5,784 bases of DNA from a virus. Taxonomy: Duplodnaviria > Heunggongvirae > Uroviricota > Caudoviricetes. The position numbers were made by a program, and so were the translations under genes. The stretch lies in IMG/VR virus record IMGVR_UViG_2740892439_000005; one strand, written 5' to 3'. Of this stretch, positions 1 to 5,784 are shown one piece after another. The notes beneath the pieces are model-generated. The model did no database searches and was not told where the DNA came from. It was given only the letters and a program-made list of their open reading frames with translations. Position 1 is the first letter of the stretch, and each line of letters begins with the position of its first letter.

Positions 1-376
1 AGGTGGTTTCCACCAGTGCCTGCACGCCGAAGGTAAAACGCAGTCGGTCAATGTTTGCCGACGTAATGGTGCGGGTGATCGGCGTGTCATATTTCACTTC
101 CGTACCCAGCACCGTCTCGGAGCCGGAGGATTCAAATCCCTCCGGCGGTGTCTGCTCCTGCTCACCGGCCCGGAACACCACCGTGACGCCGGATATATTG
201 GTATTCCCCTCACTGTCCAGCACCGGCGTACTGTTCAGCAGCACGCTTTTTAATCCATCCACCGGACCTTCAACCGGCCCTTCGCTGATGGCATCGATCA
301 CACTCAGCAGCTGCGTGGACTTCAGGTTGTCCTTCGCTTCGCGCGGGGTATGCCCCTTACTGCTGCCTTTACCCAT
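1..376 (-). CDS. J: Tail tip host-specificity / central tail fibre protein J, N-terminal 125 codons only (3' part of the gene lies beyond the left edge)
   Basis: Absent from the ORF track because no stop lies within the window. Manual minus-strand translation from ATG (plus 374-376) reads MGKGSSKGHTPREAKDNLKSTQLLSVIDAISEGPVEGPVDGLKSVLLNSTPVLDSEGNTNISGVTVVFRAGEQEQTPPEGFESSGSETVLGTEVKYDTPITRTITSANIDRLRFTFGVQALVETT with no stop down to position 2. This matches my recollection of the lambda gpJ N-terminus almost residue for residue. GGAG lies ~11 nt upstream of the ATG. Confidence 0.9.
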   Translation of the reverse strand, partial: MGKGSSKGHTPREAKDNLKSTQLLSVIDAISEGPVEGPVDGLKSVLLNSTPVLDSEGNTNISGVTVVFRAGEQEQTPPEGFESSGSETVLGTEVKYDTPITRTITSANIDRLRFTFGVQALVETT

Positions 377-393
377 TCGTCATGCTCCATTAA

Positions 394-418
394 CGATAAA
401 ACCGCCCGGAGGCGGTTT
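394..418 (-). terminator. Candidate stem-loop (8-bp stem AAACCGCC/GGCGGTTT, 4-nt loop) followed by T-rich tract in the I-J intergenic spacer; possible weak intrinsic terminator, attenuator or RNA processing/stability element
   Basis: Minus-strand RNA reads GAAACCGCC-UCCG-GGCGGUUU-UAUCGUU. The palindrome is perfect and sits in the only sizeable non-coding gap in the window (60 nt between I stop 437-439 and J start 374-376). The GC core is only 5 bp and the U-tract is short, so terminator function is uncertain. Confidence 0.25.
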
Positions 419-436
419 CACATAAAACATTTTGCA

Positions 437-1084
437 TCAGCGACCAATCACCACAACCTGACCACCATCCCCTTCGTCTGCCGTGCTGATCTCCTGAGAA
501 ACCACGCGTGACCCCACGCGCATTTCACCGTACAGAACCGGCAGAACATTGCCCTGGGCAACCATGTTATCCAGTGAGGAGAAATAGGTGTTCTGCTTAC
601 CGTTATCCGTTGTCTGTGTACGGGGAGTTCTGGCTTTCGGTGCCAGCATCTGCGCCACACCGCCAAGGATCATACTGGCCCCCGCAGCATACATGCCCGA
701 TAAAGCCGCAGCTCCCAGCCAGCCTGCAGGGTTCCACCACGCCACTGCAATCAGCGCCGCACCCAGCACCGCCTGAAACACACCGCCACTTTTTGCTCCC
801 GCAAGACGCGGCACGATGTGGATCACGGCACCATTTTTCAGCGGCTCATTAAGACGGGCTGATAATTCGTTTTCGCCTGCATCACGCCCGGCAATCCGTA
901 CCTGATACCAGCCGTCGCTCAGTTTCTGACGAAACGCCGGGATCTGCATGGCCAGCGCCCGGATGGCTTCGGACCCCGTTTTCACTCGAAGGTCGATGCG
1001 GCGGCCAAATCGTTGCAAATCCCCGTAAAGGCAGATGCGTGCCATGCCCGGTGACGCCAGAGGGAGTGTGTGCGTCGCTGCCAT
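437..1084 (-). CDS. I: Tail assembly protein I (lambda gpI homologue): N-terminal ubiquitin-like domain, diglycine at residues 100-101, hydrophobic C-terminal domain
   Basis: ORF-track 215-aa protein MAATHTLPLASPGMARICLYGDLQRFGRRIDLRVKTG...GQVVVIGR matches lambda gpI from memory at both N- and C-termini, with a divergent Gly/Ala-rich hydrophobic middle. ATG start at 1082-1084 with GAGG ~12 nt upstream; TGA stop at 437-439. Confidence 0.92.
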   Translation of the reverse strand: MAATHTLPLASPGMARICLYGDLQRFGRRIDLRVKTGSEAIRALAMQIPAFRQKLSDGWYQVRIAGRDAGENELSARLNEPLKNGAVIHIVPRLAGAKSGGVFQAVLGAALIAVAWWNPAGWLGAAALSGMYAAGASMILGGVAQMLAPKARTPRTQTTDNGKQNTYFSSLDNMVAQGNVLPVLYGEMRVGSRVVSQEISTADEGDGGQVVVIGR

Positions 1085-1725
1085 TTGTCGGTGTACCTCT
1101 CTCGTTTGCTCAGTTGTTCAGGAATATGGTGCAGCAGCTCGCCGTCACCACAGTAAATGGCGGCATGATTCGGCACCGATGAACCAAAGCAGCACAGCAG
1201 CACATCGCCCGGTTGTGCTGATGACAACGGCACCTGATACAGCCCTGTGGCCTCCAGATTATCCAGATAGAGATTCTGACCGTGACGCCACCAGTCATCC
1301 CCGCGATGAAAATCCGGCATCTCAATCCCCGCCAGATGATAAGCATCCCGGAACAGCGTGTAACAGTCCGTCACCCCGTGCTCAAAGCGCCGCCCGGTGA
1401 GATGCGGCACACAGCGGAACTTATGAATCGCCCCCCGGCAGACCAGCCACCACGGCAAATCACTCTGCACCTGCAGCCGCCGGTCAGCCTCACTCAGCCA
1501 GGGCAGACCACCGGGGTGGCTGTGGACCAGCGCCACAATCTCACCCTGCATTTCTGCCTGCAGCCAGTCCTCCGGAACCATCCGGAAATAATCCTCCGGC
1601 TCACCGGAAATATTCACGCCGGGAAAATATCTTTCCCCCTCCGGCGCTCTCACCACGAAGCCGCACGACTCCGCTGGCGCACATCGCCGGGCGTGCGCCA
1701 GAATCGCTGATTCTGTCTCTGTCAT
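982..1725 (-). CDS. K: Tail tip assembly protein K (lambda gpK homologue): N-terminal MPN/JAMM (JAB) domain plus C-terminal NlpC/P60-like Cys-His peptidase domain; long 247-aa form (canonical 199-aa lambda form would start at ATG 1579-1581)
   Basis: 247-aa translation MTETESAILAHARRCAPAESCGFVV...HSHPGGLPWLSEAD...GVTDCYTLFRDAYH... matches lambda gpK from memory. JAMM motif H68-x-H70-x7-S78-x2-D81 is present, with a candidate upstream Glu in the E-x-C-G context (AESCGFVV, E19). The frame is open from an ATG 5 nt after the L stop. An internal ATG (Met49) has a GGAGGA Shine-Dalgarno ~10 nt upstream, so the start is ambiguous. Confidence 0.88.
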   Translation of the reverse strand: MTETESAILAHARRCAPAESCGFVVRAPEGERYFPGVNISGEPEDYFRMVPEDWLQAEMQGEIVALVHSHPGGLPWLSEADRRLQVQSDLPWWLVCRGAIHKFRCVPHLTGRRFEHGVTDCYTLFRDAYHLAGIEMPDFHRGDDWWRHGQNLYLDNLEATGLYQVPLSSAQPGDVLLCCFGSSVPNHAAIYCGDGELLHHIPEQLSKRERYTDKWQRRTHSLWRHRAWHASAFTGICNDLAAASTFE

Positions 1726-1730
1726 GGGAT

Positions 1731-2429
1731 TTACTGCGAAAGTTTGTTAATGGAAAGGTAACCGCCAAAGTTGCCGACGTTATTGCGAAACTTACAGCCG
1801 CTCAGGCATTTGCTGCATTTATCCTTCGTGATATCGGACGTCGGCTGGTCATATTCATCCGCGACAGCCGGACCGTGATAACCGCACTCATCACCGCGAT
1901 AGGTCCAGGTGCAGGTGTTGGCCAGCATGATACGTCCCGGAAAAACAGCGCCATCCGTTTCCGTCGGCGTGGACAGTACAAAGGAGGCACTCACCGCGCT
2001 CAGTTCGCTGCACTGCTCGATGCGCCAGCGGCTGATCACCTCCTGCTCCGGATCGGCGTCACTGTTTCCGTTGACGAAGTTCACCGCATCCAGAAAACGG
2101 GCGTAAACCTTACGCCGGACCACCGTTCCGCCGACCAGACTCTGCAGATCTTCCGCCATCCCGGTGACCATACCGTACAGGTTAGAAACCGTCAGCGTGG
2201 GGCGCGTACTGGTGCCTTTGCCATTCAGTTCAAAACCACTCCCCTGAATGGGATACGGCTGATACTGTCGCCCCTGCCAGGTGACCGGCTCACCTTTTTC
2301 GTTCTGCTCATTACAGAAAAAATAACGTTCTCCACCGACCTCTGTCAGGTCGATTTCCCAGAGCACCACGCTGGCCGACTGCTCCGCACGGGTGCATTCA
2401 TTCAGTGTTTCCTGTTGTATGTCCTGCAT
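1731..2429 (-). CDS. L: Tail tip assembly protein L (lambda gpL homologue), 232 aa, with C-terminal cysteine cluster
   Basis: 232-aa translation MQDIQQETLNECTRAEQSASVVLWEIDLTEVGGERYFFCNEQNEKGEPVTWQGRQYQPYPIQGSGFELNGKG... is near-identical, from memory, to lambda gpL and has the same length. C-terminal cysteines occur in TCTWTYRGDECGY and KDKCSKCLSGCKF. ATG at 2427-2429 overlaps the M stop by 1 nt. Confidence 0.93.
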   Translation of the reverse strand: MQDIQQETLNECTRAEQSASVVLWEIDLTEVGGERYFFCNEQNEKGEPVTWQGRQYQPYPIQGSGFELNGKGTSTRPTLTVSNLYGMVTGMAEDLQSLVGGTVVRRKVYARFLDAVNFVNGNSDADPEQEVISRWRIEQCSELSAVSASFVLSTPTETDGAVFPGRIMLANTCTWTYRGDECGYHGPAVADEYDQPTSDITKDKCSKCLSGCKFRNNVGNFGGYLSINKLSQ

Positions 2430-2767
2430 CAGATCACCACTTCGTCAAACTGACACGAAAAATCGGTATAGGTGATATGTTCTGTCGCTGACCACGTTCG
2501 ACACACCACTCTGATTTTTCTGTTAATACCCGGCGGGCGCCAAAAAAAAGATTTATAGCCTTCATGCCGGGCTAAAAATTTTTCAAATGAATCACGTTCA
2601 TTCGCCTCAACTTTGAAATCACAGGTGAAAACGCGCAGAGAATGATTAAGTCCATTTGGACTTCGTTGCTCATAACCATCGCCAAATCTTACAGTTTTTA
2701 TCGATGGTTTATTTTCTGTTTTCATTCCATCCTCTGGTAACCAGTGAAATTCTTCCGTATTAGCCAC
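2429..2767 (-). CDS. M: Minor tail protein M (lambda gpM family), 112 aa, GTG start
   Basis: Translation contains VRFGDGYEQR...GLN...KSFFWRPP...FDEVVI, which aligns with lambda gpM (109 aa; RFGDGYSQR...KSFLWTPP...FEQVVN as I recall) at roughly 45-50 percent identity. Position between the tape measure gene and L. GTG start at 2765-2767 is preceded by GGGGGA; an alternative ATG lies at codon 15. Confidence 0.85.
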   Translation of the reverse strand: MANTEEFHWLPEDGMKTENKPSIKTVRFGDGYEQRSPNGLNHSLRVFTCDFKVEANERDSFEKFLARHEGYKSFFWRPPGINRKIRVVCRTWSATEHITYTDFSCQFDEVVI

Positions 2768-3033
2768 TTAACATTCCCCCATCACGTCGCATATTTAACA
2801 GATTGCCCTGCACCCGCTGATCAACCATCCCCATAAGTGCTTTTATTGCCTGAGGCCAATCTCTCCATTCTGGCCGTCATTTTGAATAGTGATTTGGTAT
2901 ACAGGGGCATAGGTAATATCTCCGCCTCCATTACCACTTTTACTATTAATAGCTCTGACACCAAGAGAACCATCGGAAGTTCGTGTTAATGGCATAATGG
3001 CTTCCGGACCAGCCTCACCAAAAACACCAGCCC
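2760..3033 (-). pseudogene. H: Frameshifted 3' end of the tape measure gene: the conserved C-terminal ~90 codons are split across two other reading frames (shifts near plus 3030-3034 and 2853-2857); true stop TAA at 2760-2762
   Basis: From the break after ...PQFFAFAKG, the -1 frame reads [58 protein letters not shown] and stops at 2843-2845. A further -1 frame reads PQAIKALMGMVDQRVQGNLLNMRRDGGMLSG to TAA 2760-2762, overlapping the GTG of M. The joined sequence resembles the lambda gpH C-terminus as I recall it (...NDGTNGQIGPAALKAVYDM...QMRDGGLFSGGGR). Each break is explained by loss of one base in a homopolymer (plus ccc 3031-3033; gg 2854-2855). Confidence 0.7.
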
Positions 3034-5784
3034 TTTTGCAAAAGCAAAAAATTGCGGGGAATCATAAATACCGTTCGAATACATGTTCAATGACGGAGAC
3101 TCATAAACACCGCCCTTTGCATTCGGAATAAATTTACTAATAGCACTCCCGATAGTTCCTAAAATCCCCCCAGAAGAACTGTTACTAATGCTGTCGAAAA
3201 TCCCAGTAATTGAAGCCTTTAATGCTATTCGACTAAGATCCGAAATCACGGAAGTAGCGAAAGAACGAAAATTTGCCTTGCCTGTCGTGACAAAATCACC
3301 CAGCGCATCGGTCATTCCATCAAACATCTGAGTCGTGGTTGATTTTATCTGCTCACTGATATCCTTAGTGTCATCCAGCCAGTTATTGAATCCCTGGGAG
3401 GCACCACTAACCCAGTCTCCTGCCTGAATATCGAGCTGCTCGTTTTTCTGTCTGACAATGTCTTTTTCTCGTTCCAGAGCATCATTCAGAGCCTGCATTT
3501 TCTCCTGAAAAACATGATTTGACATCCCACGGGATTTATCTGCATAGTCACGTTCAAGTTGCAGACGCTGATTGTTATATTCACGTTCAATCCGCAGTAA
3601 TTCCTGCTGGCGTTGCTGATTTTTATCGCCAACCCCATAACCAGCAATCTGAATATCATACCCCTGTTGACGATTATCAATCGAAGCCTGCAATGAATCA
3701 CGCCATGCAGCTATTTCGGCGGATTCCTTGATTAGCCTGTTATTTTTTTCAATCGCAACATTTTTCTCCATCAACGCGGTTATTTCTTCCCGGTGTAAGA
3801 GAAGCGATTTCTGATCCTGGGTTAATTTCGATGACGGTCGTGACTCCAGGTTGGCAATCTGCTGACGCCACTTAACCAGTTCCTGTTCAGTGGAACTTAA
3901 TTTAACGGTTAATTCAGTTTGTGAACTTAGTAACGCATTCTGTTGATTCAGATGATCAATCATTCGTTGGGCAGCATCATCCGAATAACCTTTCGCCTTT
4001 GGTTGCTTTGGATCTTTATAACGCTCATTTATTTGAGCGATAAGATTATTATATTCTTCCTTTGAATACTGACTCTTTAGCTTTTCCAGTTTTGCAAGTT
4101 CACTAGCTCTCTGCTGCTCCCGGGTCTGATATTGTTTTGAAAAGGCATCTGCTCTCTGTCTGAGTTCAATTCCTTCCTGTTGTCGCTTGTTGTAATCGTT
4201 TATTGATGAATTTAGTACGTCCTGAGCAATTTTTTCTGCTTGAAGTGCGCCCAATTGCTGCTTTAATCGTGCCAGCCTTTTATTTTGAGCTCCGCCATCT
4301 CCAATGCCACCTAACCCGAAAACTCCGGGTCGGGTATTTTTTTCTATTTCATCAATTTGACGGAGAACATCTGAGATTTTTTGATCAAGGGAGGCCTCAC
4401 GGCCAATATCCAGCATGGAATCCCATGCCCATTTTGCGGAGTCTGCGACAGCTTTCCATGCAGTCTCAAGATAACCAAGATTTTCTTTAATCTGGTTGGT
4501 GCGCTGGATCATTGAGGATGAGTATGCTTCTGTCGCAATGCGGGCGGCCTCCTGCTGGTTCCCTTCATCCTGTAGCGCCTTAATCTGGTTATAAGTCGCA
4601 ATTGTCAGAAAATGGTACTGATCATTAAGTTTTGATATGGCACTGACAGGATCCTTTGCAATTTCACTGAAGTCATTAACCAGTTGTTCGGTTGATATTC
4701 CTGTTACTTCGCTCGTTTTTACTATCGCTGTCGTCACTTGCTCCAGCGAACTGCTCGCTACCTTTCCCGAACGCACAAGCTGGTTTAATACTGCCGCCGC
4801 AGCGCCAGTTGTCGAATCAGCCGCATTCCCGGCACGTTGAGCTATATCGGCCAATTGCCCGCTGGTTGTCCCCAACTGATTTCCGGTAAGAATAAGAGAT
4901 TTATTAAATTCGTCCTGCTCCTGAGAGCCTTTATAGTAAGCCAGCCCTAAGACGCCAACGGCTGCTGCGGCCAGGGTAAAAGGATTAATTAATCCCAGCA
5001 CATAAGAACCAACACCTTTGATCGCCGGGCCAATCCCACCGAACATATCTTTTAGCTGGCCGCCCTGCTGCATTAACACCATAAAAGGCGACTGACCAGT
5101 GGACAACCCAACAACAATATCCGTCATTTGTGCAGGCAACATGCGCATAGCAAAAGCCGTTTGTTTTGCCGACATTCCGGTTTTGCTTAATTGAGATTGA
5201 GTAACCTCAAGCTCACTCCGCATAGCACGAAGTTTTCCAGAAAGTTCCTCATACATTTCAGGAGAGAGCATCCCCTTAGCTTTTGCTTCATTGAGCTGTT
5301 TCTGTTGTTCTACCAGACGATTAAAAGCAGTTCCGACAGGGTCAAGTTGAGCAATCAGACGTTGCAAAGCAGCAACCTGTTCATCATGCGCTTTTGCTGC
5401 TTCTCGCTCTGCCTGAGCCTCTCCGGTAAGCTCTCGCCGTGTTTCCTGTATTTTTCGGCTATAATTCTCAAACTGAGAACCATTTATTTTCCCGGATGCA
5501 AACGCAGCATTAAGTTCATCCTGCTGTTGTTCAAGATTTCTTAGCGCCGCAGCCAGAGGGTCGATCTTGTCCAGCATTCTTTGAAAGGCCTGAGCCTGCG
5601 CTTCCTGCTGGGCGGCAGCAAGTTTTCCGGCCTTCTCGGCTTCTCTCTGCGCTTGCGCAACCCCGCTCAATTCCTCTGTGGTTTCATTAAGTTTACGGAC
5701 AAGAAATTCATATTCTTCTTTATCAATAAGCCCTTTATCGAAAAATTTCTTTAATTCAGAATAGCGTCGACCGACAGTATCAAT
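2986..5784 (-). CDS. H: Tail length tape measure protein (lambda gpH homologue), 5' partial; the reading frame is open to the right window edge (the track's 894-aa ORF begins at an internal TTG), and the 3' end is prematurely terminated by a frameshift
   Basis: Minus-strand frame is open from 5784 to the stop at 2986-2988 (932 codons in the window). Contains lambda-H-like blocks: [39 protein letters not shown] (lambda: [11 protein letters not shown]...GGQSPW..LLQQGGQVKDSFGG) and [28 protein letters not shown]. Also long Gln/Glu/Lys-rich coiled-coil-like stretches and hydrophobic segments typical of tape measure proteins. The last 16 residues ([14 protein letters not shown]) look like out-of-frame translation. 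Confidence 0.9.

Follow-up and report, generated by a model that had tools for sequence, protein, structure and literature searches.

A lambda-type tail-tip gene pair in an Escherichia coli prophage: a ubiquitin-like tail protein, I, and its predicted JAB protease, K

The tail tip assembly proteins gpI and gpK of phage lambda (TAPI/TAPK) are the closest described counterparts of the gene pair considered here. Their ubiquitin-like/JAB logic was predicted by comparative genomics (Iyer, Burroughs and Aravind 2006, PMC1779556), literature to which a first-pass annotation of this DNA had correctly referred. In TAPI, a strongly conserved Gly ends the beta-grasp domain and is followed by a Gly-rich low-complexity linker and then by TAPI-C (Iyer et al. 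2006, PMC1779556). Cryo-EM of virions shows the C-terminal part of gpI alone and no gpK: residues 134/135-223 of lambda gpI form a trimeric plug bound to the C-terminus of gpH (PMC10721106, PMC12617516; gpI in PDB 8IYK, 8IYL, 8K35, 8XCG, 9E7M). Virion mass spectrometry yielded a single gpI peptide at 9.87% coverage (PMC10721106 supplement, peptide sequence not given) and, with one peptide only, cannot tell which part of gpI is present. What becomes of the rest of the protein? At a 2025 conference talk, gpK-dependent removal of the gpI ubiquitin-like domain was reported as experimentally shown (meeting report PMC12908700); the biochemistry is thus less poorly characterised than the annotation supposed. 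That report, which gives neither data nor the cut site, is the sole statement on the cleavage that our literature search found; no full paper on it turned up.

Other known systems resemble the pair in part. The F-type pyocin of Pseudomonas aeruginosa (PDB 25vf), a tailocin rather than a phage, has a tip plug, PA0640, and a gpK homologue, PA0639; in its particles, of PA0640 only the C-terminal residues 127-200 are seen, and PA0639 is absent. PA0640 matches I (E=1.7e-21, residues 11-201), and its tail, VIGSKQSGLF, is devoid of GG. In the tail tip of phage T5, the position of the gpI C-terminal domain is filled by the pb3 plug domain (PMC10721106), which is inserted into the hub protein and comes with neither a ubiquitin-like domain nor a K-type protease. 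The Bil (bacterial ISG15-like) system likewise combines a ubiquitin-like protein with a JAB-type deubiquitinase, and its target is the central tail fibre, which I and K help assemble. Bil, however, is a host defence that relies on E1 and E2 conjugation, whereas the K-I pair lacks machinery for conjugation and carries its ubiquitin-like domain within the translated I chain.

The window, that is, the whole stretch of 5,784 nucleotides analysed here (IMG/VR record IMGVR_UViG_2740892439_000005), contains H, M, L, K, I and J only and is a lambdoid E. coli prophage tail operon with the gene order H-M-L-K-I-J (Table 1). The K and I reading frames are present on the minus strand where the first-pass annotation had placed them, and both are whole; the arrangement is intact, as that annotation stated, and L-K-I-J follow one another in the same order as in lambda and ten other phages. 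It had also put K immediately upstream of I: K does adjoin I, but the two frames overlap by 103 nt. The genes, their order and the length of the overlap are the same in lambda, while in distant phages the overlap shrinks to 4-38 nt, with a gap in one. The ten phages belong to other genera, and their I proteins are only 28-38% identical to this one (tblastn). Phage records with a tblastn match number 1,733 for I and 1,765 for K, with almost equal genus counts; K and I co-occur nearly one to one in about 1,750 records. When viral contigs were searched with the distant I homologue P0258, no locus was confirmed. The 5' end of J, read by hand, gives MGKGSSKGHTPREAKDNLKST..., and J also comes next in the closest phage and E. 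coli records. Programmed K/I frameshifting, which the 103-nt overlap had suggested, was considered and rejected: K-I fusions in databases are single-member clusters with differing junctions, and the overlap of merely 4-38 nt in distant phages also speaks against it. The H gene carries two frameshifts, apparent one-base deletions; the prophage may therefore be defective, and K and I perhaps out of use.

Table 1. Genes, domains and motifs of the K-I region, with positions in the window
Feature	Position	Strand	Detail or basis
Gene J, 5' end (central tail fibre / host specificity)	1..376	-	ATG 376; exits window
Gene I (tail tip assembly / plug protein precursor)	437..1084	-	215 aa; ATG 1084, stop 437-439
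I residues 148-215, C-terminal plug domain	440..643	-	match to virion gpI chains
I residues 102-147, two uncharged Gly/Ala-rich hydrophobic helices (H1, H2 of lambda gpI)	644..781	-	composition, AF2
I residues 93-101, tail RLAGAKSGG between beta-grasp domain and first hydrophobic helix	782..808	-	expected processing region; both candidate cut sites
I Gly100-Gly101 diglycine	782..787	-	codons GGC (785-787) and GGT (782-784)
I Gly96-Ala97, family-wide P-x3-G-[ASG] motif	794..799	-	homologue alignment; MoaD alignment
I residues 14-92, MoaD/ThiS/ubiquitin-like beta-grasp domain	809..1045	-	AF2, Foldseek
Overlap of K 3' end and I 5' end, 103 nt, out of frame	982..1084	-	ORF coordinates
Gene K (tail tip assembly protease, predicted)	982..1725	-	247 aa; ATG 1725, stop 982-984
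K residues 111-224, NlpC/P60 papain-like cysteine peptidase domain	1054..1395	-	Pfam PF00877
K NlpC/P60 Cys121; His187; His200	1363-1365; 1165-1167; 1126-1128	-	each in 63/63 homologues
K residues 1-105, JAB/JAMM (MPN+) metalloprotease domain	1411..1725	-	Pfam, AF2, Foldseek
K His68-Ser-His70-x7-Ser78-x2-Asp81, JAMM zinc-binding motif HSHPGGLPWLSEAD	1483..1524	-	homologue alignment
K Glu19, upstream catalytic Glu of JAMM motif	1669..1671	-	invariant in 11 diverse and 63/63 homologues
Gene L (tail tip hub protein)	1731..2429	-	PF05100, E=2.1e-100
Gene M (distal tail protein)	2429..2767	-	PF05939, E=1.2e-31

Protein I resembles lambda gpI from end to end, at about 79% identity (tblastn; phmmer E=3.7e-109 to gpI of PDB 8iyk), and follows the same plan of a beta-grasp domain, a tail, two hydrophobic helices and a plug; at 215 aa against 223 in lambda, its hydrophobic linker is 8 residues shorter. 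Residues 14-97 match positions 2-83 of the 83-position Lambda_tail_I profile (PF06805, E=8.8e-24, 84.2 bits, cut-off 23.8); this match and the two for K described below lie far beyond chance, and all exceed the Pfam gathering scores. The proposal that I begins with a compact beta-grasp domain is borne out by the AF2 model, in which pLDDT is 93-97 over residues 14-92 and the elements run E14-19 H21-26 E29-33 H37-47 H49-57 E60-64 E67-69 H74-78 E87-92. In Foldseek the top PDB matches of this model are MoaD chains (2q5w_D, 1fm0_D, 1jwb_D; TM 0.69-0.73, rmsd 2.2-2.4 A), with ubiquitin, SUMO and NEDD8 ranking next. Confidence falls to a pLDDT of about 67 in the tail, beyond which helices are modelled at 100-117 and 125-147. 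The annotation described the C-terminal half as hydrophobic and Gly/Ala-rich: this is true of residues 102-147 (46 residues, none charged, 43% G+A, Kyte-Doolittle hydropathy up to 2.15), whose lambda counterparts H1 and H2 have been described as predicted transmembrane helices (PMC11101478), but not of residues 148-215, which are polar and beta-rich. Against the gpI chains of PDB 9e7m, 90 residues each, residues 131-214 score E=4e-46. Thus, I has the family profile, the beta-grasp fold, the conserved Gly (Gly96), the Gly-rich linker with TAPI-C and the place between K and J expected of Lambda_tail_I/TAPI. Although its N-terminal domain has a MoaD fold, I is not classed as a sulfur carrier or conjugated modifier with the ThiS/MoaD proteins because Gly96-Ala97 is internal to a 215-aa chain and an ORF and Pfam survey found no gene for an E1-like adenylating enzyme in the window.

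Protein K, a member of phrog_30 (E=3.6e-160), is, as the first-pass annotation had stated, a fusion of JAB and NlpC/P60 domains; its catalytic motifs are complete, and the strings quoted in that annotation, HSHPGGLPWLSEAD, GVTDCYTLFRDAYH and HAAIYCGDG in K and PRLAGAKSGG in I, are all found in the translations. Residues 4-98 match Prok-JAB (PF14464, E=3.1e-13), and the full JAMM/MPN+ motif, E ... H-x-H-x7-S-x2-D, is present: Glu19, His68, His70 and Asp81 are kept in 63/63 homologues and Ser78 in 62 of them. The fold of the JAB domain was judged on the AF2 model of P0383, a natural K-I fusion with 93% identity to K across 90% of its length; pLDDT is 86-98 over K residues 1-105, and the best Foldseek matches, at a probability of 1.00, are Pyrococcus furiosus JAMM1 (5lda, 5ld9), Rpn11, CSN5 and AMSH. 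The JAMM1 matches include the chain crystallised with SAMP2. The second domain covers the whole NLPC_P60 profile (PF00877, 1-105 of 105; E=1.6e-12, 47.7 bits, cut-off 23). Both Pfam domains occur together in 120/120 best profile matches for K, and the lambda K reading frame has the same two-domain plan and the same motifs. NlpC/P60 proteins are C40 peptidases, a family with peptidoglycan (gamma-D-Glu-mDAP) hydrolase activity, but a part for K in cell-wall entry is improbable, given that virions lack it (PMC10721106, PMC12617516).

Comparable systems exist in archaea and bacteria, where JAMM proteases have ThiS/MoaD-type proteins as substrates: P. furiosus JAMM1-SAMP2, QbsD-QbsE and Mec+-CysO. 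In structure, the K JAB domain comes closest to JAMM1 and the I domain to MoaD. In JAMM1-SAMP2-type systems, as proposed for K and I, a JAMM enzyme acts on the C-terminal Gly tail of a MoaD-like beta-grasp protein. There, however, a free C-terminal GG serves sulfur transfer or conjugation and an E1-like enzyme takes part, whereas K-I has no E1 nearby and a Gly-Ala pair; also unlike in those systems, the useful product of K-I appears to be the C-terminal fragment and not the ubiquitin-like domain.

K and I are ordinary, intact copies of lambda tail-tip assembly genes, a module already known, and they very probably act as the standard lambda-type pair, in which the I precursor is uncapped by the K JAB protease during tip assembly. 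I would be made as a four-part precursor consisting of the beta-grasp domain (14-92), the Gly-containing tail (93-101), the hydrophobic helices (102-147) and the plug (148-215), and before docking the ubiquitin-like domain may prevent the hydrophobic helices from becoming insoluble. K, a predicted non-structural two-domain peptidase, would recognise the beta-grasp domain through its predicted JAMM/JAB zinc-protease domain, much as a deubiquitinase recognises ubiquitin, and would cut the tail once I has docked on the growing tip complex, releasing the ubiquitin-like domain. Such a cut would make this assembly step irreversible and ordered; K would then depart, and the plug domains would come to lie within the J/L cone as a trimer that grips the C-terminal end of the tape measure H. 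The present analysis shows the folds of the domains, their full and conserved catalytic motifs, the synteny of K, I and J and the pairing of K with I across phages; what is seen in virions (the C-terminal part of gpI, no gpK) and the cleavage described in the meeting report are taken from the literature. The reading given in the first-pass annotation repeats that of Iyer, Burroughs and Aravind (2006).

If K uncaps I, where does it cut? The first-pass annotation favoured Gly100-Gly101 as a conserved diglycine at the domain boundary, with the cut after Gly101. Judged from the alignment of 84 diverse I homologues, Gly100-Gly101 is not the conserved glycine pair of the family: GG occupies this register in 28/84, an outcome that the annotation itself had named as refuting its reading. 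Any GG downstream is found in 45/84, and one within the downstream linker in 39/80. By contrast, Pro92-x3-Gly96-[Ala/Ser/Gly]97 is present in about 95% of the homologues, with Gly at P+4 (Gly96) in 82/84 and Ala, Ser or Gly at P+5 in 81/84. In a profile of the I N-terminal domain, Gly96 aligns with the penultimate residue of MoaD 3rpf_C, so that the C-terminal GG of MoaD corresponds to Gly96-Ala97 (a weak sequence match, E=0.4-0.55). The cut would probably fall within Gly96-Gly101, most likely at Gly96-Ala97, the pair equivalent to the terminal GG in MoaD and ThiS. A cut exactly after Gly101, with Gly100-Gly101 acting as a ubiquitin-style diglycine, is unlikely, though it has points in its favour: KSGG places a basic residue just ahead of GG, reminiscent of the RLRGG tail of ubiquitin; 70/84 homologues have K or R within P+6 to P+8; at P+9, Gly is more frequent than any other residue (54/84); and four homologues without G-[ASG] at 96-97 (T1-like Jk06, Sushi, phiKp_14 and P0164) retain a downstream GG. 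Yet the downstream linker is devoid of any GG in 41/80 homologues, and 8/84 have no Gly from P+7 to P+12; the MoaD alignment also points to 96-97 instead. Furthermore, in assembled lambda tails the resolved part of gpI is reported to start at residue 101 (PMC11101478); with residue 101 in the resolved chain, a cut after Gly101 is disfavoured. In the AF2 model of the P0383 fusion, the domains are modelled well but the I tail is not docked into the JAB domain (pTM 0.42; pLDDT <50 at I residues 98-101), so the model carries no information on where the cut lies.

Which domain of K does the cutting? Some phages flank TAPI with a TAPK that has the NlpC/P60 domain only (PMC1779556), and Cys121, His187 and His200 are as invariant as the JAMM residues; the NlpC/P60 domain might thus remove the ubiquitin-like domain in place of JAB, or both domains might cut at different sites. 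We give this possibility a small chance: the meeting report on cleavage describes gpK by its deubiquitinating domain (PMC12908700), prokaryotic ThiS/MoaD-like proteins are generally linked with JAB domains (PMC1779556), and the JAB domain is retained in all 120 best K homologues.

A further, slim possibility is that K is a two-substrate protease, in which JAB would uncap I at Gly96-Ala97 and NlpC/P60 would cut gpH into gpH* and gpHC. The 2025 Ur-lambda paper states that how gpH cleavage is catalysed is not known (PMC12617516). Against this assignment, gpH cleavage is reported to follow tail assembly, and K is absent from tails. The proposed gpH cut would lie in the Gly-rich C-terminal region of gpH, which lies right on top of the I plug.

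The JAB domain of K could also be viewed as mainly a counter-defence that strips Bil-attached ubiquitin-like proteins from J, with I not being a substrate at all. Hor et al. showed that Bil conjugates its ubiquitin-like protein to the central tail fibre, and K is encoded beside I and J. As the main function of K, this is highly improbable: the meeting report gives gpI as the substrate (PMC12908700). In addition, K and I pair nearly one to one in the roughly 1,750 phage records, and I has a ubiquitin-like domain of its own. Lambda genetics has established that tails cannot assemble without K in standard laboratory E. coli K-12, a host that is not known to have a Bil system. Bil-directed deconjugation could still be a secondary activity of K.

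That I stays uncleaved, its ubiquitin-like domain attached and too flexible for cryo-EM, would agree with papers that call the N-terminal domain merely 'unresolved' (PMC10721106, PMC12617516, PMC11101478) and with a single virion peptide that does not tell the parts of gpI apart, but it is scarcely probable given the cleavage reported at the meeting (PMC12908700), the conserved pairing with a JAB protease and the lumen of the tip cone, which probably leaves little space for three more folded domains.

As a discovery the locus carries little weight: the K-I module is a textbook lambda feature, and its ubiquitin-like/JAB logic dates from 2006, with experimental confirmation reported. In view of the alignments, a search for the processing site should take in conserved Gly96-Ala97 in addition to the diglycine. 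Two observations concern database entries. Many genome annotations begin I at an internal GTG, by which one third of the ubiquitin-like domain is lost. In the lambda reference record, K is annotated at 199 aa, as compared with 247 aa here, owing to a one-base difference, and is without the first 48 residues of the JAB domain, catalytic Glu19 among them. K and I constructs designed from such reference entries would be affected by both truncations.

All long open reading frames of the window lie on the minus strand and belong to a lambdoid late operon, of which they form the tail-tip section (Table). This DNA is very common: many E. coli lambdoid phages are 92-96% identical to its K-I stretch, E. 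coli chromosomal prophages match the whole window at 98% identity, and a related stretch is present in 4,761 of 5,426 complete E. coli genomes. The first-pass annotation, which set K immediately upstream of I, was right that the genes adjoin but missed their overlap of 103 nt in different frames, which lambda shares. By tblastn, I is found at 28-38% identity in ten phages of Burkholderia, Pseudomonas, Klebsiella, Rhizobium, Salmonella, Shigella, and E. coli, all of which keep the order L-type protein, K, I, J. Among 50,697 phage records searched in the same way, I occurs in 1,733 and K in 1,765; since these totals and the genus counts for I and K (Escherichia, 610 vs. 612; Klebsiella, 450 vs. 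454; Ralstonia, 60 vs. 60) are nearly equal, the pairing is close to obligatory. In 1,723 K records at least 80% of K is matched, so that both peptidase domains are present.

Features of the tail-tip region, with the evidence for each
Feature	Position	Strand	Basis
H, tape measure	2986-5670 and beyond	minus	ORF
M	2429-2767	minus	ORF; Pfam Phage_min_tail, far above gathering score
L	1731-2429	minus	ORF; Pfam Phage_tail_L, far above gathering score
K, 247 aa	982-1725	minus	ORF; Pfam Prok-JAB plus NLPC_P60, far above gathering scores
I, 215 aa	437-1084	minus	ORF; Pfam Lambda_tail_I, far above gathering score
J, start only	ATG at 376	minus	sequence

K had been read as a JAMM metalloprotease joined to an NlpC/P60-type Cys/His region, an identity upheld by Pfam and by the catalytic residues (conserved in 62-63 of 63 homologues); the strings cited for it (HSHPGGLPWLSEAD, GVTDCYTLFRDAYH, and HAAIYCGDG) are likewise correct. 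Residues invariant between window K and the K proteins of ten phages from other genera (28-42% identity) are (i) on the JAMM side, P17, E19, N38, H68, S69, H70, S78, and D81, with the motif E...HxHx7Sx2D complete; and (ii) on the NlpC/P60 side, R112, G117, D120, C121, G133, W146, G161, H187, H200, and R224, among which lies the Cys-His-His set. E19, H68, H70, D81, C121, H187, and H200 are present in 63/63 homologues and S78 in 62/63. Both PF14464 and PF00877 are found in all 120 best profile hits for K in a collection of 5.8 billion proteins, most of them 236-260 aa long. K was modeled through the natural K-I fusion P0383, a database protein 93% identical to K over 90% of its length; pLDDT is 86-98 in the JAB domain and 80-91 in the NlpC/P60 domain, with no confident docking of the I tail onto the JAB domain in this model (pTM 0.42; tail pLDDT <50). 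Its best PDB matches are Rpn11, CSN5, AMSH, and Pyrococcus JAMM1, including a JAMM1 chain from the complex with the ubiquitin-like SAMP2.

The putative substrate, I, matches lambda gpI at full length (E=3.7e-109), and its C-terminal 85 residues match the gpI chains of lambda virion structures (E=4e-46); sequence searches also return an F-pyocin tip-plug protein (25vf) and another putative tail assembly protein (9l9p). AlphaFold2, run with 67 sequences, predicts the expected N-terminal domain at residues 14-92 (pLDDT 93-97), with the strand/helix order of a beta-grasp fold; confidence drops in the tail (93-99), helices follow at 100-117 and 125-147, and the C-terminus is poorly predicted. The top three Foldseek matches in the PDB are the MoaD chains 2q5w_D, 1fm0_D, and 1jwb_D (TM 0.69-0.73 on target, rmsd 2.2-2.4 Å, about 83 columns), followed by ubiquitin, SUMO, NEDD8, and other ubiquitin-like domains. 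The C-terminal half, said to be hydrophobic and Gly/Ala-rich, is so only at residues 102-147 (46 residues, none charged, 43% G+A); residues 148-215 are polar.

The K-I system is not new. In the 2006 analysis by Iyer, Burroughs, and Aravind, TAPI consists of a ubiquitin-like domain of the ThiS/MoaD type, which has a conserved glycine at its C-terminal end, a Gly-rich linker, and a C-terminal domain, and TAPK combines JAB with NlpC/P60; the JAB domain was predicted to free the ubiquitin-like domain by a cut at the C-terminal-most glycine of the latter (PMC1779556). Lambda cryo-EM structures show gpI residues 135-223 (or 134-222) inside the tip as a trimeric plug to which the C-terminal coiled coil of gpH is bound; the gpI N-terminal domain is never seen, and gpK is resolved in none of the maps and undetected by mass spectrometry (PMC10721106; PMC12617516; PMC11101478). 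The F-pyocin homolog of I behaves in the same way. An October 2025 meeting report covers a talk by A. Davidson and presents gpK-dependent removal of the gpI ubiquitin-like domain as shown (PMC12908700); our literature search found no full paper on this cleavage.

Where, then, would K cut I? The first-pass annotation proposed Gly100-Gly101, at the end of PRLAGAKSGG; this string and the codon positions (Gly100 at 785-787, Gly101 at 782-784) are correct, and its overall interpretation survives in part: the module and the observation stand, but the diglycine does not hold up as proposed. In an alignment of window I with 63 full-length representatives of 50%-identity clusters (30-58% identical to I; n=64), Pro92 and Gly108 are invariant, Gly96 is present in 63, all 64 carry Ala, Ser, or Gly at position 97, and Gly101 is found in 53 but Gly100 in only 23. 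A second, alignment-free count used 84 homologs anchored on the invariant proline (P+n being n residues after it, so that P+4 is Gly96). Here, P+4 is Gly in 82 and P+5 a small residue (Ala, Ser, or Gly) in 81, while GG sits exactly at P+8/P+9 (Gly100-Gly101) in only 28 and anywhere from P+6 to P+13 in 45; eight homologs have no glycine from P+7 to P+12. Of 80 with both anchors placed, 41 have only G-[ASG], 35 both motifs, four, T1-like phages among them, only the downstream GG, and none lacks both. A profile of the N-terminal domain matches MoaD chains weakly (3rpf_C, E=0.4; 1v8c_A, E=0.55); in the 3rpf_C match Gly96 is opposite the penultimate MoaD residue, which places Gly96-Ala97 at the C-terminal Gly-Gly of MoaD. 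The E. coli MoaD tail FFPPVTGG likewise aligns without gaps on IVPRLAGA of I.

Our reading of these sequences is that the cut would fall within residues 96-101, with Gly96-Ala97 as the better-conserved candidate site. A JAB cut exactly after Gly101 is doubtful: a basic residue usually stands ahead of the downstream glycines (70/84 homologs have K or R between P+6 and P+8), recalling the RLRGG tail of ubiquitin, but only 28 of these 84 have GG at that register, and Ge and Wang report that in the closed lambda tail the resolved part of gpI starts at residue 101 (PMC11101478), which, if accurate, makes Gly101 part of the mature chain.

In the proposed pathway, I would be synthesized with a MoaD-like cap, which probably holds its two hydrophobic helices soluble and marks the precursor, and would dock on the J trimer. 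The JAB domain of K would bind the cap as a deubiquitinase binds ubiquitin and cut the tail; cap and K would then depart, leaving the C-terminal fragment as the plug, which, according to the literature, later opens on infection and may insert into the outer membrane. Cleavage of I by the NlpC/P60 domain of K instead is improbable; the conservation of this domain equals that of the JAB domain. Counter-defense against Bil ubiquitin-like conjugation to the tail fiber, put forward as speculation by Hor et al., is most unlikely to be the main role of K, and it is just as hard to credit that I stays uncleaved with a flexible N-terminal domain, given the removal reported for gpI.

Several records annotate I from the GTG of Val34, just inside the K end with a 4-nt overlap (window 982-1084; comparison loci L002 4538-5086, L013 636-1184, and L014 1955-2527), yielding products of 182-190 aa whose beta-grasp domain is missing strands 1-2 and helix 1. 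The Pfam profile, the AlphaFold2 model, and distant homologs beginning at the Met14 equivalent all put the true start at Met1 or Met14 instead, which makes the K-I overlap 64-103 nt in lambda-type phages vs. 4-38 nt in other genera. Scattered K-I fusions in public databases (P0383, P0316, P0051, P0007, P0006, P0003, and P0120) form clusters of one or two members each (P0316, two), with junctions that differ within the overlap, and the K gene of E. coli ET745 (L013 1181-1923) is flagged "frameshifted." A programmed fusion was rejected; the prophages concerned seem to have acquired frameshift mutations independently or to contain sequencing errors.

The lambda reference (J02459/NC_001416) is one base short near 14,270 (about 4265-4275 of L001, our lambda locus, equal to lambda 14265-14275; window about 1590-1600); the base is present in the window and in at least 20 lambda or lambda-related records. 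Its absence puts the first ~46 K codons, with catalytic Glu19, in another frame, and the reference K, a 199-aa protein from an internal ATG, has lost 48 residues from the N-terminus of its JAB domain, Glu19 among them. K of lambda record PV340536 is 744 nt (247 aa), as in the window. The loss looks like an old sequencing error carried into RefSeq and protein databases.

The 3' end of H (window 2763-3060, minus strand) has lost two single bases, each from a short homopolymer run (GGGG to GGG near 3025-3031 and CCC to CC near 2852-2860), so that its last ~90 codons occupy three frames; when the intact H of phage vB_EcoS-640R1 is the tblastn query, the match shifts from frame -1 through -3 to -2. 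Either the homopolymers were misread in sequencing or the prophage is defective. The affected region is the part that binds the I plug in lambda; in the best-matching E. coli prophage, H is intact and K is frameshifted.

Between the I stop at 437 and the J start lies a GC-rich hairpin (window 399-422, minus strand), AAACCGCC-UCCG-GGCGGUUU, followed by the U-run UUUUAUCGUU. The hairpin is stable, the 76-nt stretch folding at -27.4 kcal/mol (z = -3.1 vs. shuffles); it is missing from a simple terminator scan of the window, and in phage Sushi a terminator is annotated at this position between I and J. The hairpin may set the I:J ratio as an attenuator or by stabilizing the mRNA. The cysteine cluster CTWTYRGDECGY...CSKCLSGCKF at the gpL C-terminus (window 1731-1860, minus strand) is intact; in lambda gpL, this cluster binds a 4Fe-4S center.

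Follow-up and report, generated by a model that had tools for sequence, protein, structure and literature searches.

Gene K of the lambdoid tail operon studied here very probably encodes one functional protein of 247 amino acids (aa) that starts at ATG 1725-1723, in which case the 199-aa gpK of the lambda annotation is an annotation artefact. This reading is drawn from comparison of sequences and from a predicted structure. An earlier note on the same DNA had pointed out that the K frame is open from this ATG, 5 nt past the L stop, giving 247 aa, and had concluded that the real product is the long form unless the two forms coexist; the ORF was confirmed to run to position 982, and profile search, conservation and substitution pattern back the long form.

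Gene K in its tail operon

The window, by which we mean the whole stretch of 5,784 nt that was analysed, contains the following features.

2986-5670, minus strand: gene H, lambdoid tail gene
2429-2767, minus strand: gene M, lambdoid tail gene
1731-2429, minus strand: gene L, lambdoid tail gene
1731-1733, minus strand: L stop codon TAA
982-1725, minus strand: gene K, 247-aa ORF (tail tip assembly protein K; JAB and NlpC/P60)
1723-1725, minus strand: K ATG (Met1), proposed true start, with a 5-nt spacer (atccc) after the L stop
1582-1725, minus strand: 48-codon N-terminal extension of K, predicted helix and two strands of the MPN fold
1669-1671, minus strand: Glu19 codon GAG (predicted JAMM general acid-base Glu, E-x-C-G), within PAESCGFVV
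1483-1524, minus strand: JAMM metal-binding part H68-S69-H70-x7-S78-x2-D81, sequence VHSHPGGLPWLSEAD
1432-1716, minus strand: Prok-JAB (PF14464) domain, residues 4-98, by Pfam and fold matches
1054-1395, minus strand: NlpC/P60 (PF00877, C40 peptidase), residues 111-224, with C121/H187/H199
1579-1581, minus strand: Met49 ATG, the canonical lambda K start, read here as an internal hydrophobic residue
1592-1597, minus strand: internal Shine-Dalgarno-like GGAGGA, formed by codons Pro43-Glu44-Asp45, ending 10 nt upstream of the Met49 ATG
1591, minus strand: equivalent of the G missing in the lambda reference (between J02459 nt 14266 and 14267)
982-1084, minus strand: overlap of the K 3' end and the I start, 103 nt
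437-1084, minus strand: gene I ORF

The tail operon has the order H, M, L, K, I, with J beyond the window. K thus has the position of a lambda-type tail tip assembly protein K, with L upstream and the ubiquitin-like gpI downstream. Many lambda-like phages, including lambda, 21, 434, HK629/630 and DE3, show 95-98% DNA identity to the window and have M, L, K and I annotated. The exact K protein of the window was found on 39 contigs, where it is labelled 'C40 family peptidase / phage tail protein', and it is 94% identical (14 differences) to lambda K when the latter is read with one extra G.

Some observations concern the neighbouring genes. The window is a mosaic, in which L-K-I are lambda-like and H and M are of a different type: in lambda proper and the majority of lambdoid records the match begins only ~20 nt before the end of M, and the H/M junction is matched by only about ten records. 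The tape-measure gene H is broken near its 3' end (window 2840-3040, minus strand) by two single-base deletions relative to the 99%-identical ON470609.1, one between 3036 and 3035 (GCAA[G]A) and one between 2856 and 2855 (TTGG[C]CCTC). The conserved H C-terminus, including KALMGMVDQRV, is readable only across three frames, which suggests that the source contains assembly errors or that the prophage is decaying. The start of I differs among public records (672 or 648 nt versus 573 nt). Where K overlaps I (K codons 213-247), the counts of variable sites at K codon positions 1, 2 and 3 over 88 unique relatives are 5/11/0. Since K position 2 is I position 3, the wobble is carried by the I frame, which supports the long I start (ATG 1084).

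The JAMM and NlpC/P60 domains

Both forms of K were searched against the JAB/MPN profile, a check the earlier note had suggested, and only the long form passed. Prok-JAB (PF14464; gathering cut-off 25 bits) aligns to residues 4-98 of long K over profile positions 4-103 of 114 with 50 bits (E-value 3.1e-13), whereas short K matches profile positions 64-103 only, with 22.8 bits. The 48-residue extension by itself matches profile positions 3-40. The NCBIfam desampylase model aligns to residues 3-114 of the long form only, but with 25.5 bits, far under the curated cut-off of 130, so this match marks the extent of the domain and not family membership. Sequence and profile searches of the PDB align K residues 3-106 to the MPN proteins 2KKS, 2KCQ and PfJAMM1 (5LD9/5LDA), and E19 falls on the E-x-C-G glutamate of each of these. 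The JAMM glutamate is thereby placed inside the extension; a position downstream of Met49 had been named as a possible refutation.

K contains the complete JAMM motif E-x(n)-H-S/T-H-x7-S-x2-D as E19, H68, S69, H70, S78 and D81. As had been proposed from the sequence, the H68-S-H70-x7-S78-x2-D81 part lies downstream of Met49 and E19, in PAESCGFVV, is found only in the extension. In AfJAMM, E22 serves as general acid-base and keeps the zinc-bound water in place; the zinc ligands are H67, H69 and D80, and S77 lies beside the oxyanion hole (PMC300881).

An AlphaFold2 model of K, for which an alignment of 94 homologues was the input, reached a pLDDT of 97.2 and a pTM of 0.91. The extension is modelled as a helix (residues 3-15) and two strands (21-27 and 30-36) with pLDDT 97-98. 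Foldseek matched the N-terminal half of the model to AMSH, PfJAMM1, Rpn11 and CSN5 with probability 1.00; superposition on PfJAMM1 gave a TM score of 0.66 normalised to the target and an rmsd of 2.7 Å, and the predicted structure has the MPN fold. By profile, motif and predicted fold K is a JAMM/MPN+ metallopeptidase with a predicted zinc/(iso)peptidase function. Since helix 1 and strands 1-2 lie within the extension, a protein starting at residue 49 would be devoid of three core fold elements as well as the catalytic glutamate, in line with the earlier claim that the short form would have an incomplete active site. The first 48 residues would hence be an integral part of the JAMM/MPN+ domain, to which they would contribute helix 1, strands 1-2 and the catalytic Glu19, the latter predicted to work with the zinc ligands H68, H70 and D81 and with S78.

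The JAMM domain is followed by a C-terminal NlpC/P60 cysteine peptidase domain with C121, H187 and H199 in its putative active site. NlpC/P60 (PF00877) matches K over its complete profile (1-105 of 105) with 47.7 bits at a cut-off of 23, and each of the three residues is kept in 93 of the 94 homologues, so both the profile score and a conserved Cys-His-polar triad assign this half to the NlpC/P60 (C40) peptidases. Foldseek matched it to MepS and Acd33800. The boundary between the two domains is at about residue 105-110.

Conservation of the extension and start of translation

An exhaustive HMMER search identified 2,624 relatives of K. In full-length relatives with 35-50% identity, query residue 3-10 aligns to the relative's own residue 3-15, and among the matches below 60% identity only P0202 and P0233 start later. 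The N-termini of the 94 homologues in the alignment (33-58% identity, chosen as full-length) fall a few residues from Met1. Conservation of the extension, proposed as a check, is evident: E19 and G22 are both kept in 93/94, C21 in 86/94, F47 in 89/94 and N38 in all 94 homologues. Further downstream H68, H70 and D81 are invariant and position 78 is Ser in 90 and Thr in four. Position 49, the canonical start, is mostly Ile (58), with Met in 13, Leu in 12 and Val in five. In distant homologues conservation does not extend to the final ~17 residues of K.

The pattern of substitution was determined at the DNA level. The K ORF of 247 codons (744 nt) is intact in all 108 full-length, ungapped relatives, so the frameshifts or stops in close relatives that could have spoken against a coding extension were absent from this set. 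Among the fetched loci the frame is broken in only three reference-derived lambda records and three decayed prophage copies. The latter are the K homologues of E. coli ECMA0423 (two copies) and Shigella flexneri SFBU1023, which have many indels and early stops, appear from their sequences to be decayed prophage remnants and are the only broken 247-codon frames apart from the lambda-reference ones. Variable sites in codons 2-48 are distributed over codon positions 1, 2 and 3 as 9/6/26 (chi-square p = 2e-4), and dN/dS is 0.30 for codons 2-48, 0.13 for codons 49-105 and 0.08 for codons 106-212. The substitution check on codons 1-48 suggested in the earlier note thus gave the pattern of a coding sequence: by these measures the extension is under purifying selection as a protein, somewhat more relaxed than the rest of K. 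A non-coding stretch or chance ORF was considered for the extension and is excluded by codon-position bias, dN/dS, conservation and the continuity of the domain.

The nearest in-frame stop upstream of the first ATG lies eight codons before it, and the N-terminal residues of the long form begin MTQTESAILAHAR. We looked for an alternative start between this ATG and E19; there is no ATG, GTG or TTG before codon 24, hence E19 can be included solely by initiation at the first ATG. This codon is present in 82/82 close relatives with a spacer of 4-5 nt behind the L stop, and none of these 82 has a Shine-Dalgarno sequence upstream of it. In 10/10 enterobacterial prophages with 46-50% identity the start codon of K and the L stop overlap in a TGATG, which by its sequence is the classic arrangement for translational coupling. 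Given an ATG directly behind the L stop and the missing Shine-Dalgarno sequence, initiation of K is probably coupled to termination of L, by re-initiation after the L stop.

The alternative that survives best is that K has two products, the 247-aa enzyme and, nested within it, a 199-aa isoform from Met49 with a dead JAB domain and a role of its own. We consider this unlikely. Met49 (ATG 1581-1579) is, as had been noted, preceded by GGAGGA (1597-1592) with a 10-nt spacer, and the contrast between this good Shine-Dalgarno sequence and the lack of one at the first ATG makes some internal initiation plausible. GGAGG is kept in 85 and ATG49 in 86 of the 88 unique intact close relatives, and nested in-frame products are known from lambda C/Nu3 and S107/S105. 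Against it, position 49 is Met in merely 13 of the 94 homologues and mostly Ile, Leu or Val in the others; the two remaining close relatives have CTG (Leu) there while their frame is intact, and in some other intact relatives GGAGG is disrupted by synonymous changes. The third positions of codons 42-48 are all variable among the 88 unique relatives, so there is no additional synonymous constraint at GGAGG. Nothing beyond the protein sequence appears conserved around the internal GGAGG and ATG49, and judged by these sequences the GGAGG is fortuitous. Moreover, the product would start away from the domain boundary at ~105-110, inside a fold from which helix 1 and strands 1-2 had been removed.

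NlpC-only versions of K do occur in some phages (Iyer et al., PMC1779556). A specific form of the two-product explanation, in which GGAGG-N10-ATG49 drives a nested 199-aa K, consisting of NlpC/P60 and a Glu-less JAB remnant, with a distinct tail-tip role in the close lambda clade, has a low probability in our judgement. If it were true, the textbook gpK would be genuine, as a minor product, and not purely an artefact. The single 247-aa product is the reading we follow below.

The lambda reference sequence and the 199-aa annotation

The 199-aa lambda annotation cited in the earlier note is found in NC_001416/J02459, where K is 14276..14875 and is separated from L by a gap of 148 nt. Alignment with the window, phage 21 and ev207 revealed that NC_001416 is short of one base. 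The missing G belongs between nt 14266 and 14267 of J02459/NC_001416, 10 nt ahead of the annotated start at ATG 14276. At this site the reference has GGAGGC-TATTTCCGTATG, other lambda sequences have GGAGGCGTATTTCCGTATG, and the deletion version at 14266, with no extra G, is GGAGGCTAT. The open upstream frame is therefore a property of the window and of every relative examined, but not of the lambda reference record, in which the missing base shifts it. The reference instead has an unannotated ORF of 76 codons directly after L, from ATG 14133 (14133-14363). Its translation reads MTQTESAILAHARRCAPAESCGFVV...GEPEA before going out of frame; the initial 45 residues correspond to the N-terminus of the K JAB domain, and the ORF exists because the missing G puts the 5' part of K out of frame.

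The extra G is widespread. Across the site, 15 contigs drawn from unrelated genome projects match NC_001416 without any mismatch and differ from it only by one extra G; nine of these cover the full 2,016 bp of L-K-I, and five further near-identical contigs also have the G. The 201-nt version occurs in LC730321, PV340536, KT232076, DE3, lambda imm21/imm434/h434, HK629/630 and others, and LC730321 has a length of 48,503 bp, i.e. that of the reference plus one. In the phage collection searched, a 100% match to the reference version was obtained only for J02459, NC_001416, OR474059 and OR974322. OR474059 is unannotated and OR974322 follows the reference coordinates throughout; both are assumed to be reference-derived. 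The 31-mer of the reference version has 0 occurrences in 2.9 million IMG/VR contigs, and among 9,613 matching places in 5,426 complete E. coli genomes none is identical to the reference version and none exceeds 99.5%.

From these comparisons the most economical reading is that the missing G reflects either a mistake in the sequenced reference or a change private to it. Omission of the G after nt 14266 in J02459 (= NC_001416) would have shifted the genuine 5' part of K into another frame, and with the upstream frame shifted Met49, preceded by a seemingly fortuitous GGAGG, would have been left as the first usable start, giving the 199-aa call. Alternatively, the missing G is a real frameshift of the lambda stock that was sequenced, and that phage made a split or truncated K. 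The deletion is common to OR474059 and OR974322, and a genuine frameshift in stf is known from laboratory lambda (PMC10695390), but K is required for tail assembly (PMC12617516), the G is present in the 15 lambda-identical contigs, DE3, the imm21/imm434 hybrids and resequenced lambda, and the deletion version is absent from the E. coli genomes and IMG/VR contigs searched. We regard a real frameshift as quite improbable. A programmed frameshift joining the two lambda frames was also considered and is unnecessary, as the extra G is in every independently deposited lambda sequence examined.

Assemblies from unrelated bacteria, among them Shewanella canadensis, Chromatium weissei, Neobacillus, Leeuwenhoekiella, Bradyrhizobium, Streptomyces and Vibrio, contain many low-coverage lambda-identical contigs, some of ~48.4-48.5 kb. 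The lambda-identical contigs are probably contamination with lambda control or ladder DNA.

The short form is represented by J02459 AAA96551, RefSeq NP_040598 and UniProt TIPK_LAMBD (199 aa, still in UniRef). It was subsequently copied by homology transfer: K of DE3 and of lambda imm21 is annotated as 199 aa despite the open upstream frame, and large clusters of 199-aa K exist among automated gene calls, where gene callers that weigh ribosome binding sites may favour the short call. The 247-aa (744-nt) K is already annotated in phage 21, ev207, the lambda record PV340536 and RefSeq entries named 'C40 family peptidase', and present-day pipelines call it as a matter of routine. That the 199-aa form is the sole product and the upstream 144 nt a non-coding spacer or chance open frame has this long-standing annotation (J02459, NP_040598, TIPK_LAMBD and several large clusters of calls) in its favour, but it can practically be dismissed in view of the third-position bias and a dN/dS of 0.30 over codons 2-48, the lack of indels and stops in 108 relatives, residues of the extension conserved down to 33% identity, a JAB domain that is truncated in the short form, and a 148-nt gap that is anomalous in an operon with abutting or overlapping neighbour genes.

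In the literature lambda K was listed among the JAMM proteins in 2003, from the 199-aa entry (PMC300881), and the JAB plus NlpC/P60 architecture of the K family was described in 2006 (Iyer et al., PMC1779556), although a 2020 review gives gpK as 199 residues with a peptidase domain only, residues 52-182 (PMC7291167). With the long form called in many records and the architecture published in 2006, the feature was already known; what is presented here is a database correction for a model phage and not new biology. An explicit statement that the reference lacks a base or that canonical gpK is truncated was not found in the searchable literature, and the supplements of a lambda-vir breseq study make no mention of 14266. 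The correction consists of inserting a G after 14266, by which the lambda reference genome becomes 48,503 bp; variant callers run on the uncorrected NC_001416 would call that base a mutation. Any gpK cloned, modelled or assayed from the reference would have a JAB domain with neither its catalytic glutamate nor three of its secondary-structure elements.

Predicted function and comparison with known systems

Tail assembly depends on gpK (PMC12617516), and mass spectrometry of virions did not detect the protein (PMC10721106), which makes a peptidoglycan-cleaving role during entry unlikely. Iyer and collaborators predicted that the JAB domain cuts gpI at the C-terminal glycine of its ubiquitin-like N-terminal domain and so releases that domain (PMC1779556), and of gpI in the virion only residues 135-223 are resolved (PMC10721106). 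In gpI of the window the ubiquitin-like domain would end in the Gly-Gly of ...PRLAGAKSGG. Following this literature, K would be an enzyme that acts in assembly but is not part of the virion, with its JAB domain processing this N-terminal part of gpI. Presumably only the 247-aa form can carry out this processing, and testing the prediction requires 247-aa K.

K of the window shares with the lambda K family the JAB plus NlpC/P60 architecture, the L-K-I order and the ubiquitin-like gpI downstream. It differs from lambda K only in that the canonical 199-aa database entry omits residues 1-48 owing to the base omitted from the reference; biologically there is no difference. The spacing of the predicted catalytic residues, E19/H68/H70/S78/D81, nearly equals that of E22/H67/H69/S77/D80 in AfJAMM (1R5X/1OI0; PMC300881). 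With the stand-alone JAMM peptidases AfJAMM, PfJAMM1 and DSY2949 (2KKS) K shares the motif and, in the model, the fold (TM 0.66-0.69 normalised to the target), but unlike these its JAB domain is fused to a C-terminal NlpC/P60 domain, is encoded in a phage tail operon and has gpI as predicted substrate. The C-terminal half shares full-length PF00877, the Cys-His-His residues and the predicted fold with E. coli MepS/Spr, whereas the published prediction for K is the processing of an assembly protein. Finally, K resembles lambda C/Nu3 and S107/S105 in that a longer ORF contains an in-frame ATG preceded by a good Shine-Dalgarno sequence, and differs from them in that conservation of the internal start is confined to the close lambda clade and in that this start does not fall on the domain boundary.

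Follow-up and report, generated by a model that had tools for sequence, protein, structure and literature searches.

A lambda-type tail-tip cassette and a lower-GC H-M block probably meet at an old, widespread joint between tail genes M and L of a lambdoid prophage

The tail genes analysed here change in base composition and in similarity to phage lambda close to the boundary between genes M and L, which raises the question of whether the virion genes on the two sides of this boundary have separate origins. The modular theory of evolution of the lambdoid phages goes back to Susskind and Botstein, and genome mosaicism of HK97 and HK022 was reportedly described by Juhala et al. in 2000. A sequence-only reading of the present locus had proposed that a distal tail-tip block of lambda type is joined near the M/L overlap to a tape-measure/M block of a lower-GC lambdoid lineage. 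Our analysis of the whole 5,784-nt stretch (hereafter the window, to which all coordinates refer) supports this proposal and refines it in two respects: the composite is old and widespread rather than particular to this sequence, and a second, more recent homologous crossover lies 15-22 nt inside L.

All genes in the window are encoded on the minus strand, and they make up the lambda tail tip set H-M-L-K-I-J in lambda order, with all Pfam scores above the gathering cut-offs. The low-GC part contains the tape measure gene H (2760-5784; PF06791, PF24622 and PF09718, covering TMP_2, TMP_4 and Tape_meas_lam_C), which is cut by the window edge and misses 69 N-terminal codons, and the minor tail protein gene M (2429-2767; PF05939 Phage_min_tail, E = 1e-31), which has a GTG start. 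The GC-rich lambda-type cassette begins with the minor tail protein gene L (1731-2429; PF05100 Phage_tail_L, E = 2e-100), followed by gene K (982-1725), which encodes a tail tip assembly protein with JAB/MPN and NlpC/P60 domains (PF14464 Prok-JAB and PF00877 NLPC_P60), gene I for tail assembly protein I (437-1084; PF06805 Lambda_tail_I) and the first 125 codons of J for the tail tip attachment protein (1-376; Pfam FNIII-A_GpJ), the start of which was placed by alignment to Salmonella phage SPF_0923. M and L overlap by 1 nt through the stop/start TGATG at 2429, exactly as in lambda; both reading frames are intact at the joint, and each of the two proteins matches its Pfam family over its full length.

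Comparison with lambda at the protein level revealed identities of 97.8% for L, 96.0% for K and 98.4% for the first 125 residues of J against the lambda J N-terminus. The sequence-only reading had taken J, I, K and L as near-identical to lambda, which is true of these three proteins but not of I, at only 80.7% because its central patch is divergent. M had been put at about half identical to lambda; it is clearly diverged, but at 41.9% it falls somewhat lower, and its identity to any other M type tested is at most 50.5%. The tape measure had been described as strongly diverged and longer, and indeed H shares only 27.7% identity with its lambda counterpart and has 1077 aa in intact relatives compared to 853 aa in lambda. 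H is also the least conserved tail gene in all comparisons. As to K, its frame in the window encodes 247 aa, starts just after L and has the Prok-JAB domain at residues 4-98. The lambda RefSeq K (199 aa, 14276-14875) begins within this domain, which suggests that the annotated start of lambda K was placed too far downstream.

The composition step can be seen directly in the window. In a sliding profile of 200-nt windows, the G+C content is 0.50-0.64 up to ~2400 and 0.35-0.53 thereafter. A two-segment likelihood fit placed the maximum-likelihood change point at 2395 (2-lnL support interval 2287-2427), with a G+C content of 0.579 over 1-2395 versus 0.445 over 2396-5784. The log-likelihood gain is 50.5 at this point, whereas 1000 shuffles of 30-nt blocks gave 3.8 on average and never more than 11.3. 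The drop in G+C that had been claimed at the M/L boundary is therefore real, and the hand-counted samples behind that claim were essentially right. GC3 is not uniform either: it is 0.606 in I, 0.661 in K and 0.652 in L, versus 0.345 in M and 0.409 in H, and the contrast across the joint is greatest at these third codon positions. The overall GC of M is 0.410, and the GC2 of H is low, at 0.385. By contrast, GC3 is uniform across the lambda genes (H 0.663, M 0.655, L 0.661, K 0.685 and I 0.603). Because lambda H and M have a GC3 of 0.66, the step is not a general trait of tape measure or M proteins, and the discontinuity remains at synonymous sites. GC3 climbs to 0.54 within the last quarter of M; a joint inside M, as this rise might imply, is ruled out, since the nucleotide identity to lambda is at background until 2451.

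Nucleotide alignment to lambda and other lambdoid phages likewise set M and H apart from L-K-I-J. Similarity to lambda and ~250 other lambdoid phages is lost abruptly at 2433-2451: blastn against lambda aligned window 1-2451 at 92.0% and nothing further right, and blastn against mEp460_ev081 aligned window 1-2433 at 94.2%. Across the joint, the identity in 100-nt windows falls from 0.99-1.00 to 0.56-0.64, and the identity to lambda goes from 99% to background within ~40 nt. Among the matches listed, 20 of 30 phage records have matches that start precisely at M/L (query positions 3334 or 3352/3353, corresponding to window 2451 or 2433/2432), as do 23 of 60 rows sampled down the ranking of a second query. 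The joint thus falls inside the interval 2400-2800 proposed earlier, but at its extreme left, at 2407-2451.

Base-level alignment resolved the deep part of the joint to 2415-2451, a zone of intermediate identity to lambda that spans the last 7 codons of M, the TGATG overlap and the first 5 codons of L. In this zone 29 of 37 positions are identical to lambda, versus an aligned background of 44% in the body of M (binomial P = 2e-5). Some mosaic edges of lambdoid phages are flanked by “HR traces” of intermediate identity (De Paepe et al. 2014, PMC3945230), but the present zone does not reach the 50 nt of the windows applied there and also codes for a conserved protein end. Its conserved 22 nt encode the M C-terminus F(D/E)(E/Q)VV, the conservation of which at the protein level explains part of the intermediate identity. 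Recombination inside the conserved M end could have produced the original joint, as could an illegitimate event on which selection then acted; with the motif encoded in the same 22 nt, the zone is compatible with a homologous as well as an illegitimate origin. We found no Chi octamer anywhere in the window, and no direct or inverted repeats of at least 12 nt in 2300-2900; therefore nothing points to a specialised recombination site, for which neither Chi nor repeats gave a recognisable signal.

Searches with the low-GC side led to a distinct family of prophages. At the nucleotide level, M is 100% identical to that of the E. coli ET745 prophage and of SPF_0923, and 0.99-1.00 identical to that of vB_EcoS-606R9. 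In relatives the low-GC block extends upstream through the tail tube and P22-type capsid genes. In SPF_0923, the G+C content is low, at 0.41-0.51, through ~9 kb upstream including capsid, tail tube and H-M, and rises sharply to 0.57-0.64 through L, K, I and J. The best full-length match to the window among complete E. coli genomes is the ET745 prophage, at 98.0%, which encodes a P22-type major capsid protein and DUF4055 portal-region genes, in addition to the Rac/DLP12-like genes trkG, ynaK, ydaY, rusA, quuD and essD. This prophage (NZ_CP100918.1 2813955-2859738) adjoins the icd pseudogene and e14-neighbourhood genes; trkG, ynaK and ydaY are its Rac-like genes, rusA, quuD, essD and rrrD its DLP12-like genes, and its K and lom are annotated as frameshifted. 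As for vB_EcoS-606R9, it has no bases aligned to 1700-1718 (the K start), is only 74% identical at 301-400 (the J start) and has H annotated as two pieces, features that suggest a further copy of this prophage type, degraded or containing errors. Outside the family, the H-M query (2452-5784) matched a Klebsiella phage at 70.5% over 38%, and Stx phages at ~68% over the H C-terminus and M. Distant blastn found no unmosaicked ancestor with a low-GC M and its own low-GC L, and reached only lineages with M at most 50% identical, namely the Stx phages and 606R7.

The L-K-I-J cassette itself is attached to other H-M blocks elsewhere. GC3 of its genes is 0.53-0.73 in every lineage examined, and the different H-M lineages that the cassette adjoins number at least four or five and range in GC3 between 0.34 and 0.68. 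These include lambda (H and M both 0.66), Stx2a_1447 (uniformly high, with H 0.62 and M 0.68), mEp460 (H 0.54, M 0.56), 606R7 (intermediate, with H 0.50 and M 0.47) and the Rac-type lineage of the window (H 0.39-0.41, M 0.34). Lambda and mEp460 also break at M/L when compared to each other, with 59% identity in M and 85-96% in L. It is conceivable, though on balance unlikely, that the M end, the TGATG overlap and the L start serve as a preferred and selectively maintained “linker”, which would channel crossovers and swap the host-range cassette L-K-I-J among unrelated virion modules. If so, breakpoints would cluster at M/L more than at other tail gene boundaries, and the ring-to-hub interface of gpM and gpL would accept M proteins that share only 40-50% identity.

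The composite was found to be common in the E. coli population. A 601-nt query spanning the joint (2130-2730), counted at a coverage of at least 80% in 5426 complete E. coli genomes, is present in ~717 of them (~13%), and seven complete genomes, from pig, human, river water and salad isolates, are 100% identical to the window over 2130-2730. The M/H C-terminus type occurs in 721 genomes with a median of one copy per genome, 669 of them at ≥99% identity, and this M type adjoins a lambda-type L in ~99% of its occurrences (717/721). The L half of the 601-nt query is found in 4203 genomes at 8499 places. Ten phage records match through H-M and the joint at 96-98%, nine of which cover at least 80% of the window. 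The records with the composite comprise SPF_0923 (ON032529) and the vB_EcoS-...R series, such as 606R9, 683R6 and 473R12 (ON4705xx-ON4706xx), which were predicted as prophages in clinical E. coli (bioRxiv 10.1101/2022.06.29.498070). Moreover, the exact 77-nt joint is present in an IMG/VR contig (L012, IMGVR_UViG_2778261638_000003, locus 10343-14398), the H-M-L background of which is only ~94% identical to the window throughout. An identical joint on such a background indicates that the junction predates the diversification of this prophage family. The exact joint pattern had no match in the GTDB species representatives. In E. coli HeN100 (NZ_CP044443.1, locus 2873-4100), an M of this type is reduced to a 75-nt remnant of its 3' end, with an IS5-like ISKpn26 immediately upstream and intact L-K-I-J following. 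This remnant is not related to the joint, being an IS5-associated prophage deletion endpoint inside M.

Further analysis of mismatch lists and identity matrices revealed a younger exchange next to the joint. A lambda-identical patch of ~520 nt at the 5' end of L (1891-2414) is 99.2% identical to lambda, with 4 mismatches. At 2201-2400 the window is only 81-90% identical to ET745, SPF_0923 and 606R9, which carry the same H-M block, whereas the same L 5' patch is also found in 13P484A, w264 and S1-INA-02-B. Differences from ET745 end at 2406, and the first one from lambda is at 2415; therefore the crossover of this homologous exchange maps to 2407-2414. The window follows lambda to the left of this interval and the ET745-type carriers to the right, with an identity over 2407-5784 of 0.99-1.00 to ET745 and 606R9 and 95-100% to SPF_0923. 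In L-K-I-J, the identity to carriers of the same H-M block is 0.81-0.98, with the minimum of 0.81-0.90 at 2201-2400. At least three L 5' alleles, mutually 85-88% identical, adjoin an M that is ≥99% identical. Overall, the GC-rich side of the joint is patchily polymorphic, whereas the AT-rich side is nearly clonal. The L 5' alleles beside this M agree with the published statistics of lambdoid mosaics, which have a median length of 400-500 bp and a median identity of ~95-96%, and in which exchange affects small fragments more frequently than entire modules (De Paepe et al. 2014, PMC3945230).

A joint that is recent and specific to this sequence, formed by a single fresh exchange that set H-M beside a lambda L, would agree with the close lambda identity of the L 5' part up to 2414 and with the ~100% identity of H-M to ET745 from 2407. 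We regard this as very unlikely, as the same-position H-M/L junction occurs with other L alleles in the ~717 genomes and also in a relative at 6% divergence. In addition, the homology that a lambda-like parent could provide right of the crossover amounts to just 37 nt at 78% identity; an ET745-like parent having its own L would be homologous over the full length. The widespread junction and this full homology indicate that the recent event is better read as an allele replacement within an existing composite. Its direction may have been either of two, with the L patch imported, or with H-M imported together with 22 nt of L.

The patches extend further into the cassette. 13P484A and w264 are ~100% identical to the window from ~1900 to 5784; leftwards the identity is 92-98%, with 63% in the middle of I, where both possess the lambda allele and the window possesses an mEp460/ET745-like allele. 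These drops point to probable further breakpoints near 1890-1900 and in I. The gene I patch at 701-900 has a nucleotide identity of 0.62-0.64 to lambda, 0.90-0.92 to mEp460 and 0.97-1.00 to ET745. The patch (~700-900) codes for the hydrophobic middle of protein I, and a breakpoint pair thus sits inside the “lambda-type” cassette.

In gene H of the window, two 1-nt homopolymer deletions were called against the intact 1077-aa SPF_0923 gene and every relative aligned, at ~3034 (GGGG to GGG) and at ~2856 (CCC to CC). The frameshift moves the end of the open frame from 2760 to 2986, which removes the conserved C-terminal portion. The best E. coli match to the H region, at 99.7%, has both extra bases; the two deletions occur in none of the aligned relatives and in no complete E. 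coli genome, and the variant at 3034 was found in none of the complete E. coli genomes, GTDB representatives or IMG/VR contigs. They represent sequencing errors or, alternatively, a prophage tail that lost its function only recently.

The deletions bear on a further alternative, in which the joint is an assembly chimera of two co-resident lambdoid prophages, mis-joined in the repeated L-K-I-J of a draft assembly. Being in no other record, they may point to low sequence quality; moreover, E. coli genomes have a median of 2 copies of the region, with 14 at most, and over the full window the best complete genome reaches 98.0%. Nevertheless, a chimera at M/L is highly improbable in view of the seven independent complete genomes that are 100% identical over 601 nt across the joint, the 717 genomes with the composite, the ~100% identity of 13P484A and w264 from ~1900 to 5784, and the exact 77-nt joint in L012. 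A chimera may lie to the left of ~1900, either near 1890-1900 or in I, but it would leave the M/L joint unaffected.

Finally, we give almost no credence to an origin without recombination, in which amino-acid composition or selection (K/E/Q-rich coiled coils) produced the GC step and fast evolution of H and M the low identity: the GC2 of H, its poor conservation and the quick evolution of tape measure proteins speak for it, but it is at synonymous third positions that G+C drops most (0.65 in L versus 0.345 in M), amino-acid composition as its cause is ruled out by the GC3 comparison with lambda, the homologous H and M of lambda, Stx2a_1447 and mEp460 have a GC3 of 0.54-0.68, the identity to lambda is lost within tens of nucleotides, and 669 genomes have an M at ≥99% identity next to an L that varies by 10-19%.

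We therefore favour, with high confidence, a history in which a lambda-type L-K-I-J cassette and a lower-GC H-M block of another lineage met at M/L, and in which this old joint was followed by patchwise overwriting through homologous recombination. The two-origin claim is borne out by four results: the GC3 of lambda, the abrupt loss of identity, the presence of the cassette on several H-M lineages and the upstream extension of the low-GC block. The source would be a lambdoid prophage of Escherichia type with virion genes of two origins. L-K-I-J would represent the lambda-type, GC-rich version common to most E. coli lambdoid prophages, whereas H, M and, in relatives, the upstream genes back to the P22-type capsid and terminase would derive from a lower-GC lineage with Rac/DLP12-like genes. 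The blocks appear to join at the M stop and L start, such that both frames and the TGATG translational coupling are kept. Judging from ~13% of complete E. coli genomes and a relative ~6% diverged, the joint is probably old and inherited; the relative ages of the events are inferred.

We propose that the homology which this prophage family shares with other E. coli lambdoids now ends at the M/L joint. L-K-I-J would find homologous partners in co-resident or infecting lambdoid phages, and segments of it a few hundred bp long would be replaced again and again, presumably by the established pathways of homologous recombination through host RecA or phage annealases of the Red-beta/RecT type (see also De Paepe et al., PMC3945230). 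H-M would lack such a partner, so that no recombination would enter M and the block would stay near-clonal; its near-clonality could also come from recent spread or vertical inheritance instead of missing recombination partners. In the latest patch, the first ~520 nt of L were probably replaced by a lambda-identical allele, with the crossover resolved at 2407-2414, among the last few identical bases before homology ends. More generally, any exchange extending as far as M/L would be resolved in this final stretch of identity.

Compared to lambda (NC_001416, 10542-18903), the window shares the gene order H-M-L-K-I-J, the 1-nt M/L overlap, a nucleotide identity of 92% over 1-2451 and proteins L, K and J' that are 96-98% identical. 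They differ in H and M, which in lambda are GC-rich (GC3 0.66) and encode proteins 28% and 42% identical to those of the window, in the length of H (853 versus 1077 aa) and in the central part of I. The closer relatives SPF_0923, vB_EcoS-606R9/683R6/473R12, ET745, 13P484A and w264 share the gene order, the M/L junction and an H-M block at 95-100% identity. However, their L-K-I-J alleles vary patchwise, at 81-98%, and their 1077-aa H is intact where not otherwise disrupted.

The joint is thus ordinary, already known lambdoid mosaicism, and the composite is already present in public genomes. Current understanding remains unchanged, since hundreds of finished E. coli genomes, besides several phage records, contain the composite. 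Nevertheless, the locus provides a clean case of how temperate phages are assembled, with a promiscuous tail-tip/host-range cassette on several unrelated head-and-tail-shaft backbones. Patchwise gene conversion that ends exactly where homology ends also makes it a worked example of how breakpoints can be mapped. A practical consequence for prophage annotation and typing is that the tail-tip genes tell little about the rest of the prophage.

Like the mosaicism known from lambdoid phages, the window switches abruptly from near-identical to unrelated sequence close to or at gene boundaries, and it contains patches of a few hundred bp with ~95-99% identity that are traded among temperate phages and defective prophages. 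Its tail genes also move as functional sub-modules, and tail genes are known to co-transfer as modules (Microb Genom 2022, PMC9836094). There is no difference in kind; the window splits the tail module between M, the distal tail ring, and L, the tip hub, and its GC3 contrast, 0.34 versus 0.65, is unusually large.

Follow-up and report, generated by a model that had tools for sequence, protein, structure and literature searches.

The tape measure gene on the minus strand of the DNA analysed here, a stretch of 5784 nt referred to as the window, encodes a lambda gpH-like protein of 1077 aa when intact, and its 3′ end raised the question of whether the gene is disrupted in the prophage itself or only in the assembled sequence. 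Three-frame translation of window positions 2760-3131 (minus strand) showed the last 90 codons to be spread over three frames, as a sequence-only reading of the window had proposed, and its view that chance does not explain the pattern was supported by alignment of the repaired C-terminus with lambda gpH and PDB 25vf. The first 207 nt of the gene fall outside the window end. The features concerned are listed below, with L011 denoting an intact relative.

3034..5784, minus strand: in-frame part of the tape measure gene, approximately codons 70-986 of 1077, with the Pfam domains
3031..3033, minus strand: deletion site 1 and frame shift point, coding GGG versus GGGG in intact relatives (plus-strand CCC)
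2986..3030, minus strand: out-of-frame tail of the long ORF, 14 residues followed by a premature TAA (2988-2986)
2855..3028, minus strand: segment B, 58 codons of real tape measure sequence in the second frame, aligning with PDB 25vf and lambda gpH
2854..2855, minus strand: deletion site 2, coding CC versus CCC in intact relatives (plus-strand GG)
2760..2852, minus strand: segment C, the last 30 codons in the third frame and the natural TAA (2762-2760), homologous to the lambda gpH C-terminal helix
2429..2767, minus strand: gpM homologue (Phage_min_tail), intact, GTG start, with an alternative ATG at 2725 in some records
1731-2429, minus strand: gpL homologue, intact, identical to L011
982-1725, minus strand: gpK homologue, intact, identical to L011
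437-985 (or to 1084), minus strand: gpI homologue, intact, identical to L011

Segment B ends in ...GQNGEIG, after which its frame continues for LRQ and reaches a stop at 2845-2843. The third frame, segment C, is translated as QAIKALMGMVDQRVQGNLLNMRRDGGMLSG and ends at the natural TAA, which is overlapped by the gpM homologue, whose GTG start is at 2767. When the window was aligned with intact relatives, the coding-strand changes were AAAAGGGGCTGG -> AAAAGGGCTGG at site 1 and TTGGCCCTCAGG -> TTGGCCTCAGG at site 2, the deletion-spanning 31-mers being TTTTGCAAAAGGGCTGGTGTTTTTGGTGAGG and GGAGAGATTGGCCTCAGGCAATAAAAGCACT. Single-base losses were thereby located at the two sites that had been predicted, and the intact relatives have precisely one G more at the first and one C more at the second, as expected beforehand. 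The proposal of homopolymer indels held in that single bases were lost from runs, with the correction that the runs are short (G 4 to 3, C 3 to 2) and not long homopolymers. When one G and one C were re-inserted, the translation equalled the 1077-aa protein of L011 at all 1008 window-encoded residues, and both additions were needed to join the repaired C-terminus to the remainder of the protein in one frame. The two sites are 177 nt apart, a spacing matched or undercut by only approximately 6% of random pairs of window G/C runs of at least 3.

Membership of the gpH family was assessed with the truncated window product, which scored above the gathering thresholds for TMP_2 (274 bits), Tape_meas_lam_C (91.6) and TMP_4 (81.5), all three domains lying upstream of the first deletion. 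In phage lambda gpH (PDB 8iyk chain H, 853 residues), the alignment with the repaired C-terminus extends to residue 850, segment C corresponding to gpH 816-850; the repaired C-terminus also aligns with 25vf, a second solved tape measure protein. Inside the tail-tip lumen of lambda, gpH residues 818-842 make up a coiled coil that rests on the gpI tripod (PMC10721106); a contiguous helix of this kind was not found in the main ORF of the window, the homologous segment lying two frames off. Window ORFs were matched to the Pfam labels precomputed for the same genes in relatives (Phage_min_tail, Phage_tail_L, NLPC_P60, Lambda_tail_I and gpJ domains), and in the resulting gene order the tape measure gene lies immediately upstream of the tail-tip genes gpM-gpL-gpK-gpI-gpJ. 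The gene shares with lambda gpH the domain set, the order H-M-L-K-I-J and an alignable C-terminus including the tail-tip helix, and differs from it in length (1077 versus 853 aa), in the distant similarity outside the C-terminal third and in the distribution of its last 90 codons over three frames.

L011 (GCA_028557175.1, contig JAOYSZ010000073.1), an E. coli draft with an intact prophage allele, differed from the window by two indels and by no substitution over 5784 positions, the tape measure stretch 3034..5784 being identical. The gene was also intact in 10 of 10 phage records, which are 99.1-99.4% identical over 1.1 kb (tape measure end, gpM and the start of gpL); Escherichia phage vB_EcoS-473R12 (ON470609) is an example of an induced phage relative. 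Unlike the window, the intact E. coli prophage alleles and induced phages carry GGGG and CCC within a single 3234-nt ORF, and the three-frame arrangement was found in none of the intact relatives. As a separate observation, five deposited phage records carry a CAG -> TAG change at codon 833 of the tape measure gene.

Surveys for the deletions were performed at the nucleotide and protein levels. Exact matches to the deleted 71-mers were found in 0 of 707 (site 1) and 0 of 702 (site 2) complete E. coli genomes holding the region. The exact deleted patterns did not occur in viral, metagenome or species-representative contigs, the intact pattern occurring 54 times in viral contigs, and the plasmid collection gave no match. 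All of the approximately 25 draft contigs with the exact gpL or gpI of the window carry the 1077-aa gene, so that no lesion common to same-haplotype assemblies was seen among contigs reaching the gene, and exact look-up of the 182-aa and 215-aa gpI variants returned only intact-gene contigs or contigs too short to reach it. Neither the partial 932-aa product nor the reconstructed 1001-aa product was on record by exact look-up. A protein search with the 50-residue frameshifted tail gave no matches and missed the intact relatives too, the query being uninformative; a 250-aa query returned fragments only, none with the frameshifted tail. P0002 (407 aa), which was grouped in the cluster of the 50-aa ORF, is an unrelated protein and was discarded as a clustering artefact.

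The sole other carrier of the deletions was Logan contig SRR1596056_88 (L014) from run SRR1596056. This contig was retrieved via the product requiring both deletions, which is a selection effect, and that product is on record in one sample only of a very large gene index. L014 is 96.3% identical to the window (3.7% divergent); compared with L069, the intact relative closest to it, it shows 17 substitutions and 8 indels. Of the indels, seven are G or C deletions in runs of 2-4 and one is an A7 -> A8 insertion; besides the shared pair there are thus six more homopolymer indels. At six indel sites of L014 the window has the same local sequence and no deletion. Indel density is 8 in 4567 bp for L014 and 2 in 5784 bp for the window. 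Background SNPs between the two were located at 3172, 3083, 2978 and 2531, of which 2978 falls between the deletion sites. Two haplotypes carry the deletion pair, and an intact twin exists for each (L011 and L069), which indicates independent recurrence at both sites and not inheritance; because SNP 2978 separates the sites, the sharing with L014 reflects neither descent nor one recombination tract. The deletions are present in the window, are its sole differences from L011 and recur on an unrelated haplotype together with similar indels.

Judged from these sequences, the two missing bases probably arose as errors when the source of the window was sequenced or assembled. Under-calls of one G or C in a short homopolymer are typically left behind by flow-based chemistry (Ion Torrent, 454) or by an unpolished consensus, and the two losses would be of this kind; the true DNA, from a lambdoid E. 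coli prophage, would then code for an intact and unexceptional lambda gpH-like tape measure protein of 1077 aa. In natural divergence substitutions far outnumber indels, whereas an indel-prone platform gives the opposite, and recurrence at the same site is typical of systematic error rather than of descent. Error is favoured because the window differs from L011 by two indels and no substitution, and because the pair recurs on another haplotype in a run with six further indels. Both changes are of the expected type (GGGG -> GGG, CCC -> CC) and are absent from the nearest relatives; the lack of either deletion in every other copy examined apart from L014, and the neighbouring M, L, K and I genes, which are without decay, also count in favour of error. 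The earlier reading had offered an inactivated gene or homopolymer errors of assembly; both alternatives stand, and the present data add a lean towards the second.

'High-frequency indel' errors of the Ion Torrent PGM occur at approximately 1 per 1000-2000 bp (Bragg et al. 2013, PMC3623719). Deletions of C/G and insertions of A/T predominate among them, and those with strand asymmetry fall mostly in homopolymers of 2-3; site sharing between runs exceeds chance, although most such errors were reported as run-specific, and they lead to frameshifts in assemblies (PMC3623719). L014 with its 8 indels and the window with its 2 fit this profile, sharing with it single-base G/C deletions in short homopolymers at approximately 1 per 1-3 kb that are partly recurrent between runs. 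The comparison differs in that the platform is known there; here we infer the platform, and hence the technical cause, from the assembled sequence. Counting against error, two further error-laden assemblies of the gene are undeleted at both sites, L070 with 138 indels over 6 kb and L071 with 7, most of which fall in long A runs; on this basis the idea that the sites are general error hotspots was rejected. The undeleted state in the window of six L014 indel sites likewise counts against error. The error model also gives no account of the clustering of the two events within 177 nt.

A less likely but serious alternative is that the deletions are genuine and very recent and that the prophage is defective. 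The protein would then end after residue 987 plus 14 out-of-frame residues, giving 1001 aa and lacking the final 90 residues and with them the C-terminal helix, which in lambda is a trimeric coiled coil on the gpI tripod in the tail tip, and the prophage would build no tails unless complemented by a co-resident prophage. The deletions are, after all, present in the assembled sequence, and a second, independent data set shows the same two; the part that is lost corresponds by homology to the C-terminus of lambda gpH, which matters structurally, and natural inactivating lesions are known in the gene, the stop at codon 833 in five phage records being such a case. Short G/C runs are natural slippage sites, notably in mismatch-repair-deficient strains, which also counts for a genuine origin. 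Against it stand the two indels without any substitution over the whole comparison with L011, the fact that no clone-mate or other same-haplotype assembly has the deletions, the record of the doubly deleted product in a single sample, and the indel load of L014 itself, which appears technical. With SNP 2978 between the sites, a real origin would take four separate and independent events, all at two short runs with nothing remarkable about them. No neighbour decay (substitutions, IS elements or deletions) was found in M, L, K or I; as an argument against a pseudogene this is weak evidence, since a very recent lesion would look alike.

It is improbable that both sites are true biological hotspots, subject either to recurrent site-specific deletion or to selection for tail-less prophages. 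The pair was indeed seen on two backgrounds, but no instance was found in approximately 700 complete genomes, 54 viral contigs, 10 phage records or approximately 25 drafts, and the sites show neither a repeat nor an RNA structure. Runs of 3-4 bases are far below the length needed for contingency-type slippage, which counts against a hotspot. Were the deletions real and independent on the two haplotypes, they would point to a site-specific process, mutational or selective, by which the tip-anchoring C-terminus is lost repeatedly, for example through selection for tail-less domesticated prophages, a reading to which we likewise give very little credence.

Production of the full-length protein from three frames by two -1 ribosomal frameshifts was rejected as having next to no likelihood, given single-ORF relatives and the lack of a heptamer, a stable fold or an Rfam match, and the earlier judgement that programmed frameshifting is unlikely was borne out on the same grounds. 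At site 1, frame A reads A AAA GGG, and slippage of a P-site Lys-tRNA back along AAAA is conceivable in principle, but neither site (site 1 GCA AAA GGG CTG, site 2 ATT GGC CTC AGG) holds an in-frame X XXY YYZ heptamer, and site 2 (GGC CTC) is without any slippery sequence. Every examined relative has one ORF in one frame, folding z-scores of -1.27 and +1.05 against shuffled sequence gave no indication of a stimulatory downstream structure, Rfam returned zero matches, and two inefficient events in series would yield negligible product. The -1 programmed frameshift of lambda G/GT is similar in being a frame change inside the tail gene cluster; its signal, however, lies upstream of the tape measure gene and is a slippery heptamer that is conserved, whereas the window sites have no heptamer and no conservation and require two shifts.

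With sequencing or assembly error as the preferred explanation, the occurrence of an indel pair on two haplotypes with intact twins provides a way of separating systematic error from inheritance by sequence comparison. Error and recent inactivation are both ordinary outcomes, neither touches an open biological question, and the consequences are chiefly for annotation. If the deletions are real, this is another recently inactivated lambdoid prophage, a common and well-understood state. If they are errors, a tail-defective label for this prophage would be wrong, and the gene ought either to have its frame restored or to carry a flag for a probable sequencing frameshift.

An ORF survey placed part of a lambda-like morphogenesis cluster, its tail-tip end, on the minus strand of the window, with the following features:

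5784 to 2760, minus strand, tape measure gene (the window starts 207 nt inside it)
2767-2429, minus strand, gpM homologue (GTG start overlapping the third-frame tape measure stop)
2429-1731, minus strand, gpL homologue
1725-982, minus strand, gpK homologue
985 or 1084 to 437, minus strand, gpI homologue
from about 376, minus strand, start of gpJ

Precomputed Pfam labels on relatives matched (TMP_2, TMP_4, Tape_meas_lam_C, Phage_min_tail, Phage_tail_L, Prok-JAB with NLPC_P60, Lambda_tail_I and gpJ domains), and TMP_2, TMP_4 and Tape_meas_lam_C were confirmed in the shortened tape measure product of the window by direct Pfam scan. Three candidate starts (982-1084) are available to the gpI homologue, which is called at 182, 202 or 215 aa by different pipelines; the 215-aa version overlaps gpK by 103 nt. 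A mosaic boundary lies at about 2406: the tape measure and gpM region (2430-5784) shared >99% identity with hundreds of E. coli prophages, whereas from gpL leftwards through gpK and gpI identity to those records was lower and substitutions were dense. The exact whole-window combination was present in draft assemblies only, the best match among complete genomes being 98.0%.

Two frameshifts near the end of the tape measure gene, proposed by the sequence-only reading, were confirmed. Translation of 2760-3131 in the three minus-strand frames reproduced the described arrangement: the long frame adds 14 residues after its in-frame part and stops at 2988-2986, the second frame runs through GQNGEIG to LRQ and a stop, and the third encodes QAIKALMGMVDQRVQGNLLNMRRDGGMLSG before a stop at 2762-2760 that overlaps the gpM GTG, as had been noted. 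Base-by-base alignment located one missing base at each predicted position, the window having GGG (plus-strand CCC, 3031-3033) at site 1 where relatives have GGGG, and CC (plus-strand GG, 2854-2855) at site 2 where relatives have CCC. With one G and one C restored, the translation was identical to the protein of L011 (GCA_028557175.1), an intact draft relative. The three protein-like segments reflect true homology and not chance, as the earlier reading had argued, because the repaired C-terminus aligned to lambda gpH (8iyk_H) up to residue 850/853 and to 25vf, a second solved tape measure protein. Just after site 1 the coding strand (3023-3030, minus) reads GCTGGTGT, the Chi octamer GCTGGTGG with one mismatch, probably by coincidence.

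The deletions were essentially absent outside the window and one contig, L014 (Logan SRR1596056_88). By megablast, 10 deposited phage records (99.1-99.4% identity) each matched over a stretch 2 bases longer than the query, and the gene is annotated as a single ORF of 3234 nt/1077 aa in 4 of the 10 and in Salmonella phage SPF_0923. In the complete RefSeq E. coli set (5426 genomes, 719 holding the region), best matches were 99.6% over 451 nt, equal to two gap columns, and 99.1% for a 231-nt query; 71-nt queries centred on sites 1 and 2 had exact matches in 0/707 and 0/702 genomes, respectively (best 98.6%, one gap). Exact deleted-site patterns numbered 0 in IMG/VR viral contigs (intact pattern, 54), JGI metagenome contigs and GTDB species representatives, and no plasmid matched. 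Contigs with the window's exact gpL or gpI encoded the family's 1077-aa protein wherever they reached the tape measure gene, except two with a different, 1075-aa type; one of these contigs, L011, was identical at all 5784 positions apart from the two deletions.

L014 was found through a 50-aa ORF that starts inside the second frame, ends GLRQ-stop and requires both deletions, so its existence is partly a selection effect; the ORF is recorded in that contig only. Its 90%-identity cluster (P0001, P0002) also lists an unrelated 407-aa ENA protein, which was rejected as a clustering artefact of the protein collection. Both deletions were verified in L014 by alignment. L014 and the window are not clone-mates (96.3% identity, 164 substitutions); among intact relatives the nearest to L014 is another prophage, L069 of E. 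coli KK19-02 (17 substitutions, 8 indels). SNPs at 3172, 3083, 2978 and 2531 separate a window/L011 haplotype from an L014/L069 haplotype, and the substitution tree ((window, L011) versus (L014, L069)) conflicts with the deletion tree ((window, L014) versus (L011, L069)). A single origin with transfer is less parsimonious: two short conversion tracts would have to be invoked, separate from each other and skipping 2978, which falls between the sites. The simpler reading is that each of the two backgrounds acquired the deletions independently at these two sites.

Such recurrence, together with further indels of the same kind in L014, points to systematic technical error, and the missing G and C are probably a sequencing or assembly artefact. 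In natural divergence substitutions far outnumber indels; the window and L011 show the opposite (2 indels, 0 substitutions). Against L069, L014 has 7 G/C deletions, each in a run of 2-4, and 1 insertion in an A7 run; beyond the two shared deletions, six homopolymer indels lie in 1-4567, several deletions being in GGCC context, and tape measure gene, gpL and gpK are broken into fragments. The 'high-frequency indel' errors of the Ion Torrent PGM, at about one per 1000-2000 bp, are predominantly C/G deletions and A/T insertions, and cause frameshifts in assemblies; strand-asymmetric ones fall mostly in homopolymers of 2-3, with C and G deletions dominant, and sites are shared between runs more than expected by chance (Bragg et al. 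2013, PMC3623719). L014 (8 indels in 4567 bp: 7 G/C deletions, 1 A insertion) and the window (2 G/C deletions in 5784 bp) fit this profile, and both may come from a platform of this kind. Some caveats apply. Most high-frequency indel errors are reported as run-specific, and at the six further L014 indel sites the window has identical local sequence but no deletion. Neither deletion was found in two other error-laden assemblies of this gene, L070 (138 indels in 6 kb) and L071 (7 deletions, most of them in long A runs). In L070 (2885-8835; GCA_046507465.1, 4.76-Mb contig), which looks like a long-read assembly deposited unpolished as a near-complete chromosome, the same prophage region is shredded into small ORFs. 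The deletions are 177 nt apart, a proximity seen in only 6% of pairs drawn at random from the G/C runs ≥3 in the window.

Genuine recent inactivation, the other alternative rightly named by the sequence-only reading, is possible but doubtful. Natural knock-outs of this gene exist: in five deposited phage records (vB_EcoS-606R9, -689R7, -611R4, -683R6 and -885R8) it is annotated as two CDSs, with CAG to TAG at codon 833 (L003:3506-3508 in ON470581.1, about window 3493-3495; read in detail in vB_EcoS-606R9 only), which looks like a genuine nonsense allele that these induced-prophage sequences share. Programmed recoding, already considered unlikely, was rejected: relatives all encode the protein in one frame, an in-frame X XXY YYZ heptamer is missing from both sites, the 86 nt downstream of each showed no folding advantage over shuffles (z -1.27 and +1.05), and an Rfam search gave no match.

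Readings more exotic than artefact or recent pseudogene are very improbable, and both of these are ordinary outcomes. Real deletions would leave a product of 1001 aa that lacks the last 90 residues and keeps the three Pfam domains, all of them upstream of the first deletion. The third-frame segment is homologous by alignment to lambda gpH 818-842, residues that form a three-helix coiled coil inside the lumen of the tail tip, where a gpI trimer holds it (PMC10721106), and without this tip-anchoring end tail assembly would very probably fail.

What the first reader, a model, noticed from the sequence alone, without database searches (positions are those of the whole stretch)
4900..5784. Tape measure N-terminal region has about three degenerate tandem repeats of ~55 aa and the protein is longer than lambda gpH
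Reading the minus strand from the right edge gives three similar units: ...[40 protein letters not shown]...LDKIDPL / [55 protein letters not shown]...LIAQLDPV / [44 protein letters not shown]. These precede the conserved [10 protein letters not shown] block, which lies near the N-terminus in lambda gpH. With the frameshifts repaired, the window alone encodes about 1008 residues plus an unknown N-terminal part, against 853 for lambda gpH. Because tail length scales with tape measure length, an intact version would specify a tail longer than lambda's. Repeat modules are a known route to tape measure length variation.
Basis: partly seen in the sequence, partly recalled or inferred. Interest (0 to 1): 0.4.

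Follow-up and report, generated by a model that had tools for sequence, protein, structure and literature searches.

The report
Three-unit repeat in prophage tape measure
The window encodes most of a Rac-type prophage tail tape measure protein whose N-terminus holds three old tandem copies of a ~73-residue helical module, which explains why it is 224 residues longer than lambda's; this is a tidy but unsurprising example of how phages vary tail-ruler length.

Summary
The minus strand of window 5137-5784 encodes three tandem units bounded by (I/L)DP(V/L). The best off-diagonal self-alignment scores 229 against 45±9 for shuffles (z≈21) and 42-72 for other helical regions. The period is 72-80 aa, not ~55.

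Near-identical intact copies in E. coli prophages give a 1077-aa protein that starts 69 codons beyond the window edge. Its first 870 nt are ≥99% identical to K-12 Rac ynaA. Residues 270-1077 align with lambda gpH 57-850, so ~213 of the 224 extra residues lie in the N-terminal stretch that holds the repeats.

No Pfam or NCBIfam model covers the unit. It occurs near the N-terminus of 428 representative tape-measure-like proteins, in 1-5 copies (none detected in lambda, one in T1). Copy number adds net length, and close relatives differ by whole-unit, in-register indels. The units share no DNA similarity, so the duplications are old.

A longer tail is inferred, not measured: about 36-40 tube rings against lambda's 32. 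T1's calibration suggests the gain may be less than proportional.

The window's own copy has two private 1-nt homopolymer deletions that wreck the last ~90 codons. Verdict: ordinary biology, correctly read.

The parts
2760..5784 (-). Tail tape measure gene (Rac/ynaA type), aa 70-1077 of a 1077-aa protein. Its 5' end (69 codons) lies beyond the right edge of the window. The 3' end is disrupted by two 1-nt deletions.
   Evidence: Translation. 99.9% DNA identity to annotated 'phage tail tape measure protein' genes in E. coli chromosomes. Alignment to L001. Pfam TMP_2, TMP_4 and Tape_meas_lam_C. One aa difference in 916 from the intact reference.
5572..5784 (-). Repeat unit 1 (aa 70-140 of unit aa 61-140; the first 9 residues, including IDPVG, are beyond the window edge). 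80 aa, with a 7-residue longer linker than U2.
   Evidence: Unit HMM 77-92 bits, full-length match. Pairwise z 15.5 against U2 and 8.6 against U3. Weak SHOCT-like hit at aa 79-101.
5353..5571 (-). Repeat unit 2 (aa 141-213, 73 aa): [73 protein letters not shown]
   Evidence: Unit HMM 96 bits. Alignment A1.
5137..5352 (-). Repeat unit 3 (aa 214-285, 72 aa). Its last ~19 residues (…[12 protein letters not shown]) are also the start of the conserved TMP_2 core.
   Evidence: Unit HMM 86-99 bits over all 72-73 profile positions. Overlap with Pfam TMP_2, which starts at aa 267.
4579..5193 (-). Pfam TMP_2 core (aa 267-471), the block that sits at aa 54-256 in lambda gpH.
   Evidence: PF06791 E 1.1e-81. 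gpH TMP_2 at 54-256. Pairwise alignment.
3031..3033 (-). Frameshift 1: GGGG in intact copies is GGG here (1-nt deletion, about codon 987).
   Evidence: Alignment to L001, exact position. Among the 719 of 5426 complete E. coli genomes that hold this segment, all listed top hits span 503 nt for the 501-nt query, so they lack the deletions.
2854..2855 (-). Frameshift 2: CCC in intact copies is CC here (a second 1-nt deletion). The two do not restore the frame.

Best explanation
The region encodes the N-terminal part of a lambda-type (Pfam TMP_2 family) tail tape measure protein of a Rac-family E. coli prophage. Between a conserved ~60-aa N-terminal head and the conserved core (…[11 protein letters not shown]…) sit three tandem copies of a ~73-aa all-helical module: (I/L)DP, helix, invariant Gly turn, long helix plus variable linker. 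The last copy merges into the core. SHOWN: the copies are ancient duplications, detectable only at protein level. They account for nearly all of the 224 residues by which this protein exceeds gpH. The same module occurs in 1-5 copies in many related tape measures, with none detected in lambda. Copy number changes by whole-unit, in-register indels. Added units are net length that is not offset downstream of the core. INFERRED: the tape measure acts as a helical ruler inside the growing tail tube, so the extra units extend the ruler. Tube polymerisation would then stop later, giving roughly 36-40 tube rings (~150-170 nm) instead of lambda's 32 (~135 nm), or about 1.5-2.7 rings per unit. In this particular window the gene's last ~90 codons are out of frame. 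If those two deletions are real rather than sequencing errors, this copy cannot build a tail at all.
For: Repeat significance. Intact gene, 69 missing codons, 1077 aa. ≥99% identity to K-12 Rac ynaA. Extra length maps to the N-terminus. Unit counts are 3 (this protein, Kp ST405phi1.3, Kp 5 LV-2017), 2 (HK639, Gungnir39), 1 (Kp ST11phi8.2, TLS) and 0 (lambda). T1 gp38 has one unit at aa 72-138. Profile search of 1.84 billion representatives: 428 hits at E≤1e-3 and 128 at E≤1e-10, nearly all tape-measure-sized with the match in the first ~300 aa. Copy distribution in 114 full-length representatives: 0:5, 1:78, 2:18, 3:8, 4:4, 5:1. Core start against units, slope 55 aa/unit, r=0.69, p=9e-17; total length +50 aa/unit; post-core length independent of units (slope -5.7, p=0.38). 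Whole-unit in-register indels between relatives with 47-70% identical heads and 70-85% identical cores. Units group by position across Escherichia and Klebsiella orthologues, with younger internal duplications in the 4- and 5-unit proteins. No DNA-level repeat. Helical prediction with breaks only at the invariant Gly. Ruler principle and calibration: TP901-1 deletions and duplications change tail length proportionally, including an N-terminal duplication (PMC5099701); lambda has 32 rings (PMC10721106); T1 has ~34 rings at 42 Å rise for 957 aa (PMC11945409).
Against: No tail length has been measured for any phage carrying this three-unit protein. T1 has ~104 more residues than gpH, mostly N-terminal, but only ~2 more rings, where proportionality predicts ~3.9. 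The module may therefore fold back, or may not count fully as ruler. The tape measure inside the tube is unresolved in every structure and its stoichiometry is disputed. The AF2 model is of low confidence (pLDDT 45). Residues D, P, G and Q are invariant across deep divergence, which is more constraint than a passive spacer needs. The length regressions use the 150 top-scoring hits, a sample biased towards multi-copy proteins.
Confidence: 0.72

Rival explanations
1. The units are primarily docking modules, with length as a by-product. Each copy would bind a partner during assembly: the G/G-T chaperone (YdaY here), the tail terminator or completion protein, or the DNA end at the head-proximal end of the tail.
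For: Invariant D4, P5, G27 and Q65 plus a conserved aromatic position across very divergent proteins. A canonical G/G-T chaperone gene with an AAAAAAG slippery site lies immediately upstream in the intact prophage. T1's N-terminal extension buys fewer rings than a pure ruler predicts. Aromatic-marked tape measure repeats have been proposed as chaperone anchors in other phages (PMC3271669, PMC5099701).
Against: No unit was detected in lambda, yet it uses G/G-T and assembles normally. Copy number varies from 1 to 5 among close relatives, which is easier to reconcile with a spacer. No interaction data exist. This rival is not exclusive of the ruler explanation.
Confidence: 0.15
2. The units act after ejection. 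The N-terminal part of the tape measure contributes to the trans-envelope conduit, and extra units adapt its length or properties to the host envelope.
For: Ur-lambda cryo-ET attributes the periplasmic channel to gpH*, with models built from gpH 1-319 and 320-691 (PMC12617516).
Against: Nothing links this module to the channel. Hosts of the 1-, 2- and 3-unit phages are all enterobacteria with similar envelopes. The channel models were AlphaFold fits, not resolved density.
Confidence: 0.07
3. The apparent repeat is a compositional or coiled-coil artefact of an Ala/Glu/Gln/Lys-rich helical region.
For: The region attracts sub-threshold SMC, Rad50 and spectrin coiled-coil hits.
Against: z≈21 against shuffles. 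Other helical regions of the same protein and of gpH score 42-72 against 186-229. Unit boundaries and invariant residues recur in hundreds of proteins.
Confidence: 0.01
4. In the genome this window comes from, the gene is a decaying pseudogene and the repeats have no current function.
For: Two 1-nt deletions put the last ~90 codons out of frame. None of the listed best hits among 5426 complete E. coli genomes carries them. Rac-family tail modules are often decayed: K-12 ynaA is truncated and the L001 tail tube gene is annotated as frameshifted.
Against: Both deletions are in homopolymer runs, the typical signature of sequencing or assembly error. The rest of the gene differs from the intact reference at 1 residue in 916, so any decay is very recent. 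M, L, K and I downstream are intact ORFs.
Confidence: 0.35

Closest known systems
Bacteriophage lambda gpH (tail length tape measure protein, 853 aa; PDB 8iyk)
   Same: Same family. TMP_2 core, Tape_meas_lam_C and the C-terminal region align over 808 against 794 residues (28% identity, E 4e-79). Same gene neighbourhood: G/G-T upstream and M-L-K-I-J downstream.
   Different: gpH goes from a ~50-aa head straight into the core and has no full unit. The window protein inserts three units, ~213 aa.
E. coli K-12 Rac prophage ynaA (tmpR), the truncated tape measure remnant
   Same: ≥99% nucleotide identity over the first 870 nt, that is, the head plus all three units.
   Different: The K-12 copy is a truncated remnant. 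The window carries almost the whole gene plus M, L, K, I and the start of J.
Phage T1 gp38 (957 aa; PDB 9l9p) and TLS TtpM (945 aa)
   Same: Same TMP_2 and Tape_meas_lam_C architecture, and the same N-terminal module (T1 aa 72-138; TLS aa 47-110).
   Different: One unit plus an unrelated spacer instead of three units. T1 has ~34 tube rings (PMC11945409).
11/18-aa W/F-marked tandem units of Firmicute-phage tape measures (Belcaid et al. 2011; TP901-1, Mahony et al. 2016)
   Same: Tandem units inside a tape measure whose gain or loss changes protein length. In TP901-1 this changes tail length proportionally (PMC3271669, PMC5099701).
   Different: The unit here is ~73 aa with invariant D-P…G…Q and no 11-residue W/F marker. 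It sits at the extreme N-terminus in 1-5 copies rather than in a central array of ~29 copies.
Klebsiella prophage tape measures (ST405-OXA48phi1.3, ST11-VIM1phi8.2, 5 LV-2017)
   Same: Same head, units and TMP_2 core, with 1 or 3 units.
   Different: Different C-terminal part (TMP_4 but no Tape_meas_lam_C) and a different tail-tip gene set (DUF1833-type), so the protein is mosaic.

Membership tests
Lambda-type tail tape measure protein (Pfam TMP_2 / Tape_meas_lam_C; NCBIfam TIGR01541) | TMP_2 domain above the gathering score | tested here: met
   PF06791, 274 bits against cutoff 30.2, aa 267-471.
Lambda-type tail tape measure protein (Pfam TMP_2 / Tape_meas_lam_C; NCBIfam TIGR01541) | Lambda-type C-terminal domain | tested here: met
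   PF09718, 91 bits against 23 (aa 858-932). TIGR01541, 217 bits against 104.75 (aa 706-1040) on the intact copy. In the window itself the region after about aa 986 is out of frame.
Lambda-type tail tape measure protein (Pfam TMP_2 / Tape_meas_lam_C; NCBIfam TIGR01541) | Gene position between the G/G-T chaperone and the tail-tip genes M-L-K-I-J | tested here: met
   M, L, K, I and the J start lie downstream in the window. ydaY with an AAAAAAG -1 site lies upstream in L001.
Lambda-type tail tape measure protein (Pfam TMP_2 / Tape_meas_lam_C; NCBIfam TIGR01541) | Protein length determines tail length | not testable with these tools
   No EM data found for carriers. Only lambda and T1 give calibration points.
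Rac-family prophage tape measure (ynaA/tmpR) | Near-identity to K-12 Rac ynaA DNA | tested here: met
   ≥99% over 870 nt in K-12 derivatives annotated ynaA.
Belcaid-type tape measure tandem units | 11- or 18-residue period with conserved W/F markers | tested here: not met
   Period 72-80 aa. Invariant residues are D, P, G and Q. TRF finds no short-period array.
SHOCT domain (PF09851) | Match above the Pfam gathering score, recurrent in the units | tested here: not met
   16.7 bits against cutoff 27 in U1 only. 1 of 20 units hits at E≤1.

The most novel reading that the evidence does not exclude
The ~73-aa (I/L)DP…G…(Y/F) module is an undescribed, widespread N-terminal domain family of lambda/T1-type tape measures, and its copy number (0-5) sets tail length in quantised steps. 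Alternatively, because T1 gains only ~2 rings from ~104 extra N-terminal residues, the module may fold back as a hairpin and count at about half the canonical 1.5 Å per residue. That would mean the simple 'length of protein = length of tail' rule does not hold uniformly along a tape measure.
Probability: 0.25. Interest if true: 0.45.

Novelty: new variant of a known kind. Interest (0 to 1): 0.25.

Why it matters
The gene itself is a routinely annotated tape measure found in about a fifth of complete E. coli genomes, and repeats are a known way for tape measures to vary in length. The small new point is that this ~73-aa module is not modelled in Pfam or NCBIfam and was not described in the papers I could search. 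It forms a natural 0-5-copy series among otherwise closely related proteins. That series could be used to test how N-terminal tape-measure residues convert into tube rings. This question is still open because the tape measure inside the tube is unresolved in all lambda and T1 structures.

Tried and rejected
(1) DNA-level repeats. Tandem Repeats Finder found none, and the direct-repeat families were short and chance-like. The unit DNA alignment shows only scattered conservation. The repeat is protein-level only.
(2) SHOCT relationship. A weak hit in U1 only, below the cutoff, and in 1 of 20 units. Rejected as membership.
(3) A divergent 'internal copy' in mid-protein. It appeared with a self-iterated HMM but is marginal with the independent A1 profile: i-E 0.027 in one relative, and none in this protein or lambda. 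Dropped.
(4) 3D model. AF2 gave pLDDT 45 and pTM 0.21. I used only its secondary structure and did not run fold searches on it.
(5) Copy-number polymorphism within E. coli. All sampled full-coverage matches span 870 bp for 870 bp (one sampled row is a 452-bp truncation), and 1063 of 1071 genomes with a match hold at least 80% of the segment. No polymorphism seen.
(6) Tail-length measurements. The vB_EcoS records come from a genomic study of clinical isolates and no measurement was found. Nothing is held on Gungnir39.
(7) The chaperone-binding map of gpH (Xu, Hendrix and Duda 2014) could not be read.
(8) Other features in 4800-5784. No Rfam family in the window, no promoter or terminator signal above shuffle expectation, and the antisense ORFs have no family.

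Full report
WHAT IS IN THE WINDOW. The minus strand carries a lambda-like tail module: a tape measure gene that runs off the right edge, followed by homologues of M, L, K and I and the start of J. The 3.1-kb tape measure segment is 99.9% identical to annotated 'phage tail tape measure protein' genes in E. coli chromosomes. It matches 1096 of 5426 complete genomes, and 10 phage records at 98.4-99.5% identity. In an intact copy (L001, strain 13P484A) the gene is 3234 nt, or 1077 aa, and starts 207 nt beyond the window edge. The window therefore holds codons 70-1077. The first 870 nt are ≥99% identical to ynaA, the truncated tape-measure remnant of the Rac prophage of K-12. This is a Rac-family tail module.

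THE WINDOW'S OWN COPY IS FRAMESHIFTED. Compared with intact copies, the window lacks one G of a GGGG run (window 3031-3033) and one C of a CCC run (2854-2855). This puts the last ~90 codons out of frame. Among the 719 of 5426 complete E. coli genomes that hold this segment, all listed best hits span 503 nt for the 501-nt query, so none of them carries the deletions. The deletions are either homopolymer sequencing errors or very recent decay, and I cannot tell which. Otherwise the window protein differs from the intact reference at 1 residue in 916.

CHECK OF THE OBSERVATION. A restricted self Smith-Waterman alignment (offset ≥15) of aa 1-270 scores 229, against 45.2±8.9 (max 80) in 200 shuffles, z=20.7. 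The window-encoded part alone scores 186. Other helical regions of this protein and of gpH score 42-72, so coiled-coil composition does not explain the signal. The units are bounded by (I/L)DP(V/L): U1 is aa 61-140 (80 aa), U2 is aa 141-213 (73 aa), and U3 is aa 214-285 (72 aa). Pairwise z-scores are 8.6-15.5, with 29/73, 24/70 and 21/73 identical residues. The tail of each unit ([18 protein letters not shown]) aligns with [10 protein letters not shown], the start of the Pfam TMP_2 core, so the last unit merges into the core. No repeat exists at DNA level, so the duplications are old.

WHERE THE EXTRA LENGTH LIES. TMP 270-1077 (808 aa) aligns with gpH 57-850 (794 aa) at 28% identity, E 4e-79. 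About 213 of the 224 extra residues are therefore in the N-terminal stretch that holds the repeats. Pfam places TMP_2 at aa 267-471 here and at 54-256 in gpH.

WHAT THE UNIT IS. No Pfam or NCBIfam model covers aa 1-266 in this protein, and no Pfam model covers the equivalent region in seven relatives. Only sub-threshold coiled-coil noise appears, plus one weak SHOCT hit in U1 that does not recur in other units. A 20-sequence unit alignment (A1) gives the consensus DxIDPVxAALxxLxxQQxxLxxAxxxGxLxxExYxxYSxKLxxxRxEL, then a linker, then QxAxxMRMx, with D4, P5, G27 and Q65 invariant. AlphaFold2 on the first 454 residues was of low confidence (pLDDT 45), so I do not use its 3D arrangement. It predicts helix throughout, and the breaks inside units fall only at the invariant glycine (aa 86-90, 167-170, 239-243). 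Each unit is thus helix, G-turn, long helix.

DISTRIBUTION AND EVOLUTION.
- The unit profile finds 428 representative proteins at E≤1e-3 and 128 at E≤1e-10 among 1.84 billion. Almost all are tape-measure-sized, with the match in the first ~300 residues.
- Among 114 full-length representatives, 5 have no unit above my threshold, 78 have one, 18 two, 8 three, 4 four and 1 five.
- In named phages: no unit detected in lambda; one in TLS, T1 gp38 (PDB 9l9p) and Klebsiella ST11-VIM1phi8.2; two in HK639 and Erwinia Gungnir39; three in this protein, Klebsiella ST405-OXA48phi1.3 and 5 LV-2017.
- Unit count predicts where the core starts (55 aa/unit, r=0.69, p≈1e-16) and raises total length by ~50 aa/unit. 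The length after the core does not depend on unit count (slope -5.7, p=0.38). The sample is the 150 best hits and is biased towards multi-copy proteins.
- Relatives with 1, 2, 3 and 4 units have heads 47-70% identical and cores 70-85% identical to this protein. They differ by whole-unit, in-register indels.
- Units group by position across Escherichia and Klebsiella orthologues, so the three-unit array predates that split. The 4- and 5-unit proteins contain younger internal duplicates (60-67% identity).
- Within E. coli, all sampled full-coverage matches span 870 bp for 870 bp, so I saw no unit-number polymorphism. That fits the lack of DNA similarity between units.

HOW IT MOST LIKELY WORKS. 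Established knowledge: the tape measure is a largely helical ruler inside the growing tube. Shortening or lengthening it changes tail length proportionally (Katsura and Hendrix 1984, as cited in PMC3271669). In TP901-1 this holds for an N-terminal duplication too (PMC5099701). Inference: the three units extend the ruler. For calibration, lambda has 853 aa and 32 gpV rings (PMC10721106), and T1 has 957 aa and ~34 rings at 42 Å rise (PMC11945409). Scaling to 1077 aa gives 40.4 rings by lambda's ratio, 38.3 by T1's ratio, and ~36 by the two-point slope. The tube would be ~150-170 nm against ~135 nm. There is a caveat. T1's ~104 extra, mostly N-terminal, residues buy only ~2 rings, whereas proportionality predicts ~3.9. 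The helix-turn-helix unit may fold back and count at a lower rate. This rests on two points, one of them given as 'approximately'.

The tape measure inside the tube is unresolved in all structures, and its stoichiometry is disputed at 3 or 6 copies. The invariant residues leave room for a docking role, for instance for the G/G-T chaperone encoded just upstream, or for a post-ejection role in the trans-envelope channel proposed for gpH*. Neither can be tested here, and neither excludes the ruler role.

COMPARISON WITH WHAT IS KNOWN, AND NOVELTY. The protein is a clear member of the lambda-type tape measure family and of the Rac ynaA lineage. Repeats as a route to tape-measure length variation are known, but the described units are 11/18-aa W/F-marked repeats of Firmicute phages. 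Those authors noted that units in other tape measures remained to be found (PMC3271669). A 2026 survey addresses homorepeats (PMC13585406). I found no description of this ~73-aa module, though my literature search was limited. I rate it a new variant of a known kind, of modest interest.

OTHER FEATURES IN THE REGION. None. There is no Rfam match in the window, no promoter or terminator signal above shuffle expectation in 4800-5784, and the antisense ORFs match no family.

Noticed in passing
window 3031-3033 and 2854-2855 (minus-strand gene): Two 1-nt deletions in homopolymer runs (GGGG→GGG, CCC→CC) put the last ~90 codons of the tape measure out of frame. None of the listed best hits among 5426 complete E. 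coli genomes shares them, so they are sequencing errors or very recent decay.
   Followed up: partly
L001:4961-5790 (intact relative, just beyond the window's right edge): ydaY looks like the G-type tail assembly chaperone. An AAAAAAG slippery heptamer at L001:5308 sits just before its stop, and the -1 frame stays open ~100 codons further, the classic lambda G/G-T programmed frameshift arrangement. RefSeq annotates only ydaY.
   Followed up: partly
window ~682-885 (gene I, minus strand): About 200 nt inside the I homologue do not align with L001, while the flanks are 95-99% identical. This looks like a mosaic joint within the tail assembly protein I gene.
   Followed up: no
L004-L006 (Klebsiella prophages) versus the window: These tape measures share the head, units and TMP_2 core with the window protein. 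They lack Tape_meas_lam_C and are followed by a different (DUF1833-type) tail-tip gene set, so the tape measure gene is itself mosaic between tail-tip types.
   Followed up: partly
P0065 (2 units) and Kp ST11-VIM1phi8.2 (1 unit) versus window aa 61-285: The lower-copy proteins look like in-register fusions of the front of one unit to the back of a later unit (for example …NELTGV|AKAERDAAKA…). That is the signature of unequal crossing-over between units.
   Followed up: partly
L001:3847-4810: The tail tube gene of the otherwise intact reference prophage is annotated as frameshifted, and K-12 ynaA is truncated. Rac-family tail modules seem to be decayed often, in different places in different strains.
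   Followed up: no
window 5713-5781 (aa 71-93 region of U1) and unit positions ~10-38: The helix-Gly-turn-helix motif (L..LKK..DKGLI..EEY) resembles SHOCT and a segment of ribosomal protein eL19 at motif level (sub-threshold hits). This is probably a common structural motif rather than homology.
   Followed up: partly
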